The notes under the pieces were generated by a model. That model worked only from the letters and a program-made list of their open reading frames with translations. It was not told the DNA's origin and searched no databases. A program made the translations under genes and the position numbers. This document shows positions 1 through 64,000 of a stretch of 64,000 nt of DNA, in pieces (within the stretch, counting starts at the first letter, position 1; every line of letters starts with the position of its first letter). The stretch comes from an uncultured Candidatus Binatia bacterium (GTDB lineage Bacteria > Desulfobacterota > Binatia > UBA9968 > JAJDTQ01). The stretch spans positions 1,568,001-1,632,000 of the forward strand of contig OZ243916.1 of the NCBI GenBank assembly GCA_965213675.1, given 5' to 3'.

Positions 1-528
1 GCCGCGGATACACCCTTCCTGTTCGCGACGATCCCGGCCCGTGACATTTCTGACGCTGATCTGAGTGACGTCCGGGAATGGCTGTGTGCCGCACTTACGT
101 GGGGCGGGGCAGGCGCCAAGACGATGATCGGTTACGGCCGTTTCGAGAGCAGCGAGCACGAAACGACCAGTTTGAGGGACAAACTGCGCAAGCGCAAAGA
201 AGATCTCGAAACGCTGATGCAAGCCGAACGTACGGCCAGGGAGCGTGAGGAGCGGTTGGCAACCCTCAGTCCTACGGAGCGCGAGATCGAGGAATTGCTC
301 AATGAGCGTCAGGACAGAAACATGCATGAAATCACCGCCGTCATGCAGGTGATCGAGAGCGGACGTTGGACTGGAGAAGCCAGGACTGAAGCCGCACGGT
401 GGCTGGAGAACCGGATGAAGGGTGCGAAGCGATGGAAGGAAACCAGCCAGAAAAAACGCCCTGCCAAGGACCGGGACCATCAGAACACGTTACGCGTCAT
501 GCGCTGGCTGCGGGGCGAAGCATCGTGA
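1..528 (+). CDS. cmr6: Type III-B CRISPR RAMP protein Cmr6, 5'-partial (gene starts upstream of the window)
   Basis: Frame 1 is open from base 1: AADTPFLFAT...EWLCAALTWGGAGAKTMIGYGRF. This is the F-x-F...L..AL...G.GAKT..GYG.F glycine-rich loop of Cmr6, followed by a charged helical C-terminal extension. The ORF track starts it late, at 124. Confidence 0.85.
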   Translation, partial: AADTPFLFATIPARDISDADLSDVREWLCAALTWGGAGAKTMIGYGRFESSEHETTSLRDKLRKRKEDLETLMQAERTAREREERLATLSPTEREIEELLNERQDRNMHEITAVMQVIESGRWTGEARTEAARWLENRMKGAKRWKETSQKKRPAKDRDHQNTLRVMRWLRGEAS

Positions 529-558
529 GGGGCCGCATCGGGTGCCTCAACACTGACC

Positions 559-3500
559 TTGCCTGACGAAGTGAACCCCGTGACCGAGTTGACCGCAACC
601 AACTTCGTCGACTTCTTCACAGCGTCGTGGGGCCATCCGCCCTTTGCATGGCAGCGGACCTTGGCGGAGCGCGTGCTGGAACGTACCGAGGCCCCGTGGC
701 CCGAGGCGATCGCTCTACCGACGGCTTCCGGCAAGACCGCTTGCATGGATGTCGCCGTGTTCGCGTTGGCGGCGCAAGCGTCGCGGATGGCGTCCAAGCA
801 GACCATCACTATGCCTCGCCGCATCTTCTTCGTGGTGGACCGGCGCGTGATCGTGGACGAGGCGTATGAACGCGCCAGACGATTGGCCCAGAAACTGGAT
901 GAAGCGGATGAGGGTATCGTCAAGAGCGTCGCGGACAATCTTCGGCAGATCGCCCACGGCGAACCAGAGGGATACGATCACGAGCGACCGCTGGCTGCCC
1001 ACTTGTTACGCGGCGGGATGTACCGCTCCGAAGCCTGGGCGCGGAATCCGTTGCAACCGACTGTGGTCGCATCCACCGTTGACCAGATCGGCTCTCGCCT
1101 GCTGTTCCGCGCCTATGGACGCGGCTCCGGCACTTGGCCGATCTATGCGGGACTCATCGCCAACGACAGCCTCATCCTGCTCGACGAGGCGCACTGCGCT
1201 CAACCGTTTCTTCAGACCCTGCGGGCGGTTCGACGTTTTCAGACTTGGGGGCATACCCCGCTCAAGCGATTCTTCTGTCCCGTGGTCATATCCGCCACGC
1301 CGCCCGCAGGAATAACGGACGTATTCGAGGACCGGTCCGATGAACGTTCCGATCCGCTTCATCCGCTCGGCCGGCGGCAAACCGCGCATAAGCCGGCGGT
1401 CCTGGAGACAGTCGAGAAAGCCAAAGGAAACCGAGCCACGCATGTGTTGGCTCAGGCTTTGGCCGATGCAGCAACCGGCTTGGTCAGTGAACAACGTCGA
1501 GCGATCGTGATATTCGCCAACCGCGTGGCCACGGCGCGGGAGACTCACCGGCTATTACGGAACGATTACGGAGACCGTGCGATCTTGCTCACCGGCCGTA
1601 TGCGCCCCGTGGATCGAGACGCCGTCGTTCAACAGCGTTTGACGCCCCTTTACTCTCATCGGTCAGAGCAACGCGTACTGAAAGAGCCGCTGGTTGTCGT
1701 AGCTACGCAGACCCTGGAAGTCGGTGCAGACCTTGATTTCGACGGTCTTGTCACGGAATGCTCAAGTCTTGACGCCCTGCGTCAACGCTTCGGCCGCTTG
1801 AACCGCATGGGACGGGCCATCGAAGCGCGAGCAAGGATTCTTGTCCGCGGAGACCAGGCTCACGCGGCCTCGGAAAATCCGGAGTCGGCGAAACAGAAGA
1901 CACGGATGGACGACGACCCGGTTTACGGTGCAGCCTTGGCCCGGACGTGGACGTGGCTCAACATGCACAAGGACGACGGGGATGCGATCGACTTCGGAAT
2001 CATCCATCTCGAACAGCAATTGACGGATGGCGGGTCCCTCGCGGCCCTTGACGCCCCGGCCCGTGACGCCGCGGTGATGCTTCCCGCCCACCTCGATTGC
2101 TGGGCGCAGACGGCCCCGGTCCCATGCCCGTCCCCTGACGTCGGCCTGTTCCTGCACGGCCCGCGCGAAGGAGTGGCTGACATTCAGGTCTGCTGGCGCG
2201 CGGACCTGGATCTGATCGGGGAACAGGAAACGGCGCTGGAGTTGCTATCCTTGTGCCCACCGAGCAGCAACGAAACCCTGCCCGTGCCCATCGGCGTGTT
2301 CCGGCGATGGCTGGCGCGGGGAGATGTCGAAGACGACAGTGCGGACGTGGAGGGAATCGAGGGAATCGGCACGGAGGACGATAGCGACAGAAAAAGTGCA
2401 CCGGTGGTCCGGTGGCGCGGGGCAGACACCGGCCGGGACGACATCACGGACGATCCCAAGGCCATTCGACCCGGCGACGTGATCGTGATTCCGGCCAGCC
2501 ATCCGGGACAGGCGCGCCAACTCGGCGACGTGCCGCCCGACGCTGCCCTCGACGTGGGTGACGAGGCTTATCGTCGCGCCCGTGCCAAATCCATCCTTCG
2601 GCTTCATCCGGCGCTCGTGAACGATTGGCCGGACTTCATCCCGGCGCAGACAGCCGCAGCCGAACTGCTGAAGAGTCTCGAGCAGAAGATGGAGTGCGAG
2701 GACGATTCGAACGACGTGGGTGATGCCTTGCGGGAGATACTGGCGGAGTTGGCCGCCTCGGAACCGACTTCGGAACGGTGGGCCTGGCTGCCGAAAACAG
2801 CCGGAGAGTTGCTGGAAGAGTACCGAAGCGGCGGGTTGGACCGCGCCTGCCGGATTGTCGGCAACGAAAGCATCGTCCTCGTCGGGCATCGCCACCTACG
2901 TCACCTCGCCCACGAAGCCGACAACTTCAGCGACGAGGATGACGCCGCCGCATCCGGCATTTCGCACCGGGACGGAGAACCTGTCCTGCTCGAAAAACAT
3001 CTTCCGGGGGTGGAAACGTTCGCCCGGCGTCACGCCGTGGGCTGTGGACTGCCGGATGAACTGGCGGATGCCGTGGCGCGGGCGGGGCTGTTGCACGATC
3101 TGGGCAAGGCCGACCGACGGTTTCAGTCCATGTTGCGCGGCGGCGCCCTCTGGTCCGACGGGCTGCTCCTGGCGAAATCCTCACGAATGCCCAAAACCCG
3201 AGCGGCCCGCGGTCGTGCGCACGCGGAATCCGGCTATCCCAGACGAGGCCGGCACGAATTGCTCTCAGTGCGTATGGCCGAGACCGCTTCGGCGCTTTTG
3301 CCCAAGGACGAGGAACTGCGCGACGTGGTTCTGCACCTGGTTGCCAGCCATCACGGCTACTGTCGGCCGTTCGCTCCCGTGGTATCTGATCCCGAGGGCG
3401 TGGAGGTTGAGTATGAACTGAACGGGTCGAAGATGTGCTGGTCCGGCCCTACCGGCCTTGAGCGCCTCGATTCCGGCATCGCAGACCGCTACTGGAGATT

Positions 3501-3606
3501 GGTGAGGCGCTATGGCTGGTGGGGCGTGGCTTGGCTGGAAGCCTTGTTGCGACTGGCAGACTGGCGGCGAAGCGAATGGGAGGAGACGCACGGTGCCGAC
3601 GAGTGA
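559..3606 (+). CDS. cas3: Type I-G (I-U) Cas3 helicase/nuclease with C-terminal HD domain
   Basis: PFAWQ, Walker A-like LPTASGKT, VVDRRVIVD, STVDQIGSRLLFRAYG, DEAH, ATQTLEVGADLDFD and QRFGRLNR are present. HD motifs lie at the C-terminus (KHL, LLHDLGKAD, RHE, SHHG, RLAD), which is the I-G arrangement. The start codon is uncertain (559/571/580). Confidence 0.95.
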   Translation: MPDEVNPVTELTATNFVDFFTASWGHPPFAWQRTLAERVLERTEAPWPEAIALPTASGKTACMDVAVFALAAQASRMASKQTITMPRRIFFVVDRRVIVDEAYERARRLAQKLDEADEGIVKSVADNLRQIAHGEPEGYDHERPLAAHLLRGGMYRSEAWARNPLQPTVVASTVDQIGSRLLFRAYGRGSGTWPIYAGLIANDSLILLDEAHCAQPFLQTLRAVRRFQTWGHTPLKRFFCPVVISATPPAGITDVFEDRSDERSDPLHPLGRRQTAHKPAVLETVEKAKGNRATHVLAQALADAATGLVSEQRRAIVIFANRVATARETHRLLRNDYGDRAILLTGRMRPVDRDAVVQQRLTPLYSHRSEQRVLKEPLVVVATQTLEVGADLDFDGLVTECSSLDALRQRFGRLNRMGRAIEARARILVRGDQAHAASENPESAKQKTRMDDDPVYGAALARTWTWLNMHKDDGDAIDFGIIHLEQQLTDGGSLAALDAPARDAAVMLPAHLDCWAQTAPVPCPSPDVGLFLHGPREGVADIQVCWRADLDLIGEQETALELLSLCPPSSNETLPVPIGVFRRWLARGDVEDDSADVEGIEGIGTEDDSDRKSAPVVRWRGADTGRDDITDDPKAIRPGDVIVIPASHPGQARQLGDVPPDAALDVGDEAYRRARAKSILRLHPALVNDWPDFIPAQTAAAELLKSLEQKMECEDDSNDVGDALREILAELAASEPTSERWAWLPKTAGELLEEYRSGGLDRACRIVGNESIVLVGHRHLRHLAHEADNFSDEDDAAASGISHRDGEPVLLEKHLPGVETFARRHAVGCGLPDELADAVARAGLLHDLGKADRRFQSMLRGGALWSDGLLLAKSSRMPKTRAARGRAHAESGYPRRGRHELLSVRMAETASALLPKDEELRDVVLHLVASHHGYCRPFAPVVSDPEGVEVEYELNGSKMCWSGPTGLERLDSGIADRYWRLVRRYGWWGVAWLEALLRLADWRRSEWEETHGADE

Positions 3607-4525
3607 ATTGCCTCCAGGAATTCTACTGGGCGGGATCGACGGGAGCAATCCGCTCGGGTTTCTTGCGGCCATCGGGACGTTGCGGATGGCGACCCGTGCG
3701 TCCCCCTCATCCAACTGGCACCTTCAGTGGCAGGTGTGTGACGGGACATGGACGCCAAAACTGCTGGGGTACGATTCGTTTTCAGAAGACGACCTGATCG
3801 ATCTGCTGATGCCGCCGCTCGAGAAAGCGAAGGACCAACCCGCGCTGACATTTGCCCAGAATCTCAACGTCAGTTGTGAACGGTTCAGAGCCGTAACCGA
3901 AAGAGCCCAGGCAGCAGCCACTCTCACAGATAGGGACGAGGCCGACTTTGTGGCGGCGTTCGGCTGCGAGAGCATGCCCGTTTCAGGCAAGGACCCGACC
4001 ATCCAGGACACCGCGCTGAGAACCATGAGCGGTGCCGGCCATCAACACTTTCTCGGTTCCATGCTGGAACTGACTCAAACGACGGGGCCGGACCATCTAC
4101 GTGCTTCGTTGTTTTTTCCATGGCGGTACTCGGACGACAGACCGAACCTGCGCTGGGACCCCGTGGACGACCGCCGGTATGCCTTGCGTTGGAACGAGCC
4201 CTCGGGCGACCCGGTACGAACCATGCGGGGCGCCAACCGTCTGGCGGTCGAAGCTCTCCCCCTTTTCCCTACCGCTGCCGGAGAAACTCGACTTCAAACA
4301 ACGGGATTTTCGCAACGGCGCCGCGAAGGTGTATTGTTCACATGGCCGATATGGAACTTGCCTTTGAACATCGACACTGTTCGCTCCGTGCTCAGTCTGC
4401 CCGAGTTGCAAGAGCCAAGGCCGAACCGTGACGGACTGTTGGCGATGGGTATCGTCGAGATTTATCAGAGTGAACGAATTACCAGGGACAAGTACCGCAA
4501 CTTCACCGCGGCAACACCCACATGA
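3593..4525 (+). CDS. cas8g: Type I-G large subunit, short Cas8g / Cas8u2-like ('Cas3-extension' family)
   Basis: GIDGSNPLGFLAAIGTLR at the N-terminus, LRWDPVDDRRYALRW and GANRLAVEALPLFP. The GTG at 3593 follows GGAGGA and overlaps the end of cas3. Confidence 0.8.
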   Translation: MPTSELPPGILLGGIDGSNPLGFLAAIGTLRMATRASPSSNWHLQWQVCDGTWTPKLLGYDSFSEDDLIDLLMPPLEKAKDQPALTFAQNLNVSCERFRAVTERAQAAATLTDRDEADFVAAFGCESMPVSGKDPTIQDTALRTMSGAGHQHFLGSMLELTQTTGPDHLRASLFFPWRYSDDRPNLRWDPVDDRRYALRWNEPSGDPVRTMRGANRLAVEALPLFPTAAGETRLQTTGFSQRRREGVLFTWPIWNLPLNIDTVRSVLSLPELQEPRPNRDGLLAMGIVEIYQSERITRDKYRNFTAATPT

Positions 4526-4579
4526 CACAGAGCGTACGGCCTTGAATGGCTTTCCGTTCCCTGTATTGCTCTTCCTCGC

Positions 4580-6292
4580 ATGACTTCTGACGAACAACTC
4601 ACCCTGGCCCTGCCACCGCCTCCGGCCACCGGCGACACGCCGCTTGTCCCGGTCCGCATGATCAACGAATGGGTCTACTGCCCGCGTCTCGCCTACCTGG
4701 AATGGGTGGAGGGAGAATGGGCCGACAGCCAGGCCACGGCGGAGGGAAGACGCGCCCACGCACGGGTCGACGAAGGCGGTGGGCGGCTGCCTGCGCCGGA
4801 AGAACTCGACGAGGACCTTGCCCGCGCCAGGGCAGTCACCCTGTCCTCGGAACGCCTGGGCATCATCGCGAAGATGGACGTGGTGGAGGCTGACGGAGAA
4901 TCGGCCACGCCGGTGGACTTCAAGAAAGGCAAGAGGCCGCATGTGGCCGCTGGCGCTTATGAGCCCGAGCGGGTTCAAGTCTGCGCCCAAGCCATGATCC
5001 TGGAGGACAACGGCTACCGGGTGGAGCGGGGCGCTTTGTGGTACGCCGGCTCACGAGAACGTGTGCCGGTGGCGCTGGACCCCGAGCTGCGGGCGCGGAC
5101 CCTGGAAGCCATATCGGGCCTGCGCGCGGCTGCTGCTTCGGGTCGCCGCCCGCCGCCTCTGCAGAACAGCCCCAAGTGCCCGCGCTGCTCCCTCGCCGGC
5201 ATCTGCTTGCCGGACGAGACCAACCTGTTCCGCAAGGGTTATCCGCCTCGCCAGCTCAACCCTTCGGACAACCCGGCGCTGCCGCTCTACGTACAGACCC
5301 CAGGCGCAAAACTGCGCAAGAGTGGCGAACAGTTGGTCGTCGAAGTGGAGGAAGAGAAAGTGGAGGTGCCGATGATCGACGTGTCCCAAGTGGCGTTGTT
5401 CGGCCCGGTTTCCGTGACCACGCCGGCGCTTCACGCCCTGATGCGCGCCGAGGTTCCGGTTTCGTGGTTCTCAACCGGGGGATGGTTCCTCGGCCACACG
5501 GTGAGCACCGGGAACGGCAACGTGGCGGTGCGCGAGGCCCAGTACCGTTTCGCCTTCGATGAAGGCCGCAGTCTCGCCTTCTCTCGTGACTTGGTCGCGG
5601 CCAAGATACGCAACTCACGGACCCTGTTGCGCCGCAACTGGCGCGACGACCGGGAAGCAGGCGACAAGGCTGAGGCGTTGGAACGGCTGAGACGGCTGGC
5701 CCAACGTGCAACCTACACGGAAAATGCTCAACAACTATTGGGTATGGAGGGTGAGGCCGCGGCCATCTACTTCGCCCGCTTCGAGAACATGCTCGCGCCC
5801 AACGCGGATGAAGGCGTGGCAGCCTTCTCCTTCTCGACGCGCAACCGGCGTCCGCCTACGGACCCTGTAAACGCCATGCTGTCGCTGGCCTATGCCCTTC
5901 TGACACGGACCTTGACCACCGCGATCTCGGCGACGGGACTCGACCCCTACATGGGACTGTACCACCGGCCGCGGCACGGCCGCCCGGCCCTGGCCCTCGA
6001 CCTCATGGAGCCGTTCCGGCCCATTGTCGCCGATTCATGCGTGATCCAGGCCGTCAACAACGGCGAGGTCAAACCAAGCGATTTCGTTTTCAACGGGCCG
6101 AGTTGTGCGCTCAAGCCGGGCGGTCGCAAGGCGTTCATGGCGGCCTTCGAGCGCCGCATGGAACAGGAAACCACGCATCCGGTGTTCGGCTACCGCGTGT
6201 CCATGCGGCGGTTGATGGATGTGCAAGCGCGGCTGCTCGCCCGGCATTTCCAGGGAGAGATCCAGGCGTATCCGCACTATCTGCCCCGGTGA
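4580..6292 (+). CDS. cas4/cas1: Cas4-Cas1 fusion
   Basis: Cas4 part: YCPR, D...DFKKG, QxxxxA and C..C.....C (KCPRCSLAGIC). Cas1 part: LLGMEGEAAAIYF, RNRRPPTDPVNAMLS, GLDPY.G.YH and LALDLMEPFR. Confidence 0.97.
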   Translation: MTSDEQLTLALPPPPATGDTPLVPVRMINEWVYCPRLAYLEWVEGEWADSQATAEGRRAHARVDEGGGRLPAPEELDEDLARARAVTLSSERLGIIAKMDVVEADGESATPVDFKKGKRPHVAAGAYEPERVQVCAQAMILEDNGYRVERGALWYAGSRERVPVALDPELRARTLEAISGLRAAAASGRRPPPLQNSPKCPRCSLAGICLPDETNLFRKGYPPRQLNPSDNPALPLYVQTPGAKLRKSGEQLVVEVEEEKVEVPMIDVSQVALFGPVSVTTPALHALMRAEVPVSWFSTGGWFLGHTVSTGNGNVAVREAQYRFAFDEGRSLAFSRDLVAAKIRNSRTLLRRNWRDDREAGDKAEALERLRRLAQRATYTENAQQLLGMEGEAAAIYFARFENMLAPNADEGVAAFSFSTRNRRPPTDPVNAMLSLAYALLTRTLTTAISATGLDPYMGLYHRPRHGRPALALDLMEPFRPIVADSCVIQAVNNGEVKPSDFVFNGPSCALKPGGRKAFMAAFERRMEQETTHPVFGYRVSMRRLMDVQARLLARHFQGEIQAYPHYLPR

Positions 6293-6298
6293 ACTGCC

Positions 6299-6592
6299 AT
6301 GGCCAATGAGCGTCTCTACATAGTGACTTACGACATCGCCGAGCCCAAGCGCTGGCAAAAGATATTCAAGACCATGAAGGGATACGGTCACTGGCTCCAA
6401 CTGTCGGTCTTTCAGTGTCGGCTCACGGCGCGCCGGCGCGCTGAGATGGCCATGCGCTTGGAAGACCTGATCCGGCCCTCGGAGGATCACATCCTGATCG
6501 TCGACCTCGGTCCCGCCGACAGCGTCGACCCGCGCGTCGAGAGCCTGGGCAAGAGCTACGAGGCGCCGGACCGTCGAGCCACGATCGTTTAG
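6299..6592 (+). CDS. cas2: CRISPR-associated endoribonuclease Cas2
   Basis: YIVTYDI...KRW...GYGHWLQLSVFQC; 97 aa, directly after cas1. Confidence 0.96.
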   Translation: MANERLYIVTYDIAEPKRWQKIFKTMKGYGHWLQLSVFQCRLTARRRAEMAMRLEDLIRPSEDHILIVDLGPADSVDPRVESLGKSYEAPDRRATIV

Positions 6593-6801
6593 GGATCTGA
6601 GGTGCCGAGCCTCTTTCAACCGCTCCCGTAAGGGCAAAATACCGGACAGTGCTCGCAACCTGTTTTTTGTTGTAGGATAAGGAGATATCCAGCTTGGCGT
6701 GGGACTTTCGAGACAGCTTCTGGTACTCTGCGGAACAAGGACCCCCAGCGCTCGCGTTCAGCAAAAATATGCCAGCCCCAAAGGGAAGTTCAGAGGGGGC
6801 T
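6593..6801 (+). promoter_or_regulatory. CRISPR leader
   Basis: About 210-bp non-coding, less GC-rich segment (T-tract near 6661-6670, A-tract near 6763) between cas2 and the first repeat. Confidence 0.75.
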
Positions 6802-9800
6802 GATTCCGAGGCGTGATTGCCTCGGCCTCATTGAAGCTTGATCAGCGGCTTTGACTTTTTCTGGAATGCCATGTGATTCCGAGGCGTGATTGCCTCGGCC
6901 TCATTGAAGCCTACTCCCTAGTTATGGGCCATGCGGCCCGCCATCAATGATTCCGAGGCGTGATTGCCTCGGCCTCATTGAAGCATTGCGACGGGCCGAT
7001 AGGCACAACGAAGTGGTGTAGATTCCGAGGCGTGATTGCCTCGGCCTCATTGAAGCAACCACCCCGGGCACTTCAGGAGATCGTAGAGGCGCTGGGATTC
7101 CGAGGCGTGATTGCCTCGGCCTCATTGAAGCCGGTACACCTTTGGTCGTTTTGGAACGCTTGGCATTCGATTCCGAGGCGTGATTGCCTCGGCCTCATTG
7201 AAGCCAGATGTCCACGGTCCTCGAACGAACCAAGATCGAACAAGGATTCCGAGGCGTGATTGCCTCGGCCTCATTGAAGCCTGGCGCCAGGCCATCTGGG
7301 CCTGCTTGCTGCGCCGATTCCGAGGCGTGATTGCCTCGGCCTCATTGAAGCTTGAGAACGCCGAGGATCGCGCGTTCCAACGCGGACATGATTCCGAGGC
7401 GTGATTGCCTCGGCCTCATTGAAGCCATGAAATCGCACGGTATACCGGACTTACTACGTCCAGATTCCGAGGCGTGATTGCCTCGGCCTCATTGAAGCGC
7501 ACTGGGGATCCTTGGGCTGTAGCCCACACCCATCCTGATTCCGAGGCGTGATTGCCTCGGCCTCATTGAAGCGATGAGGGCTTGCGCGACAAGTTCAATG
7601 CCGGTGGACGATTCCGAGGCGTGATTGCCTCGGCCTCATTGAAGCGACCAGGTGGTTGAACTGTGCCAGCTGGGTGAAGCTCGATTCCGAGGCGTGATTG
7701 CCTCGGCCTCATTGAAGCACGAGGAACTCGCCGTGGCCGTGGGCGCCGCAACCGAGAAGATTCCGAGGCGTGATTGCCTCGGCCTCATTGAAGCTCGTCC
7801 AGCACCACGATCCCTTGCCGTTCGAGATCGAGGATTCCGAGGCGTGATTGCCTCGGCCTCATTGAAGCTACCGCCCGGCGCGCCGCCGCGAACACCGGGA
7901 TCCCCTGATTCCGAGGCGTGATTGCCTCGGCCTCATTGAAGCCGGATGTTCGGTTTACCAAGAATGGCGCGCTTCCAGGGCGATTCCGAGGCGTGATTGC
8001 CTCGGCCTCATTGAAGCCAGTTCTACCAGCGCGAGGGCGCGATCACAGACAGGATTCCGAGGCGTGATTGCCTCGGCCTCATTGAAGCCGACTACGCCGA
8101 ATATACGATCCCGGAGTTGATCCGGGAAGATTCCGAGGCGTGATTGCCTCGGCCTCATTGAAGCATGTGGGACGGGTTTGGGGTAGTCGAGTCGCGTGTA
8201 GAGATTCCGAGGCGTGATTGCCTCGGCCTCATTGAAGCTTCTGCCGCACGTCGAAGGACGAGTAGAAGTAGCGCTGATTCCGAGGCGTGATTGCCTCGGC
8301 CTCATTGAAGCGCGCATATTTAGGGGGGGGGTATGTGTTTTTGCGGTTGATTCCGAGGCGTGATTGCCTCGGCCTCATTGAAGCAATAGCAGTTTTGATT
8401 GCTGCCATCGCCTTCTCTCGCGATTCCGAGGCGTGATTGCCTCGGCCTCATTGAAGCCACGGCCACGCAATGGGCAGAAATCGAGCGGGCGTCGATTCCG
8501 AGGCGTGATTGCCTCGGCCTCATTGAAGCTACGGGCACGAAGCCCATGTGTTCCCGGAGAATGGGGATTCCGAGGCGTGATTGCCTCGGCCTCATTGAAG
8601 CGGGCATGGGATTAGGTTTGTGCCAGATGATTTCCGAGATTCCGAGGCGTGATTGCCTCGGCCTCATTGAAGCATCCCGCCCTTCATGGACTTCGTGCCG
8701 TTCATCAAGATTCCGAGGCGTGATTGCCTCGGCCTCATTGAAGCGAACTCCCATGGCGCCGTTGCATGGGTCCGGGTCCAAGGGGATTCCGAGGCGTGAT
8801 TGCCTCGGCCTCATTGAAGCGAACTCCCATGGCGCCGTTGCATGGGTCCGGGTCCAAGGGGATTCCGAGGCGTGATTGCCTCGGCCTCATTGAAGCGATC
8901 ATTTCTTCCTCCTACTAGGCCTGATGTCGGGCCGATTCCGAGGCGTGATTGCCTCGGCCTCATTGAAGCCACTTCCGGCAACCCTTCAATGCCGTTCTCG
9001 TAGAGATTCCGAGGCGTGATTGCCTCGGCCTCATTGAAGCGGCGCCAGCTTCTTGATTTTCTCGAAGATCAGCCGCGAGGATTCCGAGGCGTGATTGCCT
9101 CGGCCTCATTGAAGCGTACGTGCGAGCGTGTACACCTCCCGGTTTGACAGGGGGATTCCGAGGCGTGATTGCCTCGGCCTCATTGAAGCCCTCATTGTCA
9201 TCAGAGTATAGCGGATGCCTTCGGGCGATTCCGAGGCGTGATTGCCTCGGCCTCATTGAAGCTACTTCCACATCCACGCGTGCTCTGGATCGTCCGCGGG
9301 ATTCCGAGGCGTGATTGCCTCGGCCTCATTGAAGCGCGCTCTGCCACATTACGACTTGCATCGTGGTTTTCCTGATTCCGAGGCGTGATTGCCTCGGCCT
9401 CATTGAAGCTGACATTCATGTTTCTGTAAGGAGGAGATATGAGACGATTCCGAGGCGTGATTGCCTCGGCCTCATTGAAGCGTTTTGCCCGCGGCGCCGG
9501 TCTGATCCCACGGCAGCGATTCCGAGGCGTGATTGCCTCGGCCTCATTGAAGCGCCATGAGATCGTCCATCGTGTCGCGGTACCGGTCGTGATTCCGAGG
9601 CGTGATTGCCTCGGCCTCATTGAAGCAACGGCGATGCGTCGACGATGATTTCCAGAGCTTCCTCGATTCCGAGGCGTGATTGCCTCGGCCTCATTGAAGC
9701 GTACACGTCGCGGCCCTGACGGCGGGCGACGTGCAGCGGATTCCGAGGCGTGATTGCCTCGGCCTCATTGAAGCATTGACCAGTGGATCGGAGACTGGGT

Positions 9801-11603
9801 GATCTCCGTGGATTCCGAGGCGTGATTGCCTCGGCCTCATTGAAGCAGTAAAGTCTCCCGACTCCATCAGCGTCCGTTCGTTATGATTCCGAGGCGTGAT
9901 TGCCTCGGCCTCATTGAAGCCGAGGTAGCCTGCGCCGAACAATCCGAGGAGGCCGGCAGGATTCCGAGGCGTGATTGCCTCGGCCTCATTGAAGCGCGGA
10001 ACAATCGGGTTTCCATGAATTAAGGGAGGCAAGGACGATTCCGAGGCGTGATTGCCTCGGCCTCATTGAAGCGAATTTGTCAAGGCAATTGACACGGCGC
10101 TGTCACGCGGGATTCCGAGGCGTGATTGCCTCGGCCTCATTGAAGCGTGCGGCTGTCGGGCGGGGGTGGATCAAGCGAGGGGAGATTCCGAGGCGTGATT
10201 GCCTCGGCCTCATTGAAGCCAGCGGCGCGGCTTTCGCAGGTTCGAGGCGGTAGAGATGATTCCGAGGCGTGATTGCCTCGGCCTCATTGAAGCCTCGCTA
10301 CACACCACGCAGTACACTGGCTCCTCGCCGATTCCGAGGCGTGATTGCCTCGGCCTCATTGAAGCCGGGAATCAGCGACTTGACGAGAAGCCAGCCTGTC
10401 TCGATTCCGAGGCGTGATTGCCTCGGCCTCATTGAAGCCACCGGGTTCAGGGTGGTGTTGACGCTTGGCGTGGATGATTCCGAGGCGTGATTGCCTCGGC
10501 CTCATTGAAGCCATACGATCCGAGAAAGTTACTTCTTTTGGACCCCACCGATTCCGAGGCGTGATTGCCTCGGCCTCATTGAAGCAGGAATATGCACGCC
10601 ATTGAAGAGAACATAGCGCAGATTCCGAGGCGTGATTGCCTCGGCCTCATTGAAGCCAATATTCTTGTTGACAACCACGACATCCGAATCGAAGGGGATT
10701 CCGAGGCGTGATTGCCTCGGCCTCATTGAAGCCCGACGCCGTACCAACCGGTTACAGCGCGGGGGCCGTGATTCCGAGGCGTGATTGCCTCGGCCTCATT
10801 GAAGCATCGAGACTCCGGCCCGCCTCCACCAGCGTCCGAAACGGATTCCGAGGCGTGATTGCCTCGGCCTCATTGAAGCCCGACATGATGGAGGATATTC
10901 AAGGCCAGGAAATCGCGGATTCCGAGGCGTGATTGCCTCGGCCTCATTGAAGCCGATCCTCCTTCGTAGAGATCTTCTCCACGTAGTAAGTGATTCCGAG
11001 GCGTGATTGCCTCGGCCTCATTGAAGCAAGTAGCCACCGCATCGAGGTTGCCGCCTCGCGCACCCGATTCCGAGGCGTGATTGCCTCGGCCTCATTGAAG
11101 CGCCACCCCTTGTGTATGGTCGGCGGCGGATGCGGCGGATTCCGAGGCGTGATTGCCTCGGCCTCATTGAAGCTGGTGGACCAGACTTCGGCCGCGCTGA
11201 CAAAGGCCGGGCGATTCCGAGGCGTGATTGCCTCGGCCTCATTGAAGCTCCTCATCCGCGTCCCCGTCCAGTGTGGGCGGTTCGGATTCCGAGGCGTGAT
11301 TGCCTCGGCCTCATTGAAGCGCGGCGATGTGGCCGTGGTGGATCGTGGCGACATGGACGATTCCGAGGCGTGATTGCCTCGGCCTCATTGAAGCGTGAGC
11401 GTCTTCGCCGGGTCGCCGATCACATCCAACGCGATTCCGAGGCGTGATTGCCTCGGCCTCATTGAAGCTTCTCCTGCTCGATCTGCGCCTTCGCCTTGTC
11501 GGCAAGATTCCGAGGCGTGATTGCCTCGGCCTCATTGAAGCCTCCTTGAAATGTGGTTGAAGTAATATGTGGCCACGATTCCGAGGCGTGATTGCCTCGG
11601 CCT
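6802..11603 (+). CRISPR. CRISPR array: 65 complete 36-bp repeats GATTCCGAGGCGTGATTGCCTCGGCCTCATTGAAGC, a 66th truncated to 27 bp, and 65 spacers of about 35-41 bp
   Basis: Repeats counted by hand from 6802 to 11577. Internal hairpin CCGAGGC/GCCTCGG. The 3' ATTGAAGC end and the leader position give + orientation. Confidence 0.98.
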
Positions 11604-11817
11604 TGTAGCGGACAACTGTAAATGTCCCATTTGTGTCAATCGAAAATGTCCCACATTGAAGATTGCGAGGAGGTGTACGTCGGGCCAGTCTGTTGGCAAA
11701 AGCCAACAGGAATGGAGCGGCGAACCGATGCACGGATGGGAGACGAGGATGCTGCTCAGGCACTACCTAGAGCAAGGTGTAACGAAGACGGAGCTGTCGT
11801 GGCGGTTCGGGCTGAGT
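11604..11817 (+). mobile_element. istA: IS21-family left end plus istA 5' fragment, inserted in the last array repeat
   Basis: Starts TGTAGCGGACAAC and carries two copies of AAATGTCCCA 24 bp apart (11620, 11644), as in IS21 multi-repeat ends. The ATG at 11728 gives MHGWETRMLLRHYLEQGVTKTELSWRFGLS, an IstA-like HTH start that then breaks off. Confidence 0.8.
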
Positions 11818-11994
11818 GAGGTGGTCATGGTGTTCTCCTGAAAGGTTGGTTATCCGTAAACACGAACCTATTCCTTCCAGGAGCGGTGTCGCCACCGCCG
11901 GCGCCCTCCTCGCTTGCCTTTGGACGCTGATGGCGGGACTGTCACGTGATTACCGTCTCAATACACACTGGCGGTGTCCCCGCCCACGCCCCGC

Positions 11995-12021
11995 CTGGAT
12001 TCCCGCTTTCGCGGGAATGAC
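11995..12021. repeat. REP-like palindrome (GGATTCCCGC-TTTC-GCGGGAATGAC family), copy 1
   Basis: ATTCCCGC/GCGGGAAT inverted repeat; related copies at 34464 and 54548. Confidence 0.7.
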
Positions 12022-12094
12022 GCTTCGTAGGCCGTGTTTCGAATCGCTCTTCACGAACTATTTTGCAACATTGGGATTTGGCTGACACGCTCGA

Positions 12095-12130
12095 GATTCC
12101 GAGGCGTGATTGCCTCGGCCTCTTTGAAGC
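12095..12130 (+). CRISPR. Orphan, degenerate terminal CRISPR repeat
   Basis: GATTCCGAGGCGTGATTGCCTCGGCCTCTTTGAAGC, one mismatch to the consensus. Confidence 0.9.
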
Positions 12131-12174
12131 AGGCCGCTCCCTTACTTCGGTACGGTTGGCGATAACAAACCGGC

Positions 12175-12203
12175 TTGACATCACATCTGGCCGGTCCAAT
12201 AAT
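12175..12203 (+). promoter_or_regulatory. Putative sigma70 promoter of the phd-vapC pair
   Basis: TTGACA-N17-AATAAT. Confidence 0.55.
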
Positions 12204-12209
12204 CCAGCC

Positions 12210-12485
12210 ATGACAACTGGACGAGGATACGGGTTGGCGGAGTGGCCGCTGCAAGATGGGCGGAACAGATTCAGGGCCATGCTGGACGCGGCACGGCCAA
12301 GTGTGCCGCAACGAATGACCCGACGCGGCAAACCCGTCGTCGTGTTGGCCGTCGATGAATTTGAGTGCCTGCGCCACGTCGAGAGGGCGAGGGCGCCTGG
12401 ATTCGCGGAGTTGCTGCGCGCGATTCCACAGGATGGGGCGTATCTCGACCGGCTTGCATCGCCGTCACGGCCAGTGGACGCCTGA
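12210..12485 (+). CDS. Phd/YefM-family antitoxin (possibly degenerate)
   Basis: EWPLQDGRNRFRAMLDAA...PQRMTRRGKPVVVL..DEF matches the Phd/YefM pattern. Start at 12210 or TTG 12234. Confidence 0.75.
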   Translation: MTTGRGYGLAEWPLQDGRNRFRAMLDAARPSVPQRMTRRGKPVVVLAVDEFECLRHVERARAPGFAELLRAIPQDGAYLDRLASPSRPVDA

Positions 12486-12661
12486 TGTTTTTGATCGACA
12501 TGGATGTCTTGACCGCCCTCAGGAAGAGCGAACGTAACCCCGCGGATTTGCTGCGCGCGGCCACCGCACTCGAACATGGGCTGACCGTGATGACTTGCAA
12601 CATCCGCCACTTCAAAGCTGCCGGCGTCCCTGTGGACGACCCGCCCGCACCCCGCTCCTGA
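12485..12661 (+). pseudogene. vapC: VapC/PIN toxin with a large internal deletion
   Basis: The N-terminal MFLIDMDVL is joined directly to the C-terminal DLLRAATALEHGLTVMTCNIRHF...VDDP. Only 58 aa against about 135 expected. TGATG overlap with the antitoxin. Confidence 0.8.
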
Positions 12662-12711
12662 TCCACGTCACCGTGTTCCCATGCAATTCCACACAACCCG
12701 GAGATTTCTCG

Positions 12712-14994
12712 ATGATGAAATACGTCGGCCGATCAGTCCGCAGCCTGGACGCGGATGAAAAAGTCACCGGCACGGCCGTCTACACGGCGGACCTCACCAT
12801 GCCGGGCATGAAGTTCGCCCGGATCGTGTCGAGCCCTCACGCCCATGCGCGCATCGACGGTTTCGACCTCGACGCGGCGCGGGCGGTGCCGGGTGTGTGC
12901 GCCGTCGTGACGTACGGCAGCCTGGAGATCGGGCGGCTGGGTTGCATTCGGGCGCTCAAGCTCTATGGGCAATCGGTCAAGGACCGCCCGGTGCTGGCCC
13001 ACGGGAAGACCCGCTTTCAGGGGGAGCCGGTGGCCATCGTGGTGGCGGACAGCGAGACCGCGGCGGTGGAGGGGGCGGCGCGGGTGGAGGTGCGATACAC
13101 GCCGCTGCCGGAGGTGGCCGACGTGATGCCCGCCATCGAGGGCGGCACACTGGTGCACGACGCTGGCGCGGTGTACGACACCGAGGGCGCCGACGACTTC
13201 GAATACGACTACGCCCACAACCACTGCGGCGGCACCCACTTCATGGAAGGCGATCCGGAGCGCGCCTTTGGCGAGGCCGCCCGGGTCATCGAGGACCGCT
13301 TCACGTTCCCGTCGCTGTTCCACTATCCCATGGAGCCCCACTGCGCCGTGGCCATGGTGGACGAGTCTTCGGTCACCGTGCACAGCTCCTCCCAGGCGCC
13401 CTTTCCGGTGCGCGACGAGCTGGCGCGCATGTTCGGGCTGGAGCCCGGGCAGGTGACGGTGAAGGTGCCCTACGTGGGCGGCGGCTTCGGCGCCAAGGGA
13501 CACGTGAGCATGGAGCATCTGGCCGTGCTGGCGGCGGCCGCCACCGGGGCGCCGGTGCAGCTTCGCCTGTCCATGGAGGAAACCGCGTTCACCGCCCGGC
13601 GCCATCCGGCCGAGATCGCCATCCGCACCGGCATCAGGGAAGATGGCACGCTCTTGTGCCGCGAGGCGAAGATCTACCTCGACACCGGTGCCTACGCGGA
13701 TTTCGGCATTCAGGTGACGCGCAAGGCCGCGTTCCGCTCGGTGGGACCCTACCGCGTGGAACACGCGCGCGCCGATTGCTACTCGGTGTACACCAACAAG
13801 GTGCCCGCCGGGGCCTTTCGCGGCATCGGCAGCGTGCAGCTCGGCTGGGCGTGCGAGGCGCATACCGACCACATCTGCGCCGAACTGGGCTACGACCCCA
13901 TCGAGTTCCGCCGCAAGAACCTGCTGCGCTCCGGCGAGAAGTACGTGCTCGGGGGACCGCCCCTGGATGGCAGCCCGCTGGACACGTTTCAGGTGTGCCT
14001 GGAACGCTTCGAGGCGTCCCGGCGGGAACGCGCGCCGGAGTCCCTGGCCCGGCCGGGGGAAAAGATCGGCACCGGCATCGCCTGCGCCATCAAGGACCTG
14101 TCCACCACCCTGTACAACGCCCGCATCGTCTTCGAGGACGACGCCACCTTTACCGTGCATGCCAACGCCCCGGAGATCGGCGGCGGCGCCAAGACCGTGC
14201 TGGCGCAGACCGCGGCCGAAGTGCTGGGCGTCGGCATCGAGCGGATCACCATCGCCCCCTACGACACCAGCACCGCGCCCGGCGCCTCCGGCGTCTACGG
14301 CAGCCGCATCACCGTGCTCATGGGCAACGCGGTGAAGCGCGCGTCCGAAGAACTGCGGGAGCTGCTGCTGCAACAGGCCGCGGCCCTCACCGACCGGGAC
14401 GTGCAGAACCTCTCGCTGGACGACGGCGTGTTTTCGAACAGCGGCGAGCCGGTGATGAACCTGGAGGAACTGGCGGAACGCACCACGGGCACGCTGGTGG
14501 GCCGGGGCATGGACAAGGCCCTCACCCGCGACCGCATCGACATCCGCACCTGGGAGATCAACGCAGGCATCGCGGTGATGGCGGTGGATCCCGAAACCGG
14601 CCGCACACGCTGTCTGAGCTACGTTTCCTCGGCCGACATCGGCCAAGCCATGCACCCGCTGCGGTGCGAGGGCCAGGAGCAGGGCTCGGTCATGTTCGGC
14701 ATGGGCAACTCCCTCACCGAGGAACAGGTGTTCGACGGCGCCCTGCTGCTGAACCCCAGCGCCATCGACTACGCGCTGCCGCGCTTCAAGGACCTGCCCG
14801 CGGTGTTCGACTCGGTCCTCATCGAGAACGGTGATGGCCCCGGCCCCTTCGGCAGCAAGGGCATGGCCGAAGGCGGCCTCGCCCCGGTGGCCCCCGCCAT
14901 CGCCGCCGCCCTGTACAATGCTGTGGGCGTGGTGGTGCGTGACCTGCCCATGAGCCCCGAGCGGGTGTACCGTCTGATGGATGACGGACGCTGA
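12712..14994 (+). CDS. Xanthine dehydrogenase-family molybdopterin-binding large subunit
   Basis: KVTG.A.Y..D, SPHAHARI, GGGFGAK, AFRGIG and GSKGMAEGG. Confidence 0.92.
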   Translation: MMKYVGRSVRSLDADEKVTGTAVYTADLTMPGMKFARIVSSPHAHARIDGFDLDAARAVPGVCAVVTYGSLEIGRLGCIRALKLYGQSVKDRPVLAHGKTRFQGEPVAIVVADSETAAVEGAARVEVRYTPLPEVADVMPAIEGGTLVHDAGAVYDTEGADDFEYDYAHNHCGGTHFMEGDPERAFGEAARVIEDRFTFPSLFHYPMEPHCAVAMVDESSVTVHSSSQAPFPVRDELARMFGLEPGQVTVKVPYVGGGFGAKGHVSMEHLAVLAAAATGAPVQLRLSMEETAFTARRHPAEIAIRTGIREDGTLLCREAKIYLDTGAYADFGIQVTRKAAFRSVGPYRVEHARADCYSVYTNKVPAGAFRGIGSVQLGWACEAHTDHICAELGYDPIEFRRKNLLRSGEKYVLGGPPLDGSPLDTFQVCLERFEASRRERAPESLARPGEKIGTGIACAIKDLSTTLYNARIVFEDDATFTVHANAPEIGGGAKTVLAQTAAEVLGVGIERITIAPYDTSTAPGASGVYGSRITVLMGNAVKRASEELRELLLQQAAALTDRDVQNLSLDDGVFSNSGEPVMNLEELAERTTGTLVGRGMDKALTRDRIDIRTWEINAGIAVMAVDPETGRTRCLSYVSSADIGQAMHPLRCEGQEQGSVMFGMGNSLTEEQVFDGALLLNPSAIDYALPRFKDLPAVFDSVLIENGDGPGPFGSKGMAEGGLAPVAPAIAAALYNAVGVVVRDLPMSPERVYRLMDDGR

Positions 14995-15072
14995 GGCGAA
15001 ACCGGGCGGTTCGCGTGGGCCCGGACCGTCACTCCATTTGGCGTTCGCCCCAAGTCACGTTAAACTACCGAC

Positions 15073-15264
15073 ATGGCTCAACCGAGAACAACCTTCGCCA
15101 AGCGCCAACGGGAGCGCGCGAAGCAAGAGAAGAAAGAGGAGAAGGCCAGACGGCGCGCCGAGCGCAAGGAAGCGCGGCAGGATCGGCCGGAACGCGGCGA
15201 TGACGTCGATCCCGACATCGCGGATATCGTTCCCGGCCCGCAGCCTCCCATTGAGGACCTCTGA
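15073..15264 (+). CDS. Small K/R/E-rich hypothetical protein (63 aa)
   Basis: Coding-like codon usage. TFAKRQRERAKQEKKEEK...DPDIADIVPGPQP resembles small proteins seen next to RNA-binding protein genes. Confidence 0.65.
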   Translation: MAQPRTTFAKRQRERAKQEKKEEKARRRAERKEARQDRPERGDDVDPDIADIVPGPQPPIEDL

Positions 15265-15372
15265 TCGCGAGTCGGCCATTGAGTCGTCTGCCAATCCGTC
15301 ATCTTCGGTTCACTACCGGCATCGTCACTGGTAGGGGCGTGGTGGGCCGTTGCGACCGCCCGCCCGCGCCCG

Positions 15373-15401
15373 TTGACACGGACGCCGGATGCCGCTACAG
15401 T
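15373..15401 (+). promoter_or_regulatory. Putative sigma70 promoter of the RRM/DEAD-box operon
   Basis: TTGACA-N17-TACAGT, about 190 nt upstream of the RRM start. Confidence 0.55.
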
Positions 15402-15412
15402 TCCTGTTCAAG

Positions 15413-15458
15413 TTGTGTTCCAGCCTAACGTTGTGTTCCAGCCCGTTGTGTTCCAGCC
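15413..15458. repeat. Three tandem copies of GTTGTGTTCCAGCC
   Basis: Directly visible in the predicted 5' UTR. Confidence 0.85.
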
Positions 15459-15591
15459 TAGTCTTCCCGCCAAAGCACCAGTCGAAAGCAAAAATCACCA
15501 CGTGCCGTGAAGGACGCATGTTCTTGCCCAAGGCGGCGGTCCCAGGGTCGGACAGACTGGTTTTCTTTTGTATCAACCATTGGAGAGAAAC

Positions 15592-15924
15592 ATGAGTCAG
15601 AAATTGTACGTGGGCGGTTTGCCCTATTCCGTAACAGATGGCCAGCTCGAGGAGATTTTCACCGAGCACGGGACCGTAGAGTCCGCCACGGTCATCGCGG
15701 ACAAGTTCACCGGCCAGTCGCGCGGCTTCGGTTTCGTGGAAATGGGTTCGAGCGACGAGTGCCAGAAGGCCATCGACGCGCTCAACGGCAAAGAGCTTCA
15801 GGGCCGTACGCTCACGGTGAACGAGGCACGGCCGCAGGAACGACGGTCCGGTTTTGGTAACGCGGGAGGCGGCGGCGGAGGAGGAAACCGGCGGTCGGGC
15901 GGAGGCAGGCCGGGCCGCTGGTAG
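15592..15924 (+). CDS. RRM-domain RNA-binding protein with glycine-rich tail
   Basis: RNP2 KLYVGGL, RNP1 RGFGFVEM, LTVNEARP and a G/R-rich C-terminus. GGAGA RBS. Confidence 0.95.
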   Translation: MSQKLYVGGLPYSVTDGQLEEIFTEHGTVESATVIADKFTGQSRGFGFVEMGSSDECQKAIDALNGKELQGRTLTVNEARPQERRSGFGNAGGGGGGGNRRSGGGRPGRW

Positions 15925-15955
15925 CGGCACCCGTATTCTGCTAGCCAACCCACCC

Positions 15956-15983
15956 AACTTGGCGGTCACGGGACCGCCAAGTT
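15956..15983 (+). other. Perfect 12-bp hairpin between the RRM and helicase genes
   Basis: AACTTGGCGGTC-ACGG-GACCGCCAAGTT. Confidence 0.7.
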
Positions 15984-16092
15984 CCACAACCCAAGTCTCA
16001 TATCCCAAGTCTCAATTCCTTGGCTGAAGGATGTGGATCCTCGGCCACCAACAATTCTCCCAATACGGACTCGCCACCCAAAGAAATCATTT

Positions 16093-17394
16093 ATGCCAAA
16101 CTCAGACTCCCCCTCCTTCGACACATTCGGTCTGTCCGACCCCCTGCTCAAGGATCTCGCCAGGGTCGGCTTCGTTTCCCCCACTCCCATACAGGCAAAG
16201 GCTCTGCCCGCGGCGCTCGAAGGCCGCGATGTCCTCGGCTGCGCGCAGACCGGAACGGGCAAGACCGCGGCGTTCGTGATCCCCATGGTGGAGCGGCTCG
16301 CGGGCTCGCCGGAGGGACCGCCCCGAGGCTTGATTCTGGCGCCGACCCGCGAACTGGCGTACCAGATCCAGGAGACCATCGACCAGCTCGGACACGCGCT
16401 GCGGGTATACGCCACCACCGTGGTGGGCGGCGCGGACATGCAGGCGCAACTACGCGGCCTCGGGCGGCACCCCGAGATCGTGGTGGCCACGCCGGGCCGG
16501 CTGCTGGACCTGATGTGGGACGGGCATCTCGACTTGAGAGACGTGGAAGTGGTGGTCCTGGACGAGGCCGACCGCATGCTCGACATGGGCTTTGCCGATC
16601 AACTGAACCAGGTCATCGACGCGCTCCCGCCCGAACGGCAGAGCTTCCTCTACTCCGCCACCCTGCCCACCGACCTGCGGGAGCTGGTGCGCATGTCGCT
16701 GCGGGATCCGTTCAAGGCGGTGGTCGCAAGGCCCGCCACACCCGCGGACGGCGTCACCCACACGCTCCACAACACCACGCCGGGGGCCAAGACATCGCTC
16801 CTGCTGTCGCTTCTCAAGGACAACCACGAATCCGTGCTCGTCTTCACCCGCACCAAGAGCCGCGCCGACCTCATCGCCGAAACCCTGCGGCGCAGCGGCC
16901 ATCGCGCCGCCGAGATCCACGGCAACCTGTCGCTGGAACGGCGCCGCGGCGCCCTCGAAGGGTTCCGCCGGGGCCGCCACCGCATCCTCGTGGCCACCGA
17001 CATCGCCGCCCGCGGCCTCGACATCGACAACATCGGTCACGTCATCAACTACGACCTCCCCTACACGCCGGAGGACTACGTGCACCGCATCGGCCGCACC
17101 GCGCGCATGGCCGCCGTCGGCCGGGCCACGAGCTTCGCCACCGCCGCGGACAGCAAGTCCGTGCTGGCCATCGAGAAGATCCTCGGGCAATCCATCCCGA
17201 GGCCATCGGAAGGACACCCGGGCAAAATGCGCCCGAACCGCAACGCGGGCCCGGAAGCCCCCGACGCCAAGCGCACCCCTCCCGCCGCCAAACGCCGCCG
17301 GCCGCGCAAGCGGTCCAGTCAGTCCGGCGCGCGCCGCGAGCCGCATGCGGAGGCTGCCCCCCGGCAAGCCGCACCGGTCACCGAACAGCCGTAG
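16093..17394 (+). CDS. DEAD-box RNA helicase (RhlE-like)
   Basis: [36 protein letters not shown] and HRIGRTAR, with a basic tail. Confidence 0.96.
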
Positions 17395-17588
17395 CCGGCC
17401 GGCTTCAAGCGCTTGACGAAAATGCGCGGGAGTGCTTGAAGTCGTTGCGGAAAGTTTCCCGCTTTCGTGGACGTGAAGCAGTGGCATTGTGCCCGCCCCG
17501 TGAATTTCGAAGCAGCCTGTCTCGCGGCATCGACCTGATTGGCGCGAAGAGACCCTGCCCGCAGTGGCGCGACTCTGACGAGGAATCC

Positions 17589-18065
17589 ATGGAACATCCC
17601 GCAAGAACCATCCACATTACCGTGAACGGCACGGCGCACGCGGCCGAAGTGGAGCCGCGTCTACTGCTGGTGCACTTTCTACGCGAGAACCTGGGACTCA
17701 CGGGCACCCACGTGGGCTGCGACACGAGCCAGTGCGGCGCGTGCACCGTGCACCTCGACGGGGCCGCGGTGAAGTCCTGCACCGTACTGGCGGTGCAGGC
17801 CGACGGCGCCGGGGTCACCACCATCGAGGGCATGGCGGACGGCGCCACCCTGCACCCGATACAGGCGGCCTTTCAGGAAGAACACGGCCTCCAGTGCGGT
17901 TTTTGCACGCCGGGCATGGTGATGACCGCCGCGCATCTGCTGGAGACCCAGCCCGATGCGGACGACGACGCCATCAAGCACGCCTTGGAGGGGAACCTGT
18001 GCCGCTGCACCGGCTATGTGAACATCGTCAAGGCCATCCGCGCGGCGGCCGGGCAACTGAGGTAA
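17589..18065 (+). CDS. coxS: CoxS-like 2Fe-2S small subunit
   Basis: [20 protein letters not shown] and [12 protein letters not shown] at 17589 after GAGGA. Confidence 0.92.
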
Positions 18066-18071
18066 CCGCAC

Positions 18072-18935
18072 ATGCATCCAGCCAGCTTCGGATATGAGGC
18101 GCCGGGCTCCCTTCAGGAAGCCTTCGGCCTTTTGCGGCAACACGGGGAAGACGCCAAGCTCCTGGCGGGAGGACACAGCCTGCTGCCCGCCATGAAGCTG
18201 CGCCTGACCCAGCCCGAGGTGCTAATCGACCTGAGCCGGATCCCCGGGCTGCGCGGCATCCGGCAGGACGGGGACAACCTGATCATCGGCGCCCTGACGA
18301 CCCACACCGAGGTTTCCACGTCGGAGACGATTCGGAGCCTTCTGCCGGGCCTGGCGGACACGGCTTCGGTCATCGGCGATTTGCAGGTGCGGAATCGCGG
18401 CACCATGGGCGGCAGCGTCGCTCACGCCGATCCCGGCGCCGATCTGCCTGTGACGCTCACCGCGCTGGGCGCGTCGTTCGTGCTCACCGCGGCCGGCGGC
18501 GAGCGCACGGTGGCGGCGGGCGACTTCTTTGTGGATTTCTTCACCACGGCCCTGGAGCCCGACGAGGTCCTCACGGCCATCCGGATCCCGCTGCCGGTCA
18601 CCCCCGCCGCGACGAGCTACGCCAAGCTGCCGCACCCGGCCTCGGGCTACGTGGTGGTGAGCGCGGCGGCGGCGCTGACCATGGACGGCGCCGGCGCGTG
18701 CACCGGCGCGCGCGTCGTTCTGGGCGGCGTGGGCGGAACGCCGCACCGGGCCACGGGGAGCGAAACCGCACTGGAAGGCCAGCCGCTGACGCCCGAGGTG
18801 ATGGCGGCAGCGGCCGCGCGCGCCGCGGAAGGCATCGACCCGCACGCCGATTCCTACGCCGACGAGGAATACAAGCGCCACATGGCCGTGGTTTACGCGC
18901 GCCGCGCCATCGAAGCGGCGGCCGCGCGAAGGTAG
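18072..18935 (+). CDS. coxM: CoxM-like FAD-binding subunit
   Basis: AGGHSLLP.MKLRL and QVRNRGTMGGS.AHADP..D. Confidence 0.92.
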   Translation: MHPASFGYEAPGSLQEAFGLLRQHGEDAKLLAGGHSLLPAMKLRLTQPEVLIDLSRIPGLRGIRQDGDNLIIGALTTHTEVSTSETIRSLLPGLADTASVIGDLQVRNRGTMGGSVAHADPGADLPVTLTALGASFVLTAAGGERTVAAGDFFVDFFTTALEPDEVLTAIRIPLPVTPAATSYAKLPHPASGYVVVSAAAALTMDGAGACTGARVVLGGVGGTPHRATGSETALEGQPLTPEVMAAAAARAAEGIDPHADSYADEEYKRHMAVVYARRAIEAAAARR

Positions 18936-19010
18936 AAACGTGTTGGCGGCTGCGGCCGCGCCTGTTCCACGGCGAAAGCCTGTTCCACAGCGAAGGACAG
19001 AGGACACCTC

Positions 19011-21326
19011 ATGAGCACCGAGCAAAGCAGCCCCCACAGCCTGATTGGCGCTTCCATCCGAAGAGTTGAGGACCCGCCCCTGCTCACCGGGCAGGGATGC
19101 TATGTGGACGACGTGAAGCTGCCGGGGATTCTGCACGTGGCGATCCACCGGAGCACCCACCCCCACGCCCGCATCCTGTCCATCGACACCAGCGAGGCCG
19201 CGGCCAGGCCCGGCGTCGTGTGTGTGCTCACGGGTGACGACACCGGTGACTTGGCGTTGCGCGCGCCGCGGTTGATGCCCGACATGAACATGCCGGAGCA
19301 CCCGGTGCTGGCGCGCGGCGCGGTGCATGCGGTGGGCGCGCCCATCGCGGCGGTGGTGGCCGAGAGCCGCGCCTTGGCGGACGACGCTGCCGCGGCCGTC
19401 CACGTCACCTATGACCCCCTGCCGGTGGTCACGGACGCCGAGGCCGCGCTGGAGCCGGACGCACCCCTGGCCCACGAGGAACTGGGCACCAACCACTGCT
19501 ACACCATGAAGAAGGAGAACGGCGACGTCGACAAGGCGTTCGCCGAGGCCGATCACATCTGCCGGCTGCACATGAAGAGCCCGCGGCTCGTGGCCATGTC
19601 CATGGAGGCGCGGGGCGTGCTGGCGCATCCCGATCCGGTACGAAACGAGCTCACGGTGTGGCTTTCCACCCAGGGACCGCACCGGGCGCGCGCCGACCTG
19701 GCCAACTCCCTGGGTTTCCCCGAAAACCGCATCCACGTCATCGCGCCGGACGTGGGCGGGGGCTTCGGCAGCAAGGGCTGCGTCTATCGCGAGGATGTGC
19801 TGGTGTGCCACGTGGCGCGGAAGCTGGGCCGGCCGGTCAAATGGATGGCCACCCGCAGCGAGGATTTTCTCACCACCTGCCAGGGCCGCGACCAGGCCAT
19901 GACCTCGGAGCTGGCGCTGAGCAAGGACGGCAAGATGCTGGGCCTCAAGGTGCGCGTGGTCGCCAACCTGGGCGCGTACCTGCACTCCGCCACCGCCGGA
20001 CCGCCCCAGCGCATGCTGGTGATGGCCCCGGGCTGCTACCAGATTCAGGATGTGCGGGTGGAGATCGTCTCGGCGTTCACCAACACCGTGCCCACCGGAC
20101 CCTACCGCGGCGCCGGCCGGCCGGAATCGGTGCTCAACATCGAACGGCTGGCGGACACGGCCGCCCGCGATCTGGGTCTGGACCCGCTGGAGATTCGGCG
20201 CAAGAACTACATCCAGCCGGACCAGTTCCCCTACCGCACCGGCGCCGGCGTCGAATACGACTCGGGGGACTACGAGAAGTCCCTGAACGAGGCGCTGAGG
20301 CTGTCGGACTACGACCAACTCATCCGCATGCGCGACGAGGCGCGGGCGCGCGGCGAACTGGTGGGCGTCGGCGTATCGACGTTCGTGGAACCCAGCGGTG
20401 GCGCCGGATTCGAAAGCGGCGCCGTTCGGGTGGAACGCACCGGGGCGATCACCGTGCTCACCGGCTCCAGCTCCCACGGCCAGGGGCACGAAACCGTGTG
20501 GGCGCAAGTGGCCGCGGAGAAGCTCAAGGTCCCCATGGACAACGTGGTGGTGCGCCACGGCGACACCATCGCCATCCAACAGGGTACCGGCACCTTCGGC
20601 AGCCGCAGCGCGGTCATGGGCGGAGGCGCCCTGGCCACGGCCGCCGACCGCGTCATCGCCAAAGCCAAGGCCATTGCCGGGAACCTCATGGAAGCGTCCG
20701 CGGACGACGTAGTTCAGGTGGACGGCGGCTTCGCCGTGGCCGGCGTACCGGAACGAAACGTGACCTGGCGCCAAGTGGCCGGCGCCGCCTACGCCAAGGG
20801 CACACCGGCGGGCATGGATCCCGGTCTCAACGAAGTCGCCTTCTTCGATCCCAACCGCGAGGCCTGGGGCTTCGGCGCCCACGTGGCGCTGGTGCGCATT
20901 GACGCCGACACCGGCGCCCTCACCATCGAGAAGCTCGTGCTGGTGGACGACATCGGCGTCGTCCTGAACCCCATGGTGGTGGAGGCCCAGGTCCACGGCG
21001 GCCTCGCCCAGGGCCTGGGGGAAGTCCTGTGCGAACACATGGTCTTTGACGAGGACGGCCAGCCCCGCACCGGCACCCTCATGGACTACGCCGTCCCCCG
21101 CGCCGCCACCATGCCGCCCTTGGTGGTGGGCGAAACCGAGACTCCGAACCCCTTCAACCCCCTGGGCGTCAAGGGCGTGGGCGAGGCCGGCACCAACGGC
21201 GCGCCCCCCGCCGTCGCCAACGCCCTCATGGACGCACTATCCCCCCTGGGCATCGACCACATCGACATGCCCTACACCGCGCCGAAACTGTGGCGGGCGA
21301 TCCGGGAGGCGCGGAACGACGGGTGA
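19011..21326 (+). CDS. CoxL-like (form II-type) molybdenum hydroxylase large subunit
   Basis: GGGFGSK, active-site loop PYRGAGR (not the form I AYxCSFR), SHGQGHET and GVKGVGEAG. Confidence 0.9.
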   Translation: MSTEQSSPHSLIGASIRRVEDPPLLTGQGCYVDDVKLPGILHVAIHRSTHPHARILSIDTSEAAARPGVVCVLTGDDTGDLALRAPRLMPDMNMPEHPVLARGAVHAVGAPIAAVVAESRALADDAAAAVHVTYDPLPVVTDAEAALEPDAPLAHEELGTNHCYTMKKENGDVDKAFAEADHICRLHMKSPRLVAMSMEARGVLAHPDPVRNELTVWLSTQGPHRARADLANSLGFPENRIHVIAPDVGGGFGSKGCVYREDVLVCHVARKLGRPVKWMATRSEDFLTTCQGRDQAMTSELALSKDGKMLGLKVRVVANLGAYLHSATAGPPQRMLVMAPGCYQIQDVRVEIVSAFTNTVPTGPYRGAGRPESVLNIERLADTAARDLGLDPLEIRRKNYIQPDQFPYRTGAGVEYDSGDYEKSLNEALRLSDYDQLIRMRDEARARGELVGVGVSTFVEPSGGAGFESGAVRVERTGAITVLTGSSSHGQGHETVWAQVAAEKLKVPMDNVVVRHGDTIAIQQGTGTFGSRSAVMGGGALATAADRVIAKAKAIAGNLMEASADDVVQVDGGFAVAGVPERNVTWRQVAGAAYAKGTPAGMDPGLNEVAFFDPNREAWGFGAHVALVRIDADTGALTIEKLVLVDDIGVVLNPMVVEAQVHGGLAQGLGEVLCEHMVFDEDGQPRTGTLMDYAVPRAATMPPLVVGETETPNPFNPLGVKGVGEAGTNGAPPAVANALMDALSPLGIDHIDMPYTAPKLWRAIREARNDG

Positions 21327-21552
21327 ATCGAGGATGACGCTCCCGCTTGCCGTGACAGGCACGGCATCCCGCGGCGCTGCACCCTGCGCCTTGGCGTCGT
21401 CCATGGTCGAAAACCCTCTTCGGACCAGTTTCGGACCCCCTGCGGCCAGTTTCAGAGTGGAGTGTACCGGGAATCGGCAAGGCTGTACGAGTTATGTACA
21501 GACAGGTTGAATTGTCACCGTCTTGAACGCCAGCGCGCTGGCGCCCGGCACC

Positions 21553-22506
21553 TCACCGGCGTTGGGTCGCGCGCCAGCGCCAAGGCGGCACGACTTCGCC
21601 GCGCCACACCCCACGCCTCTCCGTACGCGCACGCGCCTCCTCGCCAACGTACGCTTGCGAGTACCTCCGGTACGCGAAGGCCCAACCCTCCGCCACCATC
21701 CAGGCGTTGAGGTCCCGGCCCGCGATGCGGCACACCGCCACGACCCGGCCATAGCTGTCCCGGTCGCGAACGTCGCACACAACGGGTTTGCCGTTGACTT
21801 GGCTGGCCAGCGCCCGCGTCGCGTTCCGGCCACATGGCCACCGGCGGCCCGCCACTCGGCAGGTTTGTTTATGCTCGGGAGCGTCGATGCCGTGCAGACG
21901 GATGCGCATGCCGTTCATGTCGAGGGTGTCCCCGTCCACGGCCCGCGCCCGTCCTGAAATTCCACGGCCGGCACGAGGGGCTCGCACGCCCGACCCGTCC
22001 TTCATTCGTGGACGGCCACGGAGGACTCGCACGCCCGATCCGTCCTTCCCCGGCCTTGTGGGCGCGTAAACCTGGTCGCCACGGAATACCGTCACGGAGT
22101 CCCGCGATTTGGGCGTCCTGGCCGCCACACGAGGTTCCGCCGGGCGGGAACGGGCGGCAGGCGTGCGCATCCCGGCGTGAGGGTTCGGTTGCATCGGAAC
22201 GCGCGTCACCTCTCCAGGCACTGGCGCCGTGACGGGATCTTCATCTTCGGCGAAGCGGATGGCGGACCTTTCCCGACTCAGACAGAACTCCTCGGCCACG
22301 CGTTCCATGGTCGGTCGGACCATGTTCTCGACGACAGCGAAGAAGTAACGTGCGGCGTTGCCGACTTCGGGCCAGATTGAGTTCAGCAGCACGAACGCGG
22401 CCAGCAACGACGAGACAACCAACCCGGCGCGCATCACGAACGCAGCCGCCCGCCACATCCGTCGCTTCAGACGCCACCAATACCAGAAGAAACCCCGTCG
22501 GTGCAT
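21553..22506 (-). CDS. Thermonuclease (SNase) family protein with N-terminal membrane anchor
   Basis: VDGDTL...RIRLHGIDAPE..Q.C, DRDSYGRVVAVC, WMVAEGWA and RRGVW. Hydrophobic N-terminal segment; start uncertain. Confidence 0.85.
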   Translation of the reverse strand: MHRRGFFWYWWRLKRRMWRAAAFVMRAGLVVSSLLAAFVLLNSIWPEVGNAARYFFAVVENMVRPTMERVAEEFCLSRERSAIRFAEDEDPVTAPVPGEVTRVPMQPNPHAGMRTPAARSRPAEPRVAARTPKSRDSVTVFRGDQVYAPTRPGKDGSGVRVLRGRPRMKDGSGVRAPRAGRGISGRARAVDGDTLDMNGMRIRLHGIDAPEHKQTCRVAGRRWPCGRNATRALASQVNGKPVVCDVRDRDSYGRVVAVCRIAGRDLNAWMVAEGWAFAYRRYSQAYVGEEARARTERRGVWRGEVVPPWRWRATQRR

Positions 22507-22670
22507 GGGTCAGTCACCCCCCTGCGCTTTCCCGGCTTGCGCCCCTGAATCGGGCCTCTCCCTCGGATGGCTCGCCAACACCTGACCTGCAGCCCAACCT
22601 GCCTTCTCCGTCAGGACTACCCGAAAGCGCAACGGACCCGGAGGAACCACGGGAGAGGTTCAGAAGCGCG

Positions 22671-23696
22671 TCATACGCCTCCGAAGCCCTGATCCTGCGC
22701 CTCGCCCACGAGCCACGGGTCGTTGATTTCGGTGGTGGGGGGCTGGCCCTGGAGGACGCGGATCACTTCGCGGGCGGCGTGGGTCTGGCAGTCGACGTAG
22801 GACTCGTTGGAGTTGGCGGCGGTGTGGCACGTGACGATGACGTTGGGGAGAGTCAGGATGGGGTGGTCCGCGGGCATGGGCTCGGGATCGGTGACATCAA
22901 GGGCGGCGCCGGCGATCTGGTGGGTGGTGAGAGCGTCGTAGAGGGCGTCGGTATCCACCAGGCCGCCGCGGGCGCAGTTGAGGAAGTACGCGGTGCTCTT
23001 CATGGCCGCGAACTGCTCTTTGCCGAACATCTTGCGGGTGGCGGGGACCAGCGGCGCGTGCAGGGTGATGACATCCGAGCTGCCCACCAGTTCGTCCAGG
23101 GAGACCAGCTTGACGCCCATGGCTTCGGCGATCTCCGGGGCCACGTAGGGGTCCACGGCCTGGACGTTCATCTTCATGCCCTGGGCGCGGGGCGCCACCT
23201 GACGCCCCACGTTGCCCAGGCCCACGATGCCCAGGGTCTGTCCGGCGATGCGCGACACCGGGCCGCGGTAGGCGTGCAGCTCGGCCGTATGGCGGCGCCA
23301 GCGGCCCTCGCGCACGTACTGGTTCATGCGCACGAGCTTCCGGGAGATGGCGATCATGAGACCGATCATCTGCTCCGACACTTCGATGGAGTTGCAGCCG
23401 GCGGCGTTGCACACGGTCACGCCGTGCTCCCTGGCCGCGGCCAGGTCCAGCCGGTCCACGCCCACGCCGGTGCGGCACACCACCTTGCAGCGGTTGAGCT
23501 TCTCGATGATCTCGCGGGTGAACGGCAAGGCGCCGTGGAAGATCATGCCGTCGGCGTCGCGCCCGGCCTCGGCCAACTCCTGGTCGTTGGTGGGCCTGGC
23601 GACCACCAACTCCGCATCCCCGTCGCGCAGGATCGGTTCGATCAGATCGACGGGAACATCGTTGCTGCCGCAGTAGACGACACGGAATTTCGCCAT
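22671..23696 (-). CDS. D-isomer-specific 2-hydroxyacid dehydrogenase
   Basis: GVGVD, GIVGLGNVG, NCARGGLVD and GAALDV...EP. Confidence 0.93.
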   Translation of the reverse strand: MAKFRVVYCGSNDVPVDLIEPILRDGDAELVVARPTNDQELAEAGRDADGMIFHGALPFTREIIEKLNRCKVVCRTGVGVDRLDLAAAREHGVTVCNAAGCNSIEVSEQMIGLMIAISRKLVRMNQYVREGRWRRHTAELHAYRGPVSRIAGQTLGIVGLGNVGRQVAPRAQGMKMNVQAVDPYVAPEIAEAMGVKLVSLDELVGSSDVITLHAPLVPATRKMFGKEQFAAMKSTAYFLNCARGGLVDTDALYDALTTHQIAGAALDVTDPEPMPADHPILTLPNVIVTCHTAANSNESYVDCQTHAAREVIRVLQGQPPTTEINDPWLVGEAQDQGFGGV

Positions 23697-23729
23697 CGTG
23701 GGTGCCCCGCTGGACTCGGTTACGCCTTG

Positions 23730-24863
23730 TTACATTCCCAGCCCGAACATCTGCACCGGGTTGTCCCACAGGATCTTGCGGCGCGTCTCCTCGGACAGAT
23801 TCTCGTTGGCGCTCAGGGCGCCCACGGTGAGATCCGGCCACTTGTCGATGCAGTCGCTGTGGGGATAGTCGGTGGCCATGGTGAGGCGATCGTTGCCCAC
23901 GTGCTCGACGAAGCTCGGCACCAGTTCCTCACCGGCCTCGCAGCTTACCCAGCACTGCCGCTGGAAGTAGAAGCTCGGCTTCTCCGGGGTGATCTTGGCG
24001 GAGCCGTGGGACTCGTGCTCCCAATGCTCGTCCATGCGCTCCAGCCAGAAGGGCACCCAGCCGCAGCCGGACTCCAGGTAGGCCACCTTGAGCCTGGGGA
24101 AACGCTCCAGGACGCCGTCCGCGCACAAGCTCAGGCATGCCAGCATCTGTTCGAGGGGATGACAGGCCACGTGCCGCCCGAACTCGCTGTAGCGGTCGCT
24201 GCCGGCCTGCTCCAGCACCGTGCGCGCGCCTTCGTGGACGCAGACGGTGACGCCCAGATCCTGGGCCGCCTCGTAAACGGGATAGTATTCGGGGCTCGCC
24301 AGCGTACGGCCGCAGAGCTTGTTGGGACGCCAGAAAATACCCACCAGGCCGAGTTGCTCGCGGGCGTGGCGCAATTCCTCAACGGCCCGGGCCGGGTCCT
24401 GCAAGGGTATCAGCATGACGCCCCGCAGCCGCGACTCGTCGTGACTGCAGTATTCCGCGAGCCAGGTGTTGTAGGCGCGGCAAATGGCCTGGCTCAACTC
24501 CGGATCGATATCCGAGCTCCACATGACGTAGAGGCCCATGGTGGGGAACAGCACACTCAGGTCGATGCCTTCCCTGTCCATGTCGCGGAGGTTGGACGCG
24601 GGGTCGAAGCCCGTGGCAATGGCCTCGGCGAAAGTCTCGCGCCAGGACGCATTGCTGGCGAAGATGAAGCCATGGTCGGTGACCTCGCGTTCGGGCCGCC
24701 GGTTGGAGTCGGAGACGGGCTTGCCGTCCACGTAGCGGTTGGACTGGTTGGGTCCAGTGATCTTCACCCGCCCGCGGAACTTCTCCGGCATGTACCGGTC
24801 GTACATGTCCGACGGTTCCATGATATGCCGATCCGAATCGATCACGCGAAATCCGTCCTTCAT
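23730..24863 (-). CDS. Amidohydrolase_2 family protein
   Basis: IDSDRH, VCVHEG, LESGCGW and ATDYPH.D. Confidence 0.9.
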   Translation of the reverse strand: MKDGFRVIDSDRHIMEPSDMYDRYMPEKFRGRVKITGPNQSNRYVDGKPVSDSNRRPEREVTDHGFIFASNASWRETFAEAIATGFDPASNLRDMDREGIDLSVLFPTMGLYVMWSSDIDPELSQAICRAYNTWLAEYCSHDESRLRGVMLIPLQDPARAVEELRHAREQLGLVGIFWRPNKLCGRTLASPEYYPVYEAAQDLGVTVCVHEGARTVLEQAGSDRYSEFGRHVACHPLEQMLACLSLCADGVLERFPRLKVAYLESGCGWVPFWLERMDEHWEHESHGSAKITPEKPSFYFQRQCWVSCEAGEELVPSFVEHVGNDRLTMATDYPHSDCIDKWPDLTVGALSANENLSEETRRKILWDNPVQMFGLGM

Positions 24864-25222
24864 GGCTTGACTCCTTCCTGCAACGGGCGGTGCGCCGCCT
24901 CCTGGGCCGGGTGCCTCCGGTGTCCTTTGAAACGTTCAGTGAAAGCCTTGGGAAGCGCTTCGGCGACGGTCGCCAAAGCAACGCCACTATAGATCAACGC
25001 CCGTTCCCTATCAAACGCCGGAACCCCGCCTTGACGCCGGGAGCGCGACGCCTTTGCCTGCCCGGATCGGACCGGTTTTCCGCGCCTGGAGACGGTTGCG
25101 GAAAGCGGCCTGGAGACCGGTGCGGAAGGCGACATGACAGCAGGAAAGGCTTGCTTGACCGGGCCGGGGACCAACGTTAACATCCCTGCCGACAATCACC
25201 CCGGAGGATCAAGGAGGACATC

Positions 25223-26464
25223 ATGGGAGTGGAGCCTGGCGCGGAATTGTTCGATTTCAACGAACCCTCGGCCACCGGCAAGGCCGGCTTCGGCACGTGG
25301 GAGAACCCCAAGTCGCCCTACGACCGTTTCATGGAAGACCAGGGCGTCCCCATCCACCGGGCCATCGGCGTGCACAAGGTGCAGGACCTGCCGCTGGCGC
25401 CGTGGAAGCGCCTGGGCGGGCGCGGCACCGGCATCCAGCTTCTGGGCACCGAGCACCTCTGGGGCATGTACGTGGTGGAGGTCCCCGGCGCGGGCGCCCT
25501 CAACGCCGAACGCCATCTCTACGAAGAAACCTACTACGTCGTGGAGGGGCGTGGCACCACCGAGGTGTGGCACGAGAGCGAGAGCAGGAAACTCACCTTC
25601 GAGTGGGGACCCGGTTCGCTCTTCGGCATCCCGCTGAACGCCTGGCACCGCGTGGTCAACGCCACCTCGGCCCCAGCCATGCTGCTGGCCGCCACCACTG
25701 CCCCCAACATCCTGAATCTCGTGCGCGACGCCGAGTTCGTGATGAACTGCCCCTACGAGTTCGGCAAGCGCTTTTCCGGGGAAGACGACTACTTCAAGCC
25801 GGTGGAGGACATCCACGCCGACCCGGTGCGCGGCCTCGCCATGCGCCTTACCAACGTCATACCCGACATCGTCCACTGCGAGCTGCCTCGGGACAACCGC
25901 CGTTCCTTCAGCTACCGCCGGGTGGAGCCGCACATGGCCGGGGCGAATTTCTACATGAAGATCGCCCAGTACGAGACCGGGCAATACTCCAAGGCCCACA
26001 AGCACACATCCGGCGCCATCCTGGTGTGCATCAAGGGCAAGGGGTTCAGCTACACGTGGCCGGACACCCTGGGGATGCGGCCGTGGCAGAAAGGACGCGG
26101 GGATGACGTCAAGCAGCAGACCTACGAGCCCGTGGGCATGATCAGCGCCGCGCCCATGCGCGGCGACTGGTTCCACCAGCACTTCGGCACCGACCCGGAA
26201 GGCTTGCGGTTACTCATCTTCGACGGTCCCTACGGGCCGGGCTTCCGGCGCGGCGGCGCCCCCGGCGCCCAGGCCAGGGACGTGGGTGCGGTGGACACCC
26301 GCGACGGCGGCAACGCCATCTCGTACACGGACGAGGACCCGCAAATCCGCCAGACCTACGAGGCCGAGTTGTCCGCCAACGGCATGCAGAGCCGCATGCC
26401 GCAGTGGGCCTACGAGACGCGCACGCCGCCGGAGGGAGCGCTGGAGCCCGGGGCGGGGTTCTGA
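25223..26464 (+). CDS. Bicupin protein (gentisate dioxygenase-like fold)
   Basis: ERHLYEE.YYVVEGRG.T...PLNAWH and a second cupin KAHKH...WFHQHF. AAGGAGG RBS. Confidence 0.8.
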   Translation: MGVEPGAELFDFNEPSATGKAGFGTWENPKSPYDRFMEDQGVPIHRAIGVHKVQDLPLAPWKRLGGRGTGIQLLGTEHLWGMYVVEVPGAGALNAERHLYEETYYVVEGRGTTEVWHESESRKLTFEWGPGSLFGIPLNAWHRVVNATSAPAMLLAATTAPNILNLVRDAEFVMNCPYEFGKRFSGEDDYFKPVEDIHADPVRGLAMRLTNVIPDIVHCELPRDNRRSFSYRRVEPHMAGANFYMKIAQYETGQYSKAHKHTSGAILVCIKGKGFSYTWPDTLGMRPWQKGRGDDVKQQTYEPVGMISAAPMRGDWFHQHFGTDPEGLRLLIFDGPYGPGFRRGGAPGAQARDVGAVDTRDGGNAISYTDEDPQIRQTYEAELSANGMQSRMPQWAYETRTPPEGALEPGAGF

Positions 26465-26587
26465 GCAGGTTGCCGGAACCCGTGGTCCCGGAGGCTTGTC
26501 ATCCTGGTCCGGGTCGTCAGCGAGCGGAATCATGGTGAGGACGGATTTTGCCGCGGGGCGGAGGAGGCATCCGGGGCGGAGGAACGC

Positions 26588-27508
26588 TCAACCCTCCCAC
26601 AGCTCCCGGAACTGCACCGCGGCGACCTGCTCGTATGCCACCGGCCCCGGCAGGTGGCCGACGGACTGGGCGAAGGCGTTGAGCTTGGTCACCCTCTCCT
26701 CGGAGATGGCGGGCTCGTAGAACGGCACGTCGCGCTCCACGATGCGGGTGATGAGCGCGGTGGCGTCCTCGGGGAAGAGTCCCTCCCCCACGCGCGCCGC
26801 CTTCGAGGGATCGGCGCGCAGCGCCTTCTGCGCCTTCACGATGGCGCGCACGGCCGCGGCGCACTGTTCCGGCTGCCGCTCGATGAAGGCGTCCGTGGTG
26901 CCGAGGCCCGCGAAGGTGCAGTAGCGCACCTCGGCGGGATCGTCGCCGCGCCGCACGTCCACGTGCACCTTGCCCACGCCGAGGGACACCGCGGTGGCAC
27001 TGCCCATGGCGTTGGACCAGAAGCCGTCGATCTGCCCGGACTCCAGGCCGCGGGCCGCGTACACGCCGAACGAGACGTCCCGCGCCTCGGAACCCGGCAG
27101 GTGCACGATGTTCACGTCCCGCTCCAGGTCCAGCCCGCCCGCCGCCAGCAGCGCCTTGAACACCAGGTCCGGCCCCTCCGCCGCCGTGAGCCGCAGACCC
27201 TTCAACGCCTTGAAGTCTCCCCGTTCGGCGTCGAGGTCCGCACGTACCGTCAAAAGCCACGGCGTCCCCTGGGACAGCGCCACCAGGAGCTTCGCCCCGC
27301 GCCAGCCCGGAAACTCCCGCAAGAGGTCGTGCACCGACCCCGCGATCATGGCGTCCGCGCTGCCCTCCCGGAGCGCCCGCGTGGCGCCGATCTGGGACAC
27401 CAGCTCGATCTCCACGTCCGCTCCCTCCTCGCGATAGAAACCCAGTTCCTGGGCCGCGAGCGCCGGGAAACAGGTGTTGCTCACCAAGTCTACCGCCGCG
27501 ATACGCAT
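26588..27508 (-). CDS. NMT1/SsuA-like ABC substrate-binding protein
   Basis: FPALAAQELGFYREEG..VE and AVRAIVKAQKAL..DP. No clear signal peptide. Confidence 0.8.
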   Translation of the reverse strand: MRIAAVDLVSNTCFPALAAQELGFYREEGADVEIELVSQIGATRALREGSADAMIAGSVHDLLREFPGWRGAKLLVALSQGTPWLLTVRADLDAERGDFKALKGLRLTAAEGPDLVFKALLAAGGLDLERDVNIVHLPGSEARDVSFGVYAARGLESGQIDGFWSNAMGSATAVSLGVGKVHVDVRRGDDPAEVRYCTFAGLGTTDAFIERQPEQCAAAVRAIVKAQKALRADPSKAARVGEGLFPEDATALITRIVERDVPFYEPAISEERVTKLNAFAQSVGHLPGPVAYEQVAAVQFRELWEG

Positions 27509-27895
27509 ATCAAGATCGTCTCCTGTCTGGCCGTTACTGGCCCCCACTCGCCTCCGCCGCCCAAAACGGCAGGTAGCGACGATTTCTCGTGCCGCCGTTG
27601 GCTTCGTGCGCACACGACGGGTCCCACATTATAGCGTCTTGGAGCGGTTGCAGACACCGCCTTTCATCAACCAACCATCAAACAAACGGGAACAGGGAAA
27701 CATCCGTTATTACAATGGGTTGGCGACACCCCGGGGCGGGTGTTGGGGAACTTTCGGGGCTTTCCATCAAACAACCCTCGAGCGATGGAAACGGACCGAA
27801 GGAGTACCCTTGATCCGCGACCCGGCCAGGCATAGGCTTGCCCTGCCGCCGGCCGGTATCCGGGCGGCGGTGATCGACTATCCAGGAGGAGGCGG

Positions 27896-29344
27896 ATGAT
27901 GACGGATCGTGACCTGGCAGAACTGACAATCGCGGATGCGGCGGCGGCGATCAGACGCGGGGAGCTTGCCCCGGTGGAGCTGACGAGACTCATGCTGGCG
28001 CGCATCGAACGACTTGACCCGGAGCTGGTTGCGTACGTGACCGTGGCGCGGGAGGAGGCGCTGGCGGACGCGCGGGCGGCAGAGGCGGAGATACGCGACG
28101 GGCGGTACCGCGGGCCGCTTCACGGCATTCCCCTTTCCATCAAGGACAACATCGCAACGCGCGGCATTCGCACCACGGCAGGGTCCAGGGTGTTGGAGGA
28201 CTGCGTGCCGGATGACGACGCCACCGTGGTGGCGCGACTGAGGGAGGCGGGGGCGGTCATCCTGGGCAAGACCAACATGCACGAGTGGGCCAACGGCGGC
28301 ACCACCATCAACCCGTTCTACGGCACGACGCGCAACCCGTGGGACACGGAACGCATCGCCGGGGGGTCCAGCGGCGGGTCGGCCGCCGGGCTGGCCGCGG
28401 GCCTGTGCCTGGGCTCCATCGGCACCGACAACGGCGGCTCGGTGCGAAACCCGGCGTCGCTGTGCGGCATCGTGGGCTTCAAGCCTACCTACGGGCGCGT
28501 CAGCCGTTTCGGACACGTGCCCGGGGACGGCGGCTTCAGCACCAACCACGTGGGGGTATTCAGCAAGACGGCGCGGGACTGCGCCCTGATCCTGCAGGCC
28601 GTCGCCGGGGCCGACCCCAAAGACCCCAACAGCGCGGATGCGCCGGTGCCCGACTACGCCGGCGGCATGGACGCGGGCATCGAGGGTCTCCGGGTGGGGA
28701 TCGTCATGGATTACTTCGACCGGTCCATGACCCGGCCGGTACGCGAGGCCTTCACGGCGGCCCAGCGGCAACTCCAATCCCTCGGCGCCACCATGGTGGA
28801 GGTGGCGGTGCCGCACATCGACACGACGCGGTTCGTCTGGCCCTGCATCACGCGGCCGGAGAACGTGGTGGAGAACCTGCCCTACCTGAAGGCCCGCCCG
28901 CGGGACTACAGCCCGCGCCTGCTTCTCCAGAACATCGGCGCCATGCTGATCCCCGCCGAAGCCTACGTCACCGCCCAGCGCATCCGGCGGATGTTGTGCC
29001 GGGAGTTCGACGAGGCCTTCGCGCAGGTGGACCTCATCGCCGCGCCCACGGCGGCGGTGCCCGCACCCACCATCGAGGAGTCCAGGCGAGCGGTGATGGA
29101 GGTGGACGGCGAGGAAATCCGCCTGGAAGGCGCAGGCGTGAACTTCCGCTCGCTCTTCACCACGCCCTTCAACCTCACCGGCCTGCCGGCCCTGAGCGTC
29201 AACTGCGGATTCACCGGCGGCGGCCTGCCCATCGGGCTCCAGCTCGTGGGGCCGCGTTTCAGCGAGGAACGGGTCCTGCGCGCGGCCCATGCCTACGAGC
29301 AGGCGGCCGGCTGGTACCGGCGCAGGCCGCCGGTGGGAGGGTGA
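27896..29344 (+). CDS. Amidase signature-family enzyme
   Basis: GPLHGIP..IKD, GKTNMHE, GGSSGGS, GTDNGGSVRNP and GLPIGLQLVG. Confidence 0.95.
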   Translation: MMTDRDLAELTIADAAAAIRRGELAPVELTRLMLARIERLDPELVAYVTVAREEALADARAAEAEIRDGRYRGPLHGIPLSIKDNIATRGIRTTAGSRVLEDCVPDDDATVVARLREAGAVILGKTNMHEWANGGTTINPFYGTTRNPWDTERIAGGSSGGSAAGLAAGLCLGSIGTDNGGSVRNPASLCGIVGFKPTYGRVSRFGHVPGDGGFSTNHVGVFSKTARDCALILQAVAGADPKDPNSADAPVPDYAGGMDAGIEGLRVGIVMDYFDRSMTRPVREAFTAAQRQLQSLGATMVEVAVPHIDTTRFVWPCITRPENVVENLPYLKARPRDYSPRLLLQNIGAMLIPAEAYVTAQRIRRMLCREFDEAFAQVDLIAAPTAAVPAPTIEESRRAVMEVDGEEIRLEGAGVNFRSLFTTPFNLTGLPALSVNCGFTGGGLPIGLQLVGPRFSEERVLRAAHAYEQAAGWYRRRPPVGG

Positions 29345-29412
29345 CCGCACCCGGATGTTGAAGGGTCCTGCTTTCGCGGAAGTCACGGATGGAGGCGGAA
29401 CGGCCCGAAGCG

Positions 29413-30153
29413 TCACGCCACGGAACGCATTGCCGCGCCTGCCGACTCCGTAGCCAGCACCCGGTCGAGGAAGTTCGTGGCCAGCGGCCAGGTCAGTTTG
29501 GCCAAGGCGGGATCGTAGGCGTCGCCGTCGGCCAAGGCAAAGCCGTGCCCGGCCCGCGGGAAGAAATGCCACTCCACGTCCGGCGTGCCTTCCAGGAAGC
29601 ACCCGCGCAGCTTCTCCTGCACCGGCACCGGCGCCACCCGGTCCTGACCGCCGAACAGGACCATGGACGGACAGTGTATTTCACGCGCGGCGTCGTTGGG
29701 ATGGCGCGGCCGCAACGCGCTGGGACTCTCGTCCCGCACCGAGGGATAGTAGCCCAGGAACGCGGCGGCCTCGGGCGTGGCCGCGGCGAAGTGAATGCCG
29801 ATACGACCACCCATGCACAGGCCCATCACCGCCACACGATTCTCGTCCACATCGTCCCGCCCGCAAAGGTAGCGCCAACCCTGGCCGATGACCTCCACGA
29901 AACGCCCGTCCGTGGTCTGCTTCTGGACACCGTGGTAGTCCGGGAAGCCCAGCATGTCATAGAGCGCGGGAACCATGGTGGCGTATCCTGCCTCGGCGAA
30001 CTCGCAGGCCATGTGTTTGATGTGGCCCGTGACGCCGTAGTGATGATGGATGATGAGCAGCGCCGGTCCCGGCGCCGACCTCTCCGGGGAAGCGATGAAA
30101 CCCGGCACTCCATCCTGTTCCTGCGTCAGCGCGCGCGTGATGATCTTCGACAT
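29413..30153 (-). CDS. Dienelactone hydrolase family protein
   Basis: GLCMGG nucleophile motif, GGQD and AGHGF. Confidence 0.9.
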   Translation of the reverse strand: MSKIITRALTQEQDGVPGFIASPERSAPGPALLIIHHHYGVTGHIKHMACEFAEAGYATMVPALYDMLGFPDYHGVQKQTTDGRFVEVIGQGWRYLCGRDDVDENRVAVMGLCMGGRIGIHFAAATPEAAAFLGYYPSVRDESPSALRPRHPNDAAREIHCPSMVLFGGQDRVAPVPVQEKLRGCFLEGTPDVEWHFFPRAGHGFALADGDAYDPALAKLTWPLATNFLDRVLATESAGAAMRSVA

Positions 30154-30280
30154 GAGGTCCCCTTCCAGAAAATTCGCGCAATGCGGCGATCATGCCCGCG
30201 ATACCGCCGGCCGTCAATCTCGCCGGCCCGCGCGGGCGTACTGGCGAGTGCCAACTCGGGCGCCACCGCAAGCGAATTCA

Positions 30281-31351
30281 TCAAAAGCCGTACAAGCGCG
30301 CTGGGTTGTCGCTCAGAATCTTGTCGGCCACGCCGGCGGCGAGGACGCCGTCCTGCGACAGTTTGGCGATGGCTTCCATATCGTTGGAATAGTCCGCGTG
30401 CCCGTAGTCGGTGCCGACAATGATGCTGTCCTCGCCCGCATATTCCAGCACGTACGGGAGATCGTCCGTGGTCTGGCACGCCACGTAGATGCGGTTGTCG
30501 CGGAGCAGGTGCTTGTCCGACAGTTCCCGGGGCGCGCCGCGCACGCCGGCCAGGGCGCTGCCGGCGTGTTTGCGCCGAAACGCCAACTCGGCCGCGGTGC
30601 GTATCTGCAGGTCGTTCAGCGCGTAGGGAACCCACTGGGAGGTGGCTTCGACGAAGCACCAGCGCAGATCCGGGAATTTGTCGGGAACACCCTTGTAGAT
30701 GAGATTGTTGAACGCCCCCACGGTGGAAAGCTTGAAGCGCGAGAACGTGTCTTGGAGGAACAGGTCGTAGTGGTCGAAGCTGCCCCCGCCGGCATGCACG
30801 CACATGGGGAGGTCGAGGTCGCTGGCCTCCTGGTATATGGGAAACAGCGTGTCGTCGGAGAGCAGCCGCCCGGCCTCGATGCCGTGCATGAAGACGCCGC
30901 AGGCGCCGTTTGCCTTGCCGAAGTGAATCTCTTCGATGGCCCGGTCCATGGAACGCAGCGGCGCCAGCACCACCCAGCGCAGGCGCCCTCCCCCTTGCTT
31001 CCAGATCTCCGCCAGCCAGCGATTGTAGCCCCGGTACAGCGCCCGCTCCACCTCGGCCCGCGCGGTCAGGGGCCGCAGGAACAGGGTGGGGTAGATCACC
31101 TGGACGTCCACGGACAGCTCGTCCATGTGGGCGATGCGCGCGCCCACGTCGGCCAACTCTCGGGATTCCGCGGTGGTGTTGAGGCCGATATTGGTATTGG
31201 GCACGACGCGCTCGTCGATGCGCCAGTAACGCAACCCCGTGCCTTGCGACACCACCAGGTCGGGGGCGAGGTGGCGGTCCTCCTCGGCCATGAACTCCCA
31301 GGTCTGTTCGTTCTCGATGACGTGCGCATCGGCGTCTATGAACATGGACAT
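30281..31351 (-). CDS. Amidohydrolase_2 family protein
   Basis: IDADAH, CVH, VEA...W and GTDYGHAD. Confidence 0.88.
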   Translation of the reverse strand: MSMFIDADAHVIENEQTWEFMAEEDRHLAPDLVVSQGTGLRYWRIDERVVPNTNIGLNTTAESRELADVGARIAHMDELSVDVQVIYPTLFLRPLTARAEVERALYRGYNRWLAEIWKQGGGRLRWVVLAPLRSMDRAIEEIHFGKANGACGVFMHGIEAGRLLSDDTLFPIYQEASDLDLPMCVHAGGGSFDHYDLFLQDTFSRFKLSTVGAFNNLIYKGVPDKFPDLRWCFVEATSQWVPYALNDLQIRTAAELAFRRKHAGSALAGVRGAPRELSDKHLLRDNRIYVACQTTDDLPYVLEYAGEDSIIVGTDYGHADYSNDMEAIAKLSQDGVLAAGVADKILSDNPARLYGF

Positions 31352-31564
31352 CGTCGTTTCCCTCCAGCGGATTGGTTGGGCCCGGTATCGGGCCGGCGCA
31401 AGCTCCTGGCCAAGACTCATTCTCGCCCAGGAGGCCGTGAAGGTTCAACCCGGCGGCCCTCGCGCATCGTCACTCCATTTGATACAGATTCGACACGTCG
31501 GCCCGGCTGGCTCGCGATCCTTGCGGCGCCATGCGCCGGAACCGGCAGAACGGGAGGTGGACTC

Positions 31565-32413
31565 ATGGCACAGGCAGGCTACGCGCGCCCGGACCTGTTG
31601 ACGGAGACGGACTGGCTGGAGCAGCATCTCGACGACCCGGATCTCCGCATCGTCGACTGCGATCCCTACGACGCCTACCGCCGCGCGCACATCAAGGGCG
31701 CGGTGGGCATTCGCGTGCATCACTACATCAAGCAGCCGGAATACCCCACGGACCCGCGCAAGTACCCGCTGGTGGCGCCCCCGGATACGGCCAGGGAGGT
31801 GCTGGAGAGCCTGGGCATCGGCGAAGGCACCCGCGTCGTGGCCTACGACAGCAACGGATCGCTGTGGGCCGCGCGCCTGTGGTGGGTGTTGCGCTACTAC
31901 GGCCACACCGAAGTGACGGTGCTCAACGGCGGCTGGCAGAAGTGGTTCGACGAAGGACGTCCGACGACCCTCGACGTGCCCGCTCCCGCCTCCGCGACCT
32001 TCCATCCCAAGGCCAACCCGGACTGGGTGTGCACCGTGGACTACGGCGCCGCCCATGTCGGCAACCCGGACGTGGTGTTCCTGGACGTGCGCTCGGACGG
32101 CGAATGGACGGGCGCCAACAACCGCGGCAACCGGCGCGCCGGCCGCATCCCCGGGGCCGTGCACCTGGAATGGCTCAATTTCGTCCACGACAAGCCCTAT
32201 CGGACCTTCAAGGAGGCCGGAGAGTTGCGGAGCCTTTTGGAGCAAGCGGGCGTTCCGCCTGATCGTGAAGTGGTCACCTATTGACAGGGCGGCATCCGTG
32301 CGGCGCACGGAGTCTTCGTCCTGACACTGATGGGTTACGAACGGGCGCGCAACTACGACGGCTCCATGGCCGAATGGGCGAACCGCGACGACACGCCGCT
32401 CGTGCGCGAGTGA
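31565..32413 (+). CDS. Two-domain rhodanese/3-mercaptopyruvate sulfurtransferase, probable selenoprotein (Sec at in-frame TGA 32282-32284)
   Basis: IVDC, AARLWW.L, LNGG...W, LDVRS..E, GRIPGA and EVVTY-[TGA]-QGGIRAA...GYERARNYDGSMAEWANRDDTPL. The TGA occupies the catalytic Cys position, and the conserved C-terminus continues in frame to the TGA at 32411-32413. Confidence 0.88.
32285..32323 (+). promoter_or_regulatory. Putative bacterial SECIS element
   Basis: Upper stem TCCGTGC/GCACGGA (32295-32311) with a GGC loop starting 18 nt after the UGA. Lower stem CAGGGCGG/TCGTCCTG. Confidence 0.7.
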
Positions 32414-32536
32414 GTCGCCTTGCCGCACGCACGCCGTTGGCAACGACCCGCCGCGTGGCGCACCGGCTGATGGGCGGGGGCGCCAACGACGGCAGTGGCA
32501 TGGCTTCTGCCAGCGCCCGTGCCTGAACCGTTGCTC

Positions 32537-33418
32537 ATGACGCTCGAAGAAAGGGAAATCGTCGTGCGCAGGACGCGCGACCACCGTCGGGCGGAGGAGT
32601 GGGCACTGGTGCTGGAGGCGGAAGGCCTGACGCCGCGGCTGTCGCACACGACCAGTGGATGGGTCCTGTCGGTGCCCGCCCATCACCTGGAGCGGGCCGC
32701 CACCGAACTGTGGGCGTACGAGAGCGAGAACCGCGCCGCCCCGGTGGATGAAGATCAGCCTTGGGCGGGGCGGGCTCCGTTCCACACCGGGCTCGGCGTT
32801 GCCGCGGGGTTGATCGCGTTCTTCCTCTTCGCCGCGTGGACTCAGGAAACCGTGCGCTGGGTGGAGCACGGCAACGCGTCGGCCGACTGGATCCTGCGCG
32901 GCCAACTGTGGCGCACGGTCACCGCCCTCACCCTGCACGGCGACTTCCCCCATGTGGCTTCCAACGCGGTGGCCCTGGTCTTCTTCCTGACCGCGGTGTG
33001 CCGTTCCCTGGGGCCCGGGTTGGGCGCGGCCATGGTGCTCGGGGTCGGCGCGCTGGGCAACCTCTTCAACGCCTGGTTTCACGGCTTCGCCCACCAGTCC
33101 GTGGGCGCCTCCACCGCGGTGTTCGGCGCCCTGGGCCTGCTGGGCGCCATCGGCGTCGTCGAGCGCCAGCGGCTCGGGATGCAAGGACGGCGCGCCTGGG
33201 TGCCGTTGGCCGCGGGGGTAGGGATTCTCGCCATGCTCGGCACGGGCGGCCCGCGCGTGGACCTTTGGGCGCATTTCTGGGGCTTCGGCGCCGGCGCCGG
33301 CGCGGGTATCTGCGCGGCCTTGTTCATGGAGCGGCCGGAAAGCGCCACGGCGCAACTCAGGATCGGCGTGGCCGCCGCCGGCGTGGTGGTGCTGTGCTGG
33401 ATCGTGGCGCTGGCGTAA
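32537..33418 (+). CDS. Rhomboid intramembrane serine protease
   Basis: WR.VTAL.LH...H...N, catalytic GAST and AH in the later TM segment, plus an N-terminal soluble domain. Confidence 0.9.
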   Translation: MTLEEREIVVRRTRDHRRAEEWALVLEAEGLTPRLSHTTSGWVLSVPAHHLERAATELWAYESENRAAPVDEDQPWAGRAPFHTGLGVAAGLIAFFLFAAWTQETVRWVEHGNASADWILRGQLWRTVTALTLHGDFPHVASNAVALVFFLTAVCRSLGPGLGAAMVLGVGALGNLFNAWFHGFAHQSVGASTAVFGALGLLGAIGVVERQRLGMQGRRAWVPLAAGVGILAMLGTGGPRVDLWAHFWGFGAGAGAGICAALFMERPESATAQLRIGVAAAGVVVLCWIVALA

Positions 33419-33638
33419 TGTCCGTCCCGTCCGATGGCCTCGCGTTTTGGCCTTTGCGCTGTCCCGGCGCGACGCTCGGGACGAACGCTTCCACGACGTT
33501 CAGGACCCGCTCTGTCCGTTGTCGGTTCATGCCAGCAGACTCGCGCGAGGGTCCGCGACGAAACGAACCTTGACAACGGTTCCCTGGGAGCTGGCGCCGC
33601 AGGGCAACGTCCCGCGGGCGAAAGAGAAAGGATCGATC

Positions 33639-34403
33639 ATGGGTTTGCTGGATCAGAAGGTGATCATCGTCACCGGCGGGGGCCACGGCATCGGCCGAGC
33701 CTATTGCCTGGGCATTGCCCGCGAGGGGGGTGCGCCCGTAGCCGCGGACATCGACGGGGACGCCGCGCAGTCCGTGGCGCGGGAGGTTGCCGGAAGCGGC
33801 GGACAGGGCCTCGGCACGCGCACGAACGTGGCGGACTCCGGGAGTTGCCAGGCCATGGTCCAGGCAACCCTGGAGCGGTTCGGACGTATCGACGGGTTGG
33901 TGAACAACGCCGCGGTGTTCATGAGCGTGCCGGTGACGCGCTCGGGCTTCCAGGACATCCGCGAGGAGGAATGGGACCAGGTGATGGCGGTGAACGTCAA
34001 GGGGCTGTGGCTATGCAGCCGCGCCGTGGTCCCGGCCATGCAGGAACGCGGGCAGGGCAGCATCGTCAACATCGCTTCCAACATGGCCTACAACGGCGGC
34101 GCCGGCATGATGCACTACGTCGTGTCCAAGGCGGCGGTGGTAGGCTTCACGCGGGTGCTGGCGCGGGAGTTGGGGCCGGACAACATCCGCGTGAACACCC
34201 TGGCGCCGGGCTCCACCGCAAGCGAAACCGAGCCCACCGGCGCCGCTTTGGAGGACTACCGGCGCTCCGCGTCCAAGCGCATTCTGCAACGCATCGAGAA
34301 GCCCGAGGACGTGGTGGGAACCGCGCTGTACCTCCTGTCCGATCTGAGCGCCTTCGTCACGGGCCAGTCCATTCTCGTGAACGGCGGCGCCAACCTGCAT
34401 TGA
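33639..34403 (+). CDS. Short-chain dehydrogenase/reductase
   Basis: TGGGHGIG, NNAA, YVVSK and IRVNTLAPG. Confidence 0.95.
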   Translation: MGLLDQKVIIVTGGGHGIGRAYCLGIAREGGAPVAADIDGDAAQSVAREVAGSGGQGLGTRTNVADSGSCQAMVQATLERFGRIDGLVNNAAVFMSVPVTRSGFQDIREEEWDQVMAVNVKGLWLCSRAVVPAMQERGQGSIVNIASNMAYNGGAGMMHYVVSKAAVVGFTRVLARELGPDNIRVNTLAPGSTASETEPTGAALEDYRRSASKRILQRIEKPEDVVGTALYLLSDLSAFVTGQSILVNGGANLH

Positions 34404-34463
34404 AGCCTTCCCCGGGGAGCCGGCCGCTTCAAGACGCCTGCGGCAGCGCGGCATTCCCCTATC

Positions 34464-34514
34464 CCGGATTCCCGCTCCCGATCAAGGTCGGGGACGGACT
34501 TTCGCGGGAATGAC
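34464..34514. repeat. REP-like palindrome, copy 2, with nested inner hairpin
   Basis: GGATTCCCGC-TCCCGATCAAGGTCGGGGACGGAC-TTTCGCGGGAATGAC. Confidence 0.7.
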
Positions 34515-34644
34515 ACACAAAGGATGCGGCGATGACGGAAGACCCGAATCCGGGATGACGAGGGAGCAACCCGACTCTTGAAGTTGCCTGGACTGGCAAC
34601 CACGCGGCGCATCGCGTAGACTGAAACCAAGCTAAAGCTGCGTT

Positions 34645-34716
34645 TTGTCACACAAGTGGTCACACATGTGGTCGTGCATCTTGTCGTGCATCTTGTCATG
34701 CATGTTGTGACGCATC
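34645..34716. repeat. Six degenerate 12-bp tandem repeats upstream of fprA
   Basis: TTGTCACACAAG TGGTCACACATG TGGTCGTGCATC TTGTCGTGCATC TTGTCATGCATG TTGTGACGCATC. Confidence 0.8.
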
Positions 34717-34759
34717 CACGCACATCCACCGCACGGGAAAGCCGCCAAGGGATTTCCGC

Positions 34760-36166
34760 ATGCCAGACGCAGGAACCGACGACCATCCATTGCGAATTGC
34801 CATCATCGGGTCCGGTCCGGCGGGCTTCTATGTGGTGGAGCGATTCTTTCGCGAGAAGGGCCTGAACGTCGAAATTGACATGTTCGACGAGTTGGCGACG
34901 CCGTTCGGATTGGTACGGGGCGGCGTGGCCCCGGACCATCAGAAGATCAAGTCGGTGGTGCGGGTCTATGACCGGAGCGCCCGCAATGCCCGGTTCCGCT
35001 TCTACGGCAACGTGCGCTACGGCCGTGACCTGAGCCTTGAGGACCTCCGGTCCCACTACCACCAGATCTGCTTCACCACCGGGGCCCAGACCGACCGCGT
35101 CCTGGGCGTTCCAGGCGAGGACCTCCGGGGCAGCCACGCGGCCACCGAGTTCGTCGCGTGGTACAACGGCCACCCGGATTACCGCGACCGCAGCTTCGAC
35201 CTGTCCGGCGAGGCCGCCGTGGTCATCGGCGTGGGCAACGTCGCCATCGACGTCGCGCGCATCCTGTGCCGCACCTACGAGGAGCTGGCGGTCACCGACA
35301 TCGCCGACTACGCACTGGCGGCGCTGCGAGAGAGTCGCATCCGCACCGTCCACCTCATCGGCCGCCGCGGCCCGGCCCAAGCCGCCTTCACCACCCCGGA
35401 GATCCAGGAGATGGGGGAGATGGCGGGCGCCGATGTGGCAGTGCTCCCCGAGGAGGCCCGGCTCGACGCTCTCAGCCAGACCGCCGTCGATGCTCATCCG
35501 GACAAGGCCCTGGTCCGAAAGATCGAGATCCTTCAGCGCTACGCCGCGCAGCCGTCCGCTGGCAAGCCACGCCGCCTCCATATCCGCTTTCTGCTGTCAC
35601 CCACCGAATTGATGGGCGATGCCGGCGGCCGCGTGCGAGGCGTCCGTCTGGCGCGGAACGTACTCTACGCGGACAACGGCTCTCTGCGGCCGCGCGCCAC
35701 CGGCGAGCACGAGACGCTTCCCGCGGACATCGTCTTCCGTTCCGTGGGCTACCTGGGAGTGCCGTTGCCGGGCGTGCCCTTCGATGAACGCCGGGGGGTG
35801 ATTCCCAACGACCGCGGCCGGGTGCTGACCGGACAAGGCGGCGAGCCCATGCCGGGCCTCTACGCCTCCGGGTGGATCAAGCGCGGGCCCAGCGGCGTCA
35901 TCGGCACCAACAAGCCCGACGCCGCCGAAACCGTGGAACGCATGCTGGAGGACCTGCGCGCCGGCGCCGTTCCCGCCCCCGTCCACCCCGGCGTGGCCGA
36001 CGCCGAGCGCCTGGTGCGCGAACGTCAACCCGATTACGTGTCCTACGAAGACTGGCTGCGCCTCGACCGGATTGAAACAGCCCGCGGCCAGGCGGCCGGA
36101 CGCCCGCGCGTCAAGCTCACGCGCACCGAGGACATGATCGCGGCACTGAAGGGCGCCGAGGGGTAG
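34760..36166 (+). CDS. fprA: Ferredoxin-NADP+ reductase, FprA/adrenodoxin reductase type
   Basis: IIGSGPAGFY, PFGLVRGGVAPDH, GVGNVAIDVAR, GRRGP.QAAFT and GWIKRGPSGVIGTN. Confidence 0.92.
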   Translation: MPDAGTDDHPLRIAIIGSGPAGFYVVERFFREKGLNVEIDMFDELATPFGLVRGGVAPDHQKIKSVVRVYDRSARNARFRFYGNVRYGRDLSLEDLRSHYHQICFTTGAQTDRVLGVPGEDLRGSHAATEFVAWYNGHPDYRDRSFDLSGEAAVVIGVGNVAIDVARILCRTYEELAVTDIADYALAALRESRIRTVHLIGRRGPAQAAFTTPEIQEMGEMAGADVAVLPEEARLDALSQTAVDAHPDKALVRKIEILQRYAAQPSAGKPRRLHIRFLLSPTELMGDAGGRVRGVRLARNVLYADNGSLRPRATGEHETLPADIVFRSVGYLGVPLPGVPFDERRGVIPNDRGRVLTGQGGEPMPGLYASGWIKRGPSGVIGTNKPDAAETVERMLEDLRAGAVPAPVHPGVADAERLVRERQPDYVSYEDWLRLDRIETARGQAAGRPRVKLTRTEDMIAALKGAEG

Positions 36167-36189
36167 AAACCCGCGGGGGTGGGTCCGCC

Positions 36190-36216
36190 GTGGGGACGAC
36201 AGCGGGTCGCCCCTGC
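36190..36216. repeat. GTAG-type REP-like palindrome (degenerate)
   Basis: GTGGGGACGAC-AGCGG-GTCGCCCCTGC between convergent genes; relatives at 45268, 45310 and 46653. Confidence 0.5.
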
Positions 36217-36261
36217 CGTTCATCGCGCCTTGCCCGCGACGAAATTGCCTGCGCGGATTTG

Positions 36262-36972
36262 TCAAGGTATTCGTGCAACGCGATTCCCACCTTGGCCGGC
36301 CGCGGCCTGATCGGCCAGGACCACCGCGACGTCCGATGCCACGCGGCCCGCGGGGATGGCGGCGTCGCCGTCACACAGCCGCCGCAGCATCTCGCGCTTG
36401 TCCGCGCCGGTCACCACCCAGAGAATCCGCCGCGCGTTGTCGAGCGCCGGGCAGGTCAGGGTCATGCGCCGCCGGCCTTGGTACACGCCGGTTGCGGCCA
36501 CCGTTGCGTTCTGGATGGCGACTTCCGGCGCACCGGGCACCAATGACGCGGTGTGGCCGTCCGGTCCCAGCCCCAGATGCACCAGATCCAGCCGACCCGA
36601 GGGCGCGGTCAGCCGTCCCAGGGTTTCGGCGTACTCGCGCGCGGCCGCGTCCAGGTCGCGCGCCGCCACGGGCATGGCGTGTATCTGACCCGGCTTGAGG
36701 GGCGCTCGCGCCAGGCTCTCGCGCAGATGCGTCAGGTTCCGGTCCACATGGCCCTCGGGCGCCGCCCGCTCGTCCACCTGCACGATGTCCATCGCGTGCC
36801 ACGGCACGTCCTCGTCCACCAGCGCCCGCAGCATCACCCACGGGGTTCGGCCGCCGCTGGCGGCGAACACGAACCGGCCGCGCGCCGCCACGGCCGCGCG
36901 CGCGGCCTGCGCAATAAAGGCGGCCGCGCGCCGCGCCACCCTCTCGCTGTCCGGCAACACCTCGACCTCCAT
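36262..36972 (-). CDS. pgl: 6-phosphogluconolactonase
   Basis: SGGRTP, VDER, LGLGPDGHTASL and RRMTLT; follows gnd. Confidence 0.92.
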   Translation of the reverse strand: MEVEVLPDSERVARRAAAFIAQAARAAVAARGRFVFAASGGRTPWVMLRALVDEDVPWHAMDIVQVDERAAPEGHVDRNLTHLRESLARAPLKPGQIHAMPVAARDLDAAAREYAETLGRLTAPSGRLDLVHLGLGPDGHTASLVPGAPEVAIQNATVAATGVYQGRRRMTLTCPALDNARRILWVVTGADKREMLRRLCDGDAAIPAGRVASDVAVVLADQAAAGQGGNRVARIP

Positions 36973-36985
36973 GTCGGGCCCCCGG

Positions 36986-38005
36986 TTATTTCTTGCCCGG
37001 CAGCTCCTCGTGGCCGCCGAACTGGAAGCGCATGGCCGAGAGCAGCTTGTCGGCGTAATCCGCCTCGCCGCGGGAGCTGAAGCGCTCGAACAGCGCCGCG
37101 GTGAGCACATGGGCGGGCACCGCCTCGTCCACCGCCGCCTGGATGGTCCAGCGCCCTTCCCCGGAATCCGACACCCGCCCGGCGAAGCGCTCGAGGCCGG
37201 GATCCTCCAGCAGCGCGTTGGCGGTGAGGTCCAGGAGCCACGAAGCCACGACGCTGCCGCGGCGCCACAACTCCGCCACCTCGCCCAGATCGAAGTCGTA
37301 TTGATAGTGCTCCGGCTCCCGCAGCGGAGTCTGCTCCGCGCTGGCCTCGCCGCCCTGCTTGCCCACGTTGGCATGCTTGAGGATGTTGAAGCCCTCGGCG
37401 TAGGCCGCCATGATGCCGTACTCGATGCCGTTGTGGATCATCTTGACGAAGTGGCCGGCGCCGTTGGGGCCGCAGTGCAGGTAGCCGTTTTCGGCGGTCC
37501 CCTTGCCCGGCTCCCGGCCCGGAGTGCGCGGCGCCTCGTCGATGCTGGGCGCCAACGCCGCGAAGATGGGATCGAGATGGCGCACCACGTCGGGCTCGCC
37601 GCCGATCATCTGGCAATAGCCCCGTTCCAGGCCCCACACGCCGCCGCTGGTGCCCACGTCCACATAGTGAATGCCCTTGGCCGCCAACTCCCGGGCGCGA
37701 CGGATGTCGTCGATGTAGTACGAGTTGCCGCCGTCGATGAGAATGTCGTCCTTCTCCAGGTGCTCGACGCAGGACTCGATGGTGCGGTCCACCACGGCCG
37801 CCGGCACCATCATCCACAACGCCCGCGGCCTGTCGAGCTTCGCCATCAGATCCGCCAGCGAGCCGCTTCCCACCGCACCGTCCGCCACCAGTCCCTGGAC
37901 GGCGTCGGCGTGCCTGTCGAAGGCCACCACCTGGTGTCCGGCCTTGATCAGCCGCCGCGCCATGTTGCCGCCCATCCTTCCCAAACCGATGATGCCCAAC
38001 TGCAT
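36986..38005 (-). CDS. gnd: 6-phosphogluconate dehydrogenase (decarboxylating, short form)
   Basis: [39 protein letters not shown] and AMRFQFGGH. Confidence 0.96.
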
Positions 38006-38193
38006 GCCGACCTCCTTCAGTGCAACCGTTTCAGTGCAACCGTTTTCGCACTTCCGGTCTCCCCACCCGTCTCTCGCCCCGTGGAGACCGAACAGACGGT
38101 TGGCATCTTAGCATACCCGGCCGGGCCGGGATGCACCGCCGTTCCCACCCGGACCGTGGCATTGACTCTCGGGATGCGATAGAGTGGCGCGCC

Positions 38194-40032
38194 ATGTACG
38201 TTCCCATTGAAGACTACGGCGTCATCGGCGACCTGCACACCGTCGCCCTGGTGGGGAACCACGGTTCCATCGACTGGTTCTGCTACCCGCGCTTCGATTC
38301 GCCCAGCGTCTTCGGCGCGGTGCTCGACCACACTCGGGGCGGACGCTTCGTCATCGGACCGGATGTGGCCAACGTCACTTGCCGGCAATTGTACCTGCCC
38401 GACACCAACATCCTGATCACGCGCTTCATGACCGAGGAAGGGGTCAGCGAAGTCATGGACTTCATGCCCCCGGGACCGGCGGACGAGAGCTACCACGGGC
38501 GCATCATCCGCATCGCCAAAGTGGTGCGCGGCGCCATGTCGCTCAAACTGGAGTGCGCCCCCGCCTTCGACTACGGGCGCGCCCGCCACACCGTGGAGGT
38601 GCGCGACAACCGGGCCGTGTTCCGTAGCGACCGCTTGGGCTGCATGCTGAACCTTTCCCAGCGCGGGCACCGGGACGTCGTGTCCATGCGCCCAGACGGC
38701 AACGGCGGCGTGGTGGCCAGCGGCACCCTGCGCGAGAACAGTGTGTTGGCCGCGGTATTCCAGGGCACGGACGACCACGGCATGGACGCCGACTGCCCGG
38801 ACGTGGACCACTGTCTCGAGTTGCTGGAAGACACCGAACGGTACTGGCACCGATGGCTGCGGCAGTCCCGCTACAGCGGGCGCTGGCGCGAGATGGTGGA
38901 CCGCTCCGCCCTGGTGCTGAAGCTCCTGTGCTACGAGCCCACCGGCGCCATCGTGGCCGCGCCCACCTGCAGCCTGCCGGAAAACATCGGCGGCGGGCGC
39001 AACTGGGACTATCGCTACACCTGGATCCGCGACGCCAGCTTCAGCCTCTACGGCCTCATGCGCCTGGGCTTCACCGACGAAGCGGCGCGGTTCATGGACT
39101 GGCTCAAGGAGCGCTGTGGCGACCTCAAGCCCGACGGTTCGCTGCAGATCATGTACGGCATCCGCGGCGAGAAAAACATCCCCGAGTCCACCCTCGATCA
39201 CTGGGAAGGCTACCGCCAGTCCGCCCCCGTACGCGTCGGCAACGCCGCCGCCGACCAGCTCCAGCTCGACATCTACGGCGAGATGATGGACTCGGTCTAC
39301 CTCTTCAACAAGTACGGCAGCCCCATCGACTCGGAGCTGTGGAACAACCTGTCGCGGCTGATGGAGTGGGTCTGCGACCACTGGGATCAGGCGGACGAGG
39401 GCATCTGGGAGGTGCGGGGTGGCCGCCAGCACTTCGTCTACTCCAAGCTCATGTGCTGGGTGGCCCTGGATCGGGGCGTGCGCTTGGCGGAGAAGCGCTC
39501 GTTTCCGGCCAACCGGGAGCGCTGGCTCCACAGCCGGGACGCCATCTACCACAGGATCATGGCCGAGGGATTCAACCGCGAACGGAACGCCTTCGTGCAG
39601 GCCTTCGGCAGCGACACCCTGGACGCCAGCAACCTGCTCATGCCGCTGGTGTTCTTCGTCTCCCCCACCGACCCCAAGATGCTGTCCACCCTCGATGCCA
39701 TCAACCGCCCGCCGCACCAGGCCGGGCTGGTGTCGGACAGCCTGGTGTACCGCTACGATGTGGCCCGCACGGACGACGGGGTCGCCGGGGAGGAAGGCAC
39801 CTTCAGCATGTGCACCTTCTGGCTGGTGGAGGCGTTGACGCGCGCCGGCCGGCTCGGCAACGCCCGCTTCATCTTTGAGAAAATGCTGAGCTACGCCAAT
39901 CACCTGGGGCTCTATTCCGAGGAGACCGGCCCGCGCGGCGAGGCCTTGGGTAACTTCCCTCAGGCCTTCACCCACCTGGGCCTCATCAGCGCGGCGTTCA
40001 ACCTCGACCGCAAGCTCGGGTCCAAGGACTGA
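38194..40032 (+). CDS. Glycoside hydrolase family 15 (trehalase/glucoamylase-like)
   Basis: [34 protein letters not shown] and [10 protein letters not shown]. Confidence 0.95.
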
Positions 40033-40186
40033 GTTCCGATCCAGGGACTGACATCGGATCGACAAACACCGAGTGGGCTTGATGGGTTGCCAGCAACCCG
40101 AGTTTCGCGTAAACACCACGCGTTGATGACCGCCGGGGCCATGACTCGCACGGTCCCGAACCCCTTGCGAAGAACGGAGGAAACCC

Positions 40187-41296
40187 ATGTTCGCGAAATC
40201 CATGTGTGCAAGACTGCTCGTGGTATTGGCCGTGCTCGGCCTCGCCCTGCCCGCGTTGGCGGAAGAAAAAATCTCGCCCGCGCTCCAGAAGGTCATCGAC
40301 GCCGCCGGGAAGGAAGGCGAGTTGAAGATCCAGTGGACACCCGGGCGACTCGGTGGAGACGTGGGTCTGCGCAAGATGGTCGCCGCCTTGAACAAGCGCT
40401 ACGGGACCGATCTCAAGGTCCGGTTCACGCCCGGACCGAGTTTCCCGCGCATGACCGCCAAGCTGCTGCAGGAACACGCCGCCGGGCAACAGGCCAGCAG
40501 CGACATTCACCTGGGCACCTCGAACCACATCTCCCAGGGCACGGCCAAGGGCATGCTCAGGCTGTTGGACTGGGAGGGACTGCTGGAGCGGCCCAACCCC
40601 AAGGACGCCAACATCAGCCGGACCGCCCCCAAGGGCGCCGCGGTGGCCATTGCCTCGCGGGTGGTGGGCATCTCGTACAACTCGCGGCTGGTCAAGGAGG
40701 CTGACGTCCCCAAGAGCATGGAAGACGTCTTCAACCCGAAGTTCAAAGGCAAGATCGCGTCCACGCCCTACGCCACCGGGCTCTACCAGTTCGCCGCCGA
40801 CGACATGCTCGGGCGCGAGCGCATGACCGATTACACCAACCGGCTGGCCACGCAAATCGGCGGACTGATGAGCTGCAATGCGCAGGAGCGCATCGCCAGC
40901 GGCGAGTTCCTCATGCTGGTGTTCGACTGCGGCCACGACGACTCGCTGCGCATGACCCGCAAGGGGGCGCCGGTGAAGCAGACCACCGTCAAAGAGATCT
41001 CAAGGGTCAACGTCATGTACCTGGGCGTGCCCAAGCACTCGCAGCACCCCAACGCGGCCACCCTGTTCGCGGCCTTCATGAACACGGAAGAAGGCCAGAA
41101 GCTCCAGTGGGACCTGGCCGGCCATGACCTGCACATCTATCCCGAGGCCAACACGCGCAAGCCGGTCCAGGAGATCGTCAAGAGCGGCGGCCTGCTCTTC
41201 ATCGACACGGTGGAGCGCAACAACCGGCGCGATCCCAAGGAACTGCGGAAGATTCAGGCCGAGTTCCGCAAGATCCTCAAGGACGGCGGGAAGTAG
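40187..41296 (+). CDS. ABC transporter substrate-binding protein (Fe3+/thiamine/polyamine class)
   Basis: Signal peptide, YNSRLV...P, KFKGKI and HPNAA.LF..F....GQ. Confidence 0.88.
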   Translation: MFAKSMCARLLVVLAVLGLALPALAEEKISPALQKVIDAAGKEGELKIQWTPGRLGGDVGLRKMVAALNKRYGTDLKVRFTPGPSFPRMTAKLLQEHAAGQQASSDIHLGTSNHISQGTAKGMLRLLDWEGLLERPNPKDANISRTAPKGAAVAIASRVVGISYNSRLVKEADVPKSMEDVFNPKFKGKIASTPYATGLYQFAADDMLGRERMTDYTNRLATQIGGLMSCNAQERIASGEFLMLVFDCGHDDSLRMTRKGAPVKQTTVKEISRVNVMYLGVPKHSQHPNAATLFAAFMNTEEGQKLQWDLAGHDLHIYPEANTRKPVQEIVKSGGLLFIDTVERNNRRDPKELRKIQAEFRKILKDGGK

Positions 41297-41301
41297 TCCT
41301 C

Positions 41302-41386
41302 ACCCGGACGGCGAAACCCGGAGGACCAGCGGTTTCCCGGGTTTCGCCCCGGATGGTGTGAAAGTCCCGGAATGCGTCCGGGACAC
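41302..41386 (+). other. Strong intergenic stem-loops between the SBP and permease genes
   Basis: GGCGAAACCCGG...CCGGGTTTCGCC and GTCCCGGA/TCCGGGAC. Typical position for an SBP-mRNA stabilising hairpin. Confidence 0.6.
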
Positions 41387-41451
41387 TGCCCGCCGATGGA
41401 AATCGAGCCAGACCAACCATGAGGCGTCTCCACTGAGAAAGGCCCGAAGCC

Positions 41452-43161
41452 TTGCACCTGCCGCGTCTTAACGGTCAGGTTTCCCCTCTCCTGTTCATCG
41501 CGTTGCTGCCCATGGCGCTCGTGGCGATGTTCATCCTGGTGATCATCTGGGTGAGCGTTCAGAGCGGGACCCTGGGCACGGCCCACTCCGCCTATACCCT
41601 GGAGAACTACCGTGACGTGCTGGGAGACTCCGCCATCTATGGCGTGGTGTGGAACACCCTGTGGTTCGCGTTGTCCACGGTCTTCTTCGCATTGATCATC
41701 GGGTTGCCCATCGCTTGGCTGACCGAGCGCACCACCATCCCATGGAAGCCCGCCATCTACGTCATCATGACGCTGGGGCTTCTGATCCCCGGTATCTTCG
41801 TGGCCATGGGCTGGACCTTCATCGCCCATCCGCGCATCGGCTTCATCAACCGCTGGCTGGTGGACCTGCTGGAACTCGACAACGGCCCCGTGAACATCGC
41901 CACCCCCTTGGGCATGGGCTTCGTGCAGGGGCTCAACCTGGCGCCGCTGGCCTTCATCCTCACGACGCAGATGTTCCGCGCCATGAACCCCATGCTGGAG
42001 GAGGCCGCGCGCACCGCCGGCATGAGCGCCGCCGCTACCCTGCGCCGGGTGACGATTCCCCTGGCCGGACCCGCCATCCTGGCCGCGGTCATCTACATCT
42101 TCATCGTCGGCATCGCCACCTTCGACGTGCCCGCGGTCATCGGACTCGGCAACCGGGTCTACCTCTTCAGCACGTACCTGTTCACCATCACGTTTCCCGA
42201 GGACATGGAGCCGCGATACGGCATCACCGGTGCGGTGGGTGTGCTCATGATCGTGTTGGCGCTGGGGCTCACCGCGTGGTACGGCCGGGTGCTGCAACGC
42301 GGTAACCGCTACCAGGTCATCACCGGCAAGGGCTACCGCCCCAAGATGCTCGACCTGGGCCGGTGGAACTGGGCCGCGTGGGCGATGATCGGTGGCTACG
42401 CCGTCCTCTCCAAGGTCGTGCCCATCGGTCTGGTGGGTTTCATCTCGTTCGCGCCGTATGTCGCGCCGCCGTCGCTGGAAATGTGGGAGCAACTCTCGCT
42501 CCAGAACTTTTACAACGTCAACTGGGAACTCGTGTGGCGCGGCATGAAGCACACGCTGATCCTGATGTTCGTGGTGCCGATCCTGGTGCTGGTGTGCGCC
42601 TTCGCCATCTCATGGCTGGTGGTGCGCACGCGCAGCCGCGGGCGCTACGCGCTGGAGTTCGGCGCGTTCCTGCCCCACACGGTGCCCGAACTGCTCTTCG
42701 CCATCGGCGCGCTGCTGGTGGCGCTGTTCGTGTTGAGGGACTACGTGCCGCTGTACGGCAGCGTGTGGCTCATCGCCTTGGTCTATCTCGTGACGCGGCT
42801 GCCCTTCGCCACCCGCGCCCTGAACGGCGCGCTGCTGCAGATCCACAAGGAACTGGAAGAAGCCGCCTACGTGTCCGGGCTCACCATGCTGCGCGCCAAC
42901 CGGCGAGTGCTGCTGCCCCTCTTGCGTCCCACGCTCATGTCCGTGTGGATGTGGACCGCCCTGCTCGTCTATCGCGAGGTGACCGTGGCCGTGTTCCTCG
43001 CCACCGAGAGCAATATCACCCTCACCGCGGTGGTGTGGAGCTACTGGGCCGCCGCCGGCATGACCGAAGCCTCGGTGGTGACGACCCTGATGATCCTGTT
43101 CTTCTCGCCGCTGCTGCTGATGTTCTGGATCTTCGGCCGGCGCAGCGCCATGGAACAATGA
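41452..43161 (+). CDS. ABC permease, FbpB-type (two membrane domains)
   Basis: Two EAA motifs (LEEAARTAG, LEEAAYVSG) and many TM segments. TTG start uncertain. Confidence 0.92.
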   Translation: MHLPRLNGQVSPLLFIALLPMALVAMFILVIIWVSVQSGTLGTAHSAYTLENYRDVLGDSAIYGVVWNTLWFALSTVFFALIIGLPIAWLTERTTIPWKPAIYVIMTLGLLIPGIFVAMGWTFIAHPRIGFINRWLVDLLELDNGPVNIATPLGMGFVQGLNLAPLAFILTTQMFRAMNPMLEEAARTAGMSAAATLRRVTIPLAGPAILAAVIYIFIVGIATFDVPAVIGLGNRVYLFSTYLFTITFPEDMEPRYGITGAVGVLMIVLALGLTAWYGRVLQRGNRYQVITGKGYRPKMLDLGRWNWAAWAMIGGYAVLSKVVPIGLVGFISFAPYVAPPSLEMWEQLSLQNFYNVNWELVWRGMKHTLILMFVVPILVLVCAFAISWLVVRTRSRGRYALEFGAFLPHTVPELLFAIGALLVALFVLRDYVPLYGSVWLIALVYLVTRLPFATRALNGALLQIHKELEEAAYVSGLTMLRANRRVLLPLLRPTLMSVWMWTALLVYREVTVAVFLATESNITLTAVVWSYWAAAGMTEASVVTTLMILFFSPLLLMFWIFGRRSAMEQ

Positions 43162-43232
43162 CGCAAGGGCGTCCTTCGCTTCGCTGCGCGCAGGACGCCC
43201 TTGCAATCCCAACGACCGTTGGAGCCTCGTTC

Positions 43233-44306
43233 ATGATCCGCATTCGCAAGCTGGAAAAGATTTTCGACTCGTCCCGCGGCCCGGTGCGCGCCGTCGACGG
43301 CATCGACCTGGAGGTGGCCGAGGGAGAGTTCATGGTGCTGCTGGGGCCCAGCGGCTGCGGCAAGACCACCACCCTGCGCTGCGTGGCCGGACTGGAGCGG
43401 CCCGACGGCGGTTCCATCGAGATCGACGGCGAACTGGTGGACAGCGCCGGGGGCGGCGCCTACGTGCCGCCGGAGCGCCGCGACATCGGCATGGTGTTCC
43501 AGAGCTACGCCGTGTGGCCGCACCTGAACGTGTACCAGAACGTGGTGCTGCCGCTCACCGAGGGGCAGCGGCGCATTCCGCGCTCGGAGGTGCGGGAGCG
43601 GGCGCGGGAGGCGCTCCGGCTGGTGCGGCTGGACGGTCTGGAGGAGCGCCCGGTCACGGACCTGAGCGGCGGCCAGCAGCAGCGCGTGGCGCTGGCCCGG
43701 GCAGTGGTCACCCGGCCCAAGGTGCTGCTCATGGACGAGCCTCTGAGCAATCTGGACGCGCGCCTGCGCGACCAGATGCGCGACGAGTTGCGCCGCATCG
43801 CCGAGTCCGTCAACGTCACCTCTCTGTACGTCACCCACGATCAGGCCGAAGCCCTGAGCCTGGGCGACCGCGTGTGCGTCATGAACGCGGGCGAAATCCT
43901 GCAGCTCGCCACGCCCAAGCAGGTGTACTCCGAGCCTCCCAACATCTTCGTCGCCCGCTTCGTCGGGGAGATGAACTTCCTCCCGGCCAAGGTGGTGGAC
44001 GCCGGCCGGGTGGAGTCGGGCGTGGGCATTGTCGAATGCGCCGTGCCGCCGGCGTGCGCGCCGGGCGCCGCGGTCACCCTGGGCATCCGTCCCGAGCACA
44101 TTCGCATGGAAGTGGGTGAACCCGCCGGGACCATGCGCGGTCAGGTCTTGCGCCAGACCTATCTGGGCGACGCCCTTCACTGCCAAGTGCAGGTGGGCGA
44201 GGTGGAACTGACCGTCAAGGCCGTGGGCGACGCCGAGTACGCCCGCGGCGAGACCGTCGGCGTTTCCCTGGCTGGGAGGGGCTGGCACGTGTTCCCGGAG
44301 ACGTAG
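43233..44306 (+). CDS. ABC ATP-binding protein with TOBE domain
   Basis: GPSGCGKT, LSGGQQQR, MDEPLSNLD and VTHDQ. Confidence 0.95.
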   Translation: MIRIRKLEKIFDSSRGPVRAVDGIDLEVAEGEFMVLLGPSGCGKTTTLRCVAGLERPDGGSIEIDGELVDSAGGGAYVPPERRDIGMVFQSYAVWPHLNVYQNVVLPLTEGQRRIPRSEVRERAREALRLVRLDGLEERPVTDLSGGQQQRVALARAVVTRPKVLLMDEPLSNLDARLRDQMRDELRRIAESVNVTSLYVTHDQAEALSLGDRVCVMNAGEILQLATPKQVYSEPPNIFVARFVGEMNFLPAKVVDAGRVESGVGIVECAVPPACAPGAAVTLGIRPEHIRMEVGEPAGTMRGQVLRQTYLGDALHCQVQVGEVELTVKAVGDAEYARGETVGVSLAGRGWHVFPET

Positions 44307-44335
44307 AGGGAGCGCCGGAGGACAAAGGACACACC

Positions 44336-45271
44336 ATGGCTTTGATCATCAGTGCGGCACAGACTCGCGAACTCGTGGACATGACCGTCTGCATCCGCCT
44401 CCTCGACCGCATGTTCCGTGACCGTGCCGCGGGCAAGGTCCGCGCCGTCCCGCGCCGCAGGCTCCAGGGCACCTCCAAGCAACTCAACGTCATGGCCGCG
44501 TGGCACCAGGACACGGGACTCATGGCGCTGCGCAGCTACGTCGCCAAGGCCAACACCATCTCGCTCTATGACAGCGACGCCGGCGCCCTCAAGGCGATCA
44601 TGAGCGCGGCGTATCTCAGCAGCCTGCGCACCGGCGCGGCCACCGGAGTGGCGGCGAAGTACCTGGCCCCTCGGAAGCCCGGCGTCCTGGGTCTCATCGG
44701 CCCCGGGTGGCAGGGGACATTCCAGGTGGAGGCCGTGGTCAAGGCCTGCCGGCCCAAGCGGGTGCTGGTGTTCGGCCGCAACGCCAAGCGGCGCCAGGGT
44801 TTCATCGAGGCCATGCGCAAGGTGGTGAAGACGCCCTTCGGTGTGGCCGAATCCCTGGACGAGGTGGAGAGCGAGTCCGACGTCCTGGTGATCTCCACCA
44901 ATTCCACCACCCCCATCATCGACGGCAAGCGGCTCAAGGACAACGTCCTGGTGGCCACCATCGGCGCCAACCAGACGGTGAAGCACGAAGTCTCCGGCCG
45001 GCTCATCAGATCCATGGACCTGGTGGTCACCGACGACCTCGACACTGCCCGGAACGACAGCGGCGATCTCATCGCCGCCTGCGCCAGGCGGCAACTGCGC
45101 TGGCGCGACGTGGCGCCGCTGGAGAGCATCGTCGCCGGCGGCGTTCCGGGTGAGCCGCACAAGGTGCTGTTCCAGTCCAACGGCATACCCGACGAGGACC
45201 TGGCCGTAGGCGCCTACGTGCTACGCCAAGCGCTGCGGAAGAAGATGCGGTTGCAGGAAATCGACCTGTAG
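44336..45271 (+). CDS. Ornithine cyclodeaminase / mu-crystallin family protein
   Basis: LSSLRTGAATGVAAKYLA, IGPGWQG and FQSNG...EDL. Confidence 0.88.
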   Translation: MALIISAAQTRELVDMTVCIRLLDRMFRDRAAGKVRAVPRRRLQGTSKQLNVMAAWHQDTGLMALRSYVAKANTISLYDSDAGALKAIMSAAYLSSLRTGAATGVAAKYLAPRKPGVLGLIGPGWQGTFQVEAVVKACRPKRVLVFGRNAKRRQGFIEAMRKVVKTPFGVAESLDEVESESDVLVISTNSTTPIIDGKRLKDNVLVATIGANQTVKHEVSGRLIRSMDLVVTDDLDTARNDSGDLIAACARRQLRWRDVAPLESIVAGGVPGEPHKVLFQSNGIPDEDLAVGAYVLRQALRKKMRLQEIDL

Positions 45272-45335
45272 AGACGACTGGCGGTCGCCCTTGCCGTGGC
45301 ACCCGTCCCGAGGGCGAACCGCCGGTCGCCCACAC
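45268..45335. repeat. Pair of GTAG-type REP-like palindromes
   Basis: GTAGAGACGACTGGCGGTCGCCCTTGC and GAGGGCGAACCGCCGGTCGCCCACAC. Confidence 0.55.
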
Positions 45336-45488
45336 ACGGACATGGATACCCGACCCATCCACCGCTACGCGGCTCAGCGCTGTCGCAAGGGTCTGCGCAA
45401 TCCGTTGGGCGTATTCAGCCTTGAGTTCACCCCGCCACCTGTATCGCTTGTCACATCCGTGAACTCGGAACCCCCTTCGGCTTCTCGC

Positions 45489-45764
45489 TTCGTCGCCGTT
45501 CGACAGAAAGACGAACGGCACCCCGAGCTGTCTCGCGTAGTGCCGGCCCTGGTCCTGCGCCGCGACGGGATCGATGCTCGCGCGCTTGGCCTCAAGCACG
45601 GCCATCGGCCGGCCCTGCCGGTCGCAGAGGACGTAGTCGGCCTGCGTCCCGTCCGGCAACGCGTGTTCGAAAAAGACGTTTGAGGCGTCGGTGAGGTTCC
45701 AGCCGGCATCCTCGAGCAGGGCGTCGATCTTGACGCGCGCAAAGGCTTCGGTCGTACCGCTCAT
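45489..45764 (-). pseudogene. hsdR: Type I restriction enzyme HsdR, N-terminal fragment (about 92 aa)
   Basis: EAFARVKIDALL...GW, ADYVL...G.P.AVLEAK and Q...YA..LGVPFVFLSNGDE (HSDR_N). No helicase domain follows. Confidence 0.85.
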
Positions 45765-46183
45765 GCCACCGCCCAGGGATCAACGAGTTCGACTTCCGTA
45801 CCTTCGAAATCCCGTACGTTGCGCGTCACCAGGACAGCGCCACGGGAGCGGGATATGGCGGCAATCTGACAGTCTGCCTCGCCGATCGGCCGACCTGCGC
45901 GGCGACGGACAGATGCGATCTCCGCATAGGCTCGAGCCGCGGCGCTGTCGAACGGCAGAATCCGTTGCGTGAACCCGAGATCGAGCCACTCGCGCATGGC
46001 GGCTTCCAGTACCCTTCGCCGCTTGCCGGCCGGCATGATCGCGACGCCGTACAGCAGTTCCGCTTCGCTCACGGCCGTCAGATACATCGCCTCCACGTCC
46101 TGCCCAGCTATCCACGCCGCCACGGCAGGATTCGGCGCGGGGCGCATGAGTTCGGACGCGACATTGGTGTCAATGACAAACAT
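45761..46183 (-). CDS. vapC: VapC/FitB-type PIN toxin
   Basis: VIDTNV.SE, AEL.YG, D..IAAI and TRNVRDF. Confidence 0.93.
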   Translation of the reverse strand: MFVIDTNVASELMRPAPNPAVAAWIAGQDVEAMYLTAVSEAELLYGVAIMPAGKRRRVLEAAMREWLDLGFTQRILPFDSAAARAYAEIASVRRRAGRPIGEADCQIAAISRSRGAVLVTRNVRDFEGTEVELVDPWAVA

Positions 46184-46193
46184 CCCAAGCGTT

Positions 46194-46439
46194 TCAGGAG
46201 AAGTCTGGAGGCTCGCGCATGGGGCCGCGCGGAGGAAGTTCGAGCTCGACGCCGCCAAGGGGCGCGAAGCACTCCCGGGTAAACTTCGCCAGATCCCGGG
46301 GACCGGTCCGCCCGCCGTCCACCGCGTCACGCAGGATGACGCGCACCTCTTCCTCCATGGAACGGTGGTGCTCGGCCGCGCGCACGCGCAGGCGCGTCTT
46401 CACCTCGTGGTCGAGATTGCGGATCGTGATACTCGCCAT
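46194..46439 (-). CDS. FitA-like ribbon-helix-helix antitoxin
   Basis: MASITIRNLD..VK.RLRVRAAEH.RSMEEEVR.IL...GGVELELPPR. Confidence 0.92.
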   Translation of the reverse strand: MASITIRNLDHEVKTRLRVRAAEHHRSMEEEVRVILRDAVDGGRTGPRDLAKFTRECFAPLGGVELELPPRGPMREPPDFS

Positions 46440-46460
46440 GGTCATCTTCCCATGGTTGTG

Positions 46461-46489
46461 AATTTAAGCGGGGATTGCGATGCAATCAA
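46461..46489 (-). promoter_or_regulatory. Putative fitAB-like promoter with palindromic operator
   Basis: Minus strand TTGATT-N17-TAAATT, overlapping the palindrome GATTGC-GAT-GCAATC (46473-46487). Confidence 0.55.
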
Positions 46490-46652
46490 GATGCTGTGCA
46501 TGTGCCCTGCATCTCTCACGGTATAACCGCTCTGATTCGGCCCAGAGAGGCTGATCTGCCTCTAAGGTCCCTCTGCGCATTGTCGCGCATGTGCGTCGAG
46601 CAGGTGGAACTCAATAGTGTATCTACCCGGCCCCAACGTGCGCTTGTACGGG

Positions 46653-46689
46653 TTCGTGCAGGGGTGACCGCCGGTCGCCCCTGCACGAA
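46653..46689. repeat. GTAG-type REP-like hairpin / possible terminator
   Basis: TTCGTGCAGGGG-TGACCGCCGGTCG-CCCCTGCACGAA, just downstream of the amidohydrolase gene. Confidence 0.6.
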
Positions 46690-46711
46690 GAGGCGGCGAG
46701 GGGTGATCGAA

Positions 46712-47737
46712 TCAGCTCGCCACGCCGTACAGCCGCTTGGCGGAGTCGGCCAGCAACCACTTCTTGTCCTCGGGGGACAGGTCCTCGCGCCGGCCGAGGT
46801 GGTCGATGTTCTCCGGGAACTCCATGTCCCAGTGGGGATAGTCGGACGCATAGTAGAGCACGTCGGGGCTCAGCCACTTGCCCGTCTCGCCGATGAACGG
46901 CTCGTAGTCCTCGGCGTGGAAGTAGATGTTGCGGCTGCGCACGTACTCGCTGGGTCTCTTCTTGCACAGCGGCGCCTCCGCCGCGCCGCGCTTCTCCCAT
47001 TCCTCGTCCATGCGTCCGGCCCAGTAGGGCGCCCATGAGCAGCCCGCCTCCATGAAAGCCACCCGGAGATTCGGGAACCGGTCCATCACGCCGCGGAAGA
47101 TCATGCTGGTCATCTGCATCATCTGCGCGAACGCGTGGGACAGGGTGTGGACCTCGATGAACTGATCGAAACCGTCGGCGCCGAAGTACTGCGGCCCGCG
47201 CACGGTAGCGTGCACGCCCACCATGCAGTTGAGCTTCTCCGCCTCCTCGTAGATGGGCCAGTAGTCCTGGTGCCCCAGCGGCAGCCGCAGCCCCACGGCG
47301 GGCAGCATAAGCCCGGTGAGCTGCAACTCCTGGACCGCCCGGCGCAGTTCCTTCACCGCCTCGGGCACGTCCTGGAACGACACCAGCGCCACCCCTTTGA
47401 GCCTCGGGCTGACCTTCTGGAACTCCTCCGAGACGAAGTCGTTCCACGCCTTGCACAGCGCCACCGCCAGGTCCGGCTCGCGGATCCAGCCGATGCCGAG
47501 GCCGCCGGTGGGATAGAGGTACGCCGTGGTGAGGCCGCCCTCGTCCATGGCGTTCAGCCACGTCCTGGCGTCACACGCCGTCGTCCCCAGGGTCCCGCCG
47601 ATGGAACGGTCCCAGTTGTCGATGGGGTAGAGGGTCGAGGTCCGGTCCACCCACGGCGCCTCCATGTACTTCTTGAGTTGCGCGTCGGTCTCGGTGATGT
47701 GCCCGTCCGCATCGATGACTTCGATATCTCTGGCCAT
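46712..47737 (-). CDS. Amidohydrolase_2 family protein
   Basis: IDADGH, VGVH, MEAGCSW and ASDYPHWD. GAGGAGG RBS. Confidence 0.9.
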   Translation of the reverse strand: MARDIEVIDADGHITETDAQLKKYMEAPWVDRTSTLYPIDNWDRSIGGTLGTTACDARTWLNAMDEGGLTTAYLYPTGGLGIGWIREPDLAVALCKAWNDFVSEEFQKVSPRLKGVALVSFQDVPEAVKELRRAVQELQLTGLMLPAVGLRLPLGHQDYWPIYEEAEKLNCMVGVHATVRGPQYFGADGFDQFIEVHTLSHAFAQMMQMTSMIFRGVMDRFPNLRVAFMEAGCSWAPYWAGRMDEEWEKRGAAEAPLCKKRPSEYVRSRNIYFHAEDYEPFIGETGKWLSPDVLYYASDYPHWDMEFPENIDHLGRREDLSPEDKKWLLADSAKRLYGVAS

Positions 47738-48130
47738 GGCTTCCTCCTCGATCAGGTTGGTCGTCCATACGAACGCCGGCGGCACGGCAGGGCTGGATGT
47801 GGGATGGAGTGCGCTTACGCGCGAGGAGGCAGCCCCGTGGCGTGAGCGGCCGCGGTCAACGCCAGATCGACTCTAGGGCCATCCCCGGTGGGTTGTCAAG
47901 GTGAACGGTGGGTGCGTAGGGTGTGAGAACCACGCGCCGAAGGGCGTCCAGATCGCGCTTCCTGACCGCTCGAACCGCCGGGCGACAAAAGCTGTTTAGC
48001 CTTCGACATTTAGCCCGAGCGGCGCTTGAGCGGCAGCGGCCGCCGCACATGTTCCCGCAGTGCAGGGTCGAGCCGTGCACACGTTTCCGCTCTGCAGCGT
48101 CGCCGCCCGTCGCGACGGCACGGCGGGCGA

Positions 48131-48159
48131 TTGCGGCGTGTAACGTGGCGCGCTACAGT
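48131..48159 (+). promoter_or_regulatory. Putative higBA promoter/operator (probably leaderless)
   Basis: TTGCGG-N17-TACAGT, 5 nt before the ATG, with imperfect palindrome TGTAACG-N5-CGCTACA. Confidence 0.55.
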
Positions 48160-48164
48160 GAGTC

Positions 48165-48437
48165 ATGAGGATCAAGCACAAGGGACTACGGGCGCTGCAC
48201 GAACGCGACGACGCGGCGCGGCTTCCCGCTGGTCTCGTGCCACGGCTTCGGCGCATCCTGTTCCGGCTGCAAGAGGCGACGCATCCGGGCAGCGCCGACG
48301 CGCCGGGCTTCCGGCTGCATCCCCTGAAGGGCGACCGTGCGGGCCAGTGGAGCGTCCGGGTCTCGGGCAACTGGCGCGTGGTGTTCCGCTTCGAGGACGG
48401 CGAGACCGTGGACGTGGACCTGATCGACTACCACTGA
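48165..48437 (+). CDS. higB: HigB (RelE-like) toxin
   Basis: IKHKGL...PGFRLHPLKGDRAGQWSVRVSGNWRVVFRF...DVDLIDYH. Confidence 0.95.
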   Translation: MRIKHKGLRALHERDDAARLPAGLVPRLRRILFRLQEATHPGSADAPGFRLHPLKGDRAGQWSVRVSGNWRVVFRFEDGETVDVDLIDYH

Positions 48438-48456
48438 CCGAATGGGAGCACTGACC

Positions 48457-48771
48457 ATGAAGGACATTGGAAACGAGCGCGTCGGCCCGATGCTGAACCC
48501 GCCGCACCTGGGCGAACTCATCCGCGAGAGCATGGACGATGTGGGCTGGAACGTGACCGAGACGGCGGAGCGGCTTGGCTGCGAGCGCGGAACGCTGTCG
48601 CGGCTGCTGAACGGAAAGGCGGGAGTATCCGCGAACATGGCGTTGGCGCTGGAGGACATCGGCTGGGGCACCGCCGAGCACTGGATGCGGATGCAGGCGA
48701 GCTACGAGCTTGCACAGGCGCGCCGGGAGAGGACCACCGCCGAACGGCACACGGACGGGCCGCACGCATGA
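48457..48771 (+). CDS. higA: HigA HTH antitoxin
   Basis: MLNPPHLGELIRE...TETAERLG..R.TLSRLLNGK...AEHWMRMQASYEL. Confidence 0.93.
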   Translation: MKDIGNERVGPMLNPPHLGELIRESMDDVGWNVTETAERLGCERGTLSRLLNGKAGVSANMALALEDIGWGTAEHWMRMQASYELAQARRERTTAERHTDGPHA

Positions 48772-48886
48772 TGGGCCGGCGCGCCGGCGCGGACGGACGG
48801 GGTACTGTCCCGGCGGCTGTCCACCATGCGTTTGCGGCCAACGGCGGGCCATCCGATGCGCGGATCAGAGCGGGCGGTGCGGCCTG

Positions 48887-49350
48887 ATGCGCCTGTCATG
48901 GAACGAAGTTCGCGCCCGCGCCGCCGCGTTCGCCGGGGAGTGGAAGGCCGCGGCCTGCGAGAAGGGCGAGACGCAGAGCTTCTATAACGAGTTCTTCCAG
49001 GTCTTCGGAAAGCGTCTTCGCGATGTTGCCCGCTACGAGCAGCATGTCGCCAAGCTCGATAACCGCTCGGGCTTCATCGACCTGTTTTGGCCGGGCGTGC
49101 TGCTCGTTGAACAGAAAAGCGCCGGGCGCGATCTCGGCAAGGCGTATGAGCAGGCCGGCGACTATTTCGACGCGCTGCCGGAACGCGAGCGCCCGCGCTT
49201 CATCCTGGTGAGCGACTTCCAGACCTTCGAGCTTCACGATCTCGACGAGCGTGAGGTTGTGGCCTTCCCGCTTGCGGACCTGCCGGCGCATGTCGAGTCG
49301 TTCGGCTTCATCCTCGGGGTGCAGCGCCGGACGTTCCGCGACCAGGACCA
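48887..49350 (+). pseudogene. MmeI-like (type IIL/IIG) restriction-methylase, N-terminal fragment
   Basis: MRLSWNEVRARAAAF..EW...EKGETQSFYNEFF.VFG, FIDLFWPGVLLVEQKS and PRFILVSDF. Similarity stops at RTFRDQD. Confidence 0.85.
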
Positions 49351-50493
49351 CCTCAACCTACCGACCCTCTCCGCCGCTTCGACAAGGTGCGCATCGTCAA
49401 GGTGGGCGTAGCCGGCGGTCGTGCGGTGGCGGCGGTGCCCGAGGAGCTTGCCCACCAGCGGCAGGTTCTCGCCCGCCATGACGGCTTGGCTGGCTGCCGT
49501 GTGGCGCAGGTCGTGCAGGCGCAGCCTGCCGAGCCCGGCCTCGGCGCAGACCGTCCGCCAGCAGGTCGTGAGGCTCCATTCGCCCCTGCCTTCGGCGTGG
49601 CGCGGGAACAGGAACGCATTCGCCTTGCGCGCGCCGGGCAGCCCCTCGATGAGCGCCCGCGCGACCTCGCCGAGCGGCACGGCGCGCGGGCCAGTCTTCG
49701 AGTCTTCGAGAGCGATGGCATCCTCGCCGATGTCGCGCCAGCGAAGAGCGAGCACTTCGCTCCGGCGGCAGCCGGTGAGCGCGAGCAGCCGGATGGCAGC
49801 GACGGCCTCGGACCAGCGGTCCTCGCGCGCGTCGAGCGCGCGCCCGAGCCGGGCCAGCTCGTCGGTGTCGAGGAACCGGGCAACGTTGTTCCTCGGGTTT
49901 TTCGCGATGCCGAGACAGGGGTTGGAGCCGCGTTCGCGCAATCCCCAGTCCTCAGCCCGGTTCATCATCGCGCGCAGTATCTCGAAGGCGCGGTTGGCCG
50001 CGCCGGGCTTGTCCCTGCTGGCTGCGTCGAACCACGCGGCCACGTCTTGCGCGCCGATGCGGTCGAGAGGCATCCTGCCGAAGGCGGGCAGGATGCGGGC
50101 CTTGAGATAGATGCGCACGGTCCTGCGCCCGGAGGGCTTCCAGTGCGGTTCCGAGCGGCGCAGATACTCGTCCGCAAACGTGCGCAGCGTCGGGGTCTCC
50201 TTCTCGCGTTGGATGTCGTCGGCGGGGTTGTCGGCGGGGTTGTCGCCCGCGCGGATGCGCGCGAGCATGTCGCGGGCGCGGCGGCGGGCCTCCGCAAGCT
50301 CGATCTCGCCGTGGCGAGCGATGACGATGCGGCGGCTCCGTCCCTCGATGCGGGCCTGCACGATCCAGACCTTGCGGCCCGACGGGTGGATGCGGAGCCC
50401 GAAGCCGGTGACCGCCTTGTCGAACAGGATGGTGTCCTTGCCGTTGGACCTGCTCTCGCGGGCAAGGCGCGGGGTGAGGTCAAATGTGGACAT
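49351..50493 (-). mobile_element. Tyrosine integrase 2 (arm-binding plus catalytic domain), extreme C-terminus lost
   Basis: GFGLRI.PSGRKVW arm domain. Full catalytic set: TGCRRSE, DSKTG, HDLRH, LLGH and TAGY. The frame runs on into the antisense of the MmeI fragment. Confidence 0.88.
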
Positions 50494-50518
50494 AGCCGAT
50501 GGGTCCCCTGGGCTGGGT

Positions 50519-51507
50519 CTAGGGACCGGCCTGGGCCGGACGCACGGTGCTGGACGTCGGCCCGCCGCCTTCCTCCCTTCCGGCCAGGGCCGCATGGATG
50601 CGGTTCGATACCCGGTCGGCGGCGTCGGCGGACGGGCGGGAAAGAGATACGGGCAATCGGGGCCGTATCGCGGGATGGCGTCGATCACCGCGCGGGCGGC
50701 GCTCGACAGCCAGACCGTGCGCGGCCCGGACTTCGAATCCGGAAGATGGATGCGCCTGTCCTTGATCCAGTCCCATTCGAGGGAGGCGATCTCGCCGAAG
50801 CGGCAGCCGGTCAGCATCAGCAGCCGGACGATGGCGACGATGTGCGGACACCAGAACTCGTCGCGGGTCAGCACGGCGTTGAGCCGGGCCATTTCCTCCG
50901 CTGTGAGGAACCGCTCCACCGGCTTCACCTTGTAGCGCCTGGTGTTCTTGCACGGATTGGAGTTGTGGGGGCGGTATCCCCAAAGCTCGGCCATGCGCAT
51001 CATGACCGACAGGGTGGGCATGGCGCGGTTGGCGCTGCCGGGCTTGTCGGCCATGGACGCGAACCAGTCCCTGACGTGCTCGACGGCGATGGCGTCCACG
51101 GTCATATGACCGAAGGCGGGCAGGATGTGATTGCGGACGAAATATGCGCTGGCCGTCAGCGTCCGGGGCTTCCAGTGCCGGGCGTAGCGTTCGAGGAACT
51201 CGGCGGCGAAGGCGTCCATCGGATGCCCCGGCGTCCTGGGTCCGTTGTCCGTCTTCGCCGGTTCGATGTAGCTGGCGATCAGCTTTCGGGCCTCGCGCCG
51301 CGCCTCGGGGATGGTCATGGCATCAGCGCTGCCGATGGTGGCGTAGCGCCTACGCCCGCGCACCATGCGGGCCAGGAACCAGGTACGGACTCCGGTGGGC
51401 TGGATGGCGAGCGCGAGTCCGCTCACCACGTCGTCACGGACTTCGTACTTCTTGGCGCGGGGTTTGGCGGCGCGGACGCGCCGGGCGAACGTGGATTGTT
51501 CGGCCAT
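50519..51507 (-). pseudogene. Tyrosine integrase 1 with internal deletion of the catalytic C-terminus, frameshifted into integrase 2
   Basis: Arm domain, TGCRFGE and DSKSG are present but HxxR/H/Y are missing. The likely natural tail ADAADRVSNRIHAALAG is in another frame, ending at 50519. Confidence 0.8.
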
Positions 51508-51740
51508 GGTCGCGGCTCCTCGTTCGGGCCGCGCGGCTGGGCGGTAATGCAGGAAGCAGCCGCGGCGGCGTTTCGTCGGGGAAGCCGCGCGCCGGAGTGG
51601 GACGGGACGGGCCGTAAGGCCCTGTAGTCACGGGACTTTCTGCCCGTTCATGCGAAGGCGGGCGCTGGCGGGAAGGGCACCATCGGTGCGTGGGGTGTGA
51701 GTCCGTCTCCGTTTCTCGCCACCACGAGGCGCCACCGGGG

Positions 51741-51769
51741 TTGACGAAGTAGCCACGGGTGGCTACCGT
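51741..51769 (+). promoter_or_regulatory. Putative TA promoter with operator palindrome
   Basis: TTGACG-N17-TACCGT containing GTAGCCAC-GG-GTGGCTAC, 7 nt before the ATG. Confidence 0.6.
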
Positions 51770-51776
51770 CGCAATC

Positions 51777-52070
51777 ATGCGATCAGTGGGAATCAAGGCA
51801 CTCAACAACAGGTTGAGCCAATACATTCGGTTAGCCGCATCCGGCGAAACCGTTTTGGTCACGGACCGGGATCGAGTCGTAGCGGAAATTGGTCCTCCGA
51901 GAGAGACAAGGAGCCCGTTTCTCGCCGACGCCCTGCTGGCCGAAGCCGTGCGTGCCGGTTGGTTGACGCCGCCGGCCCTGCCAGCCACCGGAGAACCTCC
52001 CGCATCCAAGCCAGTCGCTCCGTTGTGCGACCTGCTTCGCGAATTGGACGACGATAGAAGCGACCGGTGA
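51777..52070 (+). CDS. Phd/YefM-family antitoxin
   Basis: MRSVGIKALNNRLSQYIR.AA.GETVLVTDRDRVVAEI.P. Confidence 0.9.
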   Translation: MRSVGIKALNNRLSQYIRLAASGETVLVTDRDRVVAEIGPPRETRSPFLADALLAEAVRAGWLTPPALPATGEPPASKPVAPLCDLLRELDDDRSDR

Positions 52071-52453
52071 TCTACGTCGATACATCTGTCGCCCTCGCCC
52101 ACCTCCTGGCCGAAGACCAGCGTCCCCCTGCGTCACTGTGGCGCGAAACTCTGGTATCGAGCCGTTTGTTGGAATACGAGGCCTGGACCCGGTTGCACTC
52201 CCGCGGACTTGCGGAGTCCCATGGCGATGCAGCCCGTGGAATCATCGGGCGGCTCGCCCTGCTGGAACTTTCGCCCCCGGTGCTTGCACGCGCTCTGGAG
52301 CCATTTCCCTTACCGCTGCGTACCCTCGACGCGCTGCACTTGGCATCATGCGATTACCTGCGCAACCAAGGCCAGCAAGTCACGTTGGCCAGCTACGACC
52401 GCCGGATGACGGACGTTGCCCACGCTATGGGTATCCCTGTTTTTGAGTTGTAA
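52067..52453 (+). CDS. vapC: VapC/PIN toxin
   Basis: IYVDTSV, LRTLDALHLAS and SYDRRM. GTGA overlap with the antitoxin. Confidence 0.92.
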   Translation: MIYVDTSVALAHLLAEDQRPPASLWRETLVSSRLLEYEAWTRLHSRGLAESHGDAARGIIGRLALLELSPPVLARALEPFPLPLRTLDALHLASCDYLRNQGQQVTLASYDRRMTDVAHAMGIPVFEL

Positions 52454-52819
52454 CTGCGAGGCGTGATCGACCGGGGTGCAGGAATTGTCCGACTCCATCA
52501 GTAGCTCGACCTCGAGTAGTTCTCCAGAAGTTCGTCGAGCAAATCGAGCAATCGACCTGGATAGCCACTCTCCGCGTTCCACTGTGGCATCGCGGCACTC
52601 CTTTCCGAGCCTGGGACCGCGACCATATACGGCACCGCTCCGTTTTACGCGGGCCGAGCATCCGTGTCGAAGGCCGGATGGACTTTGTCCTTGTCCTCAC
52701 GCAGCCGCGTTCCGTCGAAAGGGCGCCGTCAGAATCCCGGCTTCCGTGCGAATCGGCAGCGTAGAACAACCCTCCGCTGGCGCGGCTGGCCATGCGATGT
52801 CAACCCGTGGAAGGCGCCG

Positions 52820-54499
52820 TCACGCCCCGTTCCGCAACACCTTCCCGGTACGCTCCCCGGTGGGCTCGCCGTCCTCCAGCGCCACCTGTCCGTTGACGAG
52901 CACGGTGCGGATGCCGTCCGCCTGTTGCACAAGGCGGGCGGCGCCGCCCGGGAAGTCGTGCATCAACTCGGGCTCGCGGGGGGCCACGGTGGCGGGGTCG
53001 AAGACGACCACGTCGGCAGCCATTCCCTCTTCCAGGCGGCCGCGGTCCGCGATGCCGCAGATGTCGGCCTGCATGGAGGTGAGCTTGCGCACGCCCTCCT
53101 CCAGGGTGAGGTCGCCGCGCTCGCGCACATACTTGGCCAGCAGCAGGGTGCAGTAGCCGAAGCCTGCGTCGATGGCCACGTGGGCGCCGGCATCGGACTG
53201 ACCCAGCACCGTGTAGGGGTTCGCCACGATGGCGCCCACGGCGTCGGCGTCGCCGTTGGTGTGGGCGGTCTGAAAACCGGTTTCCAGGTTCTCCTCCAGG
53301 CACAGGTCCATGAAGGCGTCGAAGACGTCCTTGCCCACGGAGCGGGCGTAGTCGGCCACGTTGGCGCCCTTGAGATGGGCGTTCTTTTCGGTGGCGGGCT
53401 TGACGATGTAGACCAGCTCCCAGCGTTTGTGGAAGGCCGAGGGCGTGGGGTTCTCCACCACCTCCCAGCGGAGCTTTTTCCGCACTTCCGGGTCCTGGAA
53501 CGCCGCCCGGCGCTCCTCGATGGGGCTGAACATGAGGCCGCGCCACGTGGGGAACTCGTCGAACTCCTGGCCGTCGATGAGGTTGAAGCGGTTGTTGAAG
53601 GGCCGGACGTTGGTGTTGGCCCAGGCCTGCGCACCGCGCTCGAAGCCCGCCACCGTGGCGTCCAGCAGCTCGCGCCACTCGTCGGGCTTGGACCACCGGT
53701 GCAGAATGGAGTTCCACACCACCGGACGGCCGGTGCGGAGCGAGAAGTCCGCCAGCGACGCCACCCGCTCGGCGTTCTGGCCCGCGGAACTCATCTGGAT
53801 CACCCCTCGCTTCAGGTCCGTCAGCACCTGCCCCAGCGCTTCCAGCTCTTCCCACTCCGCCAACCGGCTGGGCAGGGGCTCGCCGTCCTCGCGGAAGTGG
53901 CGCTCGTTGCGGTTGGTGGAAAAGCCCAGGAGCCCGGCGTTCAGAGCTTCGCGCAGGAGTCCCTGCATGGCGGCAACCTCGTCCGCGGTGGCGGCGCGCT
54001 TGATGGCGTCGTCGCCCATGACGTACTGGCGCAGCGGGCAATGGCCTACCAACATGCCGACGTTGAGCGCCGGGCGCATGGCCTCCACCGCGTCCATGTA
54101 CCCGGCCATGTCGGTCCAGCTCCATTCCACCGCGCGCCGCAGAAGCTCGATGTCCATGCCTTCCACGTGGGAGAAGGTCTGGAGCAGGATGTCCCGGTCC
54201 TCGGGTTTGCACGGGCCGAGGCTCAAGCCGCAGTTGCCGGTGACGATGCTGGTGACGCCGTGATAGCAGGAGCTGGTCACCTGGGGGTCCCACAGGAGCT
54301 GCGCGTCCATATGCGTGTGGCCGTCGATGAAGCCGGGGGCGGCCACCAGGCCATCGCCGTCCACTTCGCGCCGGGCCGCGCCGGCCTTGCCGCCCACCTG
54401 GCGGATGGTCCCGCCCTCGACGGCCACGTCGCCCGTATGGCGGGGGTTGCCGGTGCCGTCGCAGATGGTCGCGCCGCGAATCACCATATCGTATGCCAT
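52820..54499 (-). CDS. N-acyl-D-amino-acid deacylase family amidohydrolase
   Basis: DGTG, APGFIDGHTH.D, GNCG, SDAGAH and DRGRL..G..AD. Confidence 0.9.
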   Translation of the reverse strand: MAYDMVIRGATICDGTGNPRHTGDVAVEGGTIRQVGGKAGAARREVDGDGLVAAPGFIDGHTHMDAQLLWDPQVTSSCYHGVTSIVTGNCGLSLGPCKPEDRDILLQTFSHVEGMDIELLRRAVEWSWTDMAGYMDAVEAMRPALNVGMLVGHCPLRQYVMGDDAIKRAATADEVAAMQGLLREALNAGLLGFSTNRNERHFREDGEPLPSRLAEWEELEALGQVLTDLKRGVIQMSSAGQNAERVASLADFSLRTGRPVVWNSILHRWSKPDEWRELLDATVAGFERGAQAWANTNVRPFNNRFNLIDGQEFDEFPTWRGLMFSPIEERRAAFQDPEVRKKLRWEVVENPTPSAFHKRWELVYIVKPATEKNAHLKGANVADYARSVGKDVFDAFMDLCLEENLETGFQTAHTNGDADAVGAIVANPYTVLGQSDAGAHVAIDAGFGYCTLLLAKYVRERGDLTLEEGVRKLTSMQADICGIADRGRLEEGMAADVVVFDPATVAPREPELMHDFPGGAARLVQQADGIRTVLVNGQVALEDGEPTGERTGKVLRNGA

Positions 54500-54547
54500 G
54501 GTCAACCCTCCCGATCGAGTGCATCAACAACCCCGCCGCCTCTTCTC

Positions 54548-54598
54548 CTGGATTCCCGCCCCCGATCGGGGTCGAGGGCATGCTTTCGCGGGAATGAC
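54548..54598. repeat. REP-like palindrome, copy 3, with nested inner hairpin
   Basis: GGATTCCCGC-CCCCGATCGGGGTCGAGGGCATGC-TTTCGCGGGAATGAC. Confidence 0.7.
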
Positions 54599-54699
54599 GG
54601 ATGCGGAGGCCTTGCCATGACGGCCGCCGGGGCTTGGTGTTGATTGCCGGAGCCCCGTGTTGGTCGCCGGGGCCTCGTGTTGGTTACCCGACCCTGGTG

Positions 54700-56445
54700 T
54701 TAAATCGACTGAATGATCACGTCCAGCAGAGCCGGCTTGCGCTCTTCCTTGACCACGGCCAGCGCCCGCCGGACCGCTGCCTGAATTTCCGCCGGATCCT
54801 CGATGGGGCCTTCGCTCCACACGCCGAAGGACCTGGCCAGGGTGGCGAAGTCCACCGGCGGGGTCTCCATGCGCATGCCCACGCCCTTGTTCTCCACCGG
54901 GCGGCTGCGCGCCAGCGCCACCCGCTCCTGGTGTTCCTCATCGTTATAATACGTGCGGTTGTTGGTCATGATCATGAGCAGCGGCACGCTGTAACTGGCC
55001 GCGGTCCACAGCGCGCTGTTGGTGAACAGCAGGTCGCCGTCGCGCTGCAGGTCGATGCACACGGTGCCGGTGTCCTTGAGTCCCAGGGCCGCACCCACCG
55101 ACGCTCCCGGCGCGTAGCCCAAGCCGCCGCCGCCGTAGCCGCCCAGGAACGCGTTGGGCTTTTCCCAGTCCCACAGCCGCCGCGGCCAGCCGCGAAAGGA
55201 GCCCGCCACCAGGGTCCAGTCCTCGTCCTTGAGGACCTCCCAGATCTCCTGGGACATGCGCGGCGGCGAGATGGGACGTTCGTCCCAGCGTTTGCGCAGC
55301 ATGGCCTGGCTCTCCTCGCGGATCTCCCGGTGGCGCTGCGCCAGCGCCCGGACGCGGGCGTCCTTCACGGCCTCCCCGGGGCCGCCCCGGCGGCGCACCG
55401 CCTCGGTGAGGGCGGGCACGAACACCTTGGTGTCGGCCAGGATCGGCAGGTCCACCGGGGACAACTCCATGTACTCGGTGGACCAGCTCTTGATGGCGAA
55501 GTCCGCCAGGGTCACGTTGATGATCTTGCAGCCGGGCTGGAACGCGGGCGCGGAGGTCTGGGTTCTGGCATCGTGCCGGTGCAGGGCGCCGTAAAGGTCC
55601 ATGACATCGAGGCCCAGGATAACATCGGCCTCGGCCACCAGCTCCTTCTCTTTCCCGCTGAGGTCCAGGGGATGGGTGTTGGGGAAGTTGTGGCGCGCGC
55701 CCCGGTCCACCACCGCGGCTCCCAACTCTTCAGCCAGTTCCACCAGCGAGAGCATGGATCGGGGATTCCGCCCCAGGTAGTCGGCAATGATGAGCGGGTG
55801 CTGGGCGTCGCACAGCCACGCCGCGGCTTCCTCAATGGCGCCCTGCTCCGCCTGGAGCGGCGCCGGCGGGCGGAACCGGTCCGGCGCCGGCATGCCCGCG
55901 GCCATGGCCTCCGGCAGCCGCGCCTCCTGCAGGTCGAGGTCGAAGCACAGGTATACCGGGCCCTTGGGCTCGGTCATGGCCACCCGGTAGCCCCGCAGGA
56001 TGGAGTTGGACAGCGCCCCCAGGCTCATGGGCTGGTCGTCCAGCTTGACGATGTCGCGCACGAAGTTTCCCTGCACCAGCGCGGTGTGGATCCAGTCGAT
56101 CCAGGGACGCCGCCTGGTGGTGTCCATGGGACCCGTGCCCCCCAGCACCAACACCGGCGTCTTGTCGCACCAAGCGTTGTAGATGGCCATGGACGCATGC
56201 TGCAGCCCCACCACGTCATGCACGATGGCGGCCATGGGTTCGCCCGTGGCCTTGGCATAGCCGTGGGCCACGGCCACCGCGATCTCCTCGTGGCAGCACA
56301 CGATCATCTCCGGGTTCTTGTTGTCGGCATAGTTCACCAGCGAGTCGTGGATGCCGCGAAAACTCGCGCCGGGGTTCAGCGCCGCGTACTTGATGCCCAG
56401 GCTCCTGAGCATGTCCACGATGAGGTCGGAGCCGTATTCAGCCAT
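54700..56445 (-). CDS. Thiamine pyrophosphate-dependent enzyme (acetolactate synthase / benzoylformate decarboxylase-like)
   Basis: NPGASF, HEE.AV..AHGY and TPP motif DGD...NN. Confidence 0.9.
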   Translation of the reverse strand: MAEYGSDLIVDMLRSLGIKYAALNPGASFRGIHDSLVNYADNKNPEMIVCCHEEIAVAVAHGYAKATGEPMAAIVHDVVGLQHASMAIYNAWCDKTPVLVLGGTGPMDTTRRRPWIDWIHTALVQGNFVRDIVKLDDQPMSLGALSNSILRGYRVAMTEPKGPVYLCFDLDLQEARLPEAMAAGMPAPDRFRPPAPLQAEQGAIEEAAAWLCDAQHPLIIADYLGRNPRSMLSLVELAEELGAAVVDRGARHNFPNTHPLDLSGKEKELVAEADVILGLDVMDLYGALHRHDARTQTSAPAFQPGCKIINVTLADFAIKSWSTEYMELSPVDLPILADTKVFVPALTEAVRRRGGPGEAVKDARVRALAQRHREIREESQAMLRKRWDERPISPPRMSQEIWEVLKDEDWTLVAGSFRGWPRRLWDWEKPNAFLGGYGGGGLGYAPGASVGAALGLKDTGTVCIDLQRDGDLLFTNSALWTAASYSVPLLMIMTNNRTYYNDEEHQERVALARSRPVENKGVGMRMETPPVDFATLARSFGVWSEGPIEDPAEIQAAVRRALAVVKEERKPALLDVIIQSI

Positions 56446-56601
56446 GTTGTCTCCCGTCCCGGTTGTCTATCGTACCCACGGCCTGCCGCGTTCGAAGTCT
56501 CCCGCCTTCAAGGTCACACGTTCTCAAAGCGAGATATCAAAGCGCGGAAATCCGCCACGCGCCTCCACTGCACCGCCCCCACAGGACGCCGCGAACCCGC
56601 G

Positions 56602-56648
56602 CCGTTCGTCCTGAGCGTAGCTCCACGTGAGCGTTGCGAAGTCGAAGG
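56602..56648. repeat. Intergenic REP-like element (CGTTCGTCCTGAGC...GTCGAAGG type)
   Basis: Resembles a widespread intergenic repeat family recalled from memory. One clear copy in the window. Confidence 0.45.
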
Positions 56649-56652
56649 TTGC

Positions 56653-57438
56653 TCACTCTCCGCGCCACCGCGGCGCGCGTTTCTCCACAAAGGCCCGCGC
56701 CCCCTCCTTCACGTCCTCGGTGGTCCGCAGCAGCGCCGACAGGTCCGTCTCCAGACGCAGGCCCTCGTCCAGGGACATCTCGTAACCTTCGCGCACCGCC
56801 TCCTTGGCGAACACCACCGCGATGGGCGCCTTGGTGGCGATGGCGCGGGCATACTCCTCGGCCGCGGCCATGAGCCCGTCCCGTGGCACCACCTTGTTCA
56901 CGAGGCCGATGCGGCAGGCCTCCTGGGCATCGATGACGCTGCCCGTGAGGATCAATTCCAGCGCCTTGCCGAGCCCCACCACCCGCGACAGCCGCTGGGT
57001 GCCGCCGCTGCCCGGAATCATGCCGCGGGACACCTCGGGCAACCCCAGCTTCGCTTCTTCCACCGCCACCCGGATGTCGCACGCCAGCGCCAACTCGCAG
57101 CCGCCGCCCAGGGCGAAGCCGTTGATGGCCGCGATCACCGGCTTGTTGAGCCGGGCGATCATCTCGGTGTCGCTGATCTCCATCTTGGCCTGCCGCGCCG
57201 CCACCACGCCGACCTTCTCCTGGGCCGCCTCCTTGAGGTCCCGCCCGGCCGAGAACGAGCGCTCGCCCGCGCCGGTGAGGATCACCACCCGCACCTCTGG
57301 ATCCTGCCGGATGGCGGTCACCGCGTGGATTAGCTCCTCGCGCATCTGCCGGTTGCGCGCGTTCAGCACCTCCGGGCGGTTCAGCGTGACGTACGCAATG
57401 CCGTCCCTGCGTTCGAACAGGATTGCCTTGTAGTCCAT
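56653..57438 (-). CDS. Enoyl-CoA hydratase/isomerase
   Basis: LNRPE..N, FSAGRDL, GGGCELALACD and GLPE (both catalytic Glu), plus GGTQRL. Confidence 0.95.
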   Translation of the reverse strand: MDYKAILFERRDGIAYVTLNRPEVLNARNRQMREELIHAVTAIRQDPEVRVVILTGAGERSFSAGRDLKEAAQEKVGVVAARQAKMEISDTEMIARLNKPVIAAINGFALGGGCELALACDIRVAVEEAKLGLPEVSRGMIPGSGGTQRLSRVVGLGKALELILTGSVIDAQEACRIGLVNKVVPRDGLMAAAEEYARAIATKAPIAVVFAKEAVREGYEMSLDEGLRLETDLSALLRTTEDVKEGARAFVEKRAPRWRGE

Positions 57439-57516
57439 GTTTAATTCCTCTACTCCAAATCCGGCGTCGTTGACAGAGTTGAGCCAGCTTGGGAGCCTGC
57501 GCCTCCCTTGGTCCGG

Positions 57517-59934
57517 TCAGAACGCCCCGGCGTCCTCCATGCCGCGAATCTGGTCGTGGGTCATGCCCAGCAGACCGTTCAGCACCGCGTGGGTGTCCTG
57601 GCCCAGGAGCGGCGCATGGCGACGTATTTCTCCCGGCGTCTCCGAAAGCTTGGTCGCGATGCCCGGCAGCGTGAGCCGGCCTTGGCGCGGATGTTCGTGG
57701 GCGACCACGGAACCGCGGGCGCGCAGGTGCGGGTCGTGGACCAGGGTGGTGCCGTCGCACACCATCCCGGCCGTCACGCCATGGCTCTGGAGGATCTCCA
57801 TGACCTCGCGCGGGGTGCGTTGCCGGGTCCACTCGCTCACGAGTCGGTCCAGGGCCGCACTGTCGGCCCGGCGCGATTCCGCGACGGCGAACCGCTGATC
57901 GTCCAACGCCGGGACGTTCCCCGTTGCTTCACGGAACCGCCGCCATTCCTCTTCGCCTTCCACGGAGATCGCACACCAGGCGTCCCCGCCCCGGCAAGGG
58001 TAGCAGCCGTGGGGGGCGCACGCCCGGTGGCGGTTGCCGCCGGGCTCTCCAGCGCGCCCGTTGACCAACGCGTCCAGCATGGCCGGCCCGATGAGCGAGG
58101 CGGTGACCTCGGCCTGGGCGATGTCGATGAGCTGTCCCTTGCCAGTGAGGGCACGATGGTGCAGTGCCGCCATGAGCACGAAGGCCATGTGCACGGAGAC
58201 GATGTAGTCCGGATAGGAGGTCTGCGACCCCACCGGGGCGCCGGCGTCCGGGTGATTCCAAAGCCAGGTCATTCCCGAGAACGGCATGAGGCTGGGACCC
58301 CACGTGACATAGTCTCTCCGGGGTCCGGTGGCGCCCATTCCCTGGAGCCGGATCATGATGAGGTCGGGTTTGAGCGCCTTGAGCTCTTCGTAGCCCAGCC
58401 CCAGGCGGTCCATGACCCCGACACTGAAGTTCTCCACCACCACGTCGCTCCGGGCAACGATCTGGCGCGCGACCTCCCGGCCCTCTCCGGTCTTGAGATT
58501 GGCGGTGACCGACCGCTTGTTGCGGTTGTGATCCGCGAAGGGGAGCGACGCTTCCACGTCCTTGTTGCCTTCGCGGATGCGCCAGGTATCGGGACGCGCC
58601 CGCGACTCGATCTTGATGACGTCGGCGCCGAAATACGCCAGCTGCATGGTACCGTAGGGTCCCGCCACCATGTGAGTGAAATCGGCCACGCGGATGCCGG
58701 CCAATGGCGGCTCGCTTGCCGGCGCCACCGGGGCGCCCGCACGCGCCGTTGCGTTCCTTCGCGGCCCCGCAGGCGCCGGGGACTCCGCGCCGAATAACTC
58801 CCGATCATGTTCTCCCACGGCCGGCGCGTGATGGCGAAAGCGCCAGCCATCGGTCTTGCAGGCACGCCCGGGAAACTCCATGGGGCCGAGACGCGGGTGC
58901 ACCGTATCGACGACGAAACCGCGCGATCGTATGTGCGGGTCCCGAACGAAGTCCAGGGGCGTGTTCACCGGGGCGCAGGGGATGTGGCGCGCCTGCAATT
59001 CCTCGTAGACCTTCTCCTTGGGCAGGGCAGCCAGGATTGCCGACACCACCCGGTCCACTTCCGCCACGTGGGCGCGCCGATAGACGGGTTCCTCGAACTC
59101 CTGGCGCGCCAGCGCCTCCGGGCGGCCGAGCCAGTCCACGAACCGGCCCCAAGCGCCCGGTTGCGAGTTGGTGACGAAGATGTGCACGAAACCGTCGGCA
59201 CAGCGGTAGATGGTGCCGGGGGTGGCGAAACGGTGCTGGGTGCCGTCCCGGCGCGGATGCGCGCCCGTGGCGGCCGACCGCGACACCAGGTTCTCCATGG
59301 CCGCCAGGCAGTCCATCATAGAAACGTCGATGTGCTGTCCCGGACCGCCCCGGCGCACGTGCCACAGCGCCACGAGGGTGGCCAGGGCGGCGTGGGCCGA
59401 GCCCACCAGGAACGCTTGGGCGCCGGGCGCGTTCACCGGCGGGGCCGACGGCTTGCCACTCACGTACATGAGCCCGCCCATGGCAAAGGCCGTCAGCGCG
59501 GACCACCGATAGCCGCTGTAAGGACCGGTCTGACCGAAGGCCGTGATCGACGTATACACCAACCGGGGATGCACGGCGCGCAGATCCGGGTACCCCAGAC
59601 CCATGGCTGGAAGAGTGCCGGGCTTGGTGCCTTCCACCAGCGCGTCCGCCTGGCGCGCCAGCCGCCGCACCCGCTCCCGGCCCGCCTCGGTAGCCAAGTC
59701 CGCGGTGACGCTCTTCTTGTTGGCGTTGAAGTAGAGAAACGGCAGGCTTCGGTCCGGACCCGGCCGGTCGTCCACGAACGGCGGCTCGCGCCGCGACGGG
59801 CTGCCGCCGGGCGGCTCCACCTTGATCACCTCGGCGCCGAAATCCGCCAGGAGCTTGCCGCAGTACTCGCCCTCCGCGCCGGCGAGTTCCACAACCCTCA
59901 CGCCCTCCAACGCCTGTGGTGTGTTCTGTGGCAT
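57517..59934 (-). CDS. Family III CoA-transferase, two fused CaiB/BaiF domains
   Basis: Two copies of L.G.RV..., GA.VIK.E, N.NK.S and AP..G. Confidence 0.93.
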   Translation of the reverse strand: MPQNTPQALEGVRVVELAGAEGEYCGKLLADFGAEVIKVEPPGGSPSRREPPFVDDRPGPDRSLPFLYFNANKKSVTADLATEAGRERVRRLARQADALVEGTKPGTLPAMGLGYPDLRAVHPRLVYTSITAFGQTGPYSGYRWSALTAFAMGGLMYVSGKPSAPPVNAPGAQAFLVGSAHAALATLVALWHVRRGGPGQHIDVSMMDCLAAMENLVSRSAATGAHPRRDGTQHRFATPGTIYRCADGFVHIFVTNSQPGAWGRFVDWLGRPEALARQEFEEPVYRRAHVAEVDRVVSAILAALPKEKVYEELQARHIPCAPVNTPLDFVRDPHIRSRGFVVDTVHPRLGPMEFPGRACKTDGWRFRHHAPAVGEHDRELFGAESPAPAGPRRNATARAGAPVAPASEPPLAGIRVADFTHMVAGPYGTMQLAYFGADVIKIESRARPDTWRIREGNKDVEASLPFADHNRNKRSVTANLKTGEGREVARQIVARSDVVVENFSVGVMDRLGLGYEELKALKPDLIMIRLQGMGATGPRRDYVTWGPSLMPFSGMTWLWNHPDAGAPVGSQTSYPDYIVSVHMAFVLMAALHHRALTGKGQLIDIAQAEVTASLIGPAMLDALVNGRAGEPGGNRHRACAPHGCYPCRGGDAWCAISVEGEEEWRRFREATGNVPALDDQRFAVAESRRADSAALDRLVSEWTRQRTPREVMEILQSHGVTAGMVCDGTTLVHDPHLRARGSVVAHEHPRQGRLTLPGIATKLSETPGEIRRHAPLLGQDTHAVLNGLLGMTHDQIRGMEDAGAF

Positions 59935-60064
59935 CGCCCTGACCGTTCGAAGGGCTCAGCACGCGCGGAGCGTCAAAGCCCCGCGGTTCACGACACGCAT
60001 CCGCCGGGCAGGACACTCGCGTCTGGCCCGGAGCCGAGACCTCTGAACCCCTGACTCCCGGCGA

Positions 60065-61186
60065 CTATCCGCGGCGATCCAGGGGCGTGAACACCAGGCC
60101 CGTCGCGCCCACGTACTGTGAATTAGGCCTGTACAGACGGTTGTGCTCCATCTGCTCGATGACATGGGCCGACCACCCCACCACCCGGCTCATGGCGAAG
60201 ATGGGGGTGTTCAGGGCTATGGGAATGTTCATCATGTGGTAGATGGGGGCGGCGTAGAAATCCACGTTGGGGCACAGGTTTTTCTCCCGCCGCATGATCT
60301 CCTCGACCGTGACGCAGATGTCGCTCAACCGGGTGTCGTCGAGCTGCTTGCCCAAGAGCGCGCCCCACTTCTTGGCCACCTCCACGCGCGAGTCCGCGGT
60401 CTTGTAGATGCGGTGGCCGAATCCCATGACGCGCTTTTTCTGCCGCAGGCTCTCCTCCACCCAGGCCGCGGCCCGGGAAGGCTCCCCGATCTCCAGGATC
60501 ACGTCCATGGCCTTCTCGTTGGCGCCGCCGTGGAGCGGCCCCTTCAGGGCGGCGATGGCACCCACCACCGCGCCGTAGAGGTCCGACAGCGTGGAGGCGA
60601 TGACCCGGGCCGTGAAGGTGGAGGCGTTGAACTCGTGCTCCATGTAGAGGATCAGCGTCACCTCCAGCACCCGGGCCTCGAACTCGTCCGAACGCTCGCC
60701 GCGCAGCATGTAGAGGAAGTTGGCCGCGTGGTTGAGCGCCGGGTCCGGCGCCACCACCTCCAGTCCCTGGGAGAGCCGGTGCAGCGCCGCCACCACCGTG
60801 GCCAAACGCGCCAGGAGACGCGTCGCCTTCCTCAGGTTGGCGTCGCGGGAGTCGTCGCGCGCATCGGGATCGTGAAGCGCCAGCGCCGACACCGCGGTGC
60901 GCAGGGCGTCCATGGGCACCGCCTCCGCGGGGAGCGACTCCAGGCATTCGACCACGCCCGGCGGCAAGACCCGTTGCGAGCGCAACTCCTGATCGAATGC
61001 CTGGAACTCGGCCCGGTCGGGAAGCCGGCCGTGCAACACCAGCCAGGCGACCTCTTCGAATGTCGCCTGCTCCGCCAGATCGTGCACGTCGTAACCGCGG
61101 TAGATCAGCTCGCCCTCCGGGCGTACCGAGCAAATCGCCGTCTCCCCTGCCACCACTCCTTCGAGTCCTGGCCTCACCTCTGACAT
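60065..61186 (-). CDS. Citrate synthase family, 2-methylcitrate synthase-like
   Basis: GLEGV, YRGY, EHEFNASTF (PrpC-like), GPLHGGANE, GFGHR.YK and PNVDF. Confidence 0.88.
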   Translation of the reverse strand: MSEVRPGLEGVVAGETAICSVRPEGELIYRGYDVHDLAEQATFEEVAWLVLHGRLPDRAEFQAFDQELRSQRVLPPGVVECLESLPAEAVPMDALRTAVSALALHDPDARDDSRDANLRKATRLLARLATVVAALHRLSQGLEVVAPDPALNHAANFLYMLRGERSDEFEARVLEVTLILYMEHEFNASTFTARVIASTLSDLYGAVVGAIAALKGPLHGGANEKAMDVILEIGEPSRAAAWVEESLRQKKRVMGFGHRIYKTADSRVEVAKKWGALLGKQLDDTRLSDICVTVEEIMRREKNLCPNVDFYAAPIYHMMNIPIALNTPIFAMSRVVGWSAHVIEQMEHNRLYRPNSQYVGATGLVFTPLDRRG

Positions 61187-61575
61187 CGATGCCTCCTGGA
61201 ACGGCGCCGCGCAGGCGTCCAAGCCGTCTCCTGAACCTATCACTTATCTTGCAACCATCGCGTGAGCGCGATAGGGCACACTTACTTCAACGGGAGACGG
61301 CCTTCAACCGTTTCCCGTAGCCTCGAGCCGGAGTTGAACGGGAAGGAGAGCGACATGAACCGGTTCGTCAAGCCCGTGGCGGCCCTCGGCCTCTGTATCG
61401 CGCTGGGCGCGACCGCGGCGACGGCGCGGGTACGGGCCGCGGACGATCCGGTTTCCGGTCACATGGTGGCGTCAGGCCATGACAGGCATTCGGTGTTTGA
61501 AATACCCCGCCTCCTGCTCTATCGTAGCCCGGTGCGATCAGGACTGGGCTCTTCAACCCCACAAGGAGAACCATC

Positions 61576-62616
61576 ATGGATCGACGTTTGGCATGGATCG
61601 GGCTGATGGTGGCGGTGCTGCTGGCGTGCGCGGGCACGGCTGGAGCGGCGTCTTTCTATGAAAAGAAGACCGTCAAGATCGTTTCGGTGCACGCGCCAGG
61701 GGGCGGTTACGACACCTACTCCCGTCTGTTCGGGCGTCATCTCGGGAAACACATTCCAGGCAAGCCCAAGGTCATCGTCGTCAACATACCGGGGGCCAGC
61801 GGTCTCATCGGCACCAACTACGTCTACAATGTCACCAAGCCGGACGGCCTGACCCTGATCCAGCCGAGTTGGGGCGTGGCCCAGGCGCAGTTCCTGGGTT
61901 TCCCGGACATCAGGTACGACGTCACCAAGATGATCTGGCTGGGTCTGGCCAACAGCGGCCCCGTCACCGCGGTGGTGCGAAAGGAATCGCCGATTCAGAC
62001 CATGGATCAGTGGCTCGACCCCAAGACCAAGCCATTGATCTTCGGCTGTACGTCGCTCAACAGCCTTACCTGCAGCATTCCCTTGGCCTTGAACGACATT
62101 TTCGGCAAGACCTCGGAGATCGTGTCCGGCTATGTGGGAACGGCGCGCATCCGCGCCGCGCTGTTGCAGAGTGAGGTGGACGGGCTCACCGGGTGGAGCT
62201 GGGACTCGGTGAAGTCCACCGGCATGTCGATGATCGACGACGGGGATGCCAAGATCATGTCGTACATCGGCTTCGACCGTCATCCAGAGCTGGACGAGCG
62301 CAAGGTGCCTTTCGTCAACGAACGGATCACCAAGCCCGCGGACATCGCCTTCATGGAAGTGCTGCTCCTGCCGGCGGCCATGTTGCGGCCCTGGGCCGTG
62401 CCTCCGGGGACACCCGCGGACCGGGTGGGAATGCTGCGGACGGCCTTCGAAGCGACGCTGAAGGATCCCGGGTTTCTGGCGGACGCCAAGCGCACCCGCC
62501 TGGACATCAACCCCAAGAGCGGCAAATGGCTGACGGACCTCATCAGGAACATGAAGACGCAGATGAGTCCGGAGGTGCTGAGCCGCGCCCGGAAGATCGT
62601 GGGCCTGGACAAATAG
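61576..62616 (+). CDS. Tripartite tricarboxylate transporter substrate-binding protein (TctC/Bug)
   Basis: Signal peptide, PGGGYD.YSR, N.PGASG, PDGLT and PPGTP.DRV..LR.AF...LKDP.F. Confidence 0.92.
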   Translation: MDRRLAWIGLMVAVLLACAGTAGAASFYEKKTVKIVSVHAPGGGYDTYSRLFGRHLGKHIPGKPKVIVVNIPGASGLIGTNYVYNVTKPDGLTLIQPSWGVAQAQFLGFPDIRYDVTKMIWLGLANSGPVTAVVRKESPIQTMDQWLDPKTKPLIFGCTSLNSLTCSIPLALNDIFGKTSEIVSGYVGTARIRAALLQSEVDGLTGWSWDSVKSTGMSMIDDGDAKIMSYIGFDRHPELDERKVPFVNERITKPADIAFMEVLLLPAAMLRPWAVPPGTPADRVGMLRTAFEATLKDPGFLADAKRTRLDINPKSGKWLTDLIRNMKTQMSPEVLSRARKIVGLDK

Positions 62617-62864
62617 CCACGTGAGAGTTCGTCGGATCGAGAGGTCGCCGGTTTACCCCTGGCCGTTCCGACACGCGGGTTGAGTCCATGCCGGCGCGGT
62701 TCGCCCGCGGCGCGGCATCGGAACGCGGGTCGGATCAACCCGAGGCGCAGTCCGAACTGCCTCTTGGGGAGTTCGGAAAGCCGCCGGGCCGGGCACGACG
62801 CAGGCGGCCTCCACCATTGGATCGCAACACATTGGACGGAAGAGACAAGGGAGGAACAACGTAC

Positions 62865-63905
62865 ATGTTACCGAAAATCATATTCATCGGGCTCGTGATG
62901 GCCGTCCTGGCGGCTGGCGGCAGTGCCGGCGCGGCGGATTCTTACTACAAGGGCAAAACGGTCAGGATCGTCTCGGTGAGCGCGCCGGGAGGCGGCTACG
63001 ACACCTATTCGCGGCTGTTCGCGCGGCACTTGGGGAACCATATACCGGGCAAACCCAACGTGATCGTCATCAACATTCCGGGCGGGAGCGGCCTCATCGG
63101 CACGAATTACGTGTACAACGTCACCAAGCGGGACGGCCTCGCCCTCGTGCACCCCACCTGGACCGTCGCGCAGGCGCAGTTCCTGAACTTTCCGGGGGTC
63201 AAGTACGACGTCAACAAGTTCATCTGGCTGGGACTCGCCAATGCCGGTCCCATCACGGTGGTGGTGCGCACGGGTTCGCCCATTCAGAGCATGGATCAGT
63301 GGCTCGATCCGAAGACCAAGCCTTTGATTTTCGGCTGCACGGCTCGTAACAGCCTGACCTGCAGCATCCCCCTCGCCATGAACGACATCTTCGGCAACAC
63401 GTCCAAGATCGTTCCCGGGTACAAGGGCACCGCGCCGGTGCGCGCGGGCCTGCTGCAAAACGAGGTGGACGCGCTCACCGGTTGGAGCTGGGATTCGGTG
63501 AAGTCCACCGGCATGTCCATGCTTGAAGACGGCGCCATCAAGATCATCGCCTACATCGGCGAGGAGCGTCACCCGGAGCTCGAGGCGCGAAACGTGCCGC
63601 TTTTGAACGAAAGGATCACGAAGCCGGCGGATGTGGCCTTCATGAAGGTCCTGCTGCTTCCGGCCGCCATGCTGCGCCCCTGGGCGCTGCCGCCCAACAC
63701 CCCCGAGGACAAGGTGGCGATCCTGCGGAAGGCCTTTGAAGACACCATGAAGGATCCCGCTTTCCTGGCGGACGCCAAGCGCGCGCGTTTGGACATCAAC
63801 CCCCAGAGTGGCGAGCACCTCACGGCGCTCATGGCCGAAATGAAAAAGCAGATGACGCCGGAAGTCGTGAGCCGCGCGCGCAGGATCGTCGGCCTGGACA
63901 AGTAG
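62865..63905 (+). CDS. TctC/Bug substrate-binding protein, close paralog of the upstream gene
   Basis: Same motifs, with long identical stretches such as MDQWLDPKTKPLIFGC and LTGWSWDSVKSTGMSM. GGGAGG RBS. Confidence 0.92.
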   Translation: MLPKIIFIGLVMAVLAAGGSAGAADSYYKGKTVRIVSVSAPGGGYDTYSRLFARHLGNHIPGKPNVIVINIPGGSGLIGTNYVYNVTKRDGLALVHPTWTVAQAQFLNFPGVKYDVNKFIWLGLANAGPITVVVRTGSPIQSMDQWLDPKTKPLIFGCTARNSLTCSIPLAMNDIFGNTSKIVPGYKGTAPVRAGLLQNEVDALTGWSWDSVKSTGMSMLEDGAIKIIAYIGEERHPELEARNVPLLNERITKPADVAFMKVLLLPAAMLRPWALPPNTPEDKVAILRKAFEDTMKDPAFLADAKRARLDINPQSGEHLTALMAEMKKQMTPEVVSRARRIVGLDK

Positions 63906-64000
63906 GTTGCGTCGCACAGGGTTGCGCCGGGCCGGAGTGCGGGACCGGTCCCGGCGCGTGGGCGCGCCGGGAACAAGGAGAAACGCATGTCGAACCTCTC

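Follow-up and report, generated by a model that had tools for sequence, protein, structure and literature searches.

A type III-B Cmr cassette without cas6 between csb2 and cas3g of a type I-G CRISPR-Cas operon

Type I and type III systems in shared loci

Loci in which a type I and a type III CRISPR-Cas system lie together have been described in bacteria and archaea. The Cst-Cmr locus of Pyrococcus furiosus joins a III-B Cmr module to a type I system that the papers on it name 'I-G' (PMC4666368). In Marinomonas, a I-F and a III-B system use one array, and the pairing of a DNA-cutting with a transcript-sensing effector provides a backup against phage escape mutants (PMC5576922). Interference by the Haliangium ochraceum system was assayed in E. 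coli with a single plasmid that carried cmr1-6, a mini-array and csb2, described as 'a cas6 homologue' (10.1101/2023.06.23.546230). The CRISPRCasTyper preprint (10.1101/2020.05.15.097824) treats hybrid loci in general terms, and Data Set S2 of PMC11237760 lists a 'Hybrid(I-G,III-B)' in a Nannocystis MAG and a 'Hybrid(I-G,III-D)' in a Sandaracinus MAG. In the same paper, one locus typed 'III-B' has an I-G-type repeat, Cas6 and adaptation genes are missing from many III-B loci, and the canonical I-G order is given as csb1-csb2-cas3-cas8u1; PMC10952691 gives gene names only. A search of the literature, which for the hybrid loci of PMC11237760 covered type labels and coordinates, found catalogue entries and general statements but no description of this nested I-G/III-B gene order.

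Gene order and the csb2|cas3g junction

We analyzed a stretch of 64,000 nucleotides (the window) together with the 18 kb of genome sequence upstream of it; coordinates are window positions or positions on C1, the contig of the source genome (G000). The genes are ordered csb1-csb2-[csx1-cmr1-cas10-cmr3-cmr4-cmr5-cmr6]-cas3g-cas8g-cas4/1-cas2-array on one strand, the bracketed ones forming an 8.27-kb type III-B cassette that contains neither cas6 nor cas1 or cas2. Upstream of the window, all on the plus strand, are csb1 (C1:1556737-1557960), csb2 (C1:~1557960-1560311), csx1 as the first gene of the cassette (C1:1560313-1562061), cmr1 (C1:1562015-1563064), cas10/cmr2 (C1:1563061-1565028), cmr3 (C1:1565025-1566143), cmr4 (C1:1566158-1566982) and cmr5 (C1:1566979-1567389). 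The final cassette gene, cmr6 (C1:1567329-1568528, 399 aa), reaches into the window, where positions 1..528 hold its last 175 codons. It is followed on the plus strand by a 51-nt spacer (529..579), delimited by the junction sequences and an alignment with three empty sites, and by the helicase-nuclease gene cas3g (580..3606), a short cas8g for the I-G large subunit (3512..4525; its ORF overlaps the end of cas3g), a cas4/cas1 fusion (4580..6292), cas2 (6299..6592, found by profile search), a 209-nt leader (6593..6801), an array of 65 repeats and 64 spacers (6802..11541) and a degenerate distal array end (11542..12130), the last read from the sequence. Two long plus-strand ORFs upstream of csb1 (643 and 948 aa), considered as candidate Cas8, gave no match; the minus strand encodes a glutamate synthase large subunit there, and the two ORFs are its shadows.

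A first-pass annotation had the window open inside cmr6, with cas3-cas8g-cas4/1-cas2-array downstream on the same strand, and the full-length Cmr6 scores, the other profile searches and the array reading bear this out. Its remark that no cas7 or cas5/6 lies between cmr6 and cas3 is literally correct, but the window does not reach back to csb1 and csb2, which directly precede the Cmr cassette, and the apparently missing backbone is an effect of the window edge. The 30-nt gap given before cas3 applies to the earliest possible start (TTG 559), whereas from the start conserved in relatives (GTG 580) the gap is 51 nt.

The comparison across loci covered 72 metagenome I-G loci and 13 + 6 loci from genomes. 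That csb1-csb2 normally stand right before cas3g, as had been expected, was confirmed: csb2 abuts or overlaps cas3g in three relatives and in 56/56 informative metagenome loci (56 of the 72 fetched), indicating that the interrupted arrangement seen here is unusual rather than a chance pattern. The cassette is bounded by the direct-repeat family D1, the first-listed of the direct-repeat families, whose right copy, CGTGACCGAGTTGACCG, lies at 579..595 (plus strand) and whose left copy, CGTGACTGAGTTGACCG, makes up the start of csx1 (C1:1560312-1560328). The two 17-nt copies are identical at 16/17 nt and 8267 nt apart from start to start; a third, weaker copy (82%) is found inside the cassette. The opening five codons of csx1 are those of cas3g (VTELT), and they begin one nucleotide past the csb2 stop. 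A relic of the csb2 3' end also precedes cas3g, reading GACGAAGTGAACCCC here and GAAGAAGTGAAGACC at empty sites. These junction sequences indicate that the cassette was inserted into a canonical I-G operon precisely where csb2 meets cas3g, and the gene order fits the first of two options in the first-pass annotation, a Cmr module inside the I-G operon that would share its Csb2, adaptation genes and array.

Components of the two systems and the array

All type I-G parts score above curated cut-offs. Csb1/Cas7g matched TIGR02570 with 74.5 bits (cut-off 38) and Pfam Cas_GSU0053 with 179.6 bits, and Csb2, the Cas5-Cas6 fusion that is the I-G signature, matched TIGR02165 with 297.9 bits (cut-off 45) and PADLOC Cas56g at E=1.9e-120. 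Cas3g (TIGR02621, 710.5 bits, cut-off 400) has two motifs, DEAH (residue 209) and a C-terminal HD (residue 846), numbered in the 1015-aa ORF from 559. Cas8g, 337 aa as annotated, matched PADLOC Cas8g (CAS-I-U effector_LS) at E=2.8e-92 and NF049934, which NCBIfam names 'type I-G Cas3-extension family', with 276 bits (cut-off 65); because these HMM matches begin at residue ~37-39, the true start of cas8g is probably near 3620. Cas4g/Cas1g matched NF049935 with 787.8 bits (cut-off 560), and Cas2 is encoded next to it.

Csb2 is ~783 aa long in this genome and contains a ~200-aa phosphoribosyltransferase (PRTase)-like insert. The AlphaFold model of the insert, built on a 6-sequence alignment, is poor (mean pLDDT 59.8); with this model as query, Foldseek gave no match in the PDB at E<=0.001, and the top-ranked hits are phosphoribosyltransferases at E 0.03-0.3 only. 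A literature search on Csb2 with phosphoribosyltransferase found nothing relevant, and the C-terminal extension of Csb2 at another locus, L010, is unrelated to this insert.

The array consists of 65 identical 36-nt copies of the repeat GATTCCGAGGCGTGATTGCCTCGGCCTCATTGAAGC, separated by spacers of 35-41 nt. The repeat is of the hairpin type and ends in TTGAAGC; a G-type repeat has been described (PMC11237760). It is predicted to fold into an 8-bp hairpin, with CCUC and AUUGAAGC next in line, in agreement with the published cleavage geometry of Csb2, which cuts 4 nt 3' of the hairpin and leaves an 8-nt handle (PMC9638904). At the distal end, one extra spacer is followed by a repeat truncated after 26 nt (11577-11602), by ~490 nt of inserted DNA and by a lone repeat with one mismatch (12095-12130). 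By eye, we read a short ORF in the ~490-nt insert as a transposase-like fragment.

Within the cassette, Cmr1, Cmr3, Cmr4, Cmr5 and Cmr6 were all detected by profile searches. The 175-aa cmr6 frame of the window (1-528, stop codon at 526-528) contains GGAGAKTMIGYGRFE and, searched alone against Pfam and NCBIfam, matched no Cas family, giving only a spurious Med9 match, while the full-length protein matched TIGR01898 with 127.1 bits (cut-off 51.1) and PADLOC Cmr6 at E=5.7e-41. Cmr3 scored 76.2 bits with the NCBIfam model, below its cut-off of 100.4, and 200.6 bits with Pfam against a cut-off of 21. Cas10/Cmr2 matched TIGR02577 with 133.9 bits (cut-off 79.4) as well as Pfam Cas10-Cmr2_palm2 and Cmr2_N, and carries the cyclase motif GGDD at residue 413. 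Many, not all, Cas10 proteins have an HD nuclease domain. Here it is absent, Cmr2_N beginning at residue 6 and the HD dipeptide missing from the first 150 aa, and we therefore read this Cas10 as signalling-only from its sequence. The HEPN motif of Csx1 is RNGYHHH, and the Asp of GVVDLP in Cmr4 aligns with D26 of the P. furiosus protein (alignment to 4wnz_A), where D26A abolishes cleavage (PMC4333402). Between G000 and G065, a second genome of the same genus, dN/dS was 0.18-0.36 in the cassette and 0.09-0.27 among the I-G genes, with similar dS (~0.4-0.7) in the two sets, cmr1 excepted; these ratios indicate that purifying selection acts on both sets to a similar degree.

Probable sharing of one array, its alternatives and its precedents

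Two interference modules of different type thus sit in one cluster that has one adaptation module and one array. In the genome as a whole (completeness 97.7%) this array is the only one, PF01867 (Cas1) has one match, which is the cas4/cas1 fusion, and no cas gene has a paralogue. No stand-alone Cas6 was matched in it by three Cas6 models, which cover part of the Cas6 families and match the controls in only 2-6 of 14 reference genomes. PF01881 Cas6 also had no match in five other Cmr-bearing genomes, a result of little weight given how many Cas6 families this model misses. Because the genome holds no other array, Cas1 or detected Cas6, and because a csb2-Cmr pairing has been published, we infer that array and processing are shared: the I-G and III-B systems probably use one RNA-processing enzyme, one acquisition module and one array. 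We put the probability at about 0.8 that this is a composite I-G + III-B locus in which a Cas6-less cassette lies between csb2 and cas3g and both effectors are fed from the single array.

In such a locus, the single Cas4/1-Cas2 module would fill the array, and Csb2, the only Cas6-like RNase detected, would cut the repeat 4 nt past the hairpin, giving crRNAs with the 8-nt 5' tag AUUGAAGC. These would load into two effectors. The I-G effector, made of Csb1, Csb2 and Cas8g with Cas3g, would cut DNA, while the Cmr complex would slice complementary transcripts through Cmr4, and its HD-less GGDD Cas10 would make cyclic oligoadenylate that switches on the CARF-HEPN-CARF RNase Csx1. The operon may also be co-transcribed; a promoter and terminator scan of it did no better than on shuffled sequence, with 1 promoter-like site against 2.0 expected and 11 terminator-like sites against 12.8. 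Shared processing, loading and signalling would follow the scheme above. Csb2 in the I-G Cascade reportedly remains bound to the crRNA 3' end (PMC9638904), and this retention poses the question of how crRNA would be handed over to Cmr, which the locus makes testable.

The cassette might instead be an independent or idle passenger that landed here by chance, its crRNA being matured by another nuclease or the cassette not being used. None of the 72 metagenome I-G loci had a type III match, indicating that most I-G systems work without such a partner, and no Csb2 was matched in G061 and G095, two genomes with Cmr6 relatives, so that dependence on I-G is not general in this Cmr clade. Against a passenger, however, seven of seven cassette genes are intact and carry their catalytic motifs, the selection on them resembles that on the I-G genes, and the genome offers no other array, Cas1 or detectable Cas6. 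Across several phyla, moreover, members of the Cmr clade lie inside I-G loci or next to them: of 13 loci with a Cmr6 relative, 8 have an I-G gene no more than 10 kb away, the genomes of the other 5 all carry Csb2 elsewhere, and the arrays beside these loci end in TTGAAG(C) in 10/10 cases. Taken together, we consider a passenger unlikely.

Considerably less probable is a physically hybrid effector in which Cmr recruits Cas3g/Cas8g, for example via the C-terminal tail of Cmr6, a docking that the first-pass annotation had raised. All that favours it is that cmr6 and cas3g are neighbours (window 528/580) and that Cmr6 has an extra ~125-aa tail. This helical tail of ~110-130 aa beyond the RAMP domain is however present in 12/12 aligned members of the clade whatever their I-G linkage, including five loci (L005, L006, L008, L009 and L011) with no I-G gene within 10 kb. 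Three other cassettes (L014, L015 and L022) lie elsewhere in the I-G operon, away from cas3g, and the gene set of the I-G Cascade is complete here, which further argues against such an effector.

An assembly chimera joining a Cmr locus to an I-G locus deserves next to no weight. The assembly is in 21 contigs with an estimated contamination of 8%, but contigs from sequencing runs of two studies bridge the junctions: run X1 yielded zero-mismatch contigs across both, run X2 across the left one, and a 5.8-kb contig of the second study, ~5% diverged, spans cmr6|cas3g. The same gene order is found in the independent genome G065 (locus L004), a congener whose Cmr6 is 80% identical and which supplies the cmr6-cas3g adjacency in another genome, and the junction bears the specific duplication scar. 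The remaining option of the first-pass annotation, Cas3/Cas8g kept beside a Cmr complex after loss of the I-G backbone, is refuted by csb1 and csb2 directly upstream of the cassette, which support the insertion option, and its label of an undescribed architecture was overstated, as composite type I/III and 'Hybrid(I-G,III-B)' loci are already in print.

The composite locus has counterparts among its relatives. At empty sites the cas3g start overlaps the csb2 stop, and the junction is empty in G273 and G073 of the same genus and in G142 of another family, while it holds csx1-cmr1-6 in G000 and G065. In G169, a congener whose I-G proteins are 90-100% identical to those of the window, a compact cas10-csm2-csm3-csm4-csm6 cassette is found at this junction. 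G155, where a weak Cas3 match and a Cas10 match lie 6 kb apart, may be another case. We tentatively suggest, as a possibility about which we are rather doubtful, that Cas6-less type III cassettes use the csb2|cas3g junction of this I-G lineage as a reusable docking site and would be exchangeable 'guest' interference modules of I-G. The first gene of the cassette may have taken over the cas3g start while a copy of the junction was regenerated before cas3g, and the Cmr clade, found in or beside I-G at varying positions across phyla, would be a specialised dependant of Csb2-processed crRNAs. The different type III cassette that a congener has at the same junction provides a natural experiment on interference-module swapping.

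As in the P. furiosus Cst-Cmr locus, a III-B Cmr module is clustered here with a type I system; unlike here, the P. furiosus locus is an archaeal Cst system and not Csb (modern I-G). P. furiosus also works with two type I systems and several arrays, and its Cas6 is a stand-alone protein, whereas at our locus only one array is present and the sole candidate processor is Csb2, a Cas5-Cas6 fusion. For H. ochraceum, a Cas6-less Cmr1-6 was paired with the I-G protein Csb2 for pre-crRNA processing, and the last 14 nt of the I-G repeat, ...GGCCTCATTGAAGC, are identical to those of our repeat (PMC11237760 Data Set S2). Its III-B and I-G loci, unlike those described here, are megabases apart (same data set), and its effectors are SAVED-CHAT/PCaspase where ours is Csx1, the Cmr sets being compared by gene content. 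The hybrid loci of PMC11237760, compared by type labels and coordinates only, also combine I-G and type III genes in one cas cluster, and the repeat hairpin and tag geometry match those of the Thioalkalivibrio I-G system (PMC9638904). The locus differs from canonical I-G in that the csb2-cas3g junction, otherwise invariant, is split by an 8.27-kb III-B cassette, and in that Csb2 is ~783 aa long and includes the ~200-aa PRTase-like insert. Within I-G, a type little studied so far, it offers a compact natural case of a probably shared array, with every part in one operon, which suits heterologous reconstitution. Composite type I/III loci and a Csb2 that serves a Cmr complex are already known, and the locus adds another case.

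The cmr6-cas3g locus and its upstream genes

Genes in the window were called from the ORF listing together with family scans (NCBIfam, Pfam, PADLOC). The window opens on the plus strand within a frame open at its 5' end (1-528), the last 175 codons of a 399-aa cmr6, and continues on the same strand with cas3g (559/580-3606; TIGR02621, 710.5 bits, cut-off 400), cas8g (3512-4525; 337 aa, PADLOC Cas8g E=2.8e-92, NCBIfam name 'type I-G Cas3-extension family' with 276 bits, cut-off 65), a cas4/cas1 fusion (4580-6292; 787.8 bits, cut-off 560) and cas2 (6299-6592, called by ORF and family scan). A 209-nt leader lies between cas2 and a CRISPR array (6802-11541) of 65 identical 36-nt repeats and 64 spacers of 35-41 nt, and ordinary metabolic genes follow downstream. 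The distal end of the array (11542-12130) is broken: one repeat is cut off after 26 nt, and ~490 nt of foreign DNA, including a short ORF interpreted as a transposase-like helix-turn-helix fragment, separate it from a lone repeat with one mismatch to the others.

The 175-aa fragment carries GGAGAKTMIGYGRFE and by itself matched no Cas family in these scans. Reading and scanning the 18 kb preceding the window against the same databases revealed a single co-oriented row of genes, overlapping or separated by small gaps: csb1 (cas7g) comes first, followed by csb2 (a cas5-cas6 fusion), csx1 (CARF-HEPN-CARF; PADLOC E=1.9e-141), cmr1, cas10/cmr2 (655 aa), cmr3, cmr4, cmr5 and the whole cmr6 (TIGR01898, 127.1 bits, cut-off 51.1). 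Apparent plus-strand ORFs further upstream are shadow frames of a glutamate synthase gene carried by the opposite strand, and the operon therefore starts with csb1. The first-pass annotation had proposed either that the I-G backbone is absent or that a Cmr module was inserted in the I-G operon. Since csb1 and csb2 lie upstream, the former is refuted and the latter is the option that the sequence supports; the nested Cmr cassette is real.

An assembly artefact at the junction is contradicted by contigs from two studies and by a congener. At least 97% of sampled words from positions 1-1200 occurred in four runs of one study, and 26-36% in runs of a second. Alignment of contigs over the 9.5-kb csb2-to-cas3g interval showed that csb2|csx1 is spanned with zero mismatches by contigs of two runs (X1 and X2) and cmr6|cas3g by X1, which may be the source sample; from the second study, a 5.8-kb contig with about 5% divergence likewise crosses cmr6|cas3g. 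Independently of the window's genome (G000, in which the window occupies C1:1568001-1632000), the congener G065 (locus L004) has the same order csb1-csb2-csx1-cmr1-6-cas3g-cas8g, with 80% identity in Cmr6 and 82% in Cas3g. Between its cas8g and adaptation gene, G065 also carries, on the minus strand, an ORF of 278 aa belonging to no known defence family (L004:15181-16394), and its Cas4/1 lacks the Cas4 part (432 aa, matching from profile position 106).

Insertion scar, selection and the Csb2 insert

We compared the locus with relatives having csb2 abutting cas3g (G073, G273 and G142). Where the site is empty, the stop of csb2 and the start of cas3g overlap, as in G142 (GTGACTGA). In G000, csx1 starts 1 nt past the csb2 stop with GTG ACT GAG TTG ACC, and 8267 nt further on, at window position 580, cas3g starts with nearly the same five codons, GTG ACC GAG TTG ACC. 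A direct-repeat search ranked this 17-nt pair (16/17 identical) first among the repeat families of the region, with a weaker third copy within the cassette, and a resemblance to the 3' end of csb2 persists in the 51 nt from the cmr6 stop to the cas3g start. The 30 bp previously given for this gap holds to an upstream TTG; the conserved start gives 51 nt. Judged from the duplicated cas3g-start codons and the csb2 3'-end relic, the cassette bears a duplication scar, the cas3g start having been taken over by csx1, its first gene.

Each of the seven cassette genes is intact. Cas10 carries GGDD and lacks an HD domain, since Cmr2_N begins at residue 6; the HEPN motif of Csx1 is RNGYHHH, Cas3g has DEAH and HD motifs, and a full-length alignment of Cmr4 with its P. 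furiosus counterpart places an Asp opposite D26, whose change to alanine is reported to abolish cleavage (PMC4333402). Between G000 and G065, dN/dS was 0.18-0.36 across the cassette and 0.09-0.27 across the I-G genes, dS being similar in the two sets; this fits a single ancestral insertion followed by joint purifying selection. The outlier was cmr1 (L002:12015-13064 vs L004:4471-5715), with 54% amino acid identity and dS 1.10 against 78-81% and 0.38-0.66 for its six neighbours, suggesting that cmr1 alone was exchanged or is evolving much faster.

At ~783 aa rather than ~500, Csb2 contains an insert of ~200 aa (G000:C1:~1558720-1559470; L002:8722-9471, upstream of the window) that separates its two Cas_GSU0054 halves and carries a PRPP-loop-like motif (EYLMVDDFVGQGGTLANL). 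The insert weakly resembles adenine phosphoribosyltransferases (PDB 6fsp, E=0.003) and scores 20.9 bits with Pfam PF00156, below the 26.3 cut-off; its structure model is poor (pLDDT 59.8), with phosphoribosyltransferases first in Foldseek and none significant. Identity is 71% or more across the best 120 of 383 database matches, some of them from MAGs of Gemmatimonadota and Deltaproteobacteria and annotated 'type I-U Csb2', and the insert is present with or without a type III cassette. A literature search returned no paper tying Csb2 to a phosphoribosyltransferase.

Distribution of the Cmr clade and of cassettes at I-G loci

Relatives of this Cmr6 are encoded at 13 genome loci in at least six phyla, eight of them with I-G genes within 10 kb. 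The position of the cassette varies: after csb2 (L004, L010), before cas3g (L012), between csb2 and cas4/1 (L014), between cas3g and csb1 (L015), after cas3g-cas8g (L016), between cas4/1 and cas2 (L013), or convergent across an array (L007). All five genomes without nearby I-G genes encode Csb2 elsewhere, and Cas3g was over the cut-off in 4/4 of those tested. TTGAAG(C) ends all 10 arrays found beside Cmr6-relative loci, and at L006 an array of at least 112 repeats adjoins cmr6. This last locus (L006:11199-21067) belongs to a Paracoccaceae MAG; its I-G-type array is on the opposite strand to cmr6, and the closest I-G cas genes are about 25 kb off. G061 and G095 gave no Csb2 match though they encode Cmr6 relatives (53% and 49% identical), which counts against strict dependence of the Cmr clade on I-G. 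A Planctomycetota MAG (L009:13103-16455) has its csx1-cmr1-6 cassette within a defence island, flanked by PglX (BREX) and a PsyrTA pair.

Beyond its GYGR loop Cmr6 continues for ~110-130 residues that include a conserved LSP-ERE helix. This tail is present in 12/12 aligned clade members, five of them from loci lacking any I-G gene within 10 kb. By this alignment the tail is a clade trait, and the idea that the Cmr6 C-terminus docks Cas3/Cas8g finds no support.

Among 301 sampled genomes of the class, Cmr6 relatives occurred in 23, Cas3g-like matches in 34 (a tally that counts the unpublished G213) and Cas10 palm matches in 38; the 21 other genomes of the genus in this sample account for three of the Cmr6 and 11 of the Cas3g-like occurrences. 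Comparing coordinates by eye across the 301 genomes gave only four, G000, G065, G169 and G261, in which Cas10 and an I-G-like Cas3g are no more than 10 kb apart; all are of one genus, and G155 is a possible fifth. We also fetched 72 metagenome loci with this Csb2. In all 56 that reach at least 500 nt beyond csb2, cas3g follows directly (gap -16 to 117 nt), and none of the 72 gave a tblastn match to Cmr/Csx1 or G169 Csm proteins, a search that divergent type III genes in the flanks could escape.

The congener G169, whose I-G proteins are 90-100% identical to those of the window, has a Csm-type in place of the Cmr cassette at csb2|cas3g: about 5 kb on the minus strand (L018, G169:C1:3644001-3663000, at 10064-15055) encode a 507-aa HD-less Csm-kind Cas10, Csm2, Csm3, Csm4 and a CARF-HEPN Csm6/Csx1, with no Csm5 detected. 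G261 (L022, G261:C1:1455001-1474000) has a more distant I-G module with a csx1-cmr1-6 cassette upstream of its csb1, and a 58-residue csb2 fragment between cas8g and cas4/1, 69% identical to the window's Csb2, is a sign of module shuffling. Compared with those of the window, the G261 adaptation genes show 90-95% identity and the effector genes 27-46% (Csb1 46%, Csb2 ~35%, Cas3g 36%, Cas8g 27%). Several metagenome loci (L059, L061, L024, L025) have a second csb2-like stretch after cas8g, likewise signs of module shuffling in I-G loci.

Probably shared components and comparison with known systems

The G000 genome (97.7% complete) has one Cas1 match and one array; none of its cas genes has a paralogue, and searches with three Cas6 models gave no match. 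Folding of the repeat gives an 8-bp hairpin, after which come CCUC and then AUUGAAGC, the geometry reported to be cut by Thioalkalivibrio Csb2, which cleaves 4 nt 3' of the hairpin and leaves an 8-nt handle (PMC9638904). For interference assays in E. coli, an H. ochraceum Cmr that lacks Cas6 has been combined with csb2 plus a mini-array (bioRxiv 10.1101/2023.06.23.546230). Alongside the observed gene content, order, motifs and selection, we infer co-transcription, crRNA sharing and signalling: in the most likely mechanism, the single array would be filled by Cas4/1-Cas2 and its crRNAs matured by Csb2; Csb1/Csb2/Cas8g with Cas3g would attack DNA, while the same crRNAs loaded in Cmr1-6 would allow transcripts to be sensed and sliced, and Cas10 of the Cmr complex would make cyclic oligoadenylate that activates Csx1.

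In P. furiosus a Cmr module is reported to be associated with a type I system in one locus (PMC4666368). A myxobacterial survey describes csb1-csb2 followed by cas3-cas8u1 or cas3-csx17, and III-B clusters often without Cas6 and adaptation genes; its data set also holds 'Hybrid(I-G,III-B)' and 'Hybrid(I-G,III-D)' loci, compared here by type label and coordinates (PMC11237760). Hybrid I-G/III loci are thus already catalogued, and the earlier suggestion of an undescribed architecture is not borne out. Our literature search, which for those hybrids covered type labels and coordinates, found no paper describing a type III cassette placed between csb2 and cas3g. Beyond the catalogue, the locus contributes its insertion scar, the reuse of the csb2|cas3g junction, where a congener carries a different type III cassette, and the association of the Cmr clade with I-G across phyla.

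Follow-up and report, generated by a model that had tools for sequence, protein, structure and literature searches.

An open reading frame in our window (the whole 64,000-nucleotide stretch of Candidatus Binatia DNA that we analyzed) seems to end just before the active site of a rhodanese. Is the TGA codon at its end a stop, or is it read as selenocysteine (Sec)? An earlier note on this DNA had pointed out that the ORF track stops at TGA 32282–32284 and that the frame stays open for another 42 codons, through the motif YDGSMAEW, to position 32413. Re-reading the sequence bears this out. The frame runs from ATG 31565 through 239 codons to the TGA at 32282–32284, and then through 42 codons to another TGA at 32411–32413; it reads EVVTY-TGA-QGGIRAAH around the internal codon, with YDGSMAEW further on. 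The features are listed in Table 1. The host genome has 66% GC, and its assembly is rated as 97.7% complete and 8% contaminated. A scan of 31300–32700 against Rfam gave no matches up to E = 1, a scan for promoters and terminators detected none, and a tRNA search found none within the window.

Table 1. Features of the Sec-rhodanese gene and of other loci discussed in the text. Positions without a locus or contig name are in the window.
Feature	Position	Strand	Basis or remark
Shine-Dalgarno-like GGAGGT	31553..31558	+	6 nt 5' of ATG 31565; read from the sequence
CDS, 282-aa tandem-domain rhodanese/sulfurtransferase, TGA 32282 = predicted Sec240	31565..32413	+	two PF00581 stretches
N-terminal rhodanese domain, likely non-catalytic	31607..31948	+	PF00581, residues 15-128
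C-terminal catalytic rhodanese domain, with the TGA inside	32042..32383	+	PF00581 match with 1 TGA, model, fold search
In-frame TGA, predicted Sec240, opening the active-site loop U-Q-G-G-I-R	32282..32284	+	alignment to catalytic Cys
SECIS-like two-part stem-loop	32285..32323	+	fold, synonymous freeze, Sec-vs-Cys contrast, pair counts
C-terminal rhodanese signature YDGSMAEW, 3' of the TGA	32354..32377	+	read in frame
True stop codon, TGA in this gene	32411..32413	+	terminal stops compared in 24 orthologs
Cys-form homolog	L093:5001-5789		Chloroflexota locus
TGA-form homolog	L095:3051-3839		Chloroflexota locus
SQR/FCSD-like flavoprotein, in-frame TGA (TI-U-LLSC), G-loop hairpin	L168:3869-6139 = C1:786.9-789.1 kb	-	with MBL-rhodanese fusion
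Candidate UGA frames, loci L132-L149	G000 C1: 11973, 182291, 437309, 574234, 1006951, 1183733		
Candidate UGA frames, loci L132-L149, continued	G000 C1: 1241595, 1471380, 1650357, 2286533, 2910602, 2958368		
Candidate UGA frames, loci L132-L149, end	G000 C1: 3020524, 3217531, 3453148, 3533954, 3742746		
Small frame L146, GRGPA-U-PEE	G000 C1:2205402-2205707, TGA 2205488	-	9-bp G-loop hairpin, -18.5 kcal/mol

The internal codon falls at the position of the catalytic (persulfide-forming) cysteine of two-domain rhodaneses, as the earlier note had stated; alignment to solved structures and a structural model agree on this. Specifically, residue 240 aligns with the active-site cysteine of CRIAER (1uar), CRIGER (3hzu and 3hwi), and CQTHHR (1e0c). 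According to a passage of PMC6856128, the cysteine of CRIGER is catalytic and the N-terminal domain is inactive in this group of sulfurtransferases. In RhdA, Cys230 stabilizes the persulfide and is required for redox activity, as described in part of PMC3458005. For the AlphaFold2 model, we used an alignment of 64 rows and placed cysteine at position 240; its mean pLDDT is 96.7, and residue 240 lies right after a strand (residues 235–239) and before a helix (residues 244–255). The locus L089, which has an internal stop, was left out of alignment A1. With Foldseek, the top folds were the rhodanese 1uar from Thermus thermophilus (TM 0.88) and RhdA (1e0c) from Azotobacter vinelandii (TM 0.88/0.92, rmsd 1.8). 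A product that ended at Tyr239 would lack the nucleophile, the active-site loop, and the YDGSMAEW signature.

Such a product is what the database contains. The window's own protein (P0002) is stored with 239 amino acids, so the expectation that standard pipelines would cut the gene short was correct. We searched database proteins of 155–494 amino acids and obtained 2982 matches; 116 of the 120 best end at the residue that aligns with Tyr239. Three proteins with C at the site (P0066, P0072, and P0119) were left uncounted as evidence for a cysteine form, although our quick tree labels them C. In the case of P0066, truncated proteins from the same cluster are 99% identical to it, and the C is therefore probably a U shown as C.

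The internal TGA is conserved across the genus. Full-length orthologs are present in 23 of 24 relatives (81–93% identity), and every one of them has TGA at this column; G017, a 93% complete genome from the genus, has a weak match only. Including the window's gene, all 24 full-length genes have the internal TGA, and their terminal stops vary (TGA in 19, TAA in 3, and TAG in 2). Immediately after the TGA, synonymous change is nearly absent: the fraction of minor synonymous codons is 0.012 for codons 241–253, the lowest value for any stretch of 13 codons in the gene; in the comparison set of 220 conserved codons it is 0.177. Because the sequences are related, the p-value of this comparison is overstated and we put no weight on it. 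Mean pairwise nucleotide identity is 98.7% over the first 39 nucleotides (+1..+39) versus 86.6% over the gene. Codons 254–280 have 94% conservation at the protein level, with 966 synonymous versus 425 non-synonymous pairwise differences. The 42 codons 3' of the TGA are under purifying selection.

The frozen codons coincide with the hairpin that the earlier note had described directly 3' of the UGA, with a G-starting loop 18 nucleotides downstream. We obtained the same fold. In the minimum free energy (MFE) structure of 32282–32330, the lower stem pairs +1..+8 with +32..+39 (32285–32292/32316–32323); this is followed by an internal loop and a perfect 7-bp upper stem (32295–32301/32305–32311) that is capped by a GGC loop (32302–32304). 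The first G of this loop is base 18 after the UGA, which gives a spacing of 17 nucleotides. The energy of this fold is -23.5 kcal/mol (z of -2.58), and 3 of 200 shuffled sequences were equally good. The Fig 2 legend of PMC13188914 gives the bSECIS rule as a loop of 3–9 nt, an upper stem of 4–16 bp, a spacing of 16–37 nt, and an MFE of at most -7.5, with a G in the first two loop positions. By our own script, not bSECISearch, the hairpin lies within these published constraints (3-nt GGC loop, 7 bp, 17-nt spacing, and -23.3 kcal/mol), as the earlier note's claim of a fit to the bacterial SECIS model implies.

Geometry alone says little here, though. The chromosome is GC-rich, and of its 1172 ordinary TGA stops, 200 satisfy a loose rule for bacterial SECIS elements and 25 satisfy a strict version. 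By itself, the hairpin is thus modest or weak evidence; it is conservation, not geometry, that raises it above chance. The earlier note named a conserved hairpin as a test of its reading, and the stem is indeed conserved: six or seven of the seven upper-stem pairs form in 46 of 47 TGA homologs versus just 1 of 59 Cys homologs (excluding L052–L073, 22 loci that are mostly duplicates of the genus genomes; some homologs in the Cys set have similar peptides). Across 25 distinct TGA sequences, 90.4% of cells are paired, and five pairs show two-sided changes. None of 500 shuffles paired as highly, although related sequences are not independent and the shuffle counts overstate the result; controls that were slid along the sequence gave 36–57%. 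The upper stem has three of the two-sided changes, all contributed by a single distant sequence, L150, and pairing is less tight in the lower stem (85.5%).

Alignment of homologs, which had also been proposed as a test, shows TGA paired with TGC or TGT at this column (59 Cys homologs), and the TGA forms comprise 47 distinct homologs from two orders and two phyla. Among 251 genomes drawn from the class, 52 have a match to the TGA form: 15 from the genus, all 35 from family f9, one from family f20, and one (G029) with a distant copy. We saw the position of the TGA in 31 of these 52 genomes; the other 21 are known by the search tool's "1 TGA" flag only. Among the matches listed for the class, all with at least 50% identity carry one TGA. 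SelA is above the cutoff in 51 of the 52 genomes. In the other, G102, a genome that is 97% complete, the TGA gene occurs with selB and a marginal match to tRNA-Sec, and a selA match is absent. However, co-occurrence of selA with the TGA form is a weak test, since 194 of the 251 class genomes have selA.

TGA is also found at five Chloroflexota loci. One of these, L095, forms a natural pair with L093, which has TGC: the two are 86% identical and are sisters in the quick tree. Both of their genomes contain selA and tRNA-Sec; the Cys form has thus been retained in a host that is equipped for Sec. The TGA label requires five changes on the tree, and together with this sister pair, this implies that the exchange of Cys and Sec is recurrent. 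(For the quick tree, the short sequences L079 and L089 were dropped, rows were cut at the Sec site, and most rows had no taxon.) In the tree, the clade from the genus is nested within truncated database proteins, apart from the order's Cys-type paralogs (with CQGGYR). This placement suggests that the Sec-rhodanese may have been gained from outside the order; we do not claim a donor.

The distant copy, L150 (G029:C3:592981-593784), is a divergent TGA-bearing rhodanese (40% identity) with the loop U-H-G-G-A-R. Three pairs of its upper stem are changed, but they still pair, and the GGC loop is kept. It lies on a long branch in the tree and perhaps represents an independent Sec lineage.

The earlier note had proposed a search for selA, selB, selC, and selD, and all four are present in the genome. 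SelA (592.7 bits), selB (378.6 bits), and selD (377.3 bits) are above their cutoffs and adjacent, at C1:2713784-2718389. tRNA-Sec(UCA) is at C1:323213-323307 (75.2 bits; ARAGORN score of 126.6). A second copy of tRNA-Sec lies on contig C4, which duplicates part of C1 (289–326 kb) at ~98% identity, tRNA-Sec included; also, several small contigs repeat genes from C1. These repeats are consistent with strain contamination, and the copy on C4 is likely a strain duplicate. SelD itself has one in-frame TGA (C1:2717493, L010; AAG-U-AAK). Its predicted hairpin is atypical: the nearest loop is CCU, and a stem with a G-loop is found only at a spacing of 33 nt. Of 2052 long ORFs, 1172 end with TGA, more than with any other stop, which shows that the code has not been globally reassigned. 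Two odd tRNA calls near selA sit at the threshold.

If translation really ended at the TGA, or if the TGA were an error of sequencing, then the gene would be a pseudogene or would encode a 239-aa product without the catalytic residue. The database does store the gene, and 116 of the 120 best matches, as ending at this codon. But independent errors or nonsense mutations cannot recur so as to give the identical TGA in 47 distinct homologs from two orders and two phyla, along with purifying selection on the 42 codons downstream and a hairpin that is specific to the TGA forms, and we regard this explanation as extremely improbable. We give equally little credence to decoding of the UGA as Cys or Trp through a special tRNA or an altered code. 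UGA-to-Cys tRNAs do exist in some Deltaproteobacteria, and ARAGORN reported a second, odd 92-nt tRNA-Trp(CCA) ~5 kb from selA. That call scores 100.4, which is at the threshold, and it has mismatched stems and a CCA anticodon; the sole UCA tRNA is the canonical tRNA-Sec. We rejected recoding to Trp or Cys given this tRNA evidence and the use of TGA as a stop. What remains is the main claim of the earlier note, that the UGA is recoded as selenocysteine. It is supported by the Sec machinery, by the TGA in 24/24 genus genes, and by the TGA-specific hairpin, and we predict that TGA 32282–32284 is very likely recoded in this way.

What kind of rhodanese is this? The structural features of tandem-domain sulfurtransferases (rhodanese group II) are present: two domains, a catalytic residue at the strand-helix loop of the C-terminal domain, and both signatures. 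Compared to the signatures given in a section of PMC6856128, the N- and C-terminal signatures have one deviation each (Lys for Pro; Met for Trp/Phe). The same section gives the loop motifs as CRxGx(R/T) for TST and CG(S/T)GVT for MST. The loop UQGGIR has Gln at +1, which departs from the TST motif, while Gly at +3 and Arg at +5 fit; the MST loop is absent. Searching NCBIfam, no model claims the protein above its cutoff. The best match is to the MST model PRK11493, over the full length, at 109.7 bits versus a cutoff of 250. Because the loop fits neither motif fully, the substrate cannot be read off the sequence. We conclude that the protein probably works like a tandem rhodanese and is assignable to neither TST nor MST.

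Among known proteins, the closest in sequence and fold are 1uar and the actinobacterial SseA/CysA2 TSTs (3hzu, 3hwi, and 8k55; E = 2e-46, TM 0.86–0.88). Two residues of the TST motif are common to these enzymes and this protein, Arg at +5 and, in CRIGER, Gly at +3. The enzymes have Cys instead of Sec and Arg instead of Gln at +1, and they are 30–36% identical to this protein. RhdA (1e0c) shares the tandem-domain fold, the place of the catalytic residue, and, in the loop, both Gln (+1) and Arg (+5); it differs in having Cys rather than Sec and the loop CQTHHR instead of UQGGIR, and it is 30% identical. As for the MST SseA (PRK11493/NF008557), relatives of this gene are automatically named thiosulfate/3-mercaptopyruvate sulfurtransferase, but this protein does not have the CG(S/T)GVT loop and its match is below the cutoff.

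Overall, we are fairly confident of an explanation in which this gene encodes a two-domain rhodanese, the TGA is decoded as Sec via the hairpin, and sulfane sulfur is carried on selenium. The first step is nearly certain: SelB would bind the GGC-capped upper stem and deliver Sec-tRNA, which would yield a 282-aa protein with Sec240. By analogy to the chemistry of the family, the protein probably acts by ping-pong transfer, as a housekeeping buffer for sulfane sulfur or redox. The selenolate of Sec240 would attack a sulfane donor (a persulfide, polysulfide, or thiosulfate), the resulting enzyme Se-S intermediate would be held by the U-Q-G-G-I-R loop, and the sulfur would then be handed to an acceptor, which could be a thiol, sulfite, or cyanide. 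This is the only protein of its type that we found in the genome, which fits a housekeeping role. In the literature that we searched, no enzyme Se-S intermediate has been demonstrated in a natural rhodanese.

The main rival accepts that Sec is inserted and holds that the protein's main job is thiol-redox (reduction of peroxides, thiyl radicals, or disulfides) and not the carriage of sulfur. RhdA scavenges glutathione thiyl radicals via Cys230, and its loss leads to oxidative imbalance, according to part of PMC3458005; the in vivo role of RhdA is apparently redox protection, and its loop has the same Gln (+1) and Arg (+5) as that of our protein. Most of the other candidate selenoproteins in the genome have thiol-redox folds. 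Also, Cys32 and Cys156 are the majority residues in alignment A1 and might resolve an oxidized Sec. On the other hand, every close solved fold is a sulfurtransferase, and there is no UxxC or CxxU motif. We consider redox as the main job to be unlikely, but the two roles are not exclusive and can coexist. Another possibility, also with Sec inserted, is a role in carrying selenium, in which the protein would store selenide or perselenide or hand it to SelD. Rhodaneses can bind selenium, and selenium transport by TST has been mentioned as well. The abundance of candidate selenoproteins implies a high demand for selenium in this genome. However, the gene is far from the sel genes (selA is 1.1 Mb away), no sel gene was present in the flanks at the loci examined, and selA is found in 194 of 251 class genomes versus 52 for the TGA form, so that many genomes with selA have no close ortholog. 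A role as a selenium carrier thus seems very unlikely, and we return to a carrier of sulfane sulfur as our preferred explanation.

Gene neighborhoods did not help to choose among these functions. The gene has an amidohydrolase upstream and a rhomboid protein and an SDR downstream, and this arrangement is conserved within the genus only. At 23 more distant loci (L074–L079, L095, L150, and L153–L167, with flanks of just 1.5 kb compared at L153–L167), none has a flanking amidohydrolase or rhomboid; the one exception of any kind is a 26% identical dienelactone-hydrolase paralog in L095. We therefore rejected the neighborhood as a functional clue. At 20 of 22 loci from the genus, an EamA transporter lies between the Sec-rhodanese and rhomboid genes (e.g., L052:5986-6843). 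It is absent from this locus (32414–32540), and its best match in the genome (G000) is 45% identical; the ortholog was not found in the assembly. Elsewhere in the window, at 36986–40032, there is a cluster of ORFs that we take, from the appearance of their sequences, to be glucoamylase-like, 6-phosphogluconate-dehydrogenase-like, and phosphogluconolactonase-like.

A scan of the genome for coding potential identified 18 further UGA-interrupted frames. Of these 18, 17 have matches to redox or selenoprotein families when read through: three GrdB-like, a PrdB-like, two OsmC-like, two Prx, a Prx-like, a Trx-like, a DsbA, ArsC/Spx, UGSC, CMD, DUF3179, a deiodinase-like protein, and a single-domain rhodanese (LY-U-QCPR), the second rhodanese among these proteins. 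Including selD and the Sec-rhodanese, 18 of 20 sites pass the published loose SECIS rule versus 200 of 1172 ordinary stops, but this count is partly circular: we chose the 18 frames by eye on the strength of their redox motifs, and 16 of these frames had already passed a hairpin filter. Two of the GrdB-like genes have the same 7-bp stem and GGC loop, one base further out. Judging by these frames, the genome appears to be rich in selenoproteins, with about 20 further candidates. The small frame L146 has no family match in Pfam or NCBIfam, and it is possibly an undescribed selenoprotein, or due to chance. The genome also encodes a 536-aa protein with four rhodanese domains (L169:1552-3159; G000 C1:619-620.6 kb).

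Another interrupted frame encodes the SQR/FCSD-like flavoprotein, which matches NF049943 with 259.9 bits, below the cutoff of 525. It is directly upstream of a metallo-beta-lactamase-rhodanese (MBL-rhodanese) fusion that resembles persulfide dioxygenase, and the locus is ~810 kb from the Sec-rhodanese gene. These two proteins could be a source and a sink of sulfane sulfur. We speculate about a selenium-based relay for sulfide oxidation, in which the Sec-containing SQR-like protein would pass sulfur to the Sec-rhodanese (as Se-S) and the MBL-rhodanese fusion would oxidize it, but we think that this is quite unlikely. If true, a large clade that is hidden in the databases would share Se-S chemistry.

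The earlier note remarked that Sec-containing rhodanese-like proteins had been predicted before and were little characterized. This is accurate: the gene appears to belong to a selenoprotein family that has been predicted, with the same motif, since 2005, and so it is not new in kind. PMC1088965 describes three selenoprotein genes for "rhodanese-related sulfurtransferase" (COG2897) from the Sargasso Sea. Eight such genes are mentioned for the GOS data in part of PMC2398784, three COG2897 selenoprotein genes from Olavius symbionts in part of PMC1976440, and the rhodanese selenoprotein family is catalogued in a portion of PMC9312934. In excerpts of a 2026 catalogue (PMC13188914), the family is "form 4, UxxG" and is "Predicted with high confidence," not "Experimentally verified." Our protein has what defines this form, a PF00581 domain with UxxG (U-Q-G-G). 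In the excerpted supplement of PMC1088965, Sargasso entry AACY01314374 has TY-u-QGGIRAAH and the stem core CGTGC-GGC-GCA, as here, and AACY01016424 matches our protein at 29 of 43 residues from Tyr239 onward. We judged from the identical 10-residue motif and these 29/43 identities, in a comparison by eye, that the gene is orthologous to the Sargasso founders. Unlike our full-length gene from a 66% GC genome, the Sargasso entries in that supplement are C-terminal fragments from AT-rich marine DNA. In the literature searched, with subscription journals mostly outside it, biochemical work on a natural Sec-rhodanese did not turn up, nor did any paper on the use of selenium by Binatia, including sponge-associated ones.

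The TGA clade that we found is much larger than the gene counts given for the Sargasso Sea (3) and GOS (8) in those papers. A family that was known from a few marine fragments is actually large, and the Sec form is fixed in whole lineages, as in 23 of 24 relatives within the genus and 35 of 35 genomes from another family of the class. Like 116 of the 120 best matches, the stored entry for this protein lacks the catalytic residue and the last 42 residues. With a full-length gene, a confident model, and a natural pair of Cys and Sec forms that are 86% identical, the benefit of selenium to a sulfurtransferase is easily testable.
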